The notes beneath the pieces were generated by a model. The model had not been told where the DNA came from and did not search any database. It saw only the letters and a list, made by a program, of their open reading frames with translations. Below are positions 1-64,000 of a DNA stretch of 64,000 nt, piece by piece. The stretch comes from Candidatus Poribacteria bacterium (GTDB lineage: Bacteria > Poribacteria > WGA-4E > JAJDTR01): assembly GCA_965222225.1 (NCBI GenBank), contig CBDCTK010000002.1, positions 384,001 to 448,000 of the forward strand. The letters are read 5' to 3'. The position numbers and the translations under genes were made by a program. Within the stretch, counting starts at the first letter, position 1. Each line of letters begins with the position of its first letter.

Positions 1-296
1 ATGACCTCGGTGTGGATACTTCGGATGATGAATTTATTAAGGCCTTTGAGGAGCACGATGCGAAAGTGTTGGGGATGTCCGCTCTGTTGACGACCACGAT
101 GCCGAACATGGGTAAGACAATCGAAGCTTTCATTGACGAGGATCTTCGTGATGACGTTAAAATTATGGTCGGTGGAGCGCCCGTGACGCAGGAGTTCGCC
201 GATGATATGGGCGCCGACGGGTACGGCAAGGATGCACTTGAATGTGTCGCATTGGCAAAGAAGTTTGTCGAAGAAGAAGATGAGGAAGAGTTCTGA
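1..296 (+). CDS. Corrinoid (B12-binding) protein, C-terminal part, cut by window start
   Basis: Frame open from the window edge: DLGVD...GMSALLTTTM...VKIMVGGAPVT..FADDMGADGY, the B12-binding Rossmann motifs of MtbC/MttC/MetH-type corrinoid proteins. Confidence 0.9.
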   Translation, partial: DLGVDTSDDEFIKAFEEHDAKVLGMSALLTTTMPNMGKTIEAFIDEDLRDDVKIMVGGAPVTQEFADDMGADGYGKDALECVALAKKFVEEEDEEEF

Positions 297-314
297 AATT
301 TGTGAAAGTGCAGA

Positions 315-2216
315 ATGCAGAAAATAGACAAGGAAGAATACCAGAAGCGACTTGACAAAATTACCGAAACGTTTGAGGGCATAGTGCTGCACGCGGATGA
401 GCAATCCACATATCGATGTCCTTACAAGAATCGTTTCGATCAATGTACGGCAAAATTCGGATGTCGCAATCAACGCAAGCCACCTACCAAAGGGGATTTA
501 CTTCTATGTGGCGGCGATGACCGCATAGATTACCGAAGTGCCTGGGAAACCGAGGCAGTAGACGGTGCTTATCTAGAGGACATTGAGTACGGCATGGGTA
601 CAATTGAACATGCTGGAAAAGCCCGGAAATTATCTGCCGGGAAAACCATCTTCGATTATGCTGATGAGCTTGCTGTCCAAGTGCCGACCTCCTGTTTTCG
701 CACCGGACAATGCCATGAGTGTATCGTCGAAGTGAAGTCGGGCATGGAAGCGTTACGCCCTCGAAATGAAGTAGAATCATTTCTACGAGACAACCACCGT
801 CTCGCTTGTCAGGCGGTGGTTCTAGATCCCGACATTGATATAGAATTCTCCCCATTGCGGCGCACGCCTAAAATTCTCACCCTGACAGATGAAAAGCCGA
901 TAGCATCTGATCCGTTAGTCACCCGCCGAGGGGACAGCGTTTATTATAACGGCGAGTACATCGACAGATATCGGGGTCACCTCTACGGTTTGGCAATCGA
1001 TCTTGGCACGACCACCATTGTCATTGATTTAGTGGACTTGGAAGGCGGAAAAACCGTTCACGTCAGTTCGTTTGAGAACCCGCAAAGGTTTGGCGGAAGT
1101 GATGTGATGCATAGAATATCATACGACGCTGAATTCGGAGGCGAGTTACGTAAAGCGGTCATCAACGCGCTGAATCACGAAATCTTGGAGATGGGCAAGA
1201 GCCTTGGTTTTGTTCGTCAAGAAATCTATGAGATTGTCTTGGTGGGCAATTCGACCATGCGCGACATCTTTTTCAATCTTGATGTGCAGAGCATCGGTCA
1301 AAAACCTTACAAGTCCACAATAGAACACGAATATCTGGAAGGCAAGCGCGAGACCACCGCGCTCCTAGAGAAAACGCGACGGCTGGGAATTCGGGCGAAT
1401 CCAAAAGCCGTTGTTTACGGTTTGCCTCTGATTGCAAGCCACGTTGGCGCAGATGTTGCCGCCGACCTAGTGGCAATTGAGATCGCCTCGCAAGACGAAG
1501 TTGTGATGCTGGTGGATGTTGGTACCAACACCGAAGTGGTTGTGGGGCACGCAGGCCGGTTGGTGGCAGCTTCCTGTCCGGCAGGTCCCGCTTTTGAAGG
1601 GGGCGGAATCGAATACGGCATGCCCGGGTACGATGGTGCCATTGAGTCAATTCATTTGAACAACGGTCAGACCGAATACCGAACTATTGGTGATGTCGAA
1701 CCCCAGGGCATCTGCGGATCCGGTTTAATCGATCTGCTGGCGGAACTTCGAAACCATGATTTGATGACGCCAATGGGAGTTTTCTCAGAAAAGAAACAGC
1801 GCAAGATAGCAGTTATTCCCGAATATGGAATCACTCTGTCACGTGATGATGCCAGCAATCTTGCCCAAGCGAAAGCCGCGAATTATTGCGGTCAATTCAT
1901 CGTAATGCGAAAATTTGGTGTTAACCCGGCGGATGTGAAGAAGCTATATTTAGCTGGTGGATTCGCCAACTATGTGGATGTGCGCAATGCAATTGACATC
2001 GGGTTCTTGGCACCGGTTCCCGACGATCGAATTGTCAAGGTTGGCAACGCAGCGGTACAAGGGGCAAGGGAGATATTGCTGTCGCGCAAGAAGCGTGAAT
2101 CAATCGAGGATTTGGTCAAGAAGATTGAGCACGTCGAATTGGAGACGACGCCGGATTTCTTCGAAGTATTCGTGGAAGGCTGCCAATTCAAACCGATGCC
2201 AACGAAGTTCGCCTAA
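315..2216 (+). CDS. ATP-dependent reductive activator of corrinoid proteins (RACo/AcsV-like, ASKHA/DUF4445) with 2Fe-2S domain and extra N-terminal Cys-rich domain
   Basis: CFRTGQCHEC...RLAC ferredoxin; DLGTTT, NPQRFGGSDVMHRI, DVGTNTE, AGPAFEG, GICGSG, LAGGF, GNAA motifs. Confidence 0.9.
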   Translation: MQKIDKEEYQKRLDKITETFEGIVLHADEQSTYRCPYKNRFDQCTAKFGCRNQRKPPTKGDLLLCGGDDRIDYRSAWETEAVDGAYLEDIEYGMGTIEHAGKARKLSAGKTIFDYADELAVQVPTSCFRTGQCHECIVEVKSGMEALRPRNEVESFLRDNHRLACQAVVLDPDIDIEFSPLRRTPKILTLTDEKPIASDPLVTRRGDSVYYNGEYIDRYRGHLYGLAIDLGTTTIVIDLVDLEGGKTVHVSSFENPQRFGGSDVMHRISYDAEFGGELRKAVINALNHEILEMGKSLGFVRQEIYEIVLVGNSTMRDIFFNLDVQSIGQKPYKSTIEHEYLEGKRETTALLEKTRRLGIRANPKAVVYGLPLIASHVGADVAADLVAIEIASQDEVVMLVDVGTNTEVVVGHAGRLVAASCPAGPAFEGGGIEYGMPGYDGAIESIHLNNGQTEYRTIGDVEPQGICGSGLIDLLAELRNHDLMTPMGVFSEKKQRKIAVIPEYGITLSRDDASNLAQAKAANYCGQFIVMRKFGVNPADVKKLYLAGGFANYVDVRNAIDIGFLAPVPDDRIVKVGNAAVQGAREILLSRKKRESIEDLVKKIEHVELETTPDFFEVFVEGCQFKPMPTKFA

Positions 2217-2238
2217 GTGACGTGTGAGGGTACAGCTT

Positions 2239-3840
2239 ATGAATACCGCCCACGCTCAGTCTAGTCAGCAGGTCGGTGCTTGGCAAAAGCGTCCACTGCG
2301 TCATCTACTTGAGGAAACGGATACGTTTGTCACTTGCGTTGAGCTGGTGACTTCGCGCGGCGTAATCACCGAACGTAATGGCAGACGCGTACTGGAATTG
2401 GCTAGAAAGCTCACCGAGCACCCGCGCATACATGTCCTAAGTATTACCGACAACCCTGGCGGTAATGCCATGCTCAGCGCTGACACGCTCGGAACGGATC
2501 TCATCTCTCGAGGTCAGGAAGTTGTTATCCACCTTTCATGCAAAGACTGGAACCGCAATGCCCTCCAGAGCCGTGGGTGGCAGCTCGCGAGCGAGGGCTT
2601 CAACAATGTACTCGCTTTGTCGGGCGACTATCCCAACGATGGCTATCAAGGGCAGGCAAGCCCCGTTTTTGACACCGATTCGGTTGGTCTGCTCAAAATG
2701 TTCTCGGATATGAACGCCGGAATGACCGTTGCGGCAGGGGGAAAAAACGAGGTATTAAAACGCACCGACTTCTATCTAGGCGCCGTAGTAAACAACCACA
2801 AACGTTTTGAACGCGAGGTGATGCCGCAGTATTTCAAGCTTGCCAAGAAGGTGAAAAACGGAGCGGCGTTTATCATCAATCAGATTGGCTACGACTCGCG
2901 TAAGCAGGACGAATTATTGAAATATATGTCAATGCACGGTATCAACGTGCCGGTGCTTGGCAACGTCTATGTGCTGAGCCGCGCCGCGGCGCGATACTTC
3001 AATGCGGGGAAAATTCCGGGTGTCACGGTAACCGACGATCTGCTGCGACTGGTTGAAAAGCAAGCGAAATCGCGCGATAAGGGCAAAGCCTTCTTCTTGG
3101 ATTTTGCCGCGAAACAGTGTGCTATTGCGAAGGGATTGGGCTACCGCGGCGTCTACTTGGGCGGACATCTGCAATATAAGGATTATGAGAAAGTTCTGCA
3201 GATGACCGATGAGTTCGGCGCCGATGACTGGAAGGAGTTCGTGGAGGAAATCTGTTTCGGTCACTCCGGCGAATTCTACTTCTTTGAACCGGAACCAAAA
3301 ACAGGTCTCAGTTCAACCGCGGTCAACCGGAGTTACCTTTTTTCAAAACGTCCCGAAGCCTTGCAGGCGGCAAGGCGCGATATCTCGTTCGGATACAAGC
3401 TAAACAGGGGTGTGCACGGAGCAGCATTTGAAGGTGAAACACTTGGGTTCAAAGCCGGGCGGAAGATTTTCCGGGCGGTTGACAAAGCCGGCGTTCGCGT
3501 ACAGACAGCCGTGCATGCAGCCGAACATGCCATTAAAGCAGTAATGTTTGACTGCCGTGATTGCGGCGACTGTTCATTGCCGGAAATTGCCTTTCTCTGT
3601 CCCGAATCTCAATGCGTAAAAAACCAGCGTAACGGCCCCTGTGGCGGCACACGTCAGGGAAAATGTGAAATCGGTGAAAAAGATTGCATTTGGGGAAGAG
3701 CCTACGACCGACTAAAGGCATACGGGGAAGAGGAGAGCATGATGGAAGAACCGGTGGTCTTCAAGAACGGCGCGTTGAAGGGTACAAGCGCGTGGGCAAA
3801 CACGTTTCTAGGACGAGATCATCACGCACGCAAGAAATGA
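2239..3840 (+). CDS. metF: Methylenetetrahydrofolate reductase, MetF domain fused to C-terminal MetV-like Cys-rich domain
   Basis: ITDNPGG, HLSCKDWN, LALSGD, K..GA.FIINQ motifs; C-terminal CRDCGDC..CPESQC.KNQRNGPCGG...CE...CIW; GAGGG precedes ATG 2239. Confidence 0.85.
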   Translation: MNTAHAQSSQQVGAWQKRPLRHLLEETDTFVTCVELVTSRGVITERNGRRVLELARKLTEHPRIHVLSITDNPGGNAMLSADTLGTDLISRGQEVVIHLSCKDWNRNALQSRGWQLASEGFNNVLALSGDYPNDGYQGQASPVFDTDSVGLLKMFSDMNAGMTVAAGGKNEVLKRTDFYLGAVVNNHKRFEREVMPQYFKLAKKVKNGAAFIINQIGYDSRKQDELLKYMSMHGINVPVLGNVYVLSRAAARYFNAGKIPGVTVTDDLLRLVEKQAKSRDKGKAFFLDFAAKQCAIAKGLGYRGVYLGGHLQYKDYEKVLQMTDEFGADDWKEFVEEICFGHSGEFYFFEPEPKTGLSSTAVNRSYLFSKRPEALQAARRDISFGYKLNRGVHGAAFEGETLGFKAGRKIFRAVDKAGVRVQTAVHAAEHAIKAVMFDCRDCGDCSLPEIAFLCPESQCVKNQRNGPCGGTRQGKCEIGEKDCIWGRAYDRLKAYGEEESMMEEPVVFKNGALKGTSAWANTFLGRDHHARKK

Positions 3841-3913
3841 TATGGCGGTCCATTGCGTGTTCATACGAGATTGTCTCAACCAAGTCCAAAGTTAGATGCC
3901 TATTGTAGTTATC

Positions 3914-4242
3914 TATAGTCATTGCAATTAAGAATTTTACACACTCGGACTTAGGTTGTTCGATTTGTAGTAGCAATCAAGGGAGCGAATAGCGACTGCG
4001 ATAGAAATCCCTTTATTGCGCGTCTTCTGTAGAGGATCAAACGACCGAATAGGGAGTGCGATAGAGATTTTCTCGCGATCGCGACTTCCTGACGTGAGCA
4101 AAGCTCGCTCCTACAGTTGAATTATCGTAACAGTCTACAATCATCAAATCGCCCATCTCCATGCTTTCAATTCGCGTCTGACTGGTTTTTCACTCGCTTG
4201 TAGACTGAAATGTGTGTAAATTTATGAATCTAAATGACTATA
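3914..4242 (-). mobile_element. MITE-like element type I, copy A (TATAGTCATT...AATGACTATA ends) with GTAG REP-like hairpins inside
   Basis: Both end regions are reverse complements of the ends of the elements at 36274-36483 and 40546-40753; interior longer and different. Confidence 0.75.
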
Positions 4243-4249
4243 ATCTGTT

Positions 4250-5284
4250 ATGAAGCTAAACGGTAAAGAATTTATCAGCATTGGTGAAAACGTCCATACT
4301 ACGCGCGTGGTAATGCGAAAGGGCAAGCTGGTTACCAGCAATCCTGACGGGGTTGAATCCGTTTGCTATCTTGACGCTGGAAAAAAGAGACGCTGTTTAA
4401 CTATTCCCGAAGATGTAAAAAAAACTCAGGATTACGAAGAGGGTCGGGTCAAACACGTTAAAATTGCAGTTCAAGCGGCAATGACCGGCGAGGGTGCCGA
4501 TGCCTCTGAAGGACTGAACTACATACACCGACTGGTTCAGCGCCAAGTTGACGCCGGTGCCAGTTTCATCGATTTGAATGTGGATGAAATCTCGCTGCGT
4601 CCTCAGGAACAGAAAGAGGCAATGCAGTGGCTGGTACGAACAGTGCAAAAGATGTGTCCTGTACCGCTGTCGGTGGATTCATCGAACGTCGAGACTATTC
4701 AAGCGGGCCTGGAAGCCGGCGATTGGAGAGCCGGTCGAATGTTGCTGAACTCGGCGTCACTGGAACGACTTGAGGCACTCGATCTTGCGAAACAGTATGA
4801 CTCGCAGGTCATCGTGACGGCAGCGGGGGAGTCTGGCATGCCGCAGGATGATGCAGAACGAATCGCCAATGCTTCTCGGATGGTGGACACTGCCCTAGAT
4901 AGAGGCATTTCGATTGAGGATATATTCATTGATGTACTCATATTTCCTATCTCGGTTGACGGCGCGTTCGGCGCCCATGCCTTTGACACAATTCGTCAAC
5001 TACGCGCCAAGTATGGGCCCGACATCCACATCACCGGGGGCTTTAGTAATGTGTCCTTCGGCTTGCCTTGTCGCCGCATTGTCAATGACGTTTTTATGTG
5101 CTTGGCGATTGTAGCCGGTGCGGACAGCGGAATCATCGATCCGGTCACAAGCCGACCCTCCAAGGTATTCACCATTGATAGGGGGTTGCGGCCGTATCAA
5201 CTCACCGAAGATATGCTGCTTGGACGAGATCGATTCTGCAAGGAATTCTTGAGGGCTTATCGCAAAGGGGAATTGGAAGTCTAA
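4250..5284 (+). CDS. Methyltetrahydrofolate:corrinoid methyltransferase (AcsE / MetH pterin-binding domain)
   Basis: IGENVH, Q...GA.FIDLNVD, PLSVDSS, LLNSAS, GFSNVSFGLP, GADSGIIDP. Confidence 0.85.
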   Translation: MKLNGKEFISIGENVHTTRVVMRKGKLVTSNPDGVESVCYLDAGKKRRCLTIPEDVKKTQDYEEGRVKHVKIAVQAAMTGEGADASEGLNYIHRLVQRQVDAGASFIDLNVDEISLRPQEQKEAMQWLVRTVQKMCPVPLSVDSSNVETIQAGLEAGDWRAGRMLLNSASLERLEALDLAKQYDSQVIVTAAGESGMPQDDAERIANASRMVDTALDRGISIEDIFIDVLIFPISVDGAFGAHAFDTIRQLRAKYGPDIHITGGFSNVSFGLPCRRIVNDVFMCLAIVAGADSGIIDPVTSRPSKVFTIDRGLRPYQLTEDMLLGRDRFCKEFLRAYRKGELEV

Positions 5285-5290
5285 CTAAGG

Positions 5291-5590
5291 ATGGCAACGT
5301 ATCAGATTCTGTACTGGAAGCATATTCCGGCTCAAATCAGAGTCTTTGAGGGGAAAAAACCGATTTCGCAGCCGATGCCTGATCGATTTCAGACCGACAT
5401 CGATCGAACTGCTATGAAGGAAGGCTTGACGGGGACTGACGAATATCTTGATCAGTGGCAGTGGACGGAAAAACGCGAGCGCCCGGGTGATGCCCGTGAC
5501 GTTTTGCCAGAGCTCGTGAGAGAACTCGAATCTGAATACGACATCAATGTCCCCATCAATGTCCCAAAGACAGGTAACCGTCAACAGTAA
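5291..5590 (+). CDS. Small 'virulence factor' family protein (PF13769-like)
   Basis: ILYWKHIPAQI...PDRFQTDIDRTAM..G....DEYL..W pattern; this family is commonly adjacent to MTHFR/methyltransferase genes. Confidence 0.7.
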   Translation: MATYQILYWKHIPAQIRVFEGKKPISQPMPDRFQTDIDRTAMKEGLTGTDEYLDQWQWTEKRERPGDARDVLPELVRELESEYDINVPINVPKTGNRQQ

Positions 5591-5719
5591 AGGGGAGATG
5601 CGAGCAAATCACAGACAAATCGCATCCGCTCAAAATCTGCGCTTTAACTAGCAATCCAAGAGTTGTCATAAAGGTTGAAGACATTCAAGAATTGATACAA
5701 ATCAGGGAATCTGCCGATT

Positions 5720-6787
5720 ATGGATACAACGATTCAATCCATTCTGGAGAAAGCATTAGCCGGTGAGCGCTTAGACTTCGACGATGGTCTAACCCTCTTC
5801 AAGAGTACCGACCTCCTCTCCATTGGAAGCGCGGCTGACGTTATTCGTCAACGCAAGCACCCGGAAGGCGTAATCACCTATGTTGTTGATCGCAACATCA
5901 ACTACACAAACTGGTGCTATGTGGATTGCGATTTCTGCGCCTTCTATCGGCATAAGAGTGACCCTGATGCTTATGTCATGGGACGAGAGGAACTAGGCCA
6001 GAAGATTCAAGAAACCATTGACTTAGGAGGGGTACTTATCCTCATGCAAGGTGGTCTGCATCCCAAACTCAAACTCGATTGGTACGAAGACCTCCTTCTC
6101 TGGATCAAAAAGAACTATGAGATCCATATCCATGGGTTCTCGCCCCCGGAACTTGACTGGTTTGCAAAAATCAACCGAATCAGTCTTAAGGAAACATTGA
6201 CGCGACTACGGGATGCGGGGCTGGATTCAATACCTGGCGGAGGCGCAGAAATTCTTACCGATCACGCTCGGAATGAAATCAGTCCCAAGAAATGCACCGC
6301 GGATGAATGGCTGGAAGTCATGCGGCAGGGGCATTACGTGGGCTTAAAATCGAGCGCAACGATGATGTATGGACACGTCGAAAGTTACGGCGAGCGTGTT
6401 GAACATCTTCTTCGTCTCCGCGAGTTGCAAGACGAGACTGGTGGGTTCACTGCGTTCATCTGCTGGTCGCTGCAACCCAACAACACGCGCATGGACCACA
6501 TCCCCCCGGCTGGAAGTTTCGAGTATCTAAAAACCTTGGCGATATCCAGGATCATGCTTGACAATTTTGACAACTTTCAATCTTCATGGGTGACTCAAGG
6601 TCCCAAAATTGGTCAGTTGTCGCTTAAGTTTGGCGCGAACGACATGGGAGGAACGATGATCGAGGAGAATGTCGTGAGTAAGGCGGGAACTGTCTACTGC
6701 ATGTCGATTGAGGAGATTGAACAGACGATTACCGAGTTGGGGTTGGTTCCGAAGCGGCGGAATTTCTTTTATGAATTGGTTGATTGA
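5720..6787 (+). CDS. mqnC: Cyclic dehypoxanthine futalosine synthase (radical SAM)
   Basis: DRNINYTNWCYVDCDFCAFYR, QGGLHP, PGGGAEIL, QSSWVTQG, GANDMGGTMIEENVV. Confidence 0.9.
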   Translation: MDTTIQSILEKALAGERLDFDDGLTLFKSTDLLSIGSAADVIRQRKHPEGVITYVVDRNINYTNWCYVDCDFCAFYRHKSDPDAYVMGREELGQKIQETIDLGGVLILMQGGLHPKLKLDWYEDLLLWIKKNYEIHIHGFSPPELDWFAKINRISLKETLTRLRDAGLDSIPGGGAEILTDHARNEISPKKCTADEWLEVMRQGHYVGLKSSATMMYGHVESYGERVEHLLRLRELQDETGGFTAFICWSLQPNNTRMDHIPPAGSFEYLKTLAISRIMLDNFDNFQSSWVTQGPKIGQLSLKFGANDMGGTMIEENVVSKAGTVYCMSIEEIEQTITELGLVPKRRNFFYELVD

Positions 6788-6851
6788 AGTGAACGGGTAA
6801 GACAAAAGCCACTTTGGCAACTTTAAACCATAGACCTTATTTGGAGGACAT

Positions 6852-7748
6852 ATGACGCAGAGTGTGATTACCAAAACAGATCTGGCCAATCTACCGCTAT
6901 TCAACATAGGTAAGGTGCGTGATCTCTACGATCTTGATGATAAACTCTTGATGATTTCAACAGATCGGATTTCGGCATTCGATTACGTCCTCCCGGACGG
7001 CATCCCGTGTAAGGGCGACGTTTTGACCGCATTGTCAGAGTTCTGGTTCAATCACACAAAGTCAATCGTGGACAATCACCTAATTACTACGGATGTCGCA
7101 GCGTATCCTGACGAATTGAAACCACATGCCGAAGTGATCAGAGGAAGGTCAATGCTGGTGCACAAAGCCGATCGAATCGACATCGAATGTGTGGTGCGCG
7201 GTTACATCGCTGGGTCGGCATGGTTGGAATACAAGGCAGATGGAACGGTTTGTGGCGAGAAATTACCTGAAGGCTTGCGTGAATCCGATCGTTTGCCTCA
7301 GCTTATCTTTACGCCTGCCACGAAGGCAGAGCAGGGGGAGCATGACGAGAATATCTCGATTGCGCGGATGGAGGAAATAATTGGAAAAGATTTATCGGAG
7401 CGAATCATTGAGGCAAGTTTCGCACTTTTTAAATCCGCAAGTCAACACGCGGAAAAGGTTGGGATAATCCTTTGCGATACGAAGTTTGAGTTTGGACTGC
7501 TTGATGACAATTTGATTCTCATTGACGAGGTGTTTACACCTGACTCTTCCCGATTCTGGCCGAAGGACGAATATGAGCCGGGCAAATCTCAAAGTAGCTT
7601 TGACAAACAGTACGTGCGAGATTATTTATCTGAAGTCGGCTGGAACAAAGAACCGCCCGCGCCTCATTTGCCCAAGGACGTAATCCACAGAACAAGCGAG
7701 AAGTATCTGGAAGCATACCGATTGATTGTTGGGCGAGAATTGACTTAG
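6852..7748 (+). CDS. purC: SAICAR synthetase
   Basis: GKVRDLY, TDRISAFD, ECVVRGY, DTKFEFG, DEVFTPDSSRFW, SFDKQYVRD; GGAGG RBS. Confidence 0.95.
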   Translation: MTQSVITKTDLANLPLFNIGKVRDLYDLDDKLLMISTDRISAFDYVLPDGIPCKGDVLTALSEFWFNHTKSIVDNHLITTDVAAYPDELKPHAEVIRGRSMLVHKADRIDIECVVRGYIAGSAWLEYKADGTVCGEKLPEGLRESDRLPQLIFTPATKAEQGEHDENISIARMEEIIGKDLSERIIEASFALFKSASQHAEKVGIILCDTKFEFGLLDDNLILIDEVFTPDSSRFWPKDEYEPGKSQSSFDKQYVRDYLSEVGWNKEPPAPHLPKDVIHRTSEKYLEAYRLIVGRELT

Positions 7749-7816
7749 GTGGAGAAGAAGAAAGTAGAACGGCAGGGCTGTGAGAAATCTAAACTGTGTG
7801 ATTGACGAATCCAGAC

Positions 7817-8281
7817 TTACTCTACAAGAAACAGATGGCTACGTTCAAACAAGTCGTCTACGGAAATGTCAACAATCCATTCACCTTTCGGGAATCCGTT
7901 AGAAGGGCGTTCTATATAGAACCACGTAATCTGTTCGCCGGTCGCAGAGGAGAACGTCTCACGTTCTTCTCGGAACGGGGGATCGTCCAAGGTTCCGTCT
8001 GGAGAGAACCAACGAACATCAACTGAATGACGTCCTTCGACATTGGTCCAATAAATCCATAAGAAAATCCTATCACTCGTGTCGGAAAAGAAGACATCCG
8101 TGATGCCATCAGGACGGTCGTCACTTACCGAAATTGCCAAAGCTGAGTCTAAAATTGCAGGCTCACCTCTGAAAACACCGCTAGATCCGCTCCCACCGGA
8201 ACCTGTTTCATCACACCCACTGAAAAGCATGACGCCCCACAGCAGGGCTAAACCGATCGTCCAAACAACAGCCTTATTCAT
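7817..8281 (-). CDS. Hypothetical lipoprotein with Ig-like beta domain
   Basis: GAGGAG RBS; signal peptide ending FSGC lipobox; Gly/Ser linker; beta-rich domain. Confidence 0.65.
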   Translation of the reverse strand: MNKAVVWTIGLALLWGVMLFSGCDETGSGGSGSSGVFRGEPAILDSALAISVSDDRPDGITDVFFSDTSDRIFLWIYWTNVEGRHSVDVRWFSPDGTLDDPPFREERETFSSATGEQITWFYIERPSNGFPKGEWIVDISVDDLFERSHLFLVE

Positions 8282-8391
8282 TGTGTTTCTCCTCAAATGT
8301 CTAGCGTAGTACGATACTAATCATACCTAACCCGATAGCGTCTGTCAACCGAAAAAACAGTAACAAACTACGTCTAGATTGTTGCAGAACG

Positions 8392-8901
8392 ATGGAATGG
8401 GAGCAAAGGTTCTTTTTCCCCGCCAATTGGTTATGGTGTCAACACAAGAAAGGAACACTGAATTTGGGTGCTGCCGCGACTCTGCATAGATGTGCAGGCG
8501 GAATTGTCATACGTCGGAGTAGTGATTTCGTTGAATTTCTACTGCTAAAACAGATAAGAAAAACCGGCGAAGTCCAATGGGTCATGCCTAAAGGACATAT
8601 TCAAAAAGGCGAAACTTCCGAGAGAACAGCGATCCGCGAGGCGAGGGAAGAAGCGGGGCTTGAAGAACTTCGGCTTATTGCTTGCCTTGGTAAACAGGAG
8701 TTTCGGTACCGTGAGGAGCACGAAATTCAACACAAGAAAGTGGTGAGTTGGTATCTGATGGAAACACCCTATGAATCCCATCTTTCTATCAAGGCTGAAG
8801 AAGGATTTATCAAAGCGATGTGGCTTCCGTATGAGGAGACACGGAAACAATGTTCACACAAGGACTTTCGAGAGTGGGTAGATAAGGCGGCAAAGCCCTA
8901 G
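8392..8901 (+). CDS. NUDIX hydrolase (Ap4A-hydrolase-like); start uncertain
   Basis: WVMPKGHIQKGETSERTAIREAREEAGL Nudix box. Confidence 0.85.
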   Translation: MEWEQRFFFPANWLWCQHKKGTLNLGAAATLHRCAGGIVIRRSSDFVEFLLLKQIRKTGEVQWVMPKGHIQKGETSERTAIREAREEAGLEELRLIACLGKQEFRYREEHEIQHKKVVSWYLMETPYESHLSIKAEEGFIKAMWLPYEETRKQCSHKDFREWVDKAAKP

Positions 8902-9037
8902 GTTTACGGAAAAACCAAACAGGAATCTGAAATAATGGTCGACAGTAAATACCTGCAATCTCAAGGTCTCTGAATTCTGGCTTACCGTGGCTAGAGGCTG
9001 CCAAGGGCGTTACAAGACATGTGAAAAGTACAGTGAT

Positions 9038-10546
9038 ATGAAACAGTATGATTTAACAATTATCGGTGGCGGGAGTGCCGGGCTTGTATTGGCTGTTGCT
9101 AGCGCCAAATTAGGCAAAACGACCGCTCTCGTTGAGAAACATCGCCTAGGTGGGGATTGCCTATGGACCGGCTGTGTGCCATCGAAAGCAATCCTCAAAG
9201 CGGCAAAGGTTGCGAATTATGTGAAAGAAGCAGGAAGATACGGAATCCGAGTGAACGACGCCCAAGTAGATTTTGAACGGGTAATGGCGCATGTCACCTC
9301 CGCACAGGACACTATCGAAAAAAAGCATGACAATCCAGAACGCTTCCGAGAGATGGGCGTGGATGTCATCTTCGGCCATGGACATTTCGATTCCCTACGC
9401 ACGTTTATAGTAGAAGATCAAGAAGAAGCGCAAATGAGGACGCTCAAGAGCAAGAAATTTGTGATTGCGACAGGCTCGCGCCCCGCAATTCCAGCGATTC
9501 CCGGACTTGAATCTAGCGGTTATCTTCACAGCGAAAATGTGTGGCATTTGAAGGAACTCCCCTCAAGACTTTTGGTGGTAGGCGCGGGTCCCATTGGAAT
9601 CGAGTTGGGACAGGCATTTCATCGCCTCGGTACAGAAGTTATCATTGCCCAACGAAGCAATCGAATCTTGCCTAAAGAGGAACCTGAAGTTTCTAATAGA
9701 ATGTTGAACTACCTCAGAGAGGAAGGCATCACGATTCTTCCGGACACACGTCTGCTCAATGTCAACAATCACGAGCGAAGCCTAATAAGTGACGGCGGTC
9801 ATAATGGACCGCGCTTGGGACACTACTCTGCCAACCTTGATATCGCCGGTGAAGAATGCAGCTTGGATGTAGATCAGATTCTGATGGCGGTCGGTCGACG
9901 ACCAAATATTGAGGGATTAGGACTTAATGAGATAGGCGTCGAGGCTGAGCCCAGTGGGATATGCGTTAATAAAAGACTACAAACTACGGTAAGCAACATC
10001 TATGCTGCTGGTGATGTGATTGGACATTACCTTTTTACGCATGTTGCGGCGTTTCAAGCAGCACAGATTGTCCGCAATATGTTCTTCCCCGGCTCTAACG
10101 CAATAGACTATTCTGTTGTACCTTGGACGACTTTCTGTGATCCGGAAGTCGCTCGGTGCGGAATGACCGAAGCGGAAGCCCGAGACAAACATGGGGAGGT
10201 TGACGTTTTCATCGTTGATTTACGGGATGTTGATCGTGCTGTCGCGGAGGGCGAAACCAAGGGTTTTGTAAAGGTAATTGCCACGAAGTGGACCGGCAAG
10301 ATTCTTGGCGCCCATCTCGTTTGCCCGGCGGCGGGAGAGGTCATCCACGAGTTCGTTCTCGCCATGAAGCAAGGAATCCCGCTGCGTAAGTTAAGCGGCG
10401 TGATCCATGTCTATCCGACGTTCTCAAACATTGTTTGGCGCGTAGCCGGAAAGTGGTTGACGGAGGGCAAACTAATTCAAACGCTGCGGGGTGTCCTAAG
10501 TAAAACGGAAGGAGATAAGGATAAAGAAAGACGTGAGTTGCGATAA
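9038..10546 (+). CDS. Pyridine nucleotide-disulfide oxidoreductase (LpdA/MerA-like family)
   Basis: GGGSAG, GGDCLWTGCVPSK, GAGPIG, AAGDV, HVYPT; no C-terminal Cys-Cys. Confidence 0.85.
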   Translation: MKQYDLTIIGGGSAGLVLAVASAKLGKTTALVEKHRLGGDCLWTGCVPSKAILKAAKVANYVKEAGRYGIRVNDAQVDFERVMAHVTSAQDTIEKKHDNPERFREMGVDVIFGHGHFDSLRTFIVEDQEEAQMRTLKSKKFVIATGSRPAIPAIPGLESSGYLHSENVWHLKELPSRLLVVGAGPIGIELGQAFHRLGTEVIIAQRSNRILPKEEPEVSNRMLNYLREEGITILPDTRLLNVNNHERSLISDGGHNGPRLGHYSANLDIAGEECSLDVDQILMAVGRRPNIEGLGLNEIGVEAEPSGICVNKRLQTTVSNIYAAGDVIGHYLFTHVAAFQAAQIVRNMFFPGSNAIDYSVVPWTTFCDPEVARCGMTEAEARDKHGEVDVFIVDLRDVDRAVAEGETKGFVKVIATKWTGKILGAHLVCPAAGEVIHEFVLAMKQGIPLRKLSGVIHVYPTFSNIVWRVAGKWLTEGKLIQTLRGVLSKTEGDKDKERRELR

Positions 10547-10625
10547 GCGTAACACTCCTTGTTGATTTCAACATCTCTTTCACGGAATAATCTCGACGTT
10601 GTGAAACACTCCTAGCATTTTTTTA

Positions 10626-10654
10626 TTGACGAGACATTGATTGTGTGTTACGCT
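10626..10654 (+). promoter_or_regulatory. Sigma70-type promoter upstream of OmpA-family gene
   Basis: TTGACG-N17-TACGCT with extended -10 TG. Confidence 0.5.
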
Positions 10655-10838
10655 AAGAGCAAAGTGGTAATTGACTTTGAAAGTCCTGTTCAGCAAAGGT
10701 ACAATCTTGGTTACTTGCTGGCTATATTAAACTTTTTGTGGTATGGACTAGCGATTTGTGCTAAAATAAGGGTATAAACAAATAGAGCGTCAGGACGTTT
10801 ATCAAGATATATTTTAACCTTATCTTTAGGAGGGAACC

Positions 10839-11711
10839 ATGAGAAACATGACTGTGGTGGTAGTTGTTAGCGTTTTTGTTTTTGGTGCTATTCTAAGCGG
10901 ATGCGGCAAACTCAGTACCGACGAGTTCGAGGGCTGGAAAAGCGATTACGTCGCGACAAATGACCAAGCGTTCGCTGACCTTGATGGTAGAGCTTCCAAG
11001 TTGGAGGGTGGACTTGAACAGCAGAAGGCGGACCTAGGCAAAGCAATTGAGGATGCGCGGGATGATGCTATAGCTGCATCTCAACTCGGAGACGCGGACA
11101 CCATCAAGAGATCGGAAGAGTTTGCGAAGGGTGGGGATGCCAAGCTTCGAGATGAACTGATGCAAGCTGTAAATGCTGCTGGCGAAAGCGCGCAGAGTTT
11201 TGCCAAGTCTGAGGACGATAAACTGCGTCAAAGCATCAGCGGTGTTGAGGAACAAGCAAGTTCAACCGCGCAAAGTGTGTCAAATCTTAAAAGTGACCTG
11301 ATGGCGGCAAAGAAAGAATTGGAAGAAGCGATGGCTGCTAAGGCAATGAGCGCGGCTATAGTCCAATTTGCCAGCGGAAAAACCAGCTTGAGTAATGAGG
11401 CTAAGGGCGAGCTTAACAAAGCGGCGGCAGCAATCAGACAACACCCGTATGCCGTGGTTGTCGTTTCCGGCCATGCGGACGGTACTCCAGTGTTGAGCGG
11501 AAAACATCGTAGTAACTGGGATCTTTCTCAGGCACGTGCCAATGCCGTGGCCACATACCTCAAGGAAAATGGCGTAACGAACGACATTAAAACTCTTGCC
11601 CGCGGGCATACCATGCCGGTTGCTAATGTGAATACGAGAGACGGGCGCGCCGCAAACCGACGTGCTGACGTAGTTGTCTATCCTCCCGGCACTATGCCTG
11701 CCGGAATGTAG
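10839..11711 (+). CDS. Lipoprotein with long coiled-coil and C-terminal OmpA/MotB peptidoglycan-binding domain
   Basis: LSGC lipobox; Ala/Glu/Lys-rich helical region; GHADG..SNWDLSQARA..NRR motif; AGGAGG RBS. Confidence 0.85.
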   Translation: MRNMTVVVVVSVFVFGAILSGCGKLSTDEFEGWKSDYVATNDQAFADLDGRASKLEGGLEQQKADLGKAIEDARDDAIAASQLGDADTIKRSEEFAKGGDAKLRDELMQAVNAAGESAQSFAKSEDDKLRQSISGVEEQASSTAQSVSNLKSDLMAAKKELEEAMAAKAMSAAIVQFASGKTSLSNEAKGELNKAAAAIRQHPYAVVVVSGHADGTPVLSGKHRSNWDLSQARANAVATYLKENGVTNDIKTLARGHTMPVANVNTRDGRAANRRADVVVYPPGTMPAGM

Positions 11712-11736
11712 AACTTGATTCACTGCTATGTGAGGT

Positions 11737-11775
11737 AAATTGGGAAGCGTTGTTCTTCCTAATTTCCCTTTTTTT
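11737..11775 (+). terminator. Probable intrinsic terminator
   Basis: AAATTGGGAAG / CTTCCTAATTT stem followed by a T7 run, just after the OmpA gene. Confidence 0.6.
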
Positions 11776-12113
11776 GTCAACTTGTTGGGACTTCTGAATG
11801 AAGCTTTAAAGGCATGAGACTGAGTAATTGGGAAGTTTATCTGATTTCCAACAGCACCACACCATCGCTAAAACATCGACTTTCGAACATACCAATTGTT
11901 CCATTGTGACTGTCTCATTTTAGCTTCAACTTAATTCATATGTTGTAGATTTGATACTGTGGCGGGACGATCGTGCCAATATTCGGTGGATAGTCATAGA
12001 TAGGAACTTTTCATCTCGTTCGGGGTATTATCTACAGGAAAGAATAGGTTTCGCGTCGTGTTGGATTCGATGTGAATCCCAGGAGATGTCAAGGATTTTG
12101 AAGTGACAATGCT

Positions 12114-12129
12114 TTGGCACGTAAATTGC
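12114..12129 (+). promoter_or_regulatory. Sigma54 (-24/-12) promoter
   Basis: TTGGCACG-TAAA-TTGC matches the TGGCACG-N4-TTGC consensus, 60 bp upstream of ATG 12189. Confidence 0.7.
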
Positions 12130-12188
12130 CCGAATCTGTACCGTAAAGTCGTCGGTCACGAAATCACTCAAACTGCAAGGAGGGCAAA

Positions 12189-12887
12189 ATGAAAAGGTTA
12201 AAATCTCATTTCGGCATTTCTCTGACGATTTGCCTGATCGCCGGGTTAACCGCTATTAGCAACGCGCAAATTGAAAGTCTGAAGTTTGAATTATTCGGTG
12301 TTGTCAGTAGTGATGATGAACGACAGATTAGGCGGCGGTTGGAACTGTGGGCAGAACCCGACGAAGTGACCTTCCATACACCTGTTGATAAAAACGGACG
12401 GAAGCGACTGTTTAGCACCCTTATTAAGATTAAACCGAGAACCGACGACAAATACTCTGAATCACATACGCTTGACACCTACCAAATCCTTCAGCAGTTG
12501 AAAGATCAACGCTTTCGAGGGCGCCCGGCGGCCAGCCAACCGTGGATTGTCAAGTCTGAAGTTAAAATAAATGGGGAAGTCTTCGCACATCCCGGTTGGG
12601 CACGTAGCTACATCCGTAATGTTCCGTTTTGGAGGCATTGGAGAGCCCAAACATCGGTAATCAATCATGCAATGATAGCAGGAACGTGGGACCAGAAGGT
12701 TGTTTTTAGCGACAATGAGAAATTTGACCAGCTTCGGCAAGACGCTGCCAAGACCGATCGAGAAGTCAAAGTGAAGGGTGTAATCGCCGGCTTTGATGGT
12801 CCGTATCCAGTTGTGTCAGTACGTAGCTATCGCTTTGAGCAAAAGGCTAAAACGAATAAAACGAAAAAGAATAAACCGACAAAATAG
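12189..12887 (+). CDS. Hypothetical secreted protein
   Basis: AAGGAGG RBS; signal peptide; basic C-terminal tail. Confidence 0.7.
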   Translation: MKRLKSHFGISLTICLIAGLTAISNAQIESLKFELFGVVSSDDERQIRRRLELWAEPDEVTFHTPVDKNGRKRLFSTLIKIKPRTDDKYSESHTLDTYQILQQLKDQRFRGRPAASQPWIVKSEVKINGEVFAHPGWARSYIRNVPFWRHWRAQTSVINHAMIAGTWDQKVVFSDNEKFDQLRQDAAKTDREVKVKGVIAGFDGPYPVVSVRSYRFEQKAKTNKTKKNKPTK

Positions 12888-13170
12888 TCTGCTGGAGAGG
12901 ATCCATCTAACGATCAATCGGCGCAGCCCCCTAGCAAGAAGCGGAACCAGTAGGTATTCTCCTTTTTCTTTGCCTGGACTACACGTACCGAATGACTAGG
13001 AACCTGAGGGTCGCTGACTCATAGAATCAACCCGGACAAGAATGGTGATTTTAATCAAACTTGTGTTGTCCTTGTAGTTATCTGCGGCATGATTGTATCA
13101 GATGTTTATTCATACGTGCCTGATAACGAATAGGTCAAATCTATCAAGTTGCTCAATAGTAGTCCAACGC

Positions 13171-13208
13171 AAAACGAGCCCCAAGAAACTTATTGGGGCT
13201 CGTTTTTT
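13171..13208. terminator. Bidirectional intrinsic terminator
   Basis: AAAACGAGCCCCAA-loop-TTGGGGCTCGTTTTTT between convergent genes. Confidence 0.8.
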
Positions 13209-13230
13209 GATTTGGATGTCGATACCTGAT

Positions 13231-13701
13231 TTAGTTTAGGTGATCTAGTTCGTCTAGGACCTCCGCTACAGCCAGCGTGTTATCCGGCGGCGCATCTTCG
13301 ACGTGCGAAAAAGCCACCTTGCCATCTCTATCTATGACTATCACACCGCGGTTTGTGATTCCTACCTCCTCAAGCGCCATCCCGAATTTCTTCGATACTT
13401 CAAGATTCATGTCCGCTAATAGCGGAAAATCCACGCCGCCGAGGTGTTCACACCAAGCTTTGTGAGCGAATGCCGAATCACGGTTGATGGCAATAATCTC
13501 AGCGTTTTTTGCTCGAATTTCGTCAACCTTCTCGTTGAAATCGGGAATCTGAACTGAGCACACCGGGGAGAAATCCAGTGGATAGAAAACGACGACCAGA
13601 TTCTTGCCTTCAAAGTCCTTCAAAGACACCTCGGTATCTTCTTGACCAAGGGATCCGGCGAGTGTAAAATCCGGAGCATCACTTCCGACTTCCAATGCCA
13701 T
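13231..13701 (-). CDS. Peroxiredoxin (AhpC/TSA family, AhpE-like)
   Basis: APDFTL, FYPLDFSPVC, FPLLAD, RGVIVIDRDG; AGGAGG RBS. Confidence 0.9.
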   Translation of the reverse strand: MALEVGSDAPDFTLAGSLGQEDTEVSLKDFEGKNLVVVFYPLDFSPVCSVQIPDFNEKVDEIRAKNAEIIAINRDSAFAHKAWCEHLGGVDFPLLADMNLEVSKKFGMALEEVGITNRGVIVIDRDGKVAFSHVEDAPPDNTLAVAEVLDELDHLN

Positions 13702-13865
13702 TTATTACAACCTCCTAATATTGTGGTGCAGGGATTGTGGGTATTTATTACGCCTTAAAGTCATTCCTGCTTCAGGTCAAATTCTATCATAAGGTAAAAC
13801 GAGTGTCAACGAAATCTCAAATTTCCTGTTTCCCAAATCTTTCGGTTGAGACTTAAATAATCTAG

Positions 13866-13899
13866 GTAGCCACTTAACAAGAGTAGCCACTTAACAAGA
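13866..13899. repeat. Perfect 17-bp tandem duplication GTAGCCACTTAACAAGA x2
   Basis: Read directly from the sequence. Confidence 0.85.
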
Positions 13900-14351
13900 A
13901 ATTGAGGGATTTTCAGAATTTTTGCATATTGTATTGCGTTCTATTTATTAACCTCACTCGGCTTGGACAAATATATCCGTACACATGCAATGATTGAGTT
14001 TGCTCGCATCTCTCGGTTTGCAGACGTTCCTATAAAATAACTCCGTTGCCGCAGGTGTGCTTGGCTCAATAGCTGAAACGCACTCTTGACACCATGTAGC
14101 TTCTATGTTAGAATTTCGGAGTATGTAGAAACTGTTTTTTAGTTGCAACTCGGTTCTGATTTTTGCTAAAAACTTCATCGCGATTTCCGTCGTGAGGTAG
14201 TAAAAGCACATAATAATGAGTAACTGATCCAACTACGGCTAGTCGCCAAAAGCGATGTAACGAACATCAGCTTGTGCATCGGTCATTGAGTTGGAGGATC
14301 CTTGGTTTTGTGGTACGTGTGTATCATACCATCGCAGCTTAGGAGATTGTA

Positions 14352-15974
14352 ATGCGAGCAAACGATGCAGTTGCGAAAATATTGAAGCTTGAAGGAGTCG
14401 AATATCTGTTCTGTTTTCCTGCAAATGATCTCATTGAGGCTTGCGCAAGGGTTGACATCCGACCGATTATGGCGCGGACGGAGCGCACGTTAATCAATAT
14501 GGCTCATGGCTATAGCCTTGTTTCCAACGGCAAGCGCCTTGGAGTTGGTTGTGTGCAAGGCGGGCCGGGAAGCGAAAATGCTTTCGCAGGCGTCGCGCAT
14601 GCTTTTGCGGATTCTGCACCCGTTCTCATGCTACCGGGCGGAATTTCCCAATCGGAACGGAGCATTCCTACGGGGTTTGAGGCAGTCAGGCACTACGGTG
14701 GAATTACAAAGTGGGTGGCGGAAGTCAACATGGCGAAACGCATCCCGAGTATGATGCATCGGGCATTCCACCTGCTTCGATCCGGACAGCCGGGCCCCGT
14801 GATGCTTGAGTTTCCGGGTGATGTCGTAGGCGACGAGGTAGACGATGATTTCGAGTATAAGTCGCCAAAATCGGCTAAACCTGCGGCGAATCCGGACGAT
14901 ATTACGGCAGCAGTCAAAGCGCTGCTCGCAGCCGAGAATCCCTTGCTTCACGTTGGACAGGGAGTGCTTTATGCGGAAGCAACAGATGAACTCATTGAGT
15001 TCGCCGAACTGCTTCAGCTTCCTGTCATGACTACGATGCCTGGCAAGAGCGCATTTCCGGAGAATCATCCGCTATCGATCGGTTCGAGTGGCTACAAAGG
15101 TGTGAAAAGGGTCGCGCCATTCCTTAACAGAGCCGATCTCGTCTTCGGGCTTGGATCCGGATTCTCTACACAGGTGATGTCCACAAACATTCCACCTGGA
15201 AAAGTCCTTATTCAGAACTCTATCAGCGAAATCGACATTAGCAAGGAATACTTTATCGACTACCCAATCCTCGGAGATGCGAAGCTAGTGTTACGTCAAC
15301 TTATTGACGAAGTCAAAAAGCAAGGCGGGGGGGGAAAAGGTAACCCCGAGCTCGTCCAAGAAATCAAAACTGTCAAGGACGAATGGCTGGCGAAGTGGAT
15401 GCCGAAGCTTACATCGGGCGAAATGCCGATCAATCCCTATCGGGTGATTTGGGATTTGATGAACACGGTCGATCGCACAAAGACGATGGTTACGCACGAC
15501 TCGGGGAATCCGCGCGATCAGATGATGCCGTTTTACCAATCAATTATTCCACACGGATACATTGGTTGGGGGAAATCGACCCAATTGGGCTTTGGCTTAG
15601 GCTTAATCATGGGGGCGAAACTTGCCGCACCGCAAAACCTGGCTGTCAACATAATGGGCGATGCAGCGTTTGGTATGGCGGGCATGGACTTTGAGACAGC
15701 TGCACGGGAACGCATCCCAATTCTGACAATTATTCTCAACAACTCCGCGCTCGGCAACTATAAATACGGTATGCCAGTTTCTACAGAACGATACGGTACG
15801 CCATTCCTTTCCGGTGATTACGCGAAGGTCGCTGAAGGTTTGGGAGGCTATAGCGAGCGGGTCGAAGACCCGGCCGAGATTATCCCGGCAATCAATCGGG
15901 CACAGAAAGAGATGGAAGCCGAAAAGCCCGCACTGCTTGAGATAATCACGCGGGAGGAAGGGGAATTCTCCTAA
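14352..15974 (+). CDS. Thiamine-diphosphate-dependent enzyme (acetolactate synthase superfamily)
   Basis: RTER (catalytic Glu region), GGPGSEN, PGPV, GDAAFGM...NN ThDP-binding motif. Confidence 0.88.
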   Translation: MRANDAVAKILKLEGVEYLFCFPANDLIEACARVDIRPIMARTERTLINMAHGYSLVSNGKRLGVGCVQGGPGSENAFAGVAHAFADSAPVLMLPGGISQSERSIPTGFEAVRHYGGITKWVAEVNMAKRIPSMMHRAFHLLRSGQPGPVMLEFPGDVVGDEVDDDFEYKSPKSAKPAANPDDITAAVKALLAAENPLLHVGQGVLYAEATDELIEFAELLQLPVMTTMPGKSAFPENHPLSIGSSGYKGVKRVAPFLNRADLVFGLGSGFSTQVMSTNIPPGKVLIQNSISEIDISKEYFIDYPILGDAKLVLRQLIDEVKKQGGGGKGNPELVQEIKTVKDEWLAKWMPKLTSGEMPINPYRVIWDLMNTVDRTKTMVTHDSGNPRDQMMPFYQSIIPHGYIGWGKSTQLGFGLGLIMGAKLAAPQNLAVNIMGDAAFGMAGMDFETAARERIPILTIILNNSALGNYKYGMPVSTERYGTPFLSGDYAKVAEGLGGYSERVEDPAEIIPAINRAQKEMEAEKPALLEIITREEGEFS

Positions 15975-16209
15975 GAACCGGTCCACAGTACATCATGAGG
16001 CAACTCTCTGGTAATGATAGCGATGTCATGACAGTGGCAGCCATCATTACCAACCTGTCCTGTCCCTGCATCAAACTTTGTCAATCACCCTATCGCGGCT
16101 ATCAGCCACCCCACTCAAAGTAGACAGATAAATCGATTCGACCGGTTTGCACTGGAATCCTACCCAAGATCCTGATTGTTAGGATGAGGAAGAGAAAGGA
16201 AGATCAAGA

Positions 16210-16704
16210 GTGAGAAGGCTGACGATGCTCTTTCTTGTTGGAGCAAGTTTTTTCCACAGCGGCTGCGCCGAGCGCGCTTCTATAAAACCGCCTGACGCGG
16301 CAGTAGCACATTTCAACTGGGGGGTCGACTACGCTAGTCGAGGCGATCTGGATCAGGCAATTACTGAATTCAAAATCGCCATCAAACGAGACGTGAGGTG
16401 GGCGAAACCTTACTACAATCTGGGCGTAGCGTACAGCCGGCAAGGGAAATGGAATCATGCGATTGTTACCTGGAAAAAGACTGTCTACATTGACCCCAAA
16501 TATGCCAATGCACATTACAACCTTGCACGTGCCTACGCACGCGGAAATCAGCGCGACCTATCAATAACACACCTGTCAATAACACACCTGCGTGAGGCGG
16601 TCTCTCTGGATGAAAAGCTTTCTGAAGCGATGCAAACCGACGAAAATTTTAATCAAATTCGTCAAAGCCAAGAATTCAAGGAGTTCCTCCGTTCGATTCA
16701 CTAG
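16210..16704 (+). CDS. TPR-repeat lipoprotein
   Basis: HSGC lipobox; three TPRs (AHFNWG, PYYNLG, AHYNLA); 15-bp duplication giving LSITHLSITHL. Confidence 0.8.
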   Translation: MRRLTMLFLVGASFFHSGCAERASIKPPDAAVAHFNWGVDYASRGDLDQAITEFKIAIKRDVRWAKPYYNLGVAYSRQGKWNHAIVTWKKTVYIDPKYANAHYNLARAYARGNQRDLSITHLSITHLREAVSLDEKLSEAMQTDENFNQIRQSQEFKEFLRSIH

Positions 16705-16724
16705 ATCGGGTTTTTTAGCGCCTA

Positions 16725-19478
16725 ATGTTTGAGAGAAAGAGTCCGATGAATCCCAATCAGCCTTTAAAGGTTGCGATTTCAATCCTCACAGTCTGTCTGA
16801 TGCTGCATGTTTATGTTCAGGCAGGTGAAGCACAAACGGAATCCGCCAAGAATCAGGGCAAGCAGTTAATTGACGATTTTGCGCAGCGTGCAACCGCGAC
16901 TCTTAATGGACAGGTCAACTGGGAAAATATGGATCTCTCCCAGACAACCGTACAGGTGTACAGAGACAAGACATTGACCGAATTATACACAGGTGTTACC
17001 AAAATTGAAGGCGGGCCCTTTTCCATAAAGGTTGAACCGGGCAGCTATTATGTTGTAGCTTTCGTTGACGTAAACAGGTCAGGGAAATTCGACGATGGCG
17101 ACGGTATGGGAATCTTGGGAATTGAGGATTGGCGTAATTCGGGTCAACAAAAGCAGTTGCTCAAGGTTGGTCCGCAACAGACTATTTCTGGGTTGATGAT
17201 TCTTGTGACGGCGAGAAATCAAAGGGGTAAGGTCGTTAGTGCTCAGCAATATCGGCCGGATGCAATTGACCAATTTAAGTCAGAACTTGAGAAAACCTCT
17301 TCCGGTGTAAAAGGAAGTATCAGTTATGCCACTCGTGCTTCTCTTGAAAATACCTCTGTACGCGCCTATACAGATCTTTCTTGGAAATACCTGGCAACCC
17401 AAACCGGGATAGAGGGTGATGGAAGTTTTACCCTCAATTTGAAGCCCGGGAAATATTACTTGATGGTCGTTATTGATTGGAACGATTCAAATCTTATTGA
17501 TCACGGGGATTGGCTGGGTATCCACGGAATTAACAATCTACAAAGTCGGAAGGCGTTTCCCGAACCCATTTTAGTCACCGCCAATAAATTCACGAAAGAC
17601 GTTCAAATTCAGATTTCAGGAAAGCAGCTTGAAAGTGGTCGAGTCGTCCCACTCGTTGACGCCGATTCTGCTTCGACTCCCTTGGACGATAAAATCGTTG
17701 AAGTCTCGGGTACAGTCGTATGGCGGGGGCATAATCTTGATGGATGTGTTTTACAGGTCTATGTGGACCCGACCTTGATACGACCTGTTCAGCAAGTGGA
17801 AGTTGAGGCGGATGGTAACTTCAGATTTCAACTGCGTCCGGGAGATTACTATATGATAGCCAGTGTAGACGCGGACGGGAATGGTCAATATGGTTCTAGT
17901 GACGGAGTTGGTGGTTACGGTACGTTGGACATGACAACTAGACCACCTACGGCACTCACGCTTACAAGTGGCGAAAATGCCAAGATTGAAATTGTGGTGA
18001 GTGCGCAATATGATGTAGATGGTCAACTTCAACCAACCGAATCGAAACATAGAATTTCGCAGTCAAGCAACGCCGAGACAGGTATATCCGGACGTATCGT
18101 GTGGGATGGCAAGAAATTCAAAGGAGGGATTCTGTCGCTTTCCAATATGCCGACGTTTAGCTCTGTTATTCCGATAGCTCTCAACTTGGAAGACGACGGT
18201 CGGTATAAAGTGGCAGTTCCTCCGGGCGATTATTACGTGACGGTAGCCGTTGATGTTGACGCGGATGGGCAAACAGGTCTAAGGGATGGAGTTGGTGTCT
18301 ACGGAACACGTCAACCTGTTCGCGGTACGCCACAATTGGTTTCCGTGTTTAATGATTATGTTACGCCCCATATTGACATTGAGATATTCGCAATGTACAT
18401 TGATTCGGAAGGCAACATCGCCGAATTTGAGGATGGTCACAGGTCCGAGATAAAATACCAACATGGGGACCCGGAAGACATATTTCAGTTCACGCGTTTC
18501 GGACGCGAGTTCGAGGAGTGGTGGTATTGGACGCAAGGACATCATTTCACGTTTTCCCTGACTCCCTCCGGTTGGAAATTGCAGGACCAACAGGAGTTTG
18601 AACCAAAGGTAAGCCTACAGCAACTCGCGCAAGCGCAACATCAGTTTGAGAGCGCGGGATGGCATTCTGATACGGATAATGCCTTGGAGTCAACCTTACT
18701 AAATGCCGCATTTTATTATAGCTACGATGGAATCATCTGGGAATATCACCCAATGGGCGCGTTACAACCTGTGGGTGCAGGGAGTTACCCGACCGTTGCT
18801 CAGAATGGACGACTCGTCTACTTGGATACAGAAGGAAATGTGCTTGGCCGAGATGCTGGTTCTCAAGACTCAAAACTTCTCTTGAGTCGCCAGGAACTGG
18901 CAAAGGAAGTTGTAATTTCTCCGTCAGGGGAGTACATCGGATTCACGCAGCAGCAAATCGATCGACAGCGAATCTTCATCCGACATTTGCCGTCAAATAG
19001 CGAATTTCTTCTTCCTTCTACGGCACGAGAAATGGGCTCGCCGAGGTGGAGCAGCAATGAAGAAATCCTGGCATATAGTACACGCGGAAGTATTGAAAAC
19101 GTGGGTAATCGAACAGGTCGAAACATCTACGCGTATGATCGAATCAACGAACGCATAGAACCGGTTGTAATTAGTAATGAAGATGATGCCGATCCCGCAT
19201 GGTCACCATCAGATGCTAATCTCATTGCGTTCTCGCGTGCCGAAGGAGGACATCGTCAAATCTGGCTCATTAAGTTCAATAGGGAAGGCGAACCGTCAGA
19301 GAATCAACTTACCCGGTACGGGGGCGAAAACCCGGTCTGGCTCCCGGACGGTTCAATAATCCTTTACGAAAGCAACGGTCAACTGTGGTTAATTTCGCGC
19401 GATGGAAGCGATAGCCGACCCGTTATTCATGAAGGCCAACTACTGTATGGCAATGAGCCATACGTTGTTCCCCAATGA
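16725..19478 (+). CDS. Large secreted protein: four beta-sandwich repeats with Dx[DN]x[DN]G-type loops plus C-terminal TolB/PD40 beta-propeller
   Basis: Four repeats of G.F...(V/L).PG.YY..(A/V)..D.(D/N)..G....GD..G..G; ISPSG, PRWS, PAWSP, PVWLPDG propeller blades. Confidence 0.75.
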   Translation: MFERKSPMNPNQPLKVAISILTVCLMLHVYVQAGEAQTESAKNQGKQLIDDFAQRATATLNGQVNWENMDLSQTTVQVYRDKTLTELYTGVTKIEGGPFSIKVEPGSYYVVAFVDVNRSGKFDDGDGMGILGIEDWRNSGQQKQLLKVGPQQTISGLMILVTARNQRGKVVSAQQYRPDAIDQFKSELEKTSSGVKGSISYATRASLENTSVRAYTDLSWKYLATQTGIEGDGSFTLNLKPGKYYLMVVIDWNDSNLIDHGDWLGIHGINNLQSRKAFPEPILVTANKFTKDVQIQISGKQLESGRVVPLVDADSASTPLDDKIVEVSGTVVWRGHNLDGCVLQVYVDPTLIRPVQQVEVEADGNFRFQLRPGDYYMIASVDADGNGQYGSSDGVGGYGTLDMTTRPPTALTLTSGENAKIEIVVSAQYDVDGQLQPTESKHRISQSSNAETGISGRIVWDGKKFKGGILSLSNMPTFSSVIPIALNLEDDGRYKVAVPPGDYYVTVAVDVDADGQTGLRDGVGVYGTRQPVRGTPQLVSVFNDYVTPHIDIEIFAMYIDSEGNIAEFEDGHRSEIKYQHGDPEDIFQFTRFGREFEEWWYWTQGHHFTFSLTPSGWKLQDQQEFEPKVSLQQLAQAQHQFESAGWHSDTDNALESTLLNAAFYYSYDGIIWEYHPMGALQPVGAGSYPTVAQNGRLVYLDTEGNVLGRDAGSQDSKLLLSRQELAKEVVISPSGEYIGFTQQQIDRQRIFIRHLPSNSEFLLPSTAREMGSPRWSSNEEILAYSTRGSIENVGNRTGRNIYAYDRINERIEPVVISNEDDADPAWSPSDANLIAFSRAEGGHRQIWLIKFNREGEPSENQLTRYGGENPVWLPDGSIILYESNGQLWLISRDGSDSRPVIHEGQLLYGNEPYVVPQ

Positions 19479-20812
19479 CACGACGACTCAGCCCCGCAGG
19501 TAGAAAAATGCTTTCACTCAACCGCCTTTTAATAGTACTTATATTTTCGCTAATGTCAATAGTGAACACCGGCTTGGCGCAGTGGATGCTTGTACCGATG
19601 GACCGAGTTCAAACCAATCACCTCAAAGCATACGGCTTGACCTACTGGACGCTCCAAACGCCACGAGAGTATAATACGAAGTGGCTGCTGAACTATCGCG
19701 GCGGTGCGTTTCTCCTTTCCGATTCGCCTGATGTGCGAGCTCAAGCACAGCGTATGGGAGTTAGTTTTGAACCCATCTCCAATCTTGAATACGGCGGTAT
19801 TCAAGCGGAGCTAGAGGGGAGCAACATGGACGAAATTCTTCTGGAGAAAGCGCCGAAGATCGCTGTCTATGCACCGCCTGATAATACGCCTTATCGCGAT
19901 CCCTGGGATGATGCGGTAAAACTTGCATTGGACTATGCGCAAATACCGTACGATAAAATCTGGGATGAGCAAGTTGCAGCAGGTGTTTTGTCGCTGGGCG
20001 AATATGACTGGCTCCACTTGCATCATGAGGATTTTACCGGGCAGCATGGAAAGTTTTACAGAACTTTCAAGAGCGCGGTTTGGTATCAACAACGTGTGCG
20101 TTTGTTCGAAGAAGCTGCCGCCAAAGCTGGATTTAATCGCGTGCCGACTCTCAAAGGATTCATCTCCCAGCGAATCCAAGATTATGTCGTTGGTGGGGGT
20201 TTTATTTTTGCAATGTGTTCTGCACCTGAAACACTAGATATCGCGTGCGCGACAAAGGCAGGGCGTGTCGACATTGTTGAACCGGAGTTGGATGGTACGC
20301 CGCTCGATCCGAATTACCAAGCACAGTTGGATTTTGAGCGAACCTTCGCATTCGAAAATTTCATGCTATACACGGATCCGAATCGATATGAGTTTTCCAA
20401 CATAGATAATCCACAGCCCGACTTCAACCCGTTATCGGGTGTTGAAGATTTCGTTCTATTTGAGTTCGCTGCCAAGCACGATCCGATACCTACAATGCTC
20501 ACGCAGAACCATGTGAGTAAGGTGCGTGGTTACCTAGGACAAACTACGTCCTTCAATAAAGCCACAATTCGGGATACGGTAACGGTTCTCGGTGACATTG
20601 AGGGCAGCCGATACGCGAAGTACATCCACGGAAAATTGGGAAAAGGTACCTTCACCTTTCTCGGTGGGCACGACCCGGAGGATTATAGACATTCCGTTGG
20701 CGAAGGCAAGATCCCGACCAACCTAGATCTTCACAAACATTCACCGGGGTATCGACTTATTCTTAACAACATACTCTTTCCCGCCGCAAGAAAGAAGCTG
20801 CAAAAGACATGA
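19475..20812 (+). CDS. Conserved secreted protein of the family often labelled 'asparagine synthetase B' in Bacteroidota; function unknown
   Basis: PMD..Q.NHLKAYG, WLLNYRGG, PWDDAV, DWLHLHHEDFTGQ.GKF, FAMCSA, GGHDPEDY, GYRLILNN.LFPAA.KK..KT. Confidence 0.75.
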   Translation: MTRRLSPAGRKMLSLNRLLIVLIFSLMSIVNTGLAQWMLVPMDRVQTNHLKAYGLTYWTLQTPREYNTKWLLNYRGGAFLLSDSPDVRAQAQRMGVSFEPISNLEYGGIQAELEGSNMDEILLEKAPKIAVYAPPDNTPYRDPWDDAVKLALDYAQIPYDKIWDEQVAAGVLSLGEYDWLHLHHEDFTGQHGKFYRTFKSAVWYQQRVRLFEEAAAKAGFNRVPTLKGFISQRIQDYVVGGGFIFAMCSAPETLDIACATKAGRVDIVEPELDGTPLDPNYQAQLDFERTFAFENFMLYTDPNRYEFSNIDNPQPDFNPLSGVEDFVLFEFAAKHDPIPTMLTQNHVSKVRGYLGQTTSFNKATIRDTVTVLGDIEGSRYAKYIHGKLGKGTFTFLGGHDPEDYRHSVGEGKIPTNLDLHKHSPGYRLILNNILFPAARKKLQKT

Positions 20813-20865
20813 GATATAAACTTAGCGACCACAAAAAGCGCTGATTTGCACTTCGTATTGGTGGT

Positions 20866-21105
20866 TATACCTTTTCGTTTGAATAGCATGAATAACAGTG
20901 CAAATGATGTTTTAATTATATCATTTTCTTTCTCCGTAGGCGGGGATCAAGCGAGCGCGATAGAAATCCCCTCAAGTGACCGAATAGGGAACGCGATAGC
21001 AATCCCCTTGCCCCGCCGACTTTATGCGGCGACAAGGCATCTTATTCCACTCCACACAAGTTTCTTTACTTGACCCACGCAATTAATGCACTTGAATTTG
21101 GGATA
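20866..21105. mobile_element. Degenerate MITE-like element type II (TATACC...GGGATA ends) containing a GTAGGCGGGG...CCCCGCCGAC REP-like unit at 20936-21020
   Basis: Shares the subterminal CTTGAnnnACGCnATTAATGCACT and the internal REP unit with 34762-34923. Confidence 0.6.
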
Positions 21106-21220
21106 AACGATATGAGTAGAGATCGGTTAGGAACCACGGGGCTCCATTTCGTATGGACAGGATTTTTTCTCGGCATTCCACCGTTTATTTTGTCGACATT
21201 GCATTCTTTACTGCTGCATT

Positions 21221-23323
21221 ATGAAACTTGCTACATTAGCAACCTGCAATCTTAATCAGTGGGCACTTGATTTTAGCGGTAATTTTGAGAGGATAATTGA
21301 ATCTATCCAAGTTGCCAAGAGCAGAGGTGCTCGATATCGGTTGGGTCCGGAACTCGAAATTCCGGGTTATGGTTGCGAGGATGCTTTTTTGGAAGATGAC
21401 ACGTTCCTCCATTCGTGGGAATGTCTTGGTGAGATTCTTAAAAGTGACTTGACAGATAATATCCTCTGCGACACCGGTATGCCCGTTATGCACAAGAATG
21501 TACGATATAATTGCAGAGTCATCGTGTTAAACGGGAAGATTCTCTTTATCCGCCCTAAGCTTGTGCTTGCGTCCGATCGCAACTATCGAGAACCACGATG
21601 GTTCGTTCCTTGGCAATTGCCCAGCAAGTTGGAAGAACACTACCTGCCAAGGATGATTCGGGAAATTACGGGGCAGGCTACTGTACCTTTTGGCGATGGC
21701 GCTATTGCCACTCGGGATACAGCACTCGCTCCCGAGACCTGCGAGGAACTTTTTGCACCCAATAGCCCGCATATTTATCTTGGTCTTGATGGAGTCGAGA
21801 TTATTGCGAACGGATCGGGCTCCCATCACGAACTAAGAAAACTAAATCAGCGGGTTGACCTGATACGGAATGGCACATCGAAAAACGGAGGTGTATATCT
21901 CTACTCCAATCAGAGGGGGTGCGATGGCGGACGCCTTTACTTCGACGGATGCGCGCTTATTGCGGTCAACGGCGAGGTTGTCGCACAAGGCCAGCAATTT
22001 TCGTTGCAAGATGTCGAAGTCGTTACTGCCACAGTGAACCTTGAGGATGTTCGGTCATACCGTGGTGCCATGGTAAGTCGTTCGGTTCAAGCCAGTCAAT
22101 CTCAGCCAATTCCGCGCATTGATGTAGATTTTGATTTGACCGTGGAGGAATATCAGATTGCGCCTTCTGTGCCAACAAAGGTCCGATACCATCTCCCGGA
22201 GGAGGAGATTGCGTGTGGCCCCAGTTGCTGGCTATGGGATTACCTCAGACGGTCTGGTGCGTGCGGTTATTTTCTGCCAATATCCGGCGGATCCGATAGT
22301 TCGTCCGTGGCAACCATGGTTGGCTCAATGTGTCAGATGGTGGTCAATGAGACGGCACAAGGAAATCAACAAGTTATTCGCGATGTTCGCCGATTAGTTG
22401 GAAAAGAAGATACCGATTACTTCCCGGTAGACGCGCGCGAGCTGGCAAACCGTGTCTTCTACACTTGCTATATGGGTACGGAAAATAGTTCCAAGGCGAC
22501 ACGAAGTCGGGCAAAGGTTTTGACGAATCAAATTGGCTCATTCCACTTGGACGCCAATATTGATTCGATAGTTACCGCCATGTTTGAACTCTTTGTGCGC
22601 TTGACCTCAAAAGCGCCTCGATTTAAAGTTGAGGGAGGGACAGATGCCGAAAACGCTGCTCTACAGAACATCCAAGCGCGTTTGCGCATGGTATTGTCCT
22701 ATTTCCTGGCACAACTTTTACCGTGGGTAAGAGGCAAACATGGAGGATTGCTAGTATTGGGAACTGCCAATGTGGATGAGAGTTTACGCGGCTATATGAC
22801 AAAGTACGATTGCAGTAGCGCAGATATCAACCCGATTGGCGCCATTAGTAAAACGGACCTACGCTCGTTTCTGCGATGGGCATCGGAAAATCTCGGATAT
22901 ACCTCCCTCACAGAAATCGTCGAAGCGCCCTCAACCGCCGAATTGGAACCGTTGACCGAAACACATGTGCAGGAAGATGAAGCGGACATGGGCATGACTT
23001 ATGCCGAACTTAGCCGATTTGGCAGATTACGGAAAGTTCATCGTTGTGGTCCTGTGAGTATGTTTGAAAAGCTTGTCCACGAGTGGACACATCTCGCCCC
23101 TAGCGAAGTTGCCGTAAAAGTTAAGAGATTCTTTCGGTATTACGCCATCAATCGTCACAAAATGACGACCCTAACGCCGTCTTATCACGCGGAGTCCTAT
23201 TCACCGGATGACAATCGGTTTGATCTTCGACAGTTTCTCTACAATGTAAGATGGACGTGGCAATTCCACAAAATGGATGAACTTGTGGAAAAAATGCACG
23301 AGAAAAACAGAACGCGAGTTTAA
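21221..23323 (+). CDS. nadE: Glutamine-dependent NAD+ synthetase, eukaryotic QNS1/NADSYN1 type
   Basis: Nitrilase domain (GPELEI, RPK, ETCEE) plus SGGSDS ATP motif, [34 protein letters not shown]. Confidence 0.95.
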
Positions 23324-24971
23324 GATGAGTCTAGGTCTAGCAGACGTTCAAACATTCAAGCGTTCAGTCTCCCCTAAATCTACCAGCATATTAACTATAT
23401 TGCGATGCGCAACATGCAACTCGCACTACCCTCCACTTTTCACCTTTAACGCATGCCTTATTGTCTTCTCCTTCCTTGTAGTAAGTGCAGTCAATGCTAC
23501 GCCAGACGCGGTTTTCCATTTCGACGCATGGGTGAATTCTGCTCTAGAAAAACTAGAAACCGATGGTGTTACTGGCGGTTTTCACCGGCACACACGTCCC
23601 CACACACGTCGCCAGATTGCAGAAGTGATACGTCAAGCACGGCGCCGGCTTGCCAGTGGAAGGAGTAAACCATCCCCCATAACAATGGAACTTCTGGAAA
23701 AATTACAATGTGAGTTCGCTCCGGAGTTAGCCCTCCTATCAGGTCAAGACGATGGGGGTGGATTGCGCGCTCGCGGGACTATCCAGTTGCGGAGTAGACG
23801 AGATAGCTCGGAACTCGGTCCTGTGTATGAAGGGGCGATTATTTATGATGCGGGCGCGTGGATGACGCTCTATCAAGAATTTGAGGTTGCGAACTTGCCG
23901 GAGAAGTATCCAATTCATGGTAAGACTGCTTCGAAACGTCTAAAGTCTTGGCGCGGAGATTTTTCAGCTGACTTCAAGAGAGTTTATCTGCGTTTCCCGA
24001 TTTCCAAGTTCGAACTACTCATAGGCCGTGATCAACTCTTCTGGGGCACAGGATTTCGCGGAGCGGTTGGAATTTCCGATAACTCGCCTCCATTCGATCT
24101 TATTTTGCTGACCGGCAAATTCGGTAAAATTAGAGGAACGTCCTTCACGGCACAACTCGACCAGGTTTGGCATGACGAGGAGCCTCGTCGCTATCTCGCT
24201 AGTCGCTATCTGGCAGGGCACCGATTGGATTACCAAATCAACGACCGCGTTGAGGTCGGAGTCTCGGAGCTAATCTTGTACGGAGGAGAAACACAAGGGG
24301 TTGAATGGCAGTATTTCAATCCAATCCTGCCGTATTATGCCAGCCAATACAATGCTGATAAAGACGACAATGTAATGTTTCTTTTCGAGGGAGCAGTTCG
24401 TCCTGTTGATGGGTTACGTCTTTACGGAGAATTCCTCATGGATGATGTCCATTACGTTAAGGCGAATGATCCAAACGCTGTAGCATGGCTCACGGGGCTG
24501 GAATGGAACCGCACACTCGAATCACGCCGACTAGGGATTCGTACCGAATACGCTCGTGTAAATCGGTGGGCGTATACGCACCTCGTTCAAGAGAATCAGT
24601 TCACCCATTTTGGTTCGATTATTGGACATGAGATTGGAGTAGATGCCGATATTTCTTATCTCGAAGGAAATTATCTGATAAACGCTGATACCCGCGTAAA
24701 CCTGTTCTTTGAGTTGGAACGTCAAGGAGAAGCAGGAGTTGAGGACCGCTATGCCGGTGAAGATTTCCGATTAATCCCGTTTCCATCCGGTGTCGTTGAA
24801 CGCCGGCACAGTTTCGGGTTTCGGTTCGTGTACGAGCCACTCCGTGCTTGGCAATTAGATTTTTCATATCGACACGCTTATACTCTAAACGGGAATCATC
24901 AACGCGGAATCAGTCGGAACTCTAATCATCTTGAGTTCCAGTTCCGATATCTTTGGGAACGAGGTTTTTAA
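23277..24971 (+). CDS. Capsule assembly Wzi-family outer-membrane beta-barrel; true start probably downstream
   Basis: N-terminal helical bundle (RP.TR..IA), [33 protein letters not shown], terminal Phe. Confidence 0.75.
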
Positions 24972-25199
24972 CACATGCTGATACATACTGGGACACGAGC
25001 ACTCTAGACTATAGCAGCCCTGCCAGTTGAGTAATCAAAACAGGATTTTTTTGGCATAAATTGAGGACTCACACGTATTTGCCGGATACATGGAACATTG
25101 GAGTTGTGTTCGTAGTCAACGAGATACGGAGGTATCTGCGCTGAATTATGCATTTCCTATTATTTTGCAAGTCAGGTTGGTGAATGGCGAGAAAACGAG

Positions 25200-25228
25200 T
25201 TGGTATTTTCCCAACGATGGGTTATAAT
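25200..25228 (+). promoter_or_regulatory. Sigma70 promoter for the orf-purF-orf-purM unit
   Basis: TTGGTA-N17-TATAAT. Confidence 0.65.
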
Positions 25229-25235
25229 AGCTTTT

Positions 25236-25377
25236 AGACAATAGGGCGACAACCCTGAGCTCCTATGTGCATGACTGAGTTTTTCAAGTCGATAGCTAGG
25301 AGCGCATGATTGGCATCATGTCAAACGGGACTTCATTCATCAGAGTGTGTTCATTGTCGCACTGATATCTTATGTCT
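25236..25377 (+). ncRNA. Candidate structured 5' leader RNA; no known family recognised
   Basis: Nested helices GCGACAA/TTGTCGC, GCTCCTA/TAGGAGC, GCATGAT/ATCATGT, AGACA/TGTCT between promoter and RBS. Confidence 0.35.
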
Positions 25378-25402
25378 TTATACTTTGAACTCAAGAGGTG
25401 AT

Positions 25403-25954
25403 ATGTTTCGAAAAAACGAAATTCTTTTGACACTCAGCCAAATTGTCTTGGGGGCAGTTGTTGGTCTGGTTGGCGGTGGGCTCTGCCTTTTCATCTTTGA
25501 AAAGTTTTTCTTGGGAGTAATAATCTCGGATCGCGTGCAGCACGGGTTTTGGGTAGGATTATTCCTACTGATTTCTTTTGGTGTTACCTATGGTGCCACA
25601 GTTGTCGGAGTCGCTGAGAGCGTACGATTTGCAGGGTTAAAGTTTGGCGTTCATATTGGTCGTAGGGGAACGTACCAAGGCGCCTTCCTTGGAGCTCCGG
25701 CGATTGTCGCGCTTATGTCACTACTAAACATTCAGTGGGCGGAGTTAATTCCACAAAATCTGCTTATCTCACTTCTTTTGCCCGTTTTTCGGGCGCTCGC
25801 CTTTCTTATCTCTTTGCCGCTGCGTGTTCTACTATTGCTTAAATGTCCTCCCGAACTATTGTATATTCTCGCGGCGCCAGTCGGTGCGATTTTGGGATAC
25901 CGACTGAGCCGACGTGCGAACAGTAAAACTGTGCCTCTCGCTGGTGACCAGTAA
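25403..25954 (+). CDS. Hypothetical integral membrane protein
   Basis: GAGGTG RBS; about 5 hydrophobic Gly-rich segments. Confidence 0.7.
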   Translation: MFRKNEILLTLSQIVLGAVVGLVGGGLCLFIFEKFFLGVIISDRVQHGFWVGLFLLISFGVTYGATVVGVAESVRFAGLKFGVHIGRRGTYQGAFLGAPAIVALMSLLNIQWAELIPQNLLISLLLPVFRALAFLISLPLRVLLLLKCPPELLYILAAPVGAILGYRLSRRANSKTVPLAGDQ

Positions 25955-26029
25955 AAATTTCTTCCTAAGTGCTAGGAATACAAACTTTCGATTGGGTCCG
26001 ATTCGTCAACAGAATGGAGTAACCACAGC

Positions 26030-27463
26030 ATGCAATATCTTGATGGGAGCGATGACAAGCCAAGGGATGAGTGCGGTGTTTTCGGTGTTTTCGGGCATCC
26101 CAGAGCGGCCGAGTTAACCTATCTTGGATTACGTGCACTTCAACATCGGGGGCAAGAAAGCGCGGGAATCGCTGCATCAAGTAGAGAAGAGTTCCACCAC
26201 CATCTGGGGATGGGGCTCGTCGATCACGTTTTTGATCCGGAAACATTGTCCAAGCTAGAGGGGTATGTTGCAATTGGGCATAATCGTTATTCAACCGCGG
26301 GCAGTAGTAATCTCGAAAACGCCCAACCACTCATTCGGACGTACAAGGGCGGTCCATTGGCAATTGCTCACAACGGAAATCTTGTAAATGCGTCTCAGGT
26401 TCGGGATAATCTAGTGGATACCGGATCAATCTTCCATTCCTCCACGGATACCGAGGTGATTGCCCATTTAATAGCAAGGTCATCGCAGCAGCATTTGGAA
26501 GATCGCGTTGTTGACGCCTTAAAGCAAGTCCAAGGGGCGTACTCCATTCTCATTATGAGTAAGGCTATTCTAATTGCCGCTCGAGATCCCTATGCCTTTC
26601 GGCCGCTCTGGCTTGGACGACTGAATGACGCGCATGTAATTGCCTCCGAAACTTGCGCGTTTGATGTCATTGAAGCCGAAACCGTCCGCGAGATTGAACC
26701 GGGCGAGATAGTTACTATTACCGCGGCTAGGCGCGACCCGACGTCATTCAGATTTCACGATCGCTTGCCCAACCTGTCACAATGTATCTTCGAATACATT
26801 TATCTTGCTAGGCCCGATAGCCTTGTTTTTGGTGAGTTGGTTAATCGCCCAAGGCGTGAACTTGGACGGCAACTCGCACGGGAATGTCCCGCTGATGCCG
26901 ACGTGGTCATTTCTGTGCCGGATTCGGCGACGATCGCCGCTCTTGGTTACTCGGAAGAGTCGGGAATCCCTTTCGATATCGGGCTCTACCGAAACTCGTT
27001 CGTTGGGCGTTCATTCATGCATCCATCTCATCAGATGCGCGAACTCATGGTTAAGGTGAAGTTGAATCCGATTCGGAGTATACTCCAAGGTAAGCGCGTT
27101 GCGGTAATTGATGATTCCATCATGCGAGGGCCCACTTCTCGCCAACTCGTGAAACTCATACGTAAGGGCGGGGCGCTAGAGGTTCATGTCCGTATCGCAT
27201 CTCCTCCCAATCGGTTTCCGTGCTTTTACGGTGTTGACACACCAACTCGGAAGGAGCTAATTGCGAGCTCCCATACTGTTGAAGAGATACGCAAGTATAT
27301 TCGAGCGGATAGTCTAGGCTATCTCAGTACGGAGGGACTGCTAAAGGGTGTCAAGTCCGGCAAGGATTTCTGCACAGCCTGCTTTGATGGTAAGTATCCG
27401 GTCGAATTTAGCGGCGAACAGAGCAGCCAACTTTCCTTGGGTCTTCCGGAAGACGGGGGATAA
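26030..27463 (+). CDS. purF: Amidophosphoribosyltransferase
   Basis: Propeptide then ECGVFG, LQHRGQE, GHNRYST, HNGNL, VIDDSI.RG, C.ACF. Confidence 0.97.
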   Translation: MQYLDGSDDKPRDECGVFGVFGHPRAAELTYLGLRALQHRGQESAGIAASSREEFHHHLGMGLVDHVFDPETLSKLEGYVAIGHNRYSTAGSSNLENAQPLIRTYKGGPLAIAHNGNLVNASQVRDNLVDTGSIFHSSTDTEVIAHLIARSSQQHLEDRVVDALKQVQGAYSILIMSKAILIAARDPYAFRPLWLGRLNDAHVIASETCAFDVIEAETVREIEPGEIVTITAARRDPTSFRFHDRLPNLSQCIFEYIYLARPDSLVFGELVNRPRRELGRQLARECPADADVVISVPDSATIAALGYSEESGIPFDIGLYRNSFVGRSFMHPSHQMRELMVKVKLNPIRSILQGKRVAVIDDSIMRGPTSRQLVKLIRKGGALEVHVRIASPPNRFPCFYGVDTPTRKELIASSHTVEEIRKYIRADSLGYLSTEGLLKGVKSGKDFCTACFDGKYPVEFSGEQSSQLSLGLPEDGG

Positions 27464-27637
27464 TCGGAGTACAGACAAAATATAAGGTTTGGAGGTGCGT
27501 CGGCACACGGTTTAGTTATCGATAAATCAGGGAGACGTTTCATGCGTCGACGATTAAGGCGTAGCATTCAAAGTAACTATTTTATACCCAACTCGAAAAC
27601 CTTCAAGCAGGTGCATTCGGATCAAGGCAGATACACG

Positions 27638-27901
27638 ATGTATGCCTTGGTAATCTGCGCGATAATTGGCTTGGCAATGAGTAAACTGTTGCAACCGGTT
27701 ATTCGCATGCTCAATCCGACGATTGCCCGAAGTAGTGTGCCCGATGTAGCAAATGTGGTTGCCTTCGGGTTGAGCGCAATTGTATTGATTGTCCTGCTCT
27801 TGAATATGAAATCAATCATGAACGTGGTTGTGCCAGCAAACGAGAGACGTCGCTTAAAGGCTTTTAACAACCGAAGAAAATCGAATCAAGCCGATGACTG
27901 A
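27638..27901 (+). CDS. Small two-TM membrane protein overlapping purM start
   Basis: Two hydrophobic segments and a basic tail; 8-bp overlap with purM. Confidence 0.55.
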   Translation: MYALVICAIIGLAMSKLLQPVIRMLNPTIARSSVPDVANVVAFGLSAIVLIVLLLNMKSIMNVVVPANERRRLKAFNNRRKSNQADD

Positions 27902-28934
27902 ACAGGGATTGACTTATGCCAGCGCTGGCGTTTCATTTAGCGCCAAAGAAGAGACTACCGATCGCCTAAAGCGCATCCTTAAATCAACTTATCGCGCCGA
28001 AGTCTTGAGCGAGGTTGGGCATTTTGGAGGCCTTTTTGCACTCGGAAACTACGACGAACCTGTTTTGGTCTCAAGCACGGACAGCGTTGGTACGAAACTA
28101 AAGATTGCCTTCATGACCGGACGTCATGACACTGTTGGGTTTGACATTGTTGCCCATTGCGCGAATGATATCCTTGTTCAAGGGGCAGAACCGCTGTTTT
28201 TCTTGGACTATATCGGCACGAGCAAGCTGTATCCGGACGTTGTGGAACAAATTGTTTCCGGACTGGCGGTGGGATGCCGGCAAATCGGTTGCGCGTTTAT
28301 TGGCGGTGAAACGGCGGAGTTGCCAGAGTTCTACAGGGAGGGCGAGTATGACCTTGTGGGGACAATTGTTGGCGTGGTAGAACGGTCCAATGTGATTACT
28401 GGGGATGAAATACGCCCTGGAGATCAGTTAATTGGTCTCGGTTCACTGGGTTTGCACACAAACGGTTTTTCCCTCGCGCGCCGGATTTTGCTGGATATTT
28501 GCGACTACAATCCTACCGACTATATTGCTGAGTTCGGGATGACGCTCGGGGAGGAATTGCTCAAGAATCATAAGAGCTATGTCAGCGCTATTCTGAAACT
28601 GCGAGAACATTGCAACATTAAAGGCATGGCACACATCACGGGTGGCGGTTTGCCGGGAAACCTAGTTCGTATATTGCCGTCAAGTTGCTCAGCAATAATT
28701 CATAAAGGCACGTGGGAGATTCTGCCGATTTTTGGGTTCCTTCAGAACAAAGGGTGCGTCGAATCGGACGAAATGTACCGTGTTTTCAATATGGGAATCG
28801 GCTTGGTGCTGGCAGTTTCAAGAGATCAGGTGGACACGGCAGTTGATGTGTTGACAGCGTCCGGCGAATCGCCGTTCCGTATTGGCGAGATTCTCGATGG
28901 GAAGAGGCAAGTCCAATTAGTCGAAATGGGTTAA
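27894..28934 (+). CDS. purM: AIR synthetase
   Basis: TYASAGV, GHFGGLF, DSVGTK, GAEPLFFLDY, GGETAE, HITGGG, FNMGIG. Confidence 0.97.
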   Translation: MTEQGLTYASAGVSFSAKEETTDRLKRILKSTYRAEVLSEVGHFGGLFALGNYDEPVLVSSTDSVGTKLKIAFMTGRHDTVGFDIVAHCANDILVQGAEPLFFLDYIGTSKLYPDVVEQIVSGLAVGCRQIGCAFIGGETAELPEFYREGEYDLVGTIVGVVERSNVITGDEIRPGDQLIGLGSLGLHTNGFSLARRILLDICDYNPTDYIAEFGMTLGEELLKNHKSYVSAILKLREHCNIKGMAHITGGGLPGNLVRILPSSCSAIIHKGTWEILPIFGFLQNKGCVESDEMYRVFNMGIGLVLAVSRDQVDTAVDVLTASGESPFRIGEILDGKRQVQLVEMG

Positions 28935-28983
28935 ACTCGTCGTAATTACTGAGATAAGCACTGATACATCCATTATCCATACT

Positions 28984-29823
28984 CTATGTCCGCTGCGCAA
29001 TTGCCAATTTCAGCGTGTTCTCTAGCAACATGGCGCGTGTCATCGGGCCCACTCCCCCCGGAACGGGGGTAATATATCCGGCTACTTCTCTTACCGATTC
29101 ATAATCGACATCCCCGGCGGCGCGATTATTAACTCGGGAGATTCCCACATCAATCACAACCACACCCTCCGAGACCATTGGTGCGGTAACTAATCCTGGC
29201 TTGCCGGCTGCCACCACCAAAATTTCCGCATTTCGAGTCTCTTCCGCGAAGTTCCGAGTCCGAGTATGACAGTATGTGACGGTGGCATTGCGATTGAGCA
29301 ACATCAATCCCACCGGTTTACCGACAAGGCTGCTTCGTCCTAAGCAAACGGCGCGTTTCCCTTCAATTTCTACACCTGTTGACTCAATTAAGCGGATAAC
29401 CCCCGTGGGCGTGCACGGCGTCACTCGCTCGCGATTGATGAGTAGGTTGCCCAAGTTAATAGGACTGAGGCCGTCAGCATCTTTTTCTGGTGAAATTGTG
29501 TCAATCACTGCTTGCTCATCTACCCCGCTCGGTAACGGCATTTGCACAATGATGCCATGAACATCCTCTCGCTCGTTGAGGAACTGAACTTGGTCGATGA
29601 TTTCCGCTTGGGTCGTTTTCGTTGGCGTTTTATAAACTTCCGAGTGGAAATTAACCCGTCTGCAATCTTTCTCCTTATTGGTGACATAGATTGTGGATGC
29701 GGGGTTGTCTCCTACCTGAACTACGGCAAGCCCCGGAGTGAAATCCAATTCCTTCACTCGGCGTCGGATCTGACTGCGAATCGATTTGGCTATCTGGCTA
29801 CCATCAATAATCTCGGATGACAT
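28984..29823 (-). CDS. folD: Methylene-THF dehydrogenase/cyclohydrolase
   Basis: Y...K, GIIVQMPLP, PEKDADG, PCTP, GRSSLVGKP, ITPVPGGVGPMT. Confidence 0.97.
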   Translation of the reverse strand: MSSEIIDGSQIAKSIRSQIRRRVKELDFTPGLAVVQVGDNPASTIYVTNKEKDCRRVNFHSEVYKTPTKTTQAEIIDQVQFLNEREDVHGIIVQMPLPSGVDEQAVIDTISPEKDADGLSPINLGNLLINRERVTPCTPTGVIRLIESTGVEIEGKRAVCLGRSSLVGKPVGLMLLNRNATVTYCHTRTRNFAEETRNAEILVVAAGKPGLVTAPMVSEGVVVIDVGISRVNNRAAGDVDYESVREVAGYITPVPGGVGPMTRAMLLENTLKLAIAQRT

Positions 29824-30279
29824 CTGGTCGATACTCCCGTAATGAATTTAAATCGAGCCCTCAGACTTTTCGGGAAACGGTGATTGCCCCGTTCTCATTG
29901 ATCTATGATGACTTGGTGGTTTGTCGGGATAAAGATTTGTTCCGCATTAGAATACGCGGAGATTAATCCCTTGGTTAACATAGGCCTTCCATGAAAAGTA
30001 GGTTCGTATTTCTGATACTTGCACCTGTAACTCGTACAGTACGAATTATATCACATTCTCTCACGTCTTTTTGAGGTCTTTTTTCCCAATTCAAAGTTGG
30101 TATTGTTGTTTCTTTTATGTGGCGGTGTCCGTGCGGGGATTCGAATAAAGTTCGAAGATTCTTCACTATAATTCCGGCGAAAATATTCCATCTTGACATA
30201 TTAACTGAAATTTGGGATAATCGAATCTTGGTAGAGCATCGTCAGCATACGGAGAGATACGAAAGGAAGGGTAAGAATA

Positions 30280-31455
30280 ATGATGCGTGTTGGCGTTGGA
30301 CAGAGTCAAAGAACCGCTTTGGCAGATGCCCTTGAAGATGCCGTAACGATAGCAATGGGTAACGCGCAGCTGGCAAAAGCAGACTTGGCGGTTGTGTTCG
30401 CAACAGTGGATTATCAGGCAGACTATGGGCAACTTTTTCGTACGATTCATGAGGTTTCGGGGTGCGACCATCTTGTCGGTTGCAGTGGAATGAGTGTGCT
30501 CACTTCGGCGGGAGAGATTGAAGGTGAGCCTGCCGTTGCTGTCCTTGTCCTACGTTCAGACGATGTTTCGGCAATGCCCTTCTTGGTTTCATCAGATGAT
30601 TCCTCAATGATTGGAGCAGCGATACGTGAGCGCATCTCGCCCAAGCTTAACGAAAACTCGCTCCTAGTTGTGTTACCGGATGTACGTTGCATCAGCCCCG
30701 AAGCGCTTGTGCACCAAATCGGCGAGGATGGGAGCAGGCTTCCAATAGTGGGAGCAGCAGCTTCGGGCAGCCCGGACGGACAGTACATTTATGAGTGGCT
30801 TGATGGGGAGGTTGTGGAGGCGGGTGTCGCAGGGATGCTACTGACGGGTGCAATCCACACTGAAATAGGTGTGGCGCAGGGATGTCAACCAATTGGGCGC
30901 TCTCTCGAAATCACCCGTGCAGAAGGAAACGTGATTTACAAAGTCAATGGCGGGCCCGCGCTTGATGGTCTGCAGGGAGCACTTGAATCTCTGTCGACGG
31001 AAGTTCTTCGACAATCGGGACGTGTTGTGTTCATAGGCATTGCAATGGAAAAAGAAAATCCGGCGCCTCAACGTGGAGATTTTCTCGTTCGCAATGTAGT
31101 CGGCTATGACAAGGAAAGTGGAGCAATCGCTGTATCTGAAAGCGTATCGGAAGGCCAGCTTATACAATTTCATTTGCGAAATTCATCTTCCGCAGATAAA
31201 GAGATTCAAGAGATTGTCCTCGATCTGCATAAGCGAACACGCGAACAACCACCAGCCTTCGGAATGTATTTCAACTGCTTGGGGAGAGGAAAGGGATTGT
31301 ACGGGGAGGCGAATCACGATATCCGGATTATCAAGCAGAGATTTCCGGATCTTCCAGTTATCGGTTTCTTCGGTAATGCAGAATTTGCTCCAATCGGTGG
31401 TCGGAATTTTGCTCACGCCTATACCGGTGCACTTGTGCTCTGCTCCGAAGGGTGA
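30280..31455 (+). CDS. Standalone FIST_N/FIST_C domain protein (NosP-like)
   Basis: VGCSG, PIVGAAAS, QGCQPIG, FLVRNVVG, FNCLGRG, GFFGNAEF.P. Confidence 0.85.
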   Translation: MMRVGVGQSQRTALADALEDAVTIAMGNAQLAKADLAVVFATVDYQADYGQLFRTIHEVSGCDHLVGCSGMSVLTSAGEIEGEPAVAVLVLRSDDVSAMPFLVSSDDSSMIGAAIRERISPKLNENSLLVVLPDVRCISPEALVHQIGEDGSRLPIVGAAASGSPDGQYIYEWLDGEVVEAGVAGMLLTGAIHTEIGVAQGCQPIGRSLEITRAEGNVIYKVNGGPALDGLQGALESLSTEVLRQSGRVVFIGIAMEKENPAPQRGDFLVRNVVGYDKESGAIAVSESVSEGQLIQFHLRNSSSADKEIQEIVLDLHKRTREQPPAFGMYFNCLGRGKGLYGEANHDIRIIKQRFPDLPVIGFFGNAEFAPIGGRNFAHAYTGALVLCSEG

Positions 31456-31496
31456 TGTTACGTAGGTGAATTCGCTCTCCGCCGTTTTGAATTAAA

Positions 31497-32540
31497 TAGG
31501 AGTTACGCAGTTGGCTGAAGCGTATAAAGAGGTTGTGCCAAATAAGCCCGTACCGCATCTCTGACAATAGAGAGTTTTGCATCAAACCAACTGATACCGG
31601 TATGATAGCAATAGTGCTCAATTCTCAGAAAGGCTCTCAGCGCTAAACCGATATGATTTCTTTGAGTGCGAGCAGAGCGCACTTGTGCGCGTTCAATGCC
31701 AACAAATTGCTTAATCCCGCGATGATATTCTTCTATTGTCCAAGACCATTCGGCATATTTGAGACGCGTCAATTCGTCCATCTGTAAATCATTCGTTGCC
31801 CAATATTCAATGTCACCTTCTGGAGTGTCAACCTTAAATACTCGAATCAATCCATAGCCTTTGAGATGGACAATTGTACCTGTTGATTCACTCGGAAGCG
31901 TACTCACCGGACGGTTACCGGAATAATCTTTACTGACAAGTCGGTTGGCAGCTAGACGAGTAAGCCACTTCCAACCATGACCTCGCACCGCTTTTAGATT
32001 CTTTAGACTGGCATACCAACTATCAAAACACACACATTCAGGAGCAAAACCGCGTGTTTTCGCTTCTTCAAGCATGGCGCGGAAATGCTCATTCTTCGTC
32101 AAGCCGTCTTTGGCTTTATCATAGATTCGATAATCACACGGAATATGTCTATCGCCATCCGTCCAGAGCAAAGTGACCAAGTTAATCCCATTCACAACTC
32201 GGTGGTGTTTCCCTGACCAGTGTTTTGTCACGAGTTCAATCTTTTGTGAATAAGGTTTATCCAGAGTCGAGTCATCTATAACTAAAATTCCGGATTCTAA
32301 TTTCACCTGATTTCTCGATTCTTGCCACAGTTTGCCAGTATCGGGTTCCTCTCGATGCAAGAGCCGTGTTATCGAATCGTGAGCCGGAGGATTATCAGCT
32401 TGGGGTTGAACTTTTTCCGATTCAAGACAACTGTAACTTTTCTGAGCGGCTACCAAGAAATCAATATAGTCAGTGTCAGTATATTTAGGGGGATTCATAC
32501 TCAAATTATAACCTATTTTCACTCAACTGCGTAACTCCTA
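31497..32540 (-). mobile_element. Complete IS701-family insertion sequence (1044 bp)
   Basis: Perfect 17-bp TIRs TAGGAGTTACGCAGTTG (31497-31513 / 32524-32540); flanking 5-bp direct repeat TTAAA (31492-96, 32541-45). Confidence 0.9.
31503..32498 (-). CDS. IS701-family DDE transposase
   Basis: LVIDDSTLDKPY, WSGKH, FDSWY, W.IEEYHRGIKQ; stop codon lies inside the TIR. Confidence 0.92.
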   Translation of the reverse strand: MNPPKYTDTDYIDFLVAAQKSYSCLESEKVQPQADNPPAHDSITRLLHREEPDTGKLWQESRNQVKLESGILVIDDSTLDKPYSQKIELVTKHWSGKHHRVVNGINLVTLLWTDGDRHIPCDYRIYDKAKDGLTKNEHFRAMLEEAKTRGFAPECVCFDSWYASLKNLKAVRGHGWKWLTRLAANRLVSKDYSGNRPVSTLPSESTGTIVHLKGYGLIRVFKVDTPEGDIEYWATNDLQMDELTRLKYAEWSWTIEEYHRGIKQFVGIERAQVRSARTQRNHIGLALRAFLRIEHYCYHTGISWFDAKLSIVRDAVRAYLAQPLYTLQPTA

Positions 32541-32593
32541 TTAAAGACAATCCAGACCGTATCATTTACCACGGCGTAATAGAGAAAACACAC

Positions 32594-33742
32594 ATGAACA
32601 GTGGTAGGAAGATTCACGTTGTGGTCGTTGGCGCCGGCATTATTGGGGCCTCAATCGCTTATTTCCTATCGCGTCGCAACAATGTTAATGTAACAGTATT
32701 AGAGAAATCCGTACCCGGATTGGGTGCATCGGGGCATTCCTTCGCTTGGCTGAATTCCTTTGAAAAGGATCCGGTAGGTTATCACAATCTGAATTGTCGA
32801 TCCATGGATGCCTGGCATCGGTTTACCCAAGGACTCGACCGAGACATCGGGTTCCACTGCGGCGGACAACTCCGATGGGAAAACACCGACGAAGGAGCGA
32901 GGGCATTACGCGAACGTGTCAAACAGTTGCAGGTATGGGGATATGCCTGTCGGATTATCACAGCGACTGAAATGCGCCAACTTGAACCAGGGTTGTTACC
33001 CGGGACCGTGAAGGCGGCATCTTTGTCACAAGCCGATGGCTGCGTCGAGCCGCTCAAAGTAATTGAAGCATGTTTAGAGAAAGCGCGCGAGCATGGAGCC
33101 GTCGTGCAAATGCAAGCCCCTGTAACCGGCATCTCTGTCGGAAATGGTTCAAACACATCGCGACATGTCAAGGCACTAAGAACACTGCGTGATGAAGTTG
33201 GTTGTGACATTGCGGTGTTGACTGGCGGCGTTCACACGACGCAGCTTGCCGCTATGGCTGGAGTGCATATCCCTCAACAGGAAAGCCCGGGTGTTGTTGT
33301 TCGGACCACTCCCTGTCCACCCCTGCTGAGCAGCGTATCCGTTATCCATGCCCCTAGGATTGGCATTGGTCGGTTGGATGTGCACTTCCGACAAGCATCT
33401 GACGGTACACTGATGATTGGTCAGGGCACTCAAGAGAGCCTGAATCGCGACGATTCACAGGAACACGCCGATGAACTGCTAGCCCGAGCGAAACATTACT
33501 TGCCATCAATTGCCGATGCATCCGCGGTTCCCGTGCCTGTTGGTTATCGTCCAATGCCGATTGACGGTTTCCCGGTGCTAGGATTCGTACCATCCGTACC
33601 CAATCTCTATATTGCGCTCATGCACAGCGGCGTCACGTTGGCTCCACTGGTAGGTGAGTTGGCAACTCTTGAGATTGCTGATGGCGTGCGTGTTGAGATG
33701 CTAAACCCTTACCGACCTAGGCGGTTTGGACAGAATTGTTAG
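32594..33742 (+). CDS. FAD-dependent oxidoreductase (DAO / glycine-sarcosine oxidase family)
   Basis: VVGAGIIG, GASGHSFAWLN, GYRPMP.DG.P..G, HSGVTLAP. Confidence 0.85.
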   Translation: MNSGRKIHVVVVGAGIIGASIAYFLSRRNNVNVTVLEKSVPGLGASGHSFAWLNSFEKDPVGYHNLNCRSMDAWHRFTQGLDRDIGFHCGGQLRWENTDEGARALRERVKQLQVWGYACRIITATEMRQLEPGLLPGTVKAASLSQADGCVEPLKVIEACLEKAREHGAVVQMQAPVTGISVGNGSNTSRHVKALRTLRDEVGCDIAVLTGGVHTTQLAAMAGVHIPQQESPGVVVRTTPCPPLLSSVSVIHAPRIGIGRLDVHFRQASDGTLMIGQGTQESLNRDDSQEHADELLARAKHYLPSIADASAVPVPVGYRPMPIDGFPVLGFVPSVPNLYIALMHSGVTLAPLVGELATLEIADGVRVEMLNPYRPRRFGQNC

Positions 33743-33813
33743 AAACTTGATTGCTCATGAGTTTTGGTACAATTGTTTCCTGATGCAGTTGAACAGGATG
33801 AGCGTGTTTCATC

Positions 33814-34311
33814 ATGAAAATTGGATACGCGGTTTATGAAAGTTACATCTAGACCTTTTGCAACCGCCTGAAATCATCTTTCGGCAATGAAAAGATTCTC
33901 TCAATGACGCTTTTCGGATCCGTGGCGAGAGGGCAAGCCCGATTGGACAGTGATATTGACCTCTTGGTAGTCCACAAAAAAGTGGATTTCAACCCGGTAC
34001 ACCGGTCTGTCGATATTGCTCTTGCGTTACGAGAGGAAAACGAGTATAAGCGCCTCATAGAGCAAGGGCTGGATCCGCAGCCTTCATGCATCTTTATGAC
34101 CGAGGGCGAACTTTGGGATAGACCACATATCTTACTCGACATTCTTGTCGAAGGCATCCTTCTCTATGACGTAGGCATATTGGAATCTCGCCTCGAAGCA
34201 CTGAGAGAGCGACTCAATGCCTTGGGGTCGAAGCGAATTGGGTTGCCGGACGGCACATGGTATTGGGATTTGAAACCGGATTGGAAGCCGGGGGAGATAA
34301 TTGAGCTATGA
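33814..34311 (+). pseudogene. Minimal nucleotidyltransferase (MNT) antitoxin with in-frame TAG at codon 13
   Basis: ATG 33814 is in frame with LFGSVARG...SDIDLLVV; TAG at 33850-33852 breaks the N-terminal helix. Confidence 0.7.
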
Positions 34312-34734
34312 ACAATACCGACCTAAATGGCAGGTTAGTCCTAGAGGCCCAGATGATTTTGGAGGAGGCAAAACGTGCGTTCGACAGCCCAGCTTGGAAT
34401 CTCGTGGTAAGGAGAGCGCAGGAGGTGGTTGAATTATCACTGGAAGGGCTATTAAAGCTCATGGGCGTCGAATTTCCGAAAACGCACGATGTTGGCGACA
34501 CCTTCGCAAAAATCTGCACAGAGAAGAGAATTGAGATTGAAGGTGAGAAACTAGCGGAGATACAACAAATTACACAGCAGTTGGCACGAGATCGTGCACC
34601 GGCGTTTTATATAGAGACGGAATAGCCGCGAGAACAGGGCTAGCCAAGCCTTGCGGTCCGCCGAGACGGTGTTAACCGAAGCCCAAGAACTGACTCAGAG
34701 ACTCTTGGTAGCTAGGCTACCGTTTTTCGCTTGA
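34308..34734 (+). pseudogene. HEPN-domain protein with premature TAG and a frameshift in the last helix
   Basis: AQEVVELSLEG, PKTHDV, RAPAFY; after TAG at 34623-25 reads PREQ then, shifted, ASQALRSAETVLTEA; 4-bp overlap with MNT. Confidence 0.7.
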
Positions 34735-34761
34735 ATCGCAGTCCATACGGTGTTTTTCAAT

Positions 34762-34923
34762 TATACTATTATGACACACCCAATCGAATTGTTGCCCTTC
34801 ACACCAAACCGTGTAGGCAGGGATCGAACGAGTGGACAACGAGGACGATAGAGATCTCCTTGCCCCGCCTTGGAAGGCTTGATTGACGCTATTAATGCAC
34901 TGCGAATATAGAGAAATGGTATA
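34762..34923. mobile_element. MITE-like element type II (TATACTATT...AATGGTATA) containing GTAGGCAGGG...CCCCGCCT REP-like unit at 34813-34870
   Basis: Imperfect terminal inverted repeats; homology to 20866-21105. Confidence 0.6.
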
Positions 34924-34965
34924 ACTAACAATCTTTCTGGAATTGATTCAAGGAGTACACGATTT

Positions 34966-35985
34966 GTGAAAGCGGCAGTATTTGAGCAGGCAGGTAAACT
35001 AAGTATACAGGACAAACCTATACCGAGTCTTGTCTCGGGTGACGTCCTTATCAAAGTTGATTTGTGCGGTGTCTGTGCCTCTGATCTTGCCGCCCTCAAC
35101 GGAGACGTTACAGATTACTCGCCACCTGTTGTAATGGGTCATGAACTTGCTGGCGTTGTTGTCGATAGCCGGCGTTCTGACGTGAAAGTGGGCGAGAAAG
35201 TTACCGTCAACCCAATGCTCTCGTGCGGGACCTGCGAATACTGTCGGGCTGACCTAGACAAATATTGCGAAAAGATTGAAGGAATTGGCCACGATATTGA
35301 TGGAGGATACGCTGAATACATCCGCATGCCGAAACACGGGATTGACACCGGAAAACTCATTTCTGTCCCGGACTCAATCCCTGCCGAAGAGCTTCTTTTT
35401 CTTGAGCCGTTAGGCTGTTGTCTCAATGCGATGCGCGAGACCATTTTCGATAAGAGTGTGGCAATCTTGGGCGCGGGTCCCATCGGACTTCTTTTTGCGC
35501 AACTGACCCAAAAAAGCGGCTTCCAAACATATATGTTGGAGCCACTTGCCCATCGCCGCGAAGTCGCAGAAAGAGTTGGGGTTGAAGCAGCTATTGACAT
35601 TACCGGAGAGCACCTTGCCGCGCTCATTGAGACCACCAGTGGCGGCGTAGATACAGTAATATCGGCGACGACCAACAATCAACGGGCTATTGACCTCGCG
35701 TTCAAAGTTGCCCGGCGTGGAGGCTGCATTAACTTCTTCGGACTTGCCCCCGCCGGACAAGAAATTCGGGTCAATCTTGAGCATTTTCACTACATGGGCC
35801 ATAAGTTGATGGCGTCGTGGGCGTTCTCGCGCTGGAGTCTGAACGAGTCTCGCCGGGTGCTCATCGAAAAGGAACTTGATTTTGCGCCACTGCTAACCCA
35901 CCGGTATCCCATTGAACAAGCAGTAGGAGCGTTTGAAAACGCACGAAAACAACGAGGCGTGAAAAGTGTTCTTGTTGGCGAATGA
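34966..35985 (+). CDS. Zn-dependent medium-chain dehydrogenase (polyol/threonine dehydrogenase-like)
   Basis: CGVCASD, GHE, CGTCEYC...C, EPLGC, GAGPIG; AAGGAG RBS with GTG start. Confidence 0.9.
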   Translation: MKAAVFEQAGKLSIQDKPIPSLVSGDVLIKVDLCGVCASDLAALNGDVTDYSPPVVMGHELAGVVVDSRRSDVKVGEKVTVNPMLSCGTCEYCRADLDKYCEKIEGIGHDIDGGYAEYIRMPKHGIDTGKLISVPDSIPAEELLFLEPLGCCLNAMRETIFDKSVAILGAGPIGLLFAQLTQKSGFQTYMLEPLAHRREVAERVGVEAAIDITGEHLAALIETTSGGVDTVISATTNNQRAIDLAFKVARRGGCINFFGLAPAGQEIRVNLEHFHYMGHKLMASWAFSRWSLNESRRVLIEKELDFAPLLTHRYPIEQAVGAFENARKQRGVKSVLVGE

Positions 35986-36082
35986 ACTGCCCGAAATCGG
36001 ACAATTCCGAGGACGCGATTGGACGCATTGGTTCATTTTCAAGCAGAAAAGGGAAATCACGACGTAAAATAACTGGCACTGA

Positions 36083-36286
36083 AAGTGCATTCAATACACT
36101 TGTACGAATAACGAGAATCTCCTAGACGGATTGTTCGATCTGCTGAAGCATGCCAAGGATGAACATCTGCTGTATGAAGGACGAACTTATGGCGGAGGAC
36201 TCAACAAAATTGAACCCAAGGAACTAGCACGAGTGCCATTGCCTAACCATCCACGACTTGAACAGATTGATGCTATAGTCATTTAG
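36083..36286 (+). pseudogene. C-terminal remnant of an N6-adenine DNA methyltransferase (Eco57I/TaqI-like)
   Basis: Start-less frame encoding EGRTYGGGLNKIEPKELARVPLP; runs into the MITE at 36274. Confidence 0.55.
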
Positions 36287-36483
36287 ACTCATATTTACAC
36301 ATACTTGTTGGTGATTTGATGATTGAAAGTTATTACGAAAGATTTATTGTAGGAGCGATCTCCCGATCGCGACCTCCTGTCGCGCGCAAAGCTCGGTCTG
36401 ACAGAAGTCGCGTAATGAATTGCGCTACTACGAACCGAACCAAGTCGATTCCACATGTGTAATCCTTAATTGCAATGACTATA
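36274..36483 (+). mobile_element. MITE-like element type I, copy B (210 bp)
   Basis: TATAGTCATT...AATGACTATA ends; colinear with 40546-40753; internal GTAGGAGCGATCTCCCGATCGCGAC hairpin. Confidence 0.85.
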
Positions 36484-36517
36484 CATCCAAACAACTTATT
36501 CTTTTTGAGCGTCATTC

Positions 36518-37441
36518 TTGATGAAAACCTTAAAAGCCTACCTTGAACTCATCCGATATCCTCTCTTTGCCATCCCGATTGTCGCCACGCTGCCGGGAAC
36601 TTTAATTGCGTCCGAAGGGCGAATAAACTGGCGTGTGGGGGTTACACTATTCACAGCCCTGCTTGGATACTTCGCGGGGATGATGAAGAATGATTATTTT
36701 CACCGGGGACAAGATGCCGTCGTCAATCCACACCGCCCACTTCCGTCACACCGACTCACGCCTCGACAGGCGTTGATCACGGCAAGCGCCACCTACATCC
36801 TCTGCGTTATTCTAGGGTTTGTGCTCCACATCAAAGCCGGGCTACTCGTGATTACCCTTGTGATGATTTCCCACTGTTATAACGCCATTTTCAAGGAGCG
36901 AGGAGTGTGGGGGAGCATCAGTTTACCGGTTGGCATTGGGCTGCTAAACGTATTTGGCGCTCTAGCCGTTAGCGGCGGAGTGCCGCGTTTGGTCTGGTAC
37001 GCGTTTGCCGCGACAACGCTGTACGATTGCGGCACGCATATTACGACAACTTTCAAGGACATTGAGCGTGATAAGCGGATCGGGATAACTACCACGCCCG
37101 TACAATTGGGTATCAAACCCGCCCTTACAATTTCCGCGATCGCAACAGTCTCCGCCTTCGTTGTTGCGGCTTTGCCACACTTGCTGGAAGGTGTCAGTTG
37201 GCACTACACTCTATGGATCCTCTGTGCGTTGATTGCCACGGGTATTACCCGACTGCCGCTCTATCTGGATGCAAACGAGAAGAACGGATATCGCGCATTG
37301 AAGGGTTCCATGATTGGCGCCATCACATTTTTTCCCTGTTTAATCGGAGTTCAATTCTCGATATGGCAATCCGCGCTAATCATTGTACCGCTCCTCTTGA
37401 TAACCCTGGTTCTGTTGCAGATTACAAAGCGGGAAGTTTAA
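36518..37441 (+). CDS. UbiA-superfamily prenyltransferase with atypical Asp motifs
   Basis: NDYFH...D..N.HRPLPS and FKDIERD...GITTTP motifs; about 8 TM segments. Confidence 0.8.
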   Translation: MMKTLKAYLELIRYPLFAIPIVATLPGTLIASEGRINWRVGVTLFTALLGYFAGMMKNDYFHRGQDAVVNPHRPLPSHRLTPRQALITASATYILCVILGFVLHIKAGLLVITLVMISHCYNAIFKERGVWGSISLPVGIGLLNVFGALAVSGGVPRLVWYAFAATTLYDCGTHITTTFKDIERDKRIGITTTPVQLGIKPALTISAIATVSAFVVAALPHLLEGVSWHYTLWILCALIATGITRLPLYLDANEKNGYRALKGSMIGAITFFPCLIGVQFSIWQSALIIVPLLLITLVLLQITKREV

Positions 37442-37609
37442 GCTGTCTTTGTGTCTCTTAAAATTGCTATACTCTACGTAGACATGGATATTGGTTACGA
37501 TGCGACAACTGTGGAAGTAGGATAAAAAGAGCAAGCAATTTTCTTCGACATAAGGTCTTGCAACCCACCAGCCAAATGGAAACACACGGCACGAATATCG
37601 GAATATGAA

Positions 37610-38638
37610 ATGCAGCATATACTGTTTGCATTATTCTCGGCTATTCTGTTTGGTGCATCTACGCCGATAGGGAAGATACTGCTTAACAGTCTTCCGCCTT
37701 TCCAACTCGCGGGATTGTTGTATATTGGTGCAGCAGTTGGCGTTCTTCCTTTCGCGGTACGACAGAGAACCACTAAGAAAATCCATCGGATTGGGAAACG
37801 CAATTTACTTCGCCTAGTCGGAGCAATCTCTTTTGGTGGCATCGCGGGGCCCGTGTTGCTCCTGTTCGGATTGCAGAAAGCGCCCGCTGCCTCCGTCGCC
37901 ATGTGGTTAAACATGGAACTAGCCGCTACCGCCATACTAGGATGTCTACTGTTTCGAGAATATCTGGGTGGCTATGGGTGGCTAGGAGTTATTGGCACGA
38001 TTGGGGCATCGGTAATGTTATCATGGCACGAGGGGACTATCGGTTTTTTTGCGATGCTACTCGTGGCTGCAGCTAGCATCTGCTGGGGATTAGACAATCA
38101 TCTGACCGCTTTAATTGACGGGATTACTCCGACTCAGAGCACATTTTGGAAAGGGGCGATTGCGGGCACAACGAATCTGATTATAAGCATTTTACTAGAA
38201 CTCCAAGGAAAAGCGATGTGGGTTCTGGCATCAGCCGTAATTGTGGGAATATTCTCTTACGGTTTCAGTATTAGTCTTTACATCTTGGCGGCGCAAAATC
38301 TTGGCGCAACCCGGAGTCAAATGATCTTCGCTAGCGCACCGTTCTGTGGCGTAGCTTTATCCGTTGTTCTAGTGGGGGAGACCATTTCAGTCATTCAAGC
38401 TATGGCTGCTGTGATTTTGGTCATTTCCCTCACTGTCTTGTTGCGAGACCAACATACCCATTCGCATACGCATGAACCCCTGCACCATAAACATAGACAC
38501 AGACATGATGATGGCCACCATGACCATGTCCACACTGACGGTGAAGGGGCAGTTTATCACAGTCAATGGCACACACATGAACCAATAACCCATGCACATC
38601 CCCATTGGCCGGATATTCACCATCGGCATCGGCATTAG
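37610..38638 (+). CDS. DMT/EamA transporter with His-rich C-terminal tail
   Basis: About 10 TM segments, WGLDN, GATR motifs; terminal HTHSHTHEPLHHKHRH...HWPDIHHRHRH. Confidence 0.85.
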   Translation: MQHILFALFSAILFGASTPIGKILLNSLPPFQLAGLLYIGAAVGVLPFAVRQRTTKKIHRIGKRNLLRLVGAISFGGIAGPVLLLFGLQKAPAASVAMWLNMELAATAILGCLLFREYLGGYGWLGVIGTIGASVMLSWHEGTIGFFAMLLVAAASICWGLDNHLTALIDGITPTQSTFWKGAIAGTTNLIISILLELQGKAMWVLASAVIVGIFSYGFSISLYILAAQNLGATRSQMIFASAPFCGVALSVVLVGETISVIQAMAAVILVISLTVLLRDQHTHSHTHEPLHHKHRHRHDDGHHDHVHTDGEGAVYHSQWHTHEPITHAHPHWPDIHHRHRH

Positions 38639-38737
38639 TCCACATACCGAGAGGGATTGATGTATATGTGGTTGGTTCTGTGGAGGTCCAACGCAACACC
38701 TAATAATGACTATAGATTGGAAGTGGTGTACCCATGA

Positions 38738-39514
38738 ATGCACACTATGAACATGACAACCGTACTCGGAAGGCTTGGTGTTGATAAACACACACTGAGT
38801 GTAGATGAGAAAAGAGCGCTAGACGAAGACGGATTTTTGCGTCTTGAGAACCTGATGACATCGGAGGAAGTCGAGGCATTTGTCCGCCGCCTTGACGAAC
38901 TTGCGAAAATTGAGGGCGACGATGCCGGAAAGGAGGTACATCAAGAGCAAGGCACAATTCGTTTGAGCAACTTGATTGACAAAGATCCGATTTTTGAGAA
39001 ATGTGTAATATCGCCACGGCTTTTGGCGGCGATTCGGCATGTTCTTGGCGATGAGTTTAAGAGCTCCTCGTTGAACAGTCGTGCCGCATTGCCCGGATAT
39101 GGACGACAGGGGTTGCACGCCGATTGGGGCGGAGCCGTGATACCGGGTGACTATTTTGTATGTAACTCTATTTGGTTACTTTCCGATTTTACACGTCAAA
39201 ACGGAGCCACTCGCGTTGTACCCGGATCGCATCGCTGCGGTAAAACCGTGACAGATGTGATGTCCGATACAAATTCGGACCACCCGAATCAGGTTCAACT
39301 CATTGGAGAGGCTGGCACCGTTGTCGTATTTAACTCGCACCTCTGGCACGGCGGCATGGAGAACGAAACAGATGTTCCAAGGCGAGCGATGCATTCCTAC
39401 TTCTGTCGCCGCGATCAGCGTCAACAACTGAATCAGCGCAAGTGGCTGCGAAAGGAAACAATTGCTAGATTATCCTTGGAAAGCCGGGTTATACTGGATG
39501 TGGACGAGCCCTAA
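38738..39514 (+). CDS. Phytanoyl-CoA dioxygenase (PhyH) family Fe(II)/2OG oxygenase
   Basis: LHADW, NGATRVVPGSH, HLWHGG, R motif. Confidence 0.88.
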   Translation: MHTMNMTTVLGRLGVDKHTLSVDEKRALDEDGFLRLENLMTSEEVEAFVRRLDELAKIEGDDAGKEVHQEQGTIRLSNLIDKDPIFEKCVISPRLLAAIRHVLGDEFKSSSLNSRAALPGYGRQGLHADWGGAVIPGDYFVCNSIWLLSDFTRQNGATRVVPGSHRCGKTVTDVMSDTNSDHPNQVQLIGEAGTVVVFNSHLWHGGMENETDVPRRAMHSYFCRRDQRQQLNQRKWLRKETIARLSLESRVILDVDEP

Positions 39515-39567
39515 CAAGGAAGTAATACAGTGATGTCTCTAAACTAAATAGGAGAGGGTACGAACCA

Positions 39568-40362
39568 ATGACGAAACTGACTCCCGAAGAAATCAGATTT
39601 TTTAGAGGCGAAGGTTTTCTCATCAAACGCAGAATCATGGATGAAAGTCTTACGGCACAGGCGCGTGAGAGATTATGGGAGAACGCGCCGCCTGAAATTG
39701 ACCCCAATAATCCCGACACATGGGTTGGCCCAATTCAGGAATACAGGGAAAAGAATAACGAGAAGGGCAATGATGGCGGCGGGTACGGATGGTGGTACCG
39801 TGGGATAGGCGGCGAAGAATGGATGGTACGAATGCTTGTGACTCACCCGCCAATTTGGGAGATAGTGGAGCAGATGCTGGGAGAAGGGGAAGTCGTTAAA
39901 CCAAACAGCGTCCGTGGTATTTATTGCCGCCTTCCCGAGGGCAATGCCCCGAGAAAACCCCTTGGTTGTCATATCGACGCTCACGCATTTCATCTGGGCG
40001 TGGTGGGATATATTGATGATGTCGCGCCAAATGGAGGAGGCTTTTCGGTTTGGCCCAGAAGCCACCGTGTTTTCTATTACAGTAATCAAACCCGAAATCT
40101 GAGAGACGATACAGAACAGTACGCGAATAACCTCGCATACTTCAAGCACAATACTCCGATCGATTGCCATGGTCGAGCCGGCGATGTTGTCTTTTGGCAT
40201 CACCGGTTGGCGCATTCTGCGGGCAGTAATCGGTCAAAAGGGATTCGCAAGGCGGTATTGGGTGATTATGTGAAGAAGAATATCGAACGCACAATGAACG
40301 AGCCGCCATGTGAAGACATGTGGGAGGAATGGCCCGGAATCCCCTCGGATGGGAAAGCGTAA
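39568..40362 (+). CDS. PhyH-family Fe(II)/2OG oxygenase
   Basis: F...GF, HID, GGF.VWP.SH, GDVVFWHHRLAH, N.S..IR. Confidence 0.82.
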   Translation: MTKLTPEEIRFFRGEGFLIKRRIMDESLTAQARERLWENAPPEIDPNNPDTWVGPIQEYREKNNEKGNDGGGYGWWYRGIGGEEWMVRMLVTHPPIWEIVEQMLGEGEVVKPNSVRGIYCRLPEGNAPRKPLGCHIDAHAFHLGVVGYIDDVAPNGGGFSVWPRSHRVFYYSNQTRNLRDDTEQYANNLAYFKHNTPIDCHGRAGDVVFWHHRLAHSAGSNRSKGIRKAVLGDYVKKNIERTMNEPPCEDMWEEWPGIPSDGKA

Positions 40363-40545
40363 CCGGTCAAAGTGACATCGCTAAACGACCAAAAAATCAT
40401 GGCACGTCGATCTATCTGCCGTGAACCAGACTTCCAACAACGACAAGATTGTTTCACCGGACCAAGGCGTACGATAACCGGTGAGCGCTCGAGAGTCACG
40501 ATCGCCGAATATGGAAAAGCGCGATCGGCTCCGGATATTTCAATC

Positions 40546-40753
40546 TATAGTCGCTTAGATTCATATTTACACACACTTGCTGGCGATTTGATGGTTGAAA
40601 GTTATTGCGAAAGTTTTTTGTAGGAGCGATCTCCCGATCGCGACCTCCTGTCGCGTGCAAAGTTCAATCCGACAAAAGTCGCGTAATAAATTGCGCTACT
40701 ACGAACCGAACCAAGTTGATCCCACATGTGTGATTCTTAATTGTGAGACTATA
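40546..40753 (+). mobile_element. MITE-like element type I, copy C (208 bp)
   Basis: TATAGTC...GACTATA ends; aligns end to end with copy B. Confidence 0.85.
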
Positions 40754-40810
40754 GTGGCGAGAGAATTTCTAGCCCGTCAAACCCTTTGATATCCGACACC
40801 CATCAATGTA

Positions 40811-41947
40811 ATGAGTCTGACAGAGCAGATTAAAGCGCATGCGCAGAGATTGGGATTCGAGTTGGTTGGCATTACCCCTGCCGAAGAAAGTCAGACCATC
40901 CGACTCTATGAGAAGTGGTTAGAGAACGGATACGCCGGGAAAATGGGGTATCTTGAAAAACACCTTCAGTTAAAACGCGATCCGCGTAATTGCCTGCCGG
41001 AAGCCAAGTCAATCATCAGTTTAGCAATCAATTATTATACGCACGATCCTACCCAAACACTTGCCGAAAATCCGGCAAGAGGCCAAATCTCCCGGTACGC
41101 ATGGGGAGATGATTACCACGAGATTATTCGCGCCAAATTGCGTAAACTCACAGAGTTCATTGATGAGACTGGGCAGAAAAAACTTAAGCAAAAAATCTAC
41201 GTGGACACGGGACCAATTATCGAACGTGAATACGCTCAGAAGGCGGGCATCGGATGGATTGGCAAAAATACAAACTTCATAAACTGGCAATCGGGTTCAT
41301 GGTATTTTCTCGCTGAACTTCTCGTAAGCATTGAATTGGAGTACGATTGGCAGTTACCGCGTGGAAGTTGCGGTACGTGTACCCGTTGCATTGAAGCGTG
41401 TCCGACGGATGCGATTGTTGCCCCAAATGTACTTGATTCCCGTCTCTGCATTTCCTACCTTACCATCGAGTTGAAGGATAGTATTCCAAGGGAGCTACGC
41501 CCACAGATGGGCAACCTGATTTTCGGTTGCGATATCTGCCAAGAAGTCTGCCCATGGAATAGCAAGGCGACACCGTCAACTGAACTAGGGTTTTACTCAC
41601 GCGAGGAGAACATCGCACCAAAACTGCTTTCCCTTATCGACATGACGCAAGCAGAATTTAGCAAACGCTTTAAAAATAGTCCCATTAAGCGCGCCAAAAG
41701 ACGTGGATTCCTCAGGAATGTCGCCGTCGCCCTCGGGAATTGGGGAAATCGGCGGGCGGTCCCGGCTCTCAAGCGAGCGTTGAATGATGATGAAGCGCTC
41801 GTCAGAGAACACGCCGCCTGGGCGCTGGGCAAAATCGGCGGGCGATCGGCACGCGAAGCTTTAGGTGGGAGACTGAGCGTGGAAACTGAAGCCCAAGTCG
41901 CAAGTGAAATCAGGGAGGCCTTACGAGGGATGACACGTTCAGCATGA
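40811..41947 (+). CDS. queG: Epoxyqueuosine reductase with C-terminal HEAT repeats
   Basis: SRYAWGDDYH, VDTGP..ER, GWIGKN, CGTCTRCIEACPT, CISYLTIE, GCDICQEVCPWN. Confidence 0.95.
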   Translation: MSLTEQIKAHAQRLGFELVGITPAEESQTIRLYEKWLENGYAGKMGYLEKHLQLKRDPRNCLPEAKSIISLAINYYTHDPTQTLAENPARGQISRYAWGDDYHEIIRAKLRKLTEFIDETGQKKLKQKIYVDTGPIIEREYAQKAGIGWIGKNTNFINWQSGSWYFLAELLVSIELEYDWQLPRGSCGTCTRCIEACPTDAIVAPNVLDSRLCISYLTIELKDSIPRELRPQMGNLIFGCDICQEVCPWNSKATPSTELGFYSREENIAPKLLSLIDMTQAEFSKRFKNSPIKRAKRRGFLRNVAVALGNWGNRRAVPALKRALNDDEALVREHAAWALGKIGGRSAREALGGRLSVETEAQVASEIREALRGMTRSA

Positions 41948-42017
41948 AAACCCGCAGCTGCGAATCCTCTTTTATATTGAAGAAACTTTGGACACTTCGC
42001 AGACCATTGATGGGTAA

Positions 42018-43190
<1,173 letters not shown>

Positions 43191-43211
43191 ATAATTTGCG
43201 CATTTCTTCCA

Positions 43212-43946
43212 ATGCGAAACATTAAGCTGACAATTGAATACGATGGGACAAATTATCATGGCTGGCAGATTCAACCCAACGGCATCACCGTCCAAGAAGT
43301 TATTCAAAACGCTCTCGCGGCGCTCACCAAAACGCAGGCACAGATTATTGGCGCGGGCAGAACGGACACGGGGGTACACGCCGCGGGTCAGGTTGCCAAT
43401 TTTTTCACTGATTCCAAGATGTCCTCAGGTTCTATCCAGAAAGCGTTGAACTCACTTCTTCCTGAAGATGTCGTGATTACTGAAATCCAAGATGTCTCAC
43501 CTGATTTTCACGCCCGTTTCAGTGCACTAAGCCGAACCTATCAATATACCATCCTCAATCGAGAATTTCCGTCCGCATTTTTAGGCAATACTGCTTACTT
43601 TTTACCGCGTCCAATCCATGTCGAGCGAATTGATGATATCTGCCGCGCGTTAATTGGAAAAAAGGATTTCTCCTCATTTCAACGTTCTGGGAGTGAGCGC
43701 ATCAACCCTATCTGTGAGGTTTTTGGGGCGTCGTGTTGGCGTGATGCTGATTTGGTTTACTTTCAAATTGAGGCAGATGCGTTTTTGCGAGGAATGGTTC
43801 GAGCCATAATTGGGACTGCGCTCAAATTGCAGGAGACTCCAGACAAAATCAATCAGTTTCAGAAGATCTTGGACGCCAAGGACAGGAGTGTTGCCGGTCC
43901 TTCCGCGCCTGCACATGGGCTATCGCTAATCGCCGTGAAATACTGA
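43212..43946 (+). CDS. truA: tRNA pseudouridine(38-40) synthase
   Basis: EYDGT.YHGWQ.Q, AGRTDTGVHA, FHARF, FLRGMVR, APAHGL. Confidence 0.96.
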   Translation: MRNIKLTIEYDGTNYHGWQIQPNGITVQEVIQNALAALTKTQAQIIGAGRTDTGVHAAGQVANFFTDSKMSSGSIQKALNSLLPEDVVITEIQDVSPDFHARFSALSRTYQYTILNREFPSAFLGNTAYFLPRPIHVERIDDICRALIGKKDFSSFQRSGSERINPICEVFGASCWRDADLVYFQIEADAFLRGMVRAIIGTALKLQETPDKINQFQKILDAKDRSVAGPSAPAHGLSLIAVKY

Positions 43947-43951
43947 AGAGA

Positions 43952-45589
43952 TTGTTAATGACAAGTAAAAAAGCCTACCCAAATCTCGGGAACGAAACCA
44001 AGAAAAGCATCTACCGTGTGTCTGTCGGATACCATTGGCTACGGTATGTTCTGTGCATCTTGACGTGTTTGGGTAGCATGGCGTGCACTAAGCCACCATC
44101 GCCGCATTCTACGGCAGCCCTGCGCTCGCTCCTTCAACCTTGGAATGGAATTGGGACGTACGCGGGGTTTGACTCGGCAAGAGGATTGTTATATTTGGGG
44201 AATAGCCTGATAGAACGTCGCTTTCACTTGGATGGAGATGGTAGCGTGCCTCAGACAAGCCATTATTTCCACAAACCATCGGGACGGGACTATGTCTCGG
44301 TTTCGTGCGACGAATTCAAGTTTCGAGTTGGCGAAATCGCATTCACTGCGAACACAGATACCCTCAAATACAAGTCTCATAAGATTCGACAAAGCGTTGC
44401 GGAGTCGAAACATCTAACCGTTGAACTCGGATATTCGGAGACATCGAGGGAACCTATCTGTTCTGTCAAAATTCACTACGAAGTGTATCCGAATCTGCCG
44501 ATAATCCGAAAGTGGATTACCTTTGAGAATTTAACGGATTCGGCATTCTTTGTCGAGGATATTATTATTGAATCCTTATCCTTGCCTGTCGATAGCAAGG
44601 CACAGCCCCGAGTTTTTGGAAATCGTCCGGAATTGACAGTTGACCCGCAACCATTCATCGTTGTGTATGATACGGAAGACGATGGCGGCATCATAGTGGG
44701 AAATGAGGCTCCGGGGATACTTAAATATTACAATCTCCCGTCCGGTGATACCGAGATCGAGGTTGGTCTACTTCCGACACCTGCCATCAATGGGTTCGAG
44801 ATTCGTGTGCCGCCTAACGTAGTAATGTCGACTCCGAAAATCTGGACAATGTTATTTGAAGGCGATTATTCCACGGCTTCCGAAGCGCTCAAGCACGTTG
44901 TTGGACAACGGTTAGTATCCTTGAAGGAGGCAGCGGCTCAGGTGCCGTCTATCACTTGGGCAAAGATTCCCTCGGATGGAGAAATGCCTACCGGTGATTT
45001 CATCGCCGTGGATTATGACTGGAACGGAGACAATCTATCGGCTCTGCAGCGACTGGCAGAACAGGCCCATGAGGAAGGTAGAAAGTTTGGGATTCGCTTG
45101 CCAATCGCCGAGGTTGATGTCCGATTCTTGAACCAGAGTGCGTGGCGGTTGTCACCCATAGCAAGTTTCGGAAGCTTTGCTACGGAGAATAAGACAACCC
45201 AAAACTCTGGTATTCTTGATATGGAATCTCCAAACACAATCAGCGATGAAAAGGCTGTTTACTGTGTGCTGAGTGACTATGGCTACTATCTTTTGCATGC
45301 TGCACACGCCTTGCTAGAAGAGACAGAGGCACATCTCCTTGTCTTTGATGGTGCATTAATTGGTATGCCCGATAATGCCTTGAAGGGCTGCGGGGTACTT
45401 GGACACCAACATTTGAGTCGTAGGGAATCAATCAGCTTGATTTATCAGTGGTTGTTTGATTTCGCTGATTACCTACGTCAGCAATATCCTAATCTGCAAC
45501 TTGGAATTACCTCAACGGCTTTCGGCGTTGAGGCCCCGGATATGGCGGTTTTCAACCACTTCGATCTGTTCTTCCCTAAACGCGATTAA
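43952..45589 (+). CDS. Probable lipoprotein resembling a shortened GH36 alpha-galactosidase; start uncertain
   Basis: SMAC lipobox; Y.VYP..P.IRKW N-domain motif; barrel-like VDYDW, GRKFGI, LVFDG, LR..YP.L motifs. Confidence 0.5.
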   Translation: MLMTSKKAYPNLGNETKKSIYRVSVGYHWLRYVLCILTCLGSMACTKPPSPHSTAALRSLLQPWNGIGTYAGFDSARGLLYLGNSLIERRFHLDGDGSVPQTSHYFHKPSGRDYVSVSCDEFKFRVGEIAFTANTDTLKYKSHKIRQSVAESKHLTVELGYSETSREPICSVKIHYEVYPNLPIIRKWITFENLTDSAFFVEDIIIESLSLPVDSKAQPRVFGNRPELTVDPQPFIVVYDTEDDGGIIVGNEAPGILKYYNLPSGDTEIEVGLLPTPAINGFEIRVPPNVVMSTPKIWTMLFEGDYSTASEALKHVVGQRLVSLKEAAAQVPSITWAKIPSDGEMPTGDFIAVDYDWNGDNLSALQRLAEQAHEEGRKFGIRLPIAEVDVRFLNQSAWRLSPIASFGSFATENKTTQNSGILDMESPNTISDEKAVYCVLSDYGYYLLHAAHALLEETEAHLLVFDGALIGMPDNALKGCGVLGHQHLSRRESISLIYQWLFDFADYLRQQYPNLQLGITSTAFGVEAPDMAVFNHFDLFFPKRD

Positions 45590-45723
45590 TCCGATATTGG
45601 TAATTAGTGTACTTAAAGCGCTTGAAAACCAACTCTCATTTCTGATACAATGGCAACGATTTAAGACAGTTATGTCTTTTTCGCTATGATATGTGAGAAA
45701 CCGATTTAACCTTAGGAGACAAG

Positions 45724-46890
45724 ATGCAAATCGCCAACCGATTAGGGAAAATCCCGCCTTATCTGTTCATGGAATTACGGAACAAAATCAACAAAGCAAA
45801 AGCCGATGGGATTGATGTGATTAGCCTCGCTGTGGGCGATCCGGTGGATCCGACACCGCAGCCGGTGATTGATGAACTTAGCCGAACCGCGGCAGATCCT
45901 GAGAATCATCGCTACCCTACGGACGAAGAGAAAGGAATGCTGGCATTTCGCCAGGCAGTGGCTGATTGGTACGCGGCAAGATACAACGTTCACGTCGATC
46001 CGGAAGATGAAGTTTTAGGCCTAATCGGATCCAAAGAGGGATGCCACCATTTTGTTTTGGCAGTTGTGAATCCAGGCGAAACGGTGCTAATGACAGATCC
46101 GGGGTATCCTGCATACCGCGCAAGCATATTAATGGCAGAAGGTGAAACTTACAATGTGCCCATTACTGCTGAAAACAACTTTCTGCCCGAATTGGAAAAT
46201 ATTCCATCAGATGTCGCCAAGCGGGCAAGCGCGATGTTCTTGAACTATCCCAATAACCCTACTGGGGCTACCGCAACACCGGAGTTTTTTGCGGACGTTG
46301 TTGCGTTTGCCGAGACATACGACATTGCGATTTGTCACGACAATCCTTACAGCGAAGTCGTTTTTGACGGTCTTAAACAGTTGAGTTTTCTATCGACTCC
46401 CGGCGCGAAAGATGTCGGTGTGGAACTTAATTCACTATCCAAACCATTCAATATGACCGGTTGGCGGATTGGTATGGCGCTGGGAAACTCCGATCTCATT
46501 GGAGGCATGGCACAGGTCAAAGAAAACACCGATTCTGGAATTTTCAACGCGATTCAATATGCGGGAATCGTTGCCTTGACCCAATGTCAGGGTAATATCG
46601 GCAAGATGTTAGAAGTATATTCGCGCCGACGTCAACGGATCCTAGACACGTTTGGACGGCTAAACTGGGGCGATTATACTCCCCCAAAAGGCACGTTTTA
46701 CCTCTGGATGCCTACGCCAAATGGAATGAGTTCCATTGAGTTTGCGACGCAGATTTTCGAGGAGGCAGCAGTCGTAATCACTGCGGGATCGGCGTATGGT
46801 GATTACGGTGAGGGATATTTTCGTGTAGCGTTAACGGTTCCCGATGACCGATTGGAGGAAGCCCTGGGCCGAATAAAGAACGTTCTCTAG
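45724..46890 (+). CDS. dapL: LL-diaminopimelate aminotransferase
   Basis: IPPYLF, GDP..PTP, LIGSKEG, LNYPNNPTGA, SLSKPFNMTGWRIG, N.DSGIF, GEGYFR. Confidence 0.85.
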   Translation: MQIANRLGKIPPYLFMELRNKINKAKADGIDVISLAVGDPVDPTPQPVIDELSRTAADPENHRYPTDEEKGMLAFRQAVADWYAARYNVHVDPEDEVLGLIGSKEGCHHFVLAVVNPGETVLMTDPGYPAYRASILMAEGETYNVPITAENNFLPELENIPSDVAKRASAMFLNYPNNPTGATATPEFFADVVAFAETYDIAICHDNPYSEVVFDGLKQLSFLSTPGAKDVGVELNSLSKPFNMTGWRIGMALGNSDLIGGMAQVKENTDSGIFNAIQYAGIVALTQCQGNIGKMLEVYSRRRQRILDTFGRLNWGDYTPPKGTFYLWMPTPNGMSSIEFATQIFEEAAVVITAGSAYGDYGEGYFRVALTVPDDRLEEALGRIKNVL

Positions 46891-47327
46891 ACTAGATGAA
46901 TCTGCGCAGTGCTGGAATGCGATGGTACGCTCACAACGGATTCGGACAAGATTGTGCCATTGCATTCCTGCGGAGTGTAACGGGTCAATTCCGATGACGT
47001 TGAAGATCCAATTGACTTTCTTTTTCCCTTGCGTTACCAATCAAACGATAAACGTATATCAATCTGCCACGCCAAGTTTTTTCTCGACGATGCTCCATAC
47101 GTTCTTCTCGTTCCATGGTAGATAAATGCGGACAGACAGCCACCGAATGGAGATTGAGCGTATCGGTAACTTTACGTGCCGACATGCCATTTCGTCGCTT
47201 TAGGAGCGTGATGATTTCTCCCCCTGTATCACTGTTAACATATCCAATCCACCTCTTCTAGATTAATCATGGGATTATGGCGGATTTAGCAGAGAAATTA
47301 CAAGTCAACAATTTTTAAGGTACTTAC

Positions 47328-47356
47328 TTGACAAAACATAAAAAAGATGTTACTAT
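47328..47356 (+). promoter_or_regulatory. Strong sigma70 promoter for the sigma factor gene
   Basis: TTGACA-N17-TACTAT with extended -10 TG. Confidence 0.75.
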
Positions 47357-47427
47357 TCGCAAAGGACCTTTATGGAATGTATTAATGAGAAAAGTAGCAC
47401 GATTCTAGTGGGAGGAAAGAGAGGCAA

Positions 47428-48408
47428 ATGGAACCGGAGGAAGTAGTTGAGGCTAAGGACGAAATACTCAAAGGCGAAATTCTGGACGATGAAATTCCTG
47501 AATCCGAGGATAACATAGAATATCTACTCAGGGAAGAGGTCAATTTCAAACCTGTTCAAACGGATGCTTTGAGTAGCTGGCTGCGTCAGGTCGCGCACCA
47601 TTCTCTTCTGTCACGTGAAGAGGAGATTGCGCTTGCAAAGCGTATTGAGAATGGAGACGAGTCGGCGTGCGAAGAGTTGGTTCAAGCGAATATGCGTCTA
47701 GTTGTTTCGGTGGCTTCAAAATATCAGGGGCGAAATGTTCCTCTTGAAGATCTGATCCAGGAGGGAAACATCGGTGTTATGCGTGCCGCGAAGAAATTCG
47801 ACTATCGCAGAGGCTTTAAGTTCAGCACGTATGCAATTTGGTGGATTAAGCAGGCAATTCGGCGGACACTTGATAACTGTTCGCGGTCTATTCGTCTGCC
47901 ATCTTACATCGTTGCCAAAGTCAATAGATTTGACTCAACTTATGCCCGACTTTGTCAGGAGCTGCAGCGAGAGCCAAAGATTGGGGAACTGGCAGAAGCG
48001 CTGGAATTAACGGAAGCTCAAGTGAAGGAAATTTTGACGTTAAATGCCAATACCATCTCAATGGAAACTCCGCTGAGCGATGAAAAGGCTGCAGCAACGC
48101 TTGGCGACTTGGTTGAAGACACGTCCGAAAATCCGGGAGCGGGACCTATTGCGGATATGATTGAGCAGAATTTGGTCAATCAGCTTCTCAGTAAGCTTAG
48201 CACGAGAGAGCAGCAGGTACTTAGTATGCGATACGGCCTTGAAGGCGGCAACGAAAAAACGCTACGCGAAATCGGAGAAAAGCTGAATGTGACACGTGAA
48301 CGTATCCGTCAGTTGGAAATTGAAGCTATTCATCGGCTGAGACGATTCTACGATGAGATGGGCGAATTTCGTCATCCCATGCAAGACACGCGACAACCAG
48401 CGGCTTAG
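47428..48408 (+). CDS. Group 2 (RpoD/RpoS-like) sigma-70 factor lacking region 1.1
   Basis: LLSREEE, ANMRLVVS, DLIQEGNIG, FKFSTYAIWWIKQAI, TLREIG..LNVTRERIRQLE. Confidence 0.92.
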   Translation: MEPEEVVEAKDEILKGEILDDEIPESEDNIEYLLREEVNFKPVQTDALSSWLRQVAHHSLLSREEEIALAKRIENGDESACEELVQANMRLVVSVASKYQGRNVPLEDLIQEGNIGVMRAAKKFDYRRGFKFSTYAIWWIKQAIRRTLDNCSRSIRLPSYIVAKVNRFDSTYARLCQELQREPKIGELAEALELTEAQVKEILTLNANTISMETPLSDEKAAATLGDLVEDTSENPGAGPIADMIEQNLVNQLLSKLSTREQQVLSMRYGLEGGNEKTLREIGEKLNVTRERIRQLEIEAIHRLRRFYDEMGEFRHPMQDTRQPAA

Positions 48409-48743
48409 TCGTGTCTCACTATTTTACCCGCGTACAAACCGCCTGCGCTCGGAGTAATATCCGAAAGATGGAAATCCAACGCGGTTGCGAGTCGGCAAAG
48501 TGGGCGATTCGGTCTGTTTTACTACCGATTAAGTTTGAGTATTTGAGTTTGGAATTGCACAATTCTGACGACATGCAATCGGGTTTGCGTTGCACCAAAC
48601 CACACGGAGCCGCCGAAATGCCCGGCTCGCAAATTGTTTTCTCCATTGATAGGTCACTAAGACATGAGGGCTTGAATGTTCACTGAGGTGAGGCTTACTA
48701 ATGAAAGGGGATTGCTGCTTTCTTTTTTGAAGGTGGCGCTACA

Positions 48744-49373
48744 ATGAAAAATCTACTCAACAAGCTACACGCAAAATCCAGGTCAGACGAACAAGAGCCA
48801 CTCCTCACGGTAACCGAGGCAGCGAAGGGAAAAATTGTGTCGATTATAGAGGACGAGGAAGTGCAAGTACAGGGACTGCGTGTTAGCATACAAGGACGCA
48901 CGGCATCTGCATTTGAATATGGCTTAGGGCTTGAAACTGAGCCTGAATCAGACGACCTCGTGGTGGATGGGAAAGCATTCAAAGTCTTTGTGGATCCCAA
49001 GAGTGCCGAGGACTTGAAGGGGGCAACAATCGACTATGTGGAAGACCTCAATTCAAGCGGATTCCGAATTGATAATCCAAACACGCCAACTTGGGATAAC
49101 TCGAAGGCGCAAGCGATTCAAGCGCTCATTGACGATCGTATTAATCCTTCTGTCGCTGCACACGGGGGGCACATAGACCTCTTGGATGTCACTGATGACT
49201 CAATTTACGTCCACATGGGCGGGGGATGTCAAGGGTGCGGAATGGCGAGTGTTACCTTAAAACACGGAATCGAAGCTATGGTTAAAGAGTCGTTCCCCGA
49301 AATAAAAAACATTATTGACTCAACCGACCACGCCTCTGGGACGAATCCTTACTACCAACCCGCAAAAGGGTAA
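48744..49373 (+). CDS. nfuA: Fe-S cluster carrier with degenerate A-type domain and Nfu domain
   Basis: VD.KS...L.GATIDY, GFRIDNPN, INP.VA.HGG, GGCQGC, TDH..G.NPY. Confidence 0.88.
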   Translation: MKNLLNKLHAKSRSDEQEPLLTVTEAAKGKIVSIIEDEEVQVQGLRVSIQGRTASAFEYGLGLETEPESDDLVVDGKAFKVFVDPKSAEDLKGATIDYVEDLNSSGFRIDNPNTPTWDNSKAQAIQALIDDRINPSVAAHGGHIDLLDVTDDSIYVHMGGGCQGCGMASVTLKHGIEAMVKESFPEIKNIIDSTDHASGTNPYYQPAKG

Positions 49374-49445
49374 TCGTTTCCTAGACCCATCGTATCCTTG
49401 GTAAATGGGCACAAGGAGCATGTTGTTCTCAAGTATTTTTCCCTC

Positions 49446-49710
49446 TTAAGAACTTGTTTGAAAAGCCTTCCTTTCCCAACGAAAGCGACGTCAATCTGCA
49501 ATTTCAATTGTTCTGGATGGCAACTACAGTTTCATACCATCCTTGCGATGGCATTAATGTCGAAACGGCTGGGAAGCCAGTCATAACAAGAGTTTTCTCT
49601 CCTTTTTGTCTCTATTGAAAACTCCGATTTAATATGAAAAGTATGAAATTGGCCAAAACTGGCAATTGACGTTTTCAAGTCGCATTTTGGGTTTTCAAAC
49701 AAGATTTTAA
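49446..49710. mobile_element. Non-autonomous MITE-like element with 19-bp imperfect inverted ends
   Basis: TTAAGAACTTGTTTGAAAA / TTTTCAAACAAGATTTTAA (17 of 19 complementary); AT-rich non-coding interior. Confidence 0.6.
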
Positions 49711-49787
49711 AATTTCCTGCGTTCCAATCTTTTTTGCGACCCACTTGGACTCAACATCATCTACAACCTAAGGTCAGGGTGACAAGG

Positions 49788-50798
49788 CTATTCAAACTCG
49801 TAGGGTACCGTCTCCGCTTGGTGCGTTTTGGAGGATTTCTCGGCGAGCTCCAAGATAGCCACGACACGCCGCGCGGATTCGGCAGTTGTAATGAGTTGTT
49901 CACCGGTGTTGAGATGCGCGACGATGTTCTCATAGAAGCTAGGACCGGGGCGGCCTCTGAACTCCACAATCTTTTCTTCGGTTCCTACCTCGGTTTCCGA
50001 GAGCACCCTGAAGTGTGCGGCTTCAGAGACAATTGAGCCGTGGGAGCCGAGCAATTTCCATCGAGGTTCCTCAACCTTCGCTATGCACGACATCTGAACA
50101 TTGGCAACCGAGTCGTTGGCAAAGCGAATAATCGCCTGAACATGATCTTCGTTTGAAATGTCTTTCCATACCAAATTTGGCTGGAAGAATCCCGTAATAT
50201 TGACCATTTTTTCTTCGATTATATGAAGTAACCAGTCAACGTAATGCGCTCCCCAATCATAGAAGTTCCCGCCGGAAATCGCCTTCACACTGCGCCACCA
50301 GTTCGGATTGGGACTTCCGTACCCGGCGCTCCACATTTCAACGCTAAATACCTGACCGATTACGCCGCTTCGGACCAAGTCACGCAATGTCCAGAAATCT
50401 GCGTCCCAGCGACGGTTATGGTGGACTGATAACATTAAGCCGTTCTCCTTGGCTGTGTTAATCATTTCGGTTGCCTCGGCGATTGTGATACACATAGGCT
50501 TTTCGACGACGACGTGCTTTCCCGCTCTTAAACACTCCAGTGTTACTGAACAGTGCAGGTTATGAGGCAGAACATTTACGATTAAATTTACCGCTTCATC
50601 TGTCAAGAGATTCTCAACCGCGTTGTAAGTTCTGATGTCGGGAAAGTCCTTTTTTGCCGCTTGAGTTCGCTCTTTATCAACATCGCATATAGCGACGCAC
50701 TCAATCCCCTCTGTCTCCTGCATCATAACCGCGTGTGCACGCCCCATGTTGAACGCCGCGCCGTAGCCAATTACCGCGCCCCGTATCATATCTTCCAT
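49788..50798 (-). CDS. Gfo/Idh/MocA family oxidoreductase
   Basis: IGYG...MG..H, LPHNLH, GKHVVVEKP, HNRRWD, WR...GG..YDWG.H..D. Confidence 0.9.
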   Translation of the reverse strand: MEDMIRGAVIGYGAAFNMGRAHAVMMQETEGIECVAICDVDKERTQAAKKDFPDIRTYNAVENLLTDEAVNLIVNVLPHNLHCSVTLECLRAGKHVVVEKPMCITIAEATEMINTAKENGLMLSVHHNRRWDADFWTLRDLVRSGVIGQVFSVEMWSAGYGSPNPNWWRSVKAISGGNFYDWGAHYVDWLLHIIEEKMVNITGFFQPNLVWKDISNEDHVQAIIRFANDSVANVQMSCIAKVEEPRWKLLGSHGSIVSEAAHFRVLSETEVGTEEKIVEFRGRPGPSFYENIVAHLNTGEQLITTAESARRVVAILELAEKSSKTHQAETVPYEFE

Positions 50799-50965
50799 TC
50801 GCGTAGAACTCCTTAATTCAGATTCTGACTTGTGAAGATTCTTTGTTCATGCTATGCTGTACCATCAGCGTTTGTATCAAACTATATTATCATGGCATCT
50901 ACGAGTTGTCAACGGTACCCGATGGGAACGGAATCCATCTATTCTTGTTAAGTGAAGGTGAAAAA

Positions 50966-51466
50966 ATGCAAATAATCGATCTGCTGATTCGGTGGTTGCA
51001 TGTGACCTCTGCAGTTGTCTGGATTGGCGGAAATCTAATACTCGCGATGGTAATCGTGCCCTATTTCAAAAAATCGGTTGCACCGGTGGAAAGAATCAAG
51101 ATACTGACTCGAATCGGCAAACAATTTCAGCCAATTGTCTGGGGGTGCGTCATAATTCTCATTTTTTCCGGTCTATTTAACGTATTTCGTGCAATCGGTG
51201 GAGATCCTGAGGCGATAGGACAGTTCATGAGAACACTTGGCATTAAGCTGATTTTATTTATCATCCTGATTATCCTCACGGGAATCCACAGTTTCATCAT
51301 GGGCCCAAGGCTGGGACATGCCATTGAGGCTCTTGGTCCGGATGTCGAGGAACTCCCTGAAGAGATTGATAAAATACGACGTAGTATGGCAATTGTATCA
51401 AGCTTAATGGGCTTCGTTTCTCTTCTCGTATTGCTGGCGGCGGTTGCGCTACGGATGGGAATTTAG
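50966..51466 (+). CDS. CopD/DUF4149-like four-TM membrane protein
   Basis: WLHV.SA.VWIGG, SG..N, L..KL, H.F..GP motifs. Confidence 0.7.
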   Translation: MQIIDLLIRWLHVTSAVVWIGGNLILAMVIVPYFKKSVAPVERIKILTRIGKQFQPIVWGCVIILIFSGLFNVFRAIGGDPEAIGQFMRTLGIKLILFIILIILTGIHSFIMGPRLGHAIEALGPDVEELPEEIDKIRRSMAIVSSLMGFVSLLVLLAAVALRMGI

Positions 51467-51517
51467 AGGGGTTGGATGGTTTGCGGATGTGAAAGACAAA
51501 AGCTTGAGGATGTCCGT

Positions 51518-51928
51518 TCAAATCTCCTTGAACACTCGTCCGAGAGATTCACCACTGACATGAAGTGAGAATTCGTGCAGGTAACCGAACGGCGTCATCT
51601 GAGTTGTAAATCCGACAGTCTGCAGGCGTTTTTGTGCATCAACTAGAATCTGTTGCGCAAACTCGGGTGAGGCGCTACTTGCGGAAAGGTGGGAAAAAGA
51701 ATGAAGCACCACGTTTTTACTGCCGAACTTCCCGGCAATCCATTTTATGTTCTTGACCATCTTGGTTAGAATTTTACTCGATTGCTTCTCATCTTCAGCT
51801 TCAGCATGGATGAAAACCACCACGGCTTCTTTAACCCTTTCGTCACGGTCTAGTTCCCCAACGGAGTCGAGCACCCTGTGGGTCGTCCGGAACCAGAATT
51901 CATGGGCATAGAACATCAGCAGTTTCAA
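51518..51928 (-). CDS. Standalone archaeal-type threonyl-tRNA synthetase editing domain (DTD-like fold)
   Basis: MKLL, VVFIHAEAED, VVLHSFSHLS, P..A..IL, PFGY..EF.L...G..L.R; TTG start overlapping the upstream gene. Confidence 0.8.
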   Translation of the reverse strand: MKLLMFYAHEFWFRTTHRVLDSVGELDRDERVKEAVVVFIHAEAEDEKQSSKILTKMVKNIKWIAGKFGSKNVVLHSFSHLSASSASPEFAQQILVDAQKRLQTVGFTTQMTPFGYLHEFSLHVSGESLGRVFKEI

Positions 51929-52865
51929 GGTTATGGTCCAATCGAAGTTCAGTTTCCAAGACCTTCAGAGCGTCTTGCCAATAATCAACAGCATAAGCCT
52001 TGACCTCATCCGATAATGAGGCAAGATCGAGGTAGTGTTTAATCCAATTAATAAGACGAATGCAGGTATCGCCTTTTATCTGTCCGCTTTCTGAATCATA
52101 CGCAATGTCGCGGAGATTCTTCAAATCGCGGCTATCAAAATGGAAATCTATCTCATGATACAAAACTAGGTTTACCATCAGAGCAATTGTAATTTCCCGT
52201 GCGGTGTCTCCATCCGAGTTAACTCGGTATTCAGCGTCAAGAACCTTCTGAAGCGGGAGTGACTGAATATAGGCTAACCGATTGTCAATAGTATTGAGCT
52301 GTTGTCTAACAATTGCTAAATCTGTGAGGTTGGTTATTGGGCGTGAGGTGGTAACGTCGCGGAGCATAACCTGCGGGGAATCGATAGCTAGTTTATGGTC
52401 GTTAATTGCGTCAAGGAAATGACGCTCCCATTCATTGTACAAAGGTATGTCTTCAATATCATTCTGGGTTAGCGCCGAGGATTTGGGAGAAACCAGGACG
52501 GCATTCTCAAGTGTATCATGGCAGCGATCGATGAGTTCACTGATAAGCGTATTTCCAATCTGAAAGAATTTAACGACCCGGTTATTCTTCAGTAATCGAA
52601 CCGACCTATCCAAATCGCCGTGACTCCCATACTCTAAGCCTAAATTGACCAACACAAAGGCCTCTTGAACCTGTTGACGTAGTTGTGGTAGCGAGGCAAC
52701 ATCTTCTGTTTTTACGGTGATTAGCTTGTGTGATAGCGTTGCAATTTCTTGCCGAATTGCCTCCTCCTTGGAACAGGAAAGTTTCCCCGTTTCGTCTCCA
52801 CGAACAAGCGTCCGAGACAGAAACAAGCGCCGATCATGTTGCACCGGGACATCAATCTCGAACAT
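51900..52865 (-). CDS. Helical protein resembling the C-terminal half of DUF6178
   Basis: VNLGLEY.S.GDL....LL......FFQIG motif. Confidence 0.5.
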   Translation of the reverse strand: MFEIDVPVQHDRRLFLSRTLVRGDETGKLSCSKEEAIRQEIATLSHKLITVKTEDVASLPQLRQQVQEAFVLVNLGLEYGSHGDLDRSVRLLKNNRVVKFFQIGNTLISELIDRCHDTLENAVLVSPKSSALTQNDIEDIPLYNEWERHFLDAINDHKLAIDSPQVMLRDVTTSRPITNLTDLAIVRQQLNTIDNRLAYIQSLPLQKVLDAEYRVNSDGDTAREITIALMVNLVLYHEIDFHFDSRDLKNLRDIAYDSESGQIKGDTCIRLINWIKHYLDLASLSDEVKAYAVDYWQDALKVLETELRLDHNLETADVLCP

Positions 52866-52868
52866 AGT

Positions 52869-53711
52869 CTAGTGCGTCCTTTTTGTTGTCTTCCCCGCAT
52901 CGCCGTTTTCAGACACATCCACTTCCTCTTCAAGATCAAGATTGCCAAGATCAACCTTCTCCAGAATATCCTCTTCCGTAATTTCGATACCTGCGACTTG
53001 ATCTCGACTTCGTACTCGTTCATCACGTTCATCTTTGGCGCGCGTAAGCGAGGCTGAAAGTTCCTCATCTGCTGAGACGTATTTATCTAAGGCGAATAAC
53101 TCATAGAGCACACGGGTAAAAAGATGTTCATCCGTTACCCAGATGGTGTCCAAGATTTCCCGAGCGCGCTCGTCGGCATACTCAATTTCAGCCGATGAGG
53201 GGTCGACCACTCCACTTTCAATCATTAGTGCGCCGAAATCGGTTTTGAGTTCGATTCGGTCCTGAAGTAGAACGGCGAGAATTGCGACATCAATGTGGGT
53301 TAAAAGGTTGCTGATTTCATCGGGATCGCAGTTCGATAACTCAAAAAGCCAAAGATCGACCTCTCGCTTGTTGACCGCGCCGTTGCGCCACACAGACAGG
53401 TCAATCACCTCTTCAAACTGTTCGGCTGACAGACACGGCAATAGAGCTGACGCTAAACCGGTACCCAACATTGTGTTCAACACTTGCAACACCTGTTCTG
53501 TCGGGCTTTGCTGGATTAGCTCGGTGCAGTCGGGGACAAGGTAATATAGTTTTTCCCGTTCCTTTGGATGTGGAGTTGAAAGAATAATCTCTAGTTGCCG
53601 TTCCGTTGGATGGCTCTGGAACAACGCTTCGGCTTCCGCAAGCGGCATTTCAAGTAATGATTGAACTTCCAAATGTCGATTAGCAAGTTTTGCAGTGCTC
53701 ACTCTGACCAT
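52869..53711 (-). CDS. Helical protein resembling the N-terminal half of DUF6178
   Basis: S.EQ....IDL.VW.........WL..L motif; acidic tail; GGAGG RBS. Confidence 0.5.
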   Translation of the reverse strand: MVRVSTAKLANRHLEVQSLLEMPLAEAEALFQSHPTERQLEIILSTPHPKEREKLYYLVPDCTELIQQSPTEQVLQVLNTMLGTGLASALLPCLSAEQFEEVIDLSVWRNGAVNKREVDLWLFELSNCDPDEISNLLTHIDVAILAVLLQDRIELKTDFGALMIESGVVDPSSAEIEYADERAREILDTIWVTDEHLFTRVLYELFALDKYVSADEELSASLTRAKDERDERVRSRDQVAGIEITEEDILEKVDLGNLDLEEEVDVSENGDAGKTTKRTH

Positions 53712-53730
53712 TCCTCCAATATCTCACTTA

Positions 53731-54792
53731 TCATTTCGCCGGGTGAATCTTCTGAATGGCATCCACCAATTTCTCCGATCCAAATCTAACGACATCAGTT
53801 GCAGGTAACCCCGTTTGTTCCTCCACAGCTTTAATAGCCTTCAACGCTTCCATCTCAGTTAAGTCAAAACAGTTGAGGGCAATCCCAATCACTTTCGCTG
53901 GTTTAATCGGCTTCGCGAGCATCTCGTATTGTTGAATCAGATCGCCAATTGGGGGTATGGGTACAGTGTATCGGGAAACAATTTTTCGCGATGGTTGGTG
54001 ACAAAAGATCATTGCGTCTGGCATTGACCCGTGTAAAAGACTCAACGTTACTCCAGAGTAGCCGGGATGAACGAGTGAGCCTTGGCCCTCCACAATTAAC
54101 ACATCATGGTTCTCAGCGCCATCAAGGACGATGCGCTCCGCCGCTCCAGCCGTAAAGTCGGAAACAACGGCATCAATGGCGATACCCCAACCCCAAACCA
54201 TAATCCCATTTTGGCCGGTAGGACAGAATTCGGCATTCAATCCCGCCTTTTGTAAGGCATTTGTAATCTCAATTCCAGCCAACATCTTTCCAACGCGGCA
54301 ATCCGCCCCTACCGTCAATACGACGGTTGCGTCAACATCAGCCGCTTTACATGTGGCGACAGGCAATCCCGAAGGCGGCTTGCGCGCATCCCAGAGCACG
54401 ACGTTGTGACGTTTCGCACGTTCGGCGAGTTCGGCGTCTTCGCTCAGAAATTGGTGGAGTCCGCTCACAACGTGCATTTTGTGGTCAATCGCTTCGCACA
54501 ACACATCTCTCCATGCTTGAGGCAATTTTCCTCCCGGAGGGGAGATACCGATTGCCAACATTGTTGGTTGGAATTTCAAGGCTTCCGACAGGTTGGCGAC
54601 TACAGGGATTCCTTCGCCAATTTCAAGCACTTCACTTACATCTTTTCCGGCGTTTTCGCTGTCAATAACCGCGACGACGTTTTCAATCAGGTAACGAACC
54701 AACACAGTCGCAGTTTTGGATTCGAGAATGCCGAATGACCCTTCGGCAAGGATTACAATTCTTTGCGCTCTTGGTTGTACGCGCGTATCCAT
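53731..54792 (-). CDS. DUF1611 P-loop protein (DgcN-like D-glutamate N-acetyltransferase family)
   Basis: KTA...RY, VVSGLH.FL, WDAR.P, VGADC.VGKM, TGQ.GI, DAVVSDF.AGA.E, EGQGSL.HPGYS. Confidence 0.88.
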   Translation of the reverse strand: MDTRVQPRAQRIVILAEGSFGILESKTATVLVRYLIENVVAVIDSENAGKDVSEVLEIGEGIPVVANLSEALKFQPTMLAIGISPPGGKLPQAWRDVLCEAIDHKMHVVSGLHQFLSEDAELAERAKRHNVVLWDARKPPSGLPVATCKAADVDATVVLTVGADCRVGKMLAGIEITNALQKAGLNAEFCPTGQNGIMVWGWGIAIDAVVSDFTAGAAERIVLDGAENHDVLIVEGQGSLVHPGYSGVTLSLLHGSMPDAMIFCHQPSRKIVSRYTVPIPPIGDLIQQYEMLAKPIKPAKVIGIALNCFDLTEMEALKAIKAVEEQTGLPATDVVRFGSEKLVDAIQKIHPAK

Positions 54793-55099
54793 AAAACTCC
54801 TCAGTTTTTCTGCAGCGGATGCGTTTGCCTGTGACGAGATTCGCTAGTCAGGGCATGCGACGGATACCGTAACAATAGAATCTTGTGTAGGATTCCGCGA
54901 AGTATCCTGATGCTATGTCAATCACCGAATCTTAACAGAATGACTTAATTCCGATCAAAGCGAAAGTGCACTTCAGGGAGGCAATCGTGATTATGGTGTT
55001 TAGGGGCGTCCTGTATGGGGGATCTGCGACCTTACGAACTTTCAAGTCCTAAAATAGACTTGCGCAGGACGAGTCTTTTTCTTCATTAAGTTTCACGTT

Positions 55100-55963
55100 T
55101 CACTGCGATCTGATTAGAAGGTCCGCAACAGAAAGGACCGAAAGTACCAAACTCACCATTCCGTTCAGCGTGAAGAAAGCGAGATTGACACGCGAGAGAT
55201 TGTTTGACCTGACAATTGCGTGTTCATAAATCAAAATCAACGTTACAACACCGACGCCGATGAGGTAAAGCGCACCCAGGTTCGGTAGCACGGCAAGTCC
55301 AACGAGTATTGAGACCGTTATCAAATGAAGTGCGGAAGAGAGCCATAACGCCCACCGAATTCCGAAGCGCGCCGGGACTGAGTGCAACCGGTTTTTGCGA
55401 TCGAACTCAAAATCTTGGCAGGCGTAAATGATGTCAAATCCTGCTGTCCAGAGAAGAACGGATAAACCGAGCAACATCGGTATCCAATCGAAACTACCTT
55501 TGATAGCGATCCAAGCGCCAACCGGGGCAATTGAAAGGGACAAACCGAGCCAGAAATGCGATAGTAAAGTAAAACGTTTTGTATACGAATATCCCAAGGT
55601 GATTCCCAAAGCAAGGGGAGAGAGCGCAAAGGCAAGCGGGTCAAGTTGGTACGCTGAAGCGACGAGCAGTGTAGCAGAGACCACTGTAAAAATCCATACC
55701 GAGCCCGTGGATATCAATCCGGCGGGGATAGCTCGCATTGTCGTTCGCGGATTTTCGCCATCAATCTTCGCGTCAACTAACCGATTAAACGCCATTGCGC
55801 AACTTCGCGCACCGACCATTGCCGCGAGAATCCAACCACATTTACCCAAAGGGGGTAGCCCATCCGAAGCAAGGAATGCACTCATAATCGCAAATGGAAG
55901 CGCGAAAATAGTGTGCTCGAACTTAATCATGTCAAGGATGATTTTGAGCTTACGATAAATCAT
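55100..55963 (-). CDS. mqnP: UbiA-like polyprenyltransferase, futalosine-pathway type
   Basis: MIKFEHTIFALPFA, ARS.AMAFNRLVD..ID..NPRT..R, YSYTKRFT, AGFDIIYACQD, AFF..NG. Confidence 0.85.
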   Translation of the reverse strand: MIYRKLKIILDMIKFEHTIFALPFAIMSAFLASDGLPPLGKCGWILAAMVGARSCAMAFNRLVDAKIDGENPRTTMRAIPAGLISTGSVWIFTVVSATLLVASAYQLDPLAFALSPLALGITLGYSYTKRFTLLSHFWLGLSLSIAPVGAWIAIKGSFDWIPMLLGLSVLLWTAGFDIIYACQDFEFDRKNRLHSVPARFGIRWALWLSSALHLITVSILVGLAVLPNLGALYLIGVGVVTLILIYEHAIVRSNNLSRVNLAFFTLNGMVSLVLSVLSVADLLIRSQ

Positions 55964-55995
55964 GGTTTCTCACACTCGATAATTCGATTAGCGAA

Positions 55996-56592
55996 CTACG
56001 CTGTTTCTTTCCAGCGTCGAGTAAGCCCCGGGTCAAGCCCGAACTGATCGAGCAACTTCGTGATAACAAAGTTAATTTGATCATCCACAGTTTCCGGGAA
56101 GTGATAGAAGCCGGGCATGGCAGGAAGAATGCAGATACCCAGCTGAGAGAGTTTGAGCATGTTCTCTAGATGGATAGAACTCAGGGGAGTTTCGCGGGGA
56201 AGAAGAACCAACTTGCGTCGTTCCTTGATACAGACATCAGCCGCACGATGAATGAGGTTCCGTGATATGCCCGCGGCAATTGAGCCAACTGTTCCCATGC
56301 TACAGGGCGCGATTATCATGCCATCAGTTCGGAATGAGCCGCTCGCAATTGGAGCGGCGATGTCCGATTGGTGGTGATAAACTATCTTATCCGAGGGACG
56401 CCCTAGTAAGGACTCGATTTGGAAATTGTCGAGGTCAACACGAATTTCAAGCTCTTCCCAGAGGGCTCTCATGCCCGAGTCGGAAATTGTAAGATGAATC
56501 TCATAGGCATTTAGTTGATTGAGGACATCAAGTAAGCGTACACCATAAATGACGCCACTCGCACCTGTAATTCCAACCACTAGGCGTTTCAA
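55996..56592 (-). CDS. ubiX: Flavin prenyltransferase
   Basis: GITGASG..YG, A.IASGS, PCSM, RAADV..KE.R, PRETP, PAMPGFY; AAGGAG RBS with TTG start. Confidence 0.95.
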   Translation of the reverse strand: MKRLVVGITGASGVIYGVRLLDVLNQLNAYEIHLTISDSGMRALWEELEIRVDLDNFQIESLLGRPSDKIVYHHQSDIAAPIASGSFRTDGMIIAPCSMGTVGSIAAGISRNLIHRAADVCIKERRKLVLLPRETPLSSIHLENMLKLSQLGICILPAMPGFYHFPETVDDQINFVITKLLDQFGLDPGLTRRWKETA

Positions 56593-56755
56593 CGGACACT
56601 CCTTGAGCAAGGTTGAAGATATAGAACAGATTATCTTCCGGCTCTACGCGCTTTGGATTGTGGACATTGCAATTGGATGTCCCGTCGCTCGTTCTTTCAG
56701 GCGGGTTCTGCAGTTTACTGTCATCCAGCCAGCTCTAGGGGTAGGCCTCTCAGTT

Positions 56756-58009
56756 TTAGAATGGAGCAAGGTTGCCTGAAGCATCAAATTCAAACGATTT
56801 CACCTCACCGACAATCTCAAGGTCACTGCGCAGTTTCGCATCCTCAATGAAGGCTTCGGAAATATCCAGAGTTGCTAACGTGAGTGTGCTTTCCACTCGC
56901 GCGACTTTCGCTTCTTCAGGAGGCGTCAGTCCAATGGTGTTTAACGCGACCTCAATTGCTTCTTTATCTGTGTCGTAGTAGAACGGAATTTTGGACTTTT
57001 GGGGCCCCAAACCTGTGATGCCGTTCATGTAGGTCGCGTGACGGTCGACCTTTTCAACGAGTCGATTTGTCGTGAAGTCTGCTAGACCAACGCCCGTAGC
57101 GTTGCCGCTGCTCTCTTCCGTTAGGTCTCGAACGAAGATTCGCAGAATTGCGGGCTTTTCAGGTTCAGGCTCGAAATTCTGCATCATTCGACCGATGATA
57201 TTCGTGTCCATGCCGGTACCGCTTATATTCTTCCCCATCCAATCTATCATCAAGAGATCGAGCGTGTCGAACGGAAGCCGCCCCATCAGAGATTTCGCTT
57301 CTACCAGCAACTCCCGCTCCCGCCTGATAAGTTCATTGGGACGCATCGCGGCAACCTTCGCTGTATGCTCATGTGCATTTTCGACCAAACCCAAGCCAAA
57401 AACGACTCTTCCCGTGTCCATCATCAAACTACTGACGGTTATGATGACATGTTCAAACCCGTACTGAAAAAAGGCACGATGATACATATTGGCGCCGCTC
57501 TGCTTACCCAGCCCAATTGCCATCATCTTCATCAAACCACTCTCGATGGATCCCTTGAAATCTGTATGGGCTTTGATGCGATTCAACGGAACAATGCCAT
57601 CCGCTTCAGCAGCGTTTCGATCAAGAAAGACAGGCAAACCATCGGCTGTTTTTCCGATTTCCACCGTGTCCATTGTGGCTTCGATAGGCGCGCCGACGGT
57701 CTGTTCGGTGATGCCGTAATGCGCCAGAACGTCACGCTGCCCCTCCGCCGTTGCACCACCATGGCTACCCATTGCTGGCACGACGAAAGGCTTCGCTCCG
57801 AGTTCTTTGAGGTAATCAACTGTCGCTTTAATTACGATGTCAATATTTGCAACGCCGCGACTCCCACCCGTAATAGCGATTCTATCGCCTCTCTTTACCA
57901 GTGATGATGCTTCAATCTCATCCAATTCCCCCCGGACTGCCGCTGGAATATCCTCAACTACCGGCGCCTCAATGTGCTGCTTTATACGTACCATATTTGG
58001 TAATGCCAT
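56756..58009 (-). CDS. LarA-N-like (DUF2088/DUF362-related) protein
   Basis: GSRGVANI, PAMGSHGGATAEGQ, NRIKAHT.F, ESGL.KM..IGLGK, GKNISGTGMDTN, GNA.G.GLAD. Confidence 0.75.
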   Translation of the reverse strand: MALPNMVRIKQHIEAPVVEDIPAAVRGELDEIEASSLVKRGDRIAITGGSRGVANIDIVIKATVDYLKELGAKPFVVPAMGSHGGATAEGQRDVLAHYGITEQTVGAPIEATMDTVEIGKTADGLPVFLDRNAAEADGIVPLNRIKAHTDFKGSIESGLMKMMAIGLGKQSGANMYHRAFFQYGFEHVIITVSSLMMDTGRVVFGLGLVENAHEHTAKVAAMRPNELIRRERELLVEAKSLMGRLPFDTLDLLMIDWMGKNISGTGMDTNIIGRMMQNFEPEPEKPAILRIFVRDLTEESSGNATGVGLADFTTNRLVEKVDRHATYMNGITGLGPQKSKIPFYYDTDKEAIEVALNTIGLTPPEEAKVARVESTLTLATLDISEAFIEDAKLRSDLEIVGEVKSFEFDASGNLAPF

Positions 58010-58273
58010 AACATCCGTCCTCCTTCAATGAATGAGCGCAAACTATCATGCAACTCCTATCGTTACATGTTACCAAAAACTGGAATTGGATTGCAAGTCA
58101 AATGCAGGCGTGAGCCGAGGAAGATTGAGTTTACTGCCTGGCGCTGGAGAATTCCTGTTGTACCTCTCCACGACCTATGCTAAACTTCATCGTTGACAAG
58201 GGTGTCTCTGATTGGGACTGACTTGGTAAGATTTAGTCCATCACTTGGAGTCAACAGTGGGAGAATAGGAAAG

Positions 58274-59575
58274 ATGGCCGTGGAACTTGCCGAATGGGTA
58301 CGTGATTCTCGTCAACGAACCTTAGACCTCATTGCAGATCTCAACGATGAACAGCTGATGGGACCCTATCTTCCAATCATCAACCCGATGCTCTGGGAGA
58401 TTGGACATGTAGCGTGGTTCCAAGAGAAGTGGGTGCTGCGGTATGTGTGTAAACGGAAACCGATCCGTGAGGACGCGGACGCAATTTGGGATTCGATTGC
58501 TATTTCTCATACTATCCGCTGGGATCTCCCGCTACCTTCCCGTGCCGAGACAATCGCGTACCTGAGTGAAGTTCGTGACCTTGTCATCGAAGCACTCCAG
58601 AGCGATGCACAGTTTAAACAGTTGCTCTATTTTGTGCGCTACACGACTTTCCACGAAGATATGCATAACGAGGCATTTACTTATACACGGCAAACGTTGG
58701 CGTATCCGCCTCCAAGGTTTTCGGTTGCTGCCGCTGATTTTCGAACGCCCATCTCTCAGACTCCTCTGATGCCAGGTGATGCCGAAGTCCCAGGCGGCAC
58801 ATTTCTCTTGGGGGCAGCCCAAGATGAACCGTTCGTTTTCGACAACGAAAAATGGGCACATCCCGTGAATATTGAACCATTTGCAATCGGTCGGGCTCCC
58901 GTGTCTCAAGCGGAATATGTTGCGTTTGTCGAAGATGACGGTTATTGCCGCAGTCAATTCTGGACCACCGATGGCTGGAAATGGCGAGAATCGGTGAACG
59001 CTGAGCATCCTGTGTATTGGCAGAAAACAAGTAGTGGGCAGTGGACACGACGGCACTTCGATCAGTGGTTTGCGCTTGAACCGAACCTGCCCATCATTCA
59101 TGTCAATTGGTATGAAGCTATGGCGTATTGTCAATGGGCAGGACGCCGTCTACCGACAGAGGCCGAGTGGGAATTCGCAGCCGTAATAGAACCGGAGTCG
59201 GGTGAAAACGCGATGCCCTTGGGGAAACGCCGTTTTCCTTGGGGGGATGCGAACCCATCATTAGAGCGTGTCAATATGGACTGGAAAAAGATAGGCTGCA
59301 TTGATGTCAGCGCGCTGCCTGAGAGCGACAGCGCGTTCGGATGCCGTCAGATGATTGGCAACGTCTGGGAATGGACAATCAGCGGTTTTCAACCCTATCC
59401 GGGGTTCGTAAGGGACGCATACAAAGAGTATTCCGAACCTTGGTTCGGGACACACAAAGTCCTGCGCGGCGGATGCTGGACAACGCGTTCACGAATGCTG
59501 AGGAATACATGGCGGAATTTCTATACTCCGGACCGACGAGATGTGTTCGCGGGATTTCGCACTTGTGCATTGTAG
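58274..59575 (+). CDS. senA: Selenoneine synthase (EgtB homolog, DinB + FGE domains)
   Basis: INP.LWE.GH.AWFQE, HEDMHNE iron motif, F.FDNEKWAH, RRLPTEAEWE, WRNFY.PDRRD.FAGFR; adjacent to senB. Confidence 0.82.
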   Translation: MAVELAEWVRDSRQRTLDLIADLNDEQLMGPYLPIINPMLWEIGHVAWFQEKWVLRYVCKRKPIREDADAIWDSIAISHTIRWDLPLPSRAETIAYLSEVRDLVIEALQSDAQFKQLLYFVRYTTFHEDMHNEAFTYTRQTLAYPPPRFSVAAADFRTPISQTPLMPGDAEVPGGTFLLGAAQDEPFVFDNEKWAHPVNIEPFAIGRAPVSQAEYVAFVEDDGYCRSQFWTTDGWKWRESVNAEHPVYWQKTSSGQWTRRHFDQWFALEPNLPIIHVNWYEAMAYCQWAGRRLPTEAEWEFAAVIEPESGENAMPLGKRRFPWGDANPSLERVNMDWKKIGCIDVSALPESDSAFGCRQMIGNVWEWTISGFQPYPGFVRDAYKEYSEPWFGTHKVLRGGCWTTRSRMLRNTWRNFYTPDRRDVFAGFRTCAL

Positions 59576-59698
59576 CGATTCATTATGCCACTACTCGCAT
59601 TACTTGGGAATGCGAACCTAGGGTGTAGAATCAATCAGTGCGTAAGCAAAAAGCAGAAATGACAAATTTCTGCGACAATCTTATGTTGCAGAGGTCTT

Positions 59699-59726
59699 GT
59701 AGGGAATAACGATTGTTATTCCCTAC
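59699..59726. repeat. Perfect GTAG-type REP hairpin (12-bp stem)
   Basis: GTAGGGAATAAC-GATT-GTTATTCCCTAC. Confidence 0.8.
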
Positions 59727-59765
59727 GTAGACATTACCCGCCAACTCCTTGTCTCTTTCTATGAA

Positions 59766-59895
59766 TCAGGCAAGTACGTAACGAAGATCCGCGTAGAGAT
59801 CTCTATCGTAGTCACTATGGGATTCCTATCGCCCTCCCTATTCAGTCGGTTGTTCGTTCTCTTAATCCCTACAATCTGAATTGCGTAAGTCCTGA
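59766..59895. repeat. REP-like unit next to an IS701-like terminal repeat
   Basis: CTATCGCCCTCCCTATTCAGTCG is the reverse complement of the core seen near 4042-4064 and 20978-20999; TTGCGTAAGTCCTGA resembles the IS end CTGCGTAACTCCTA. Confidence 0.55.
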
Positions 59896-59926
59896 TAAGT
59901 AATAACAAAGCCAAACCTAAACAGTT

Positions 59927-60877
59927 ATGAAAATATGCCTGATAACTCCAGCTCCGGCGTATTCACGCACTGGAAATCGAGTGGCGGCGCTTCGATGGGC
60001 TAAACTATTGCGACAACTCAATCATCAGGTGGTTCTCGCTCAAGAGTACAAGTCGCAGTCGTGCGATCTGATGATCGCACTCCATGCTCGTCGGAGTCAC
60101 GTCTCCATGGTGCGATTCCGAGAGAGGCATCCGAATTTGCCGCTGATTCTCGCATTGGTAGGGACTGATCTCTATGGAGATATTCACACGGACTCATCAG
60201 CACAGGAATCCTTGGAATTGGCAGACCGCTTCGTCGTGCTTCAACCGATGGGAATCAATGAGTTACCCGAACGCATGGCTGGCAAAGCGCGAGTCATTTA
60301 CCAATCGGTGGCACCGCCACCAGGGAAATTCACTCCAAGGAAAGATGTGTTTGAAGTGAGTGTAATAGGGCACATGCGTCCCGTAAAGGACCCGTTTCGG
60401 ACAGCAATGGCTGCTCGGCTGCTGCCTTCCTCGTCACGTATTCGGGTCTTGCACGCAGGGGCGGATCTTAGCGGCGACATGGAGGAAACGGCCCGTAGGG
60501 AGTCATCGCTTAATCCACGCTATCGCTGGTTGGGCAACCTTCCACATTGGAAGTCAATGCGTCTACTTGCTCGCAGCAGGCTTCTCTCGCTAACGTCAGA
60601 GTCGGAGGGTGGAGCGAATGTAGTTTCCGAGGCTCTAGCCTGCTCGGTGCCGGTTATTTCGTCTCGCATCTCGGGTTCCATCGGACTTCTAGGCGAGGAT
60701 TATCCCGGTTACTTCACGGTTGGTGATACCCGGCAGTTGGCAGCTCTGCTTCAGCAATCCGAGACCGATGCCGGTTTTTACAACAGGTTGAAGTCGTGGG
60801 GTGAGAGACTGAAAGCACTTTTTGAACCCGCGGATGAACGCCGGCGTTGGGATAAGTTGCTAAGGGAGTTTCATTAA
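59927..60877 (+). CDS. senB: Selenosugar synthase (TIGR04348-type glycosyltransferase)
   Basis: ITPA...SR.GN...A.RW, MIALHARRS, L.GTDLY, GH.R.VKDP, S..EGGANV.SEA, GLLG.DY.GYF. Confidence 0.88.
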   Translation: MKICLITPAPAYSRTGNRVAALRWAKLLRQLNHQVVLAQEYKSQSCDLMIALHARRSHVSMVRFRERHPNLPLILALVGTDLYGDIHTDSSAQESLELADRFVVLQPMGINELPERMAGKARVIYQSVAPPPGKFTPRKDVFEVSVIGHMRPVKDPFRTAMAARLLPSSSRIRVLHAGADLSGDMEETARRESSLNPRYRWLGNLPHWKSMRLLARSRLLSLTSESEGGANVVSEALACSVPVISSRISGSIGLLGEDYPGYFTVGDTRQLAALLQQSETDAGFYNRLKSWGERLKALFEPADERRRWDKLLREFH

Positions 60878-61014
60878 CATTTCTCGCAGGGACTTCGTCT
60901 ATTGAGGTATTCCGCAAACTCTGATAGTTCTGTAAATCACAGTGCCTGAAAGACGTCGCAGCGTTGGGGCATTTTACTGGCTTCATCGCATTCGTAGCGA
61001 AAGGAATGACGACT

Positions 61015-61365
61015 ATGCTTGAATGTATAACACCGATACTAAGTGTCAAGAACCTAGCCGCCACCATTGATCATTATGTGAATAAGCTCGGTTTCAAAAA
61101 AGATTGGGACTGGGGCGACCCACCAGATTTCGGGTCCGTCTCACGCGACGGTTGGGCCATCATGATGTGCCAAGGGGGACAAGGCAAATCGGGAACATAC
61201 ATTTGGATCGGTGTCCAAAATGTTGATGACTGTTATGAAGAGTTCAAGGTGAGCGGTGCCACCATCCGGAAACCGCCAACAAACTATCCTTGGGCGTGCG
61301 AAATGTTAGTGGAGGACCTTGACGGTCACATTCTGCGGATTGGATCTGGGCCAAAAGAAGATTGA
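61015..61365 (+). CDS. VOC / glyoxalase-bleomycin resistance family protein
   Basis: PIL.V..L......Y...LGF, P.N.PW..E..VED.DGH.LR. Confidence 0.82.
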   Translation: MLECITPILSVKNLAATIDHYVNKLGFKKDWDWGDPPDFGSVSRDGWAIMMCQGGQGKSGTYIWIGVQNVDDCYEEFKVSGATIRKPPTNYPWACEMLVEDLDGHILRIGSGPKED

Positions 61366-61490
61366 TTTAATCCAAGCACTGATTGATTTACTCCAATCAG
61401 ATCGGGCGGGTGAATCCTCGGGAATTGTAAAGTTCGTTCACCATCTCGTCAGCAAATACAGTATATTTCCAAAGGGAGAGGAATCGACTT

Positions 61491-62150
61491 ATGGCAATCA
61501 ATGAACTGGAATGGAGAAAAGTTGCAGATATCAGCGAGATTCCCAAAGGCGGTGCCAAAAGCGTAGAACTTGATGAAGGTCGTACCATTGCGCTATTCAA
61601 CGATGCGGGGAAAATCCACGCGACCGACAACCAGTATCCCCACATGGGTTATCCGTTAACGCGAGGGGTGATACGACACGGAATACTAACTTGCGATTGG
61701 CATGGTCGGAGTTTCGACTTTGAGGTAGGAGGATGCTTCAACGTCGAATGTGACGATTTGCAGACCTTCCCCGTTCAAGTACGAAACGGTGAAAATTTGG
61801 ATCAAAGTCGGTGATTTTACGTACAAACGCAAAGACGAACATCTCGAATCAATGAAATCGGTAGGCAGGCGCGTCAATACCTCAATGCCGGGTTATCTGG
61901 CGATCGGCTTCTGTCAGATCTTGGACAGTGCATTCTTAGAGATGATAATGGCTGGGACATCCTGAACACATTGCGCACCGTGTATGATGAGTGGAAGCGG
62001 TGCGAGGGCCACCCGGTCCGTAATCAGTTGCTTGTTGGCATTGCCCGTTGGACGACTGATGTCCGCAGGCAGGCGGACAGTGAATCCGCCGCGAAAACCG
62101 CGAAACGTTTAGCGCGCGGCCAAACAGCCGTGGACTTGTACGAGTCTTAG
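61491..62150 (+). pseudogene. Rieske-domain protein pseudogene (ligand lost, frameshift, large internal deletion)
   Basis: NQYPHMG in place of CPHMG, CDWH intact; extra A near 61792-95; start-less C-terminal fragment INEIGRQARQYL...AKRLARGQTAVDLYES ending at 62150. Confidence 0.7.
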
Positions 62151-62366
62151 GTTGACTAGTGTTGAAGTCTTGACTCTATTTTGATTGGTTGATGTCAGAT
62201 TCCAACGACTGCGGATGGCATTTCCATTAAAAACCTTGTTTGAATAATAGGAAGAATAGCCAATTTCAGTCATTTGGGTTTTTATAAACCTGTCGCGCCG
62301 CTGGCGCTTTCAAAGGCTGGGGGGGCCTATCACGTCGTTATCCATACAGACCAGCGTTCTCTATTG

Positions 62367-63293
62367 CTACGACGATTGAATTCTACGGGCCTCATCAATA
62401 TGACGCTTAATCATCTCTTCAATCGGCGGCAGTTGCATCTTGAGGTCTCGTTCAATCCGCTCGCTCGACCACAGATAGATATTCGGTTGATCCGGGGCAG
62501 TTTCATCAAAGGTTACCTGTGCATCCGGTAAGAGCGCCTCAATCTTGTCAACCAACTCTTGTGCGGTTACCGAATAGGCGAGCGAATTGTAGACTGCGTA
62601 TCTCAATGATTCCGCTAGACAGAGTTTAGCGAAAATTTCTGCAGTATCATCTACATAAATAATCAATAGTTCCTGGTCCCGTCGAGACGGAATTGTGGCA
62701 GGTTTACCAATTGCGAGATTGTCTATACATCGCCCCTGCCACGCCGATACACCTTTCGTTCTCCCGGGTCCACTGACATTGGCGATACGGAGCCCAGGAA
62801 TAATTATGTTATAGCGCTCCATATACTTACGCGCCATGAATTCATTCCACAATTTGTGCGCCATGTAGACAGTTTCGGGGTAACAGTCATCCTCCTCAGT
62901 CACCTGTCGATCGCCATAAGACGACTGAAGACCGTAGACAGCGATGCTGGAGGCATAAACCACGCGTTTTATTCCCATGAGTCTCGCAGCTTCAAATACA
63001 TTATTCATTCCCATTAAATTCACGCGCACCGCGAGCTGAAGTTTTTCCTCGGATTCGGGTGGGAGAATATAGGCTAAATTGACAATTCGTCTCACCTGAA
63101 ATTTCTGAACTGCGTCTATGAGGTCTTCAATGTGCGTAACGTCACCAACAAAAACTTCCACGTTATCCAAGTGAGCAACCTTGGCGTAATCAGGGCACAG
63201 GTCGAAGCAAATGACCTTATGTCCACGATTGACAAGTCGTTCCGTCAGACGAGATCCAATAAATCCGGTTCCTCCCAAAACAAGAATTGTCAT
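62367..63293 (-). CDS. NAD-dependent epimerase/dehydratase (extended SDR)
   Basis: GGTGFIG, GDVT, NL.G..N.FEAA, ASSIAVYG, YMAHK. Confidence 0.88.
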   Translation of the reverse strand: MTILVLGGTGFIGSRLTERLVNRGHKVICFDLCPDYAKVAHLDNVEVFVGDVTHIEDLIDAVQKFQVRRIVNLAYILPPESEEKLQLAVRVNLMGMNNVFEAARLMGIKRVVYASSIAVYGLQSSYGDRQVTEEDDCYPETVYMAHKLWNEFMARKYMERYNIIIPGLRIANVSGPGRTKGVSAWQGRCIDNLAIGKPATIPSRRDQELLIIYVDDTAEIFAKLCLAESLRYAVYNSLAYSVTAQELVDKIEALLPDAQVTFDETAPDQPNIYLWSSERIERDLKMQLPPIEEMIKRHIDEARRIQSS

Positions 63294-63582
63294 CGGTCTC
63301 TCTCTTCGATGCGCATATCCGGAAGCGCTTTCTTAGTCAGTTTGGCTGGTCCAAGGTAGCCGACATCTGCATCCGAGACTCCTACCTCATAAAGTTTTTC
63401 CGCGATCTTCAGCTTGTCGCTGGGATTCATGAACATGCCTAGAGTTTCATCTCCCTCTCGTGTCGTCGTATCGTTCACACGGAATCTCTGTGGAAGATTA
63501 GGGTACTCTGTACTTCCTCGGTATACATGTAGCGGTCTAAACACCACTTGTCGGGCATGTAGCAAGGTCCAAACTCTGGCAT
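63290..63582 (-). pseudogene. Frameshifted, truncated HMGL-like / isopropylmalate-synthase-family carboxyltransferase
   Basis: RBS plus ATG 63582 MPEFGPCYMPDKW...EEV, frameshift into NLPQRFRVNDTTTREGDET (DxTxRDG motif), DKLKIAEKL...GV; stops after about 95 codons. Confidence 0.65.
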
Positions 63583-63659
63583 ACGAATTCCTTTCTTTGG
63601 ATATAACCGACGGGAGAAAACGACAACAATTCGCGTCTCACCATTTCACGGCTTACGAT

Positions 63660-64000
63660 TCAGTTTTCAAATAAATCCACGTCAGCCTGGCGCATAAACT
63701 CTCGAACTACCTCTGTTTGATCTGCCTTGCCAAGGCCGGCATCGCACAGTTGAGTGAACGCAGCATCAACCAGTGAAGTGAGTTCTGACGGGGTGCCCAT
63801 CTCCTTGGCGAGTTCAAGCCCCAAGTGTATGTCTTCTGCCGCCGAATCTATGCTGGAAGATATCGCTTCGCCTTTCAAGGCAAGCTGTACATGTGTGTCC
63901 AGAGCCTTGCTCTGTCCCATGCCGGTTGTAATGACCTCGTACAAGGCTTGTGGTCGGAGCCCTGCTTCGGCGCCCATAGCTAGACTTTCGCACGCCGCCA
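63660..64000 (-). CDS. 3-hydroxyisobutyrate dehydrogenase-family protein, C-terminal part, cut by window end
   Basis: E...MG..AGL.P..LY.VI..G.G.S, D..LGL.LA...G.P, G.G..D dimerisation domain. Confidence 0.75.
   Translation of the reverse strand, partial: AACESLAMGAEAGLRPQALYEVITTGMGQSKALDTHVQLALKGEAISSSIDSAAEDIHLGLELAKEMGTPSELTSLVDAAFTQLCDAGLGKADQTEVVREFMRQADVDLFEN

What the first reader, a model, noticed from the sequence alone, without database searches (positions are those of the whole stretch)
21221..23323. Eukaryote-type NAD synthetase (QNS1/NADSYN1) in a bacterial chromosome
Seen: an intronless 700-aa ORF between bacterial envelope genes, overlapping the wzi ORF. From recall of the family: its segments [92 protein letters not shown] and [29 protein letters not shown] track animal, plant and fungal enzymes far more closely than typical bacterial glutamine-dependent NadE. 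Inference: either eukaryote-to-bacterium transfer (plausible for a host-associated lineage) or a bacterial sister lineage of the eukaryotic gene. There is no clear RBS, and a MITE ends about 115 bp upstream.
Basis: partly seen in the sequence, partly recalled or inferred. Interest (0 to 1): 0.75.

Follow-up and report, generated by a model that had tools for sequence, protein, structure and literature searches.

The report
Eukaryote-type NAD synthetase in Poribacteria
This sponge-associated bacterium makes NAD with an enzyme about as similar to the animal and fungal version as those are to each other, a clear case of an ancient gene exchange between bacteria and eukaryotes whose direction is still open.

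Summary
ORF 21221-23323 (+) is an intact 700-aa fused glutaminase/NAD synthetase. It matches the chain I recall as human NADSYN1 over its full length (948 bits; next-best solved bacterial enzyme 215 bits). It is 60-66% identical to slowly evolving animal, fungal and amoebozoan enzymes, the level eukaryotic supergroups show among themselves. It carries the catalytic triad, the PP-loop, the eukaryote-specific tunnel residues and every eukaryote-type indel found.

It is neither an assembly artefact nor a recent import. It is the only NAD synthetase found in this Poribacteria genome and its base composition is native. Contigs from other samples bridge both junctions. Its place between a conserved unknown gene and wzi is kept in two divergent families.

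A strong match is present in 138 of 139 sampled genomes of the order, in 0 of 11 from the rest of the phylum, in 26 of 121 of one Chloroflexota order, and in 1 of 401 CPR genomes (the seed genome).

Poribacteria and Chloroflexota form one well-supported clade in an unresolved radiation with the eukaryotic supergroups. Eukaryote monophyly is rejected under LG+G4 (p 0.016) but not under a site-heterogeneous model (p 0.23, 0.47).

My odds are about 55% for ancient eukaryote-to-bacterium transfer and 35% for a bacterial sister or donor lineage. It did not come from the sponge host.

The parts
21221..23323 (+). nadE, a eukaryote-type (NADSYN1/Qns1-like) glutamine-dependent NAD+ synthetase of 700 aa. 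It is the only NAD synthetase found in the genome.
   Evidence: ORF. Pfam CN_hydrolase plus NAD_synthase. Full-length match to PDB 6ofb at 948 bits. The other PF02540 hits in the genome are LarE and MnmA.
21236..22063 (+). N-terminal nitrilase-like glutaminase domain (residues 6-281). It carries the triad E44, K113, C174, the NYRE loop at 121-124, and H202.
   Evidence: PF00795, E 1.3e-36. Residue positions and their conservation across 56 aligned rows.
22229..23014 (+). C-terminal NAD synthetase (PP-loop ATP pyrophosphatase) domain (residues 337-598) with the motif S355-G-G-S-D-S360.
   Evidence: PF02540, E 8.2e-25. The motif is invariant in all aligned rows.
20856..21104 (.). MITE-like multi-copy repeat inserted in the spacer upstream of nadE. 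It is strain-specific and plays no part in the origin of the gene.
   Evidence: 45 matches in the genome, own place included. Inverted termini and an internal direct repeat. Missing from L010, L011 and L013. Depth spike and contig breaks at this point.
23277..24971 (+). wzi-like capsule assembly gene, probably co-transcribed with nadE. An alternative start lies at 23325.
   Evidence: PF14052, 83 bits. N-terminus and DNA around the starts. It is syntenic with nadE in the genus and in family f2.
19475..20812 (+). Conserved 445-aa gene of unknown family, the upstream syntenic partner of nadE.
   Evidence: No Pfam or NCBIfam match. tblastn identity is 67.5-91% in the 47 related loci that match it, always just upstream of nadE.

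Best explanation
The ORF encodes the cell's only NAD+ synthetase. [quoted passage not shown] The N-terminal nitrilase-like domain hydrolyses glutamine with the Glu44-Lys113-Cys174 triad. The ammonia then passes through an internal tunnel to the C-terminal PP-loop domain, which has adenylated NaAD.

The protein belongs to the eukaryotic NADSYN1/Qns1 branch, not to any ordinary bacterial NadE branch. It keeps the tunnel-constriction residues of the human enzyme, so it most likely works like that enzyme, with an intra-subunit tunnel and weak preference for glutamine over ammonia (inferred).

The gene entered the ancestor of one order of Poribacteria by an ancient transfer between domains, most likely from an early eukaryote. 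It replaced the ancestral bacterial NadE and has been inherited vertically at the same chromosomal position since. The same gene lineage is shared with one Chloroflexota lineage through transfer between bacteria.

What is shown: the identity of the enzyme, that it is the sole copy found, vertical inheritance, and that it is not an artefact. What is inferred: the direction of the transfer and the kinetic behaviour.
For: **Identity**
- Pfam finds CN_hydrolase at residues 6-281 and NAD_synthase at 337-598.
- The best solved structure is 6ofb, E 2.2e-284, covering residues 4-689. The next are 3ilv at 215 bits and 3dla at 76 bits.
- Identity is 60-66% to 25 of the 34 named or EukProt eukaryotes compared. 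On the same scale, mammal against fungus is 63.5% and mammal against amoebozoan 59.4%.
- The triad, the PP-loop and Y50 are invariant. N121-Y122-R123-E124, G200 and H202 match the eukaryotes, where outgroups have I/V/L-H-Y-E or E/V-F/Y-Y/D-E, Ala or Ser, and Pro, Asn or Asp respectively. PMC6946656 names Tyr123 and His203 as conserved in eukaryotes and Phe and Pro as conserved in prokaryotes (passages read).
- About a dozen indels separate the nearest bacterial type from all eukaryote-type rows. Poribacteria share every one.

**Sole copy and pathway**
- There is one true PF02540 gene in the genome, which is 94.9% complete. The other two hits are LarE and MnmA.
- Bacterial NadD, NadA and a NAPRTase-like gene are present.

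**Not recent, not an artefact**
- GC is 0.484 and GC3 0.479, against 0.500±0.016 and 0.510±0.034 for 24 ORFs of the window.
- The order up1-nadE-wzi is conserved in the genus and in family f2, whose nadE is 66-70% identical.
- Contigs from other runs bridge both junctions: X7 record 31 spans 20973-24200, and X17 record 20 spans 21063-23056.
- 20 runs from 9 studies hold the stretch.

**Acquired at the base of the order**
- A strong full-length match is found in 41 of 41 relatives and in 138 of 139 genomes of families f1-f4.
- None is found in the 11 genomes of the other families of the phylum, where the best E-value is 1.2e-7. Five of those, checked with PF02540, carry ordinary NadE: open frames of 544-585 aa that align to P0001 in three, frames of 267-269 aa, or 329-441 aa frames beside a nitrilase-like frame.

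**Direction of transfer**
- The type is in every named eukaryote I retrieved but is patchy in bacteria: 1 of 201 in a sample of the class Anaerolineae, 26 of 121 in one Chloroflexota order, 1 of 151 in a CPR class and 1 of 401 in the CPR phylum.
- The LG+G4 trees nest the bacterial clade among eukaryotes, and the AU test rejects eukaryote monophyly at p 0.0157.
Against: **Direction is not settled**
- Under LG+C20+F+G4 (PMSF) the AU test does not reject eukaryote monophyly. p is 0.226 with distant outgroups and 0.466 with the nearer Bacteroidota/Vibrio outgroups.
- Without outgroups, a tree that holds all bacterial rows together is as likely as the free tree (p 0.507).
- In the near-outgroup tree the CPR-like pair branches below eukaryotes plus Poribacteria and Chloroflexota (SH-aLRT 89).
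- The LG+G4 rejection may come from long-branch attraction of the alveolates to the outgroup. The tree tool flagged this.
- No indel ties the bacterial clade to any eukaryotic subgroup.

**Weak sampling**
- My sampling outside the opisthokonts is thin: 2 amoebozoans, 1 red alga, 1 plant fragment, 4 SAR members and 5 unnamed EukProt rows.
- Many representatives in the trees carry no name.

**Other limits**
- A bacterial origin of the eukaryotic branch has been published (PMC3376133).
- Enzyme activity, oligomeric state and substrate preference were not tested.
- Presence in RNA libraries does not prove transcription.
Confidence: 0.55

Rival explanations
1. This is a bacterial sister or donor lineage. 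The 'eukaryote-type' enzyme evolved in bacteria, and the Poribacteria/Chloroflexota clade, perhaps with the CPR-like group, descends from or is close to the lineage that gave the gene to the ancestor of eukaryotes. On this reading the window's gene is a bacterial relative of NADSYN1, not a eukaryotic import.
For: - AU tests under the better-fitting C20 model do not reject eukaryote monophyly (p 0.226; p 0.466).
- All bacterial rows can be held together at no cost in likelihood.
- With near outgroups the CPR-like pair is basal.
- The bacterial clade is not nested with support inside any one supergroup.
- The gene is stably and vertically inherited in two bacterial lineages: 138 of 139 in the Poribacteria order and 26 of 121 in a Chloroflexota order.
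- PMC3376133 concludes that the eukaryotic branch arose from a bacterial branch.
Against: - The other classes and orders of Poribacteria carry ordinary NadE. The type was therefore gained within the phylum and is not ancestral to it.
- It was found in only 1 of 201 sampled Anaerolineae and 1 of 401 sampled CPR genomes, the seed genome each time.
- No deep, diverse bacterial grade was seen along the very long stem that separates this type from the nearest bacterial type. That stem carries 2.7+2.7 changes per site under C20 and about a dozen indels.
- The LG+G4 trees and AU test place the clade inside eukaryotes.
- P0001 is no more distant from fungi or animals than eukaryotic supergroups are from each other. 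A donor lineage would therefore have had to stay unusually static.
Confidence: 0.35
2. This is a recent import from the sponge host or another animal, or eukaryotic contamination or a chimeric join in the assembly.
For: - The identity to animal enzymes is very high.
- The lineage is host-associated: one of the RNA studies holding the stretch is labelled sponge metagenome.
- A mobile repeat lies just upstream.
Against: - The gene sits in the same place in 41 of 41 relatives, several of them single-contig genomes.
- Synteny holds across families.
- Its composition is native.
- Independent contigs bridge both junctions.
- The repeat is a later, strain-specific insertion.
- In every tree the clade lies outside animals, whose own clade has 100% support.
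- There are no introns, and the flanking genes are bacterial.
Confidence: 0.01

Closest known systems
Human NADSYN1 (hsNadE, PDB 6ofb; the link between this code and the human enzyme is from my recall plus PMC6946656) and yeast Qns1
   Same: - The two-domain architecture and the length (700 aa against 706-707 aa).
- A full-length alignment at 948 bits; identity to a mammalian orthologue is 60.4%.
- The catalytic triad, the PP-loop and the NYRE loop.
- The constriction residues Tyr and His that the paper calls eukaryote-specific.
- An acidic/basic pair, D119 and R608, at the positions of human Glu120 and Lys609.

   Different: - It is encoded without introns in a bacterial chromosome, probably in an operon with wzi.
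- It is the sole NAD synthetase of a bacterium that otherwise has bacterial NadD and NadA.
- The C-terminal tail differs.
- Its kinetics and its octameric state are untested.
Bacteroidota/Vibrio-type fused NadE (PDB 3ilv, Cytophaga hutchinsonii by recall; Spirosoma linguale pSLIN01 Slin_6745; Vibrio parahaemolyticus and V. vulnificus nadE next to pncB)
   Same: It is a fused glutaminase-synthetase of 640-695 aa with the same triad and PP-loop. It is the nearest bacterial type outside the eukaryote-type clade that I found (215-223 bits).
   Different: - Identity is only about 28.6%.
- About a dozen indels separate it from the eukaryote type.
- The loop reads I/V/L-H-Y-E in place of N-Y-R-E.
- A very long branch separates the two types.

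Mycobacterium tuberculosis-type NadE (PDB 3dla; NCBIfam PRK02628), the 'branch I' of De Ingeniis et al. 2012
   Same: It catalyses the same reaction with the same domain order. It is the type that some other Chloroflexota carry (660-700 aa frames).
   Different: - Only the glutaminase domain aligns significantly (76 bits).
- P0001 scores 138.6 bits against a cut-off of 473.
- It has Phe and Pro where P0001 has Tyr122 and His202.
- Its ammonia tunnel runs between subunits and its glutaminase is strongly activated (PMC6946656 abstract and passages).

Membership tests
Eukaryote-type glutamine-dependent NAD+ synthetase (NADSYN1/Qns1; 'branch II' of PMC3376133) | An N-terminal nitrilase-like glutaminase fused to a C-terminal NAD synthetase domain, about 700 aa in all | tested here: met
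   PF00795 at residues 6-281 and PF02540 at 337-598.
Eukaryote-type glutamine-dependent NAD+ synthetase (NADSYN1/Qns1; 'branch II' of PMC3376133) | Full-length similarity to eukaryotic enzymes far above that to any other bacterial type | tested here: met
   948 bits to 6ofb, against 215 bits (3ilv) and 76 bits (3dla). 60-66% identity to animals, fungi, amoebozoans and an oomycete. It scores about 1100 bits against a profile built from four eukaryotes, the same range as true eukaryotes.
Eukaryote-type glutamine-dependent NAD+ synthetase (NADSYN1/Qns1; 'branch II' of PMC3376133) | The catalytic Glu-Lys-Cys triad and the PP-loop SGGxDS | tested here: met
   E44, K113, C174 and S355-GGSDS are invariant in all 56 aligned rows.
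Eukaryote-type glutamine-dependent NAD+ synthetase (NADSYN1/Qns1; 'branch II' of PMC3376133) | The eukaryote-specific tunnel-constriction residues Tyr123 and His203 (human numbering), where prokaryotes have Phe and Pro (PMC6946656) | tested here: met
   Y122 and H202 are present in all 7 Poribacteria, 5 Chloroflexota and 2 CPR-like rows. Among 29 eukaryotes, 28 have Tyr and 24 have His. The distant outgroups have Phe in 8 of 9 rows and Pro, Asn or Asp at the second position (paper passages).
Eukaryote-type glutamine-dependent NAD+ synthetase (NADSYN1/Qns1; 'branch II' of PMC3376133) | The indels that set the type apart from the nearest bacterial type | tested here: met
   Insertions near residues 146-151, 310, 471, 501 and 507 and deletions near 381 and 557 are shared by Poribacteria, Chloroflexota, CPR and eukaryotes and differ from the four near outgroups.
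Eukaryote-type glutamine-dependent NAD+ synthetase (NADSYN1/Qns1; 'branch II' of PMC3376133) | Placement inside the clade in maximum-likelihood trees | tested here: met
   The clade of eukaryotes plus Poribacteria, Chloroflexota and CPR is separated from all outgroups with 100% support in every rooted tree.
Eukaryote-type glutamine-dependent NAD+ synthetase (NADSYN1/Qns1; 'branch II' of PMC3376133) | Enzyme behaviour of the human type: octamer, intra-subunit tunnel, little preference for glutamine over ammonia | not testable with these tools
   Inferred only from conserved residues. I ran no fold and no assay.
Typical bacterial fused NadE (NCBIfam equivalogs PRK02628 and PRK13981) | Whole-protein score above the curated cut-off | tested here: not met
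   138.6 bits against 473, and 101.9 bits against 479. Only the domain-level model TIGR00552 passes, at 83 against 63.65.

The most novel reading that the evidence does not exclude
The Poribacteria/Chloroflexota clade, possibly with the CPR-like group, is the surviving bacterial sister of eukaryotic NADSYN1/Qns1. That would make it the closest living relative of the lineage from which the ancestor of eukaryotes took its NAD synthetase. The published proposal of a bacterial origin for the eukaryotic enzyme would then become directly testable with real bacterial intermediates.
Probability: 0.3. Interest if true: 0.7.

Novelty: new member of a known kind. Interest (0 to 1): 0.5.

Why it matters
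NAD synthetase is a core housekeeping enzyme, and its eukaryotic branch has been treated as a compact, eukaryote-only group. This window shows that a whole order of sponge-associated bacteria and a sizeable Chloroflexota lineage run on that branch after losing the ordinary bacterial enzyme.

Either reading is useful. If eukaryotes were the source, this is a clean, old and stably fixed replacement of an essential bacterial gene by a eukaryotic one. If bacteria were the source, these lineages are the missing relatives that could root the eukaryotic enzyme.

There is also a practical side. An intronless bacterial orthologue about 60% identical to human NADSYN1 should be easy to express. It could serve as a model for the human enzyme, which is involved in congenital NAD deficiency and which the authors produced in insect cells.

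Databases name these proteins plain 'NAD(+) synthase', with no note of their affinity.

Tried and rejected
**Calls that gave little or nothing**
- The ESM Atlas look-ups for two deep unnamed representatives returned only generic eukaryotic NADSYN clusters and no usable taxon label.
- The PMSF tree of 77 rows did not finish in two calls. I replaced it with LG+G4 on the same rows and with PMSF on 31-36 rows.
- Midpoint rooting was dropped because the deepest group holds long-branch eukaryotes (Myxobolus; Eimeria nearby).
- Earlier notes of this scan held nothing on this place or this topic.
- The phage collection held only distant NadE, at 24-28% identity.
- The promoter and terminator scan around the gene was no better than shuffled sequence.

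**Ideas tested and dropped**
- A shared indel that would tie the bacterial clade to one eukaryotic group: none found.
- The missing Shine-Dalgarno motif as a sign of foreign origin: 24 of 42 ORFs in the window also lack one.
- The MITE as the vehicle of the gene: it is absent in close relatives.
- A sponge-host origin: the clade never branches with animals.

**Not run**
- I ran no structure prediction and no complex prediction.

**Literature**
- Four full-text searches found no paper describing a eukaryote-type NAD synthetase in Poribacteria, Chloroflexota or other bacteria.
- The supplementary tree and tables of PMC3376133 could not be opened and may list such bacteria.
Full report
**The observation.** The next ORF, 23277-24971, is a Wzi capsule-assembly homologue (PF14052). 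Read as the longest ORF it overlaps nadE by 47 nt, but a second ATG at 23325 lies two bases after the nadE stop. Upstream lie a 917-aa protein with weak beta-propeller matches and a 445-aa ORF without any family. The region downstream continues with purF and purM, with folD on the opposite strand. The neighbourhood is plainly bacterial. Relatives' record titles name the organism as Candidatus Poribacteria. The window is G000:C2:384001-448000 of a 5.7-Mb, two-contig genome that is 94.9% complete.

**What the protein is.** Pfam finds a CN_hydrolase domain (residues 6-281) and a NAD_synthase domain (337-598). No NCBIfam equivalog for bacterial fused NadE reaches its cut-off: 138.6 against 473, and 101.9 against 479.

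Among solved structures the best match is 6ofb, which I recall as human NADSYN1. It scores E 2.2e-284 and 948 bits over residues 4-689. The next are 3ilv at 215 bits and the M. tuberculosis enzyme at 76 bits.

Against named eukaryotes, P0001 is 65.8% identical to a mucoromycete fungus. It is 60-64% identical to other fungi, vertebrates, amphioxus, a hemichordate, dictyostelids and an oomycete, 55% to a red alga, and 43-49% to fast-evolving alveolates. On the same scale mammal against fungus is 63.5% and mammal against dictyostelid 59.4%. The bacterial protein is therefore as close to eukaryotes as the eukaryotic supergroups are to one another.

The triad E44/K113/C174 and the PP-loop S355-GGSDS are invariant. 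Chuenchor et al. 2020 (PMC6946656; abstract and passages read) name Tyr123 and His203 as conserved in eukaryotes, with Phe and Pro conserved in prokaryotes. P0001 has Y122 and H202, as do all 14 bacterial eukaryote-type rows; the branch-I-like and short fused outgroups have Phe and Pro, Asn or Asp. About a dozen indels separate the nearest bacterial type from the eukaryote type, and the Poribacteria protein shares every one with eukaryotes.

**Not an artefact, not recent.**
- The gene is the only NAD synthetase found in the genome. The two other PF02540 hits are LarE and MnmA. Bacterial NadD, NadA and a NAPRTase-like gene supply the rest of the pathway.
- GC (0.484) and GC3 (0.479) lie within about one standard deviation of 24 other ORFs of the window.
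- The stretch is held by 20 public runs from 9 studies, 6 of them RNA libraries.
- A 4-kb contig of another study spans 20973-24200, and a 2-kb contig of an RNA library spans 21063-23056, so both junctions are bridged independently. Contigs in RNA libraries do not prove transcription.
- The arrangement unknown gene-nadE-wzi recurs in the same genus and in family f2, whose nadE is only 66-70% identical. It does not recur in family f3 or in Chloroflexota.
- The MITE-like repeat is real: 45 matches in the genome including its own place and a depth spike. It is a 250-bp insertion absent from three close relatives, so it has nothing to do with how the gene arrived.
- No Shine-Dalgarno-like motif precedes the gene, but 24 of the 42 ORFs checked in the window lack one too.

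**Distribution.**
- A full-length match is present in 41 of 41 close relatives.
- In a sample of the phylum it is present in 138 of 139 genomes of families f1-f4, which are labelled same order. Identity falls with rank: 87-93% in the genus, 80% in the family, 66-80% in the order.
- The 11 genomes of the remaining families show only E-values of 1e-4 to 1e-7 or nothing. Five of them, checked directly, carry ordinary NadE. Three have open frames of 544-585 aa that align to P0001 along their length. Two of those also have short frames of 267-269 aa. The other two have 329-441 aa frames next to what looks like a nitrilase-like frame, a pairing I did not verify by Pfam.
- Outside the phylum, the type occurs in Chloroflexota at 66-73% identity. 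It is in 1 of 201 genomes in an even sample of the class, which is the seed genome itself, but in 26 of 121 genomes of the order that holds an Ardenticatenaceae genome.
- One CPR (Peribacteria) genome has a 53-54% identical copy beside a classical single-domain NadE. It has bacterial neighbours. No other holder turned up among 151 genomes of its class or 401 of its phylum.

**Phylogeny.** I named eukaryotic rows from source names. Outgroups were branch-I-like NadE of Chloroflexota and fused NadE of other Poribacteria classes, and later the nearer Bacteroidota/Vibrio type found on plasmids.

In every tree the eukaryote-type sequences, bacterial ones included, are separated from outgroups with 100% support. 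Poribacteria plus Chloroflexota form one clade, with SH-aLRT 94-99 and ultrafast bootstrap 97. That clade never falls inside animals.

| Model and data | Placement of the bacterial clade | AU test |
|---|---|---|
| LG+G4, 77 rows | Sister to opisthokonts (SH-aLRT 91) | not run |
| LG+G4, 48 named rows | In a polytomy with the supergroups, above the alveolates | Eukaryote monophyly rejected, p 0.0157, ΔlnL 34.9 |
| LG+C20+F+G4 (PMSF), distant outgroups | Groups weakly with Amorphea plus the red alga (87) | Monophyly not rejected, p 0.226 |
| LG+C20+F+G4 (PMSF), no outgroup | Tree is a star | Holding all bacteria together costs nothing, p 0.507 |
| LG+C20+F+G4 (PMSF), near outgroups | CPR-like pair branches first (89); the rest is a polytomy | Monophyly not rejected, p 0.466 |

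The rejection under LG+G4 is therefore model-dependent. It is probably inflated by long-branch alveolates drawn toward a very long outgroup branch. The tree alone does not give the direction of transfer.

**Weighing the two readings.**

Points for a eukaryotic source:
- The type is in every named eukaryote retrieved but patchy in bacteria.
- It was clearly gained inside the phylum Poribacteria.
- It is vanishingly rare in CPR.
- No deep bacterial grade was found along the long stem that leads to the type.

Points for a bacterial sister or donor lineage:
- Eukaryote monophyly is not rejected under the better model.
- With near outgroups the CPR-like pair branches first (SH-aLRT 89).
- The gene is stably and vertically held in two bacterial lineages.
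- De Ingeniis et al. 2012 (PMC3376133; abstract and passages read) concluded that the eukaryotic branch came from bacteria. In the passages I read they describe Eukarya as a compact group, with no bacterial members mentioned.

I put the odds at about 55 to 35. Recent host-derived transfer or contamination gets about 1%.

**How it most likely works.** As the sole NadE downstream of bacterial NadD, the enzyme must amidate NaAD to NAD. Every residue of the human triad, the loop next to it, the constriction and the helix-to-loop contact has an identical or chemically equivalent counterpart: D119 for Glu120 and R608 for Lys609. I therefore infer a human-like mechanism. The human enzyme is reported to have an intra-subunit tunnel, modest glutaminase activation and no marked preference for glutamine over ammonia (PMC6946656 abstract). 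Whether that suits an ammonia-rich host tissue is speculation.

**Novelty and limits.** Sources label these proteins plain 'NAD(+) synthase' or 'glutamine-dependent NAD(+) synthetase'. Four full-text searches found no description of bacterial members of the eukaryotic branch.

The enzyme kind is known. What is new is its host range and what that implies for the origin of the eukaryotic enzyme.

The limits are these:
- Sampling of named non-opisthokont eukaryotes is thin.
- Many representatives are unnamed.
- Supports under the C20 model are SH-aLRT values from quick searches.
- There is no biochemical or structural test.

Noticed in passing
window 19475-20812 (+): A 445-aa ORF with no Pfam or NCBIfam family. 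It is 67.5-91% identical in the 47 related loci that match it, across two families, and always sits directly upstream of nadE. It is a well-conserved gene of unknown function specific to this order.
   Followed up: partly
window 20856-21104: A MITE-like repeat with inverted termini (GTAGGCGGGG / CCCCGCCGAC) and an internal 23-nt direct repeat. The query has 45 matches in the genome, its own place included, out of 348 first-look candidates of which 40 were scored. Short-read assemblies break at it.
   Followed up: partly
related genomes G068, G069, G070, G080, G089, G118, G119, G122, G132: In nine genomes of family f2, eight of genus g9 and one of g13, the match to P0001 splits into two pieces around residues 310-315. 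In most of them both pieces lie inside one open frame of 719-779 aa. This points to a lineage-specific insertion in the linker between the two domains.
   Followed up: no
G156 (CPR genome holding L081/L108): A 1.4-Mb Peribacteria genome carries both a classical 254-aa single-domain NadE and a eukaryote-type fused enzyme that is 53-54% identical to P0001. The fused gene sits next to a TypA/BipA gene. No other holder was found among 401 sampled genomes of the phylum.
   Followed up: partly
L104-L107 (plasmid records): The nearest non-eukaryote-type fused NadE sits on mobilizable plasmids of Spirosoma and Hymenobacter. It also sits next to pncB on 0.9-Mb replicons of Vibrio parahaemolyticus and V. 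vulnificus, so this type of NAD synthetase is itself mobile.
   Followed up: no
L092, L094 (G108, G044; other orders of the same Poribacteria class): Here the NAD synthetase domain appears to sit beside a separate nitrilase-like frame, not fused to it. That would be the clustered two-subunit form described in PMC3376133. I did not check it by Pfam.
   Followed up: no
window 16725-19478 (+): A 917-aa protein with only weak, scattered matches (transthyretin-like, DUF2141, PD40 repeats). It is syntenic with the nadE block in two families.
   Followed up: no
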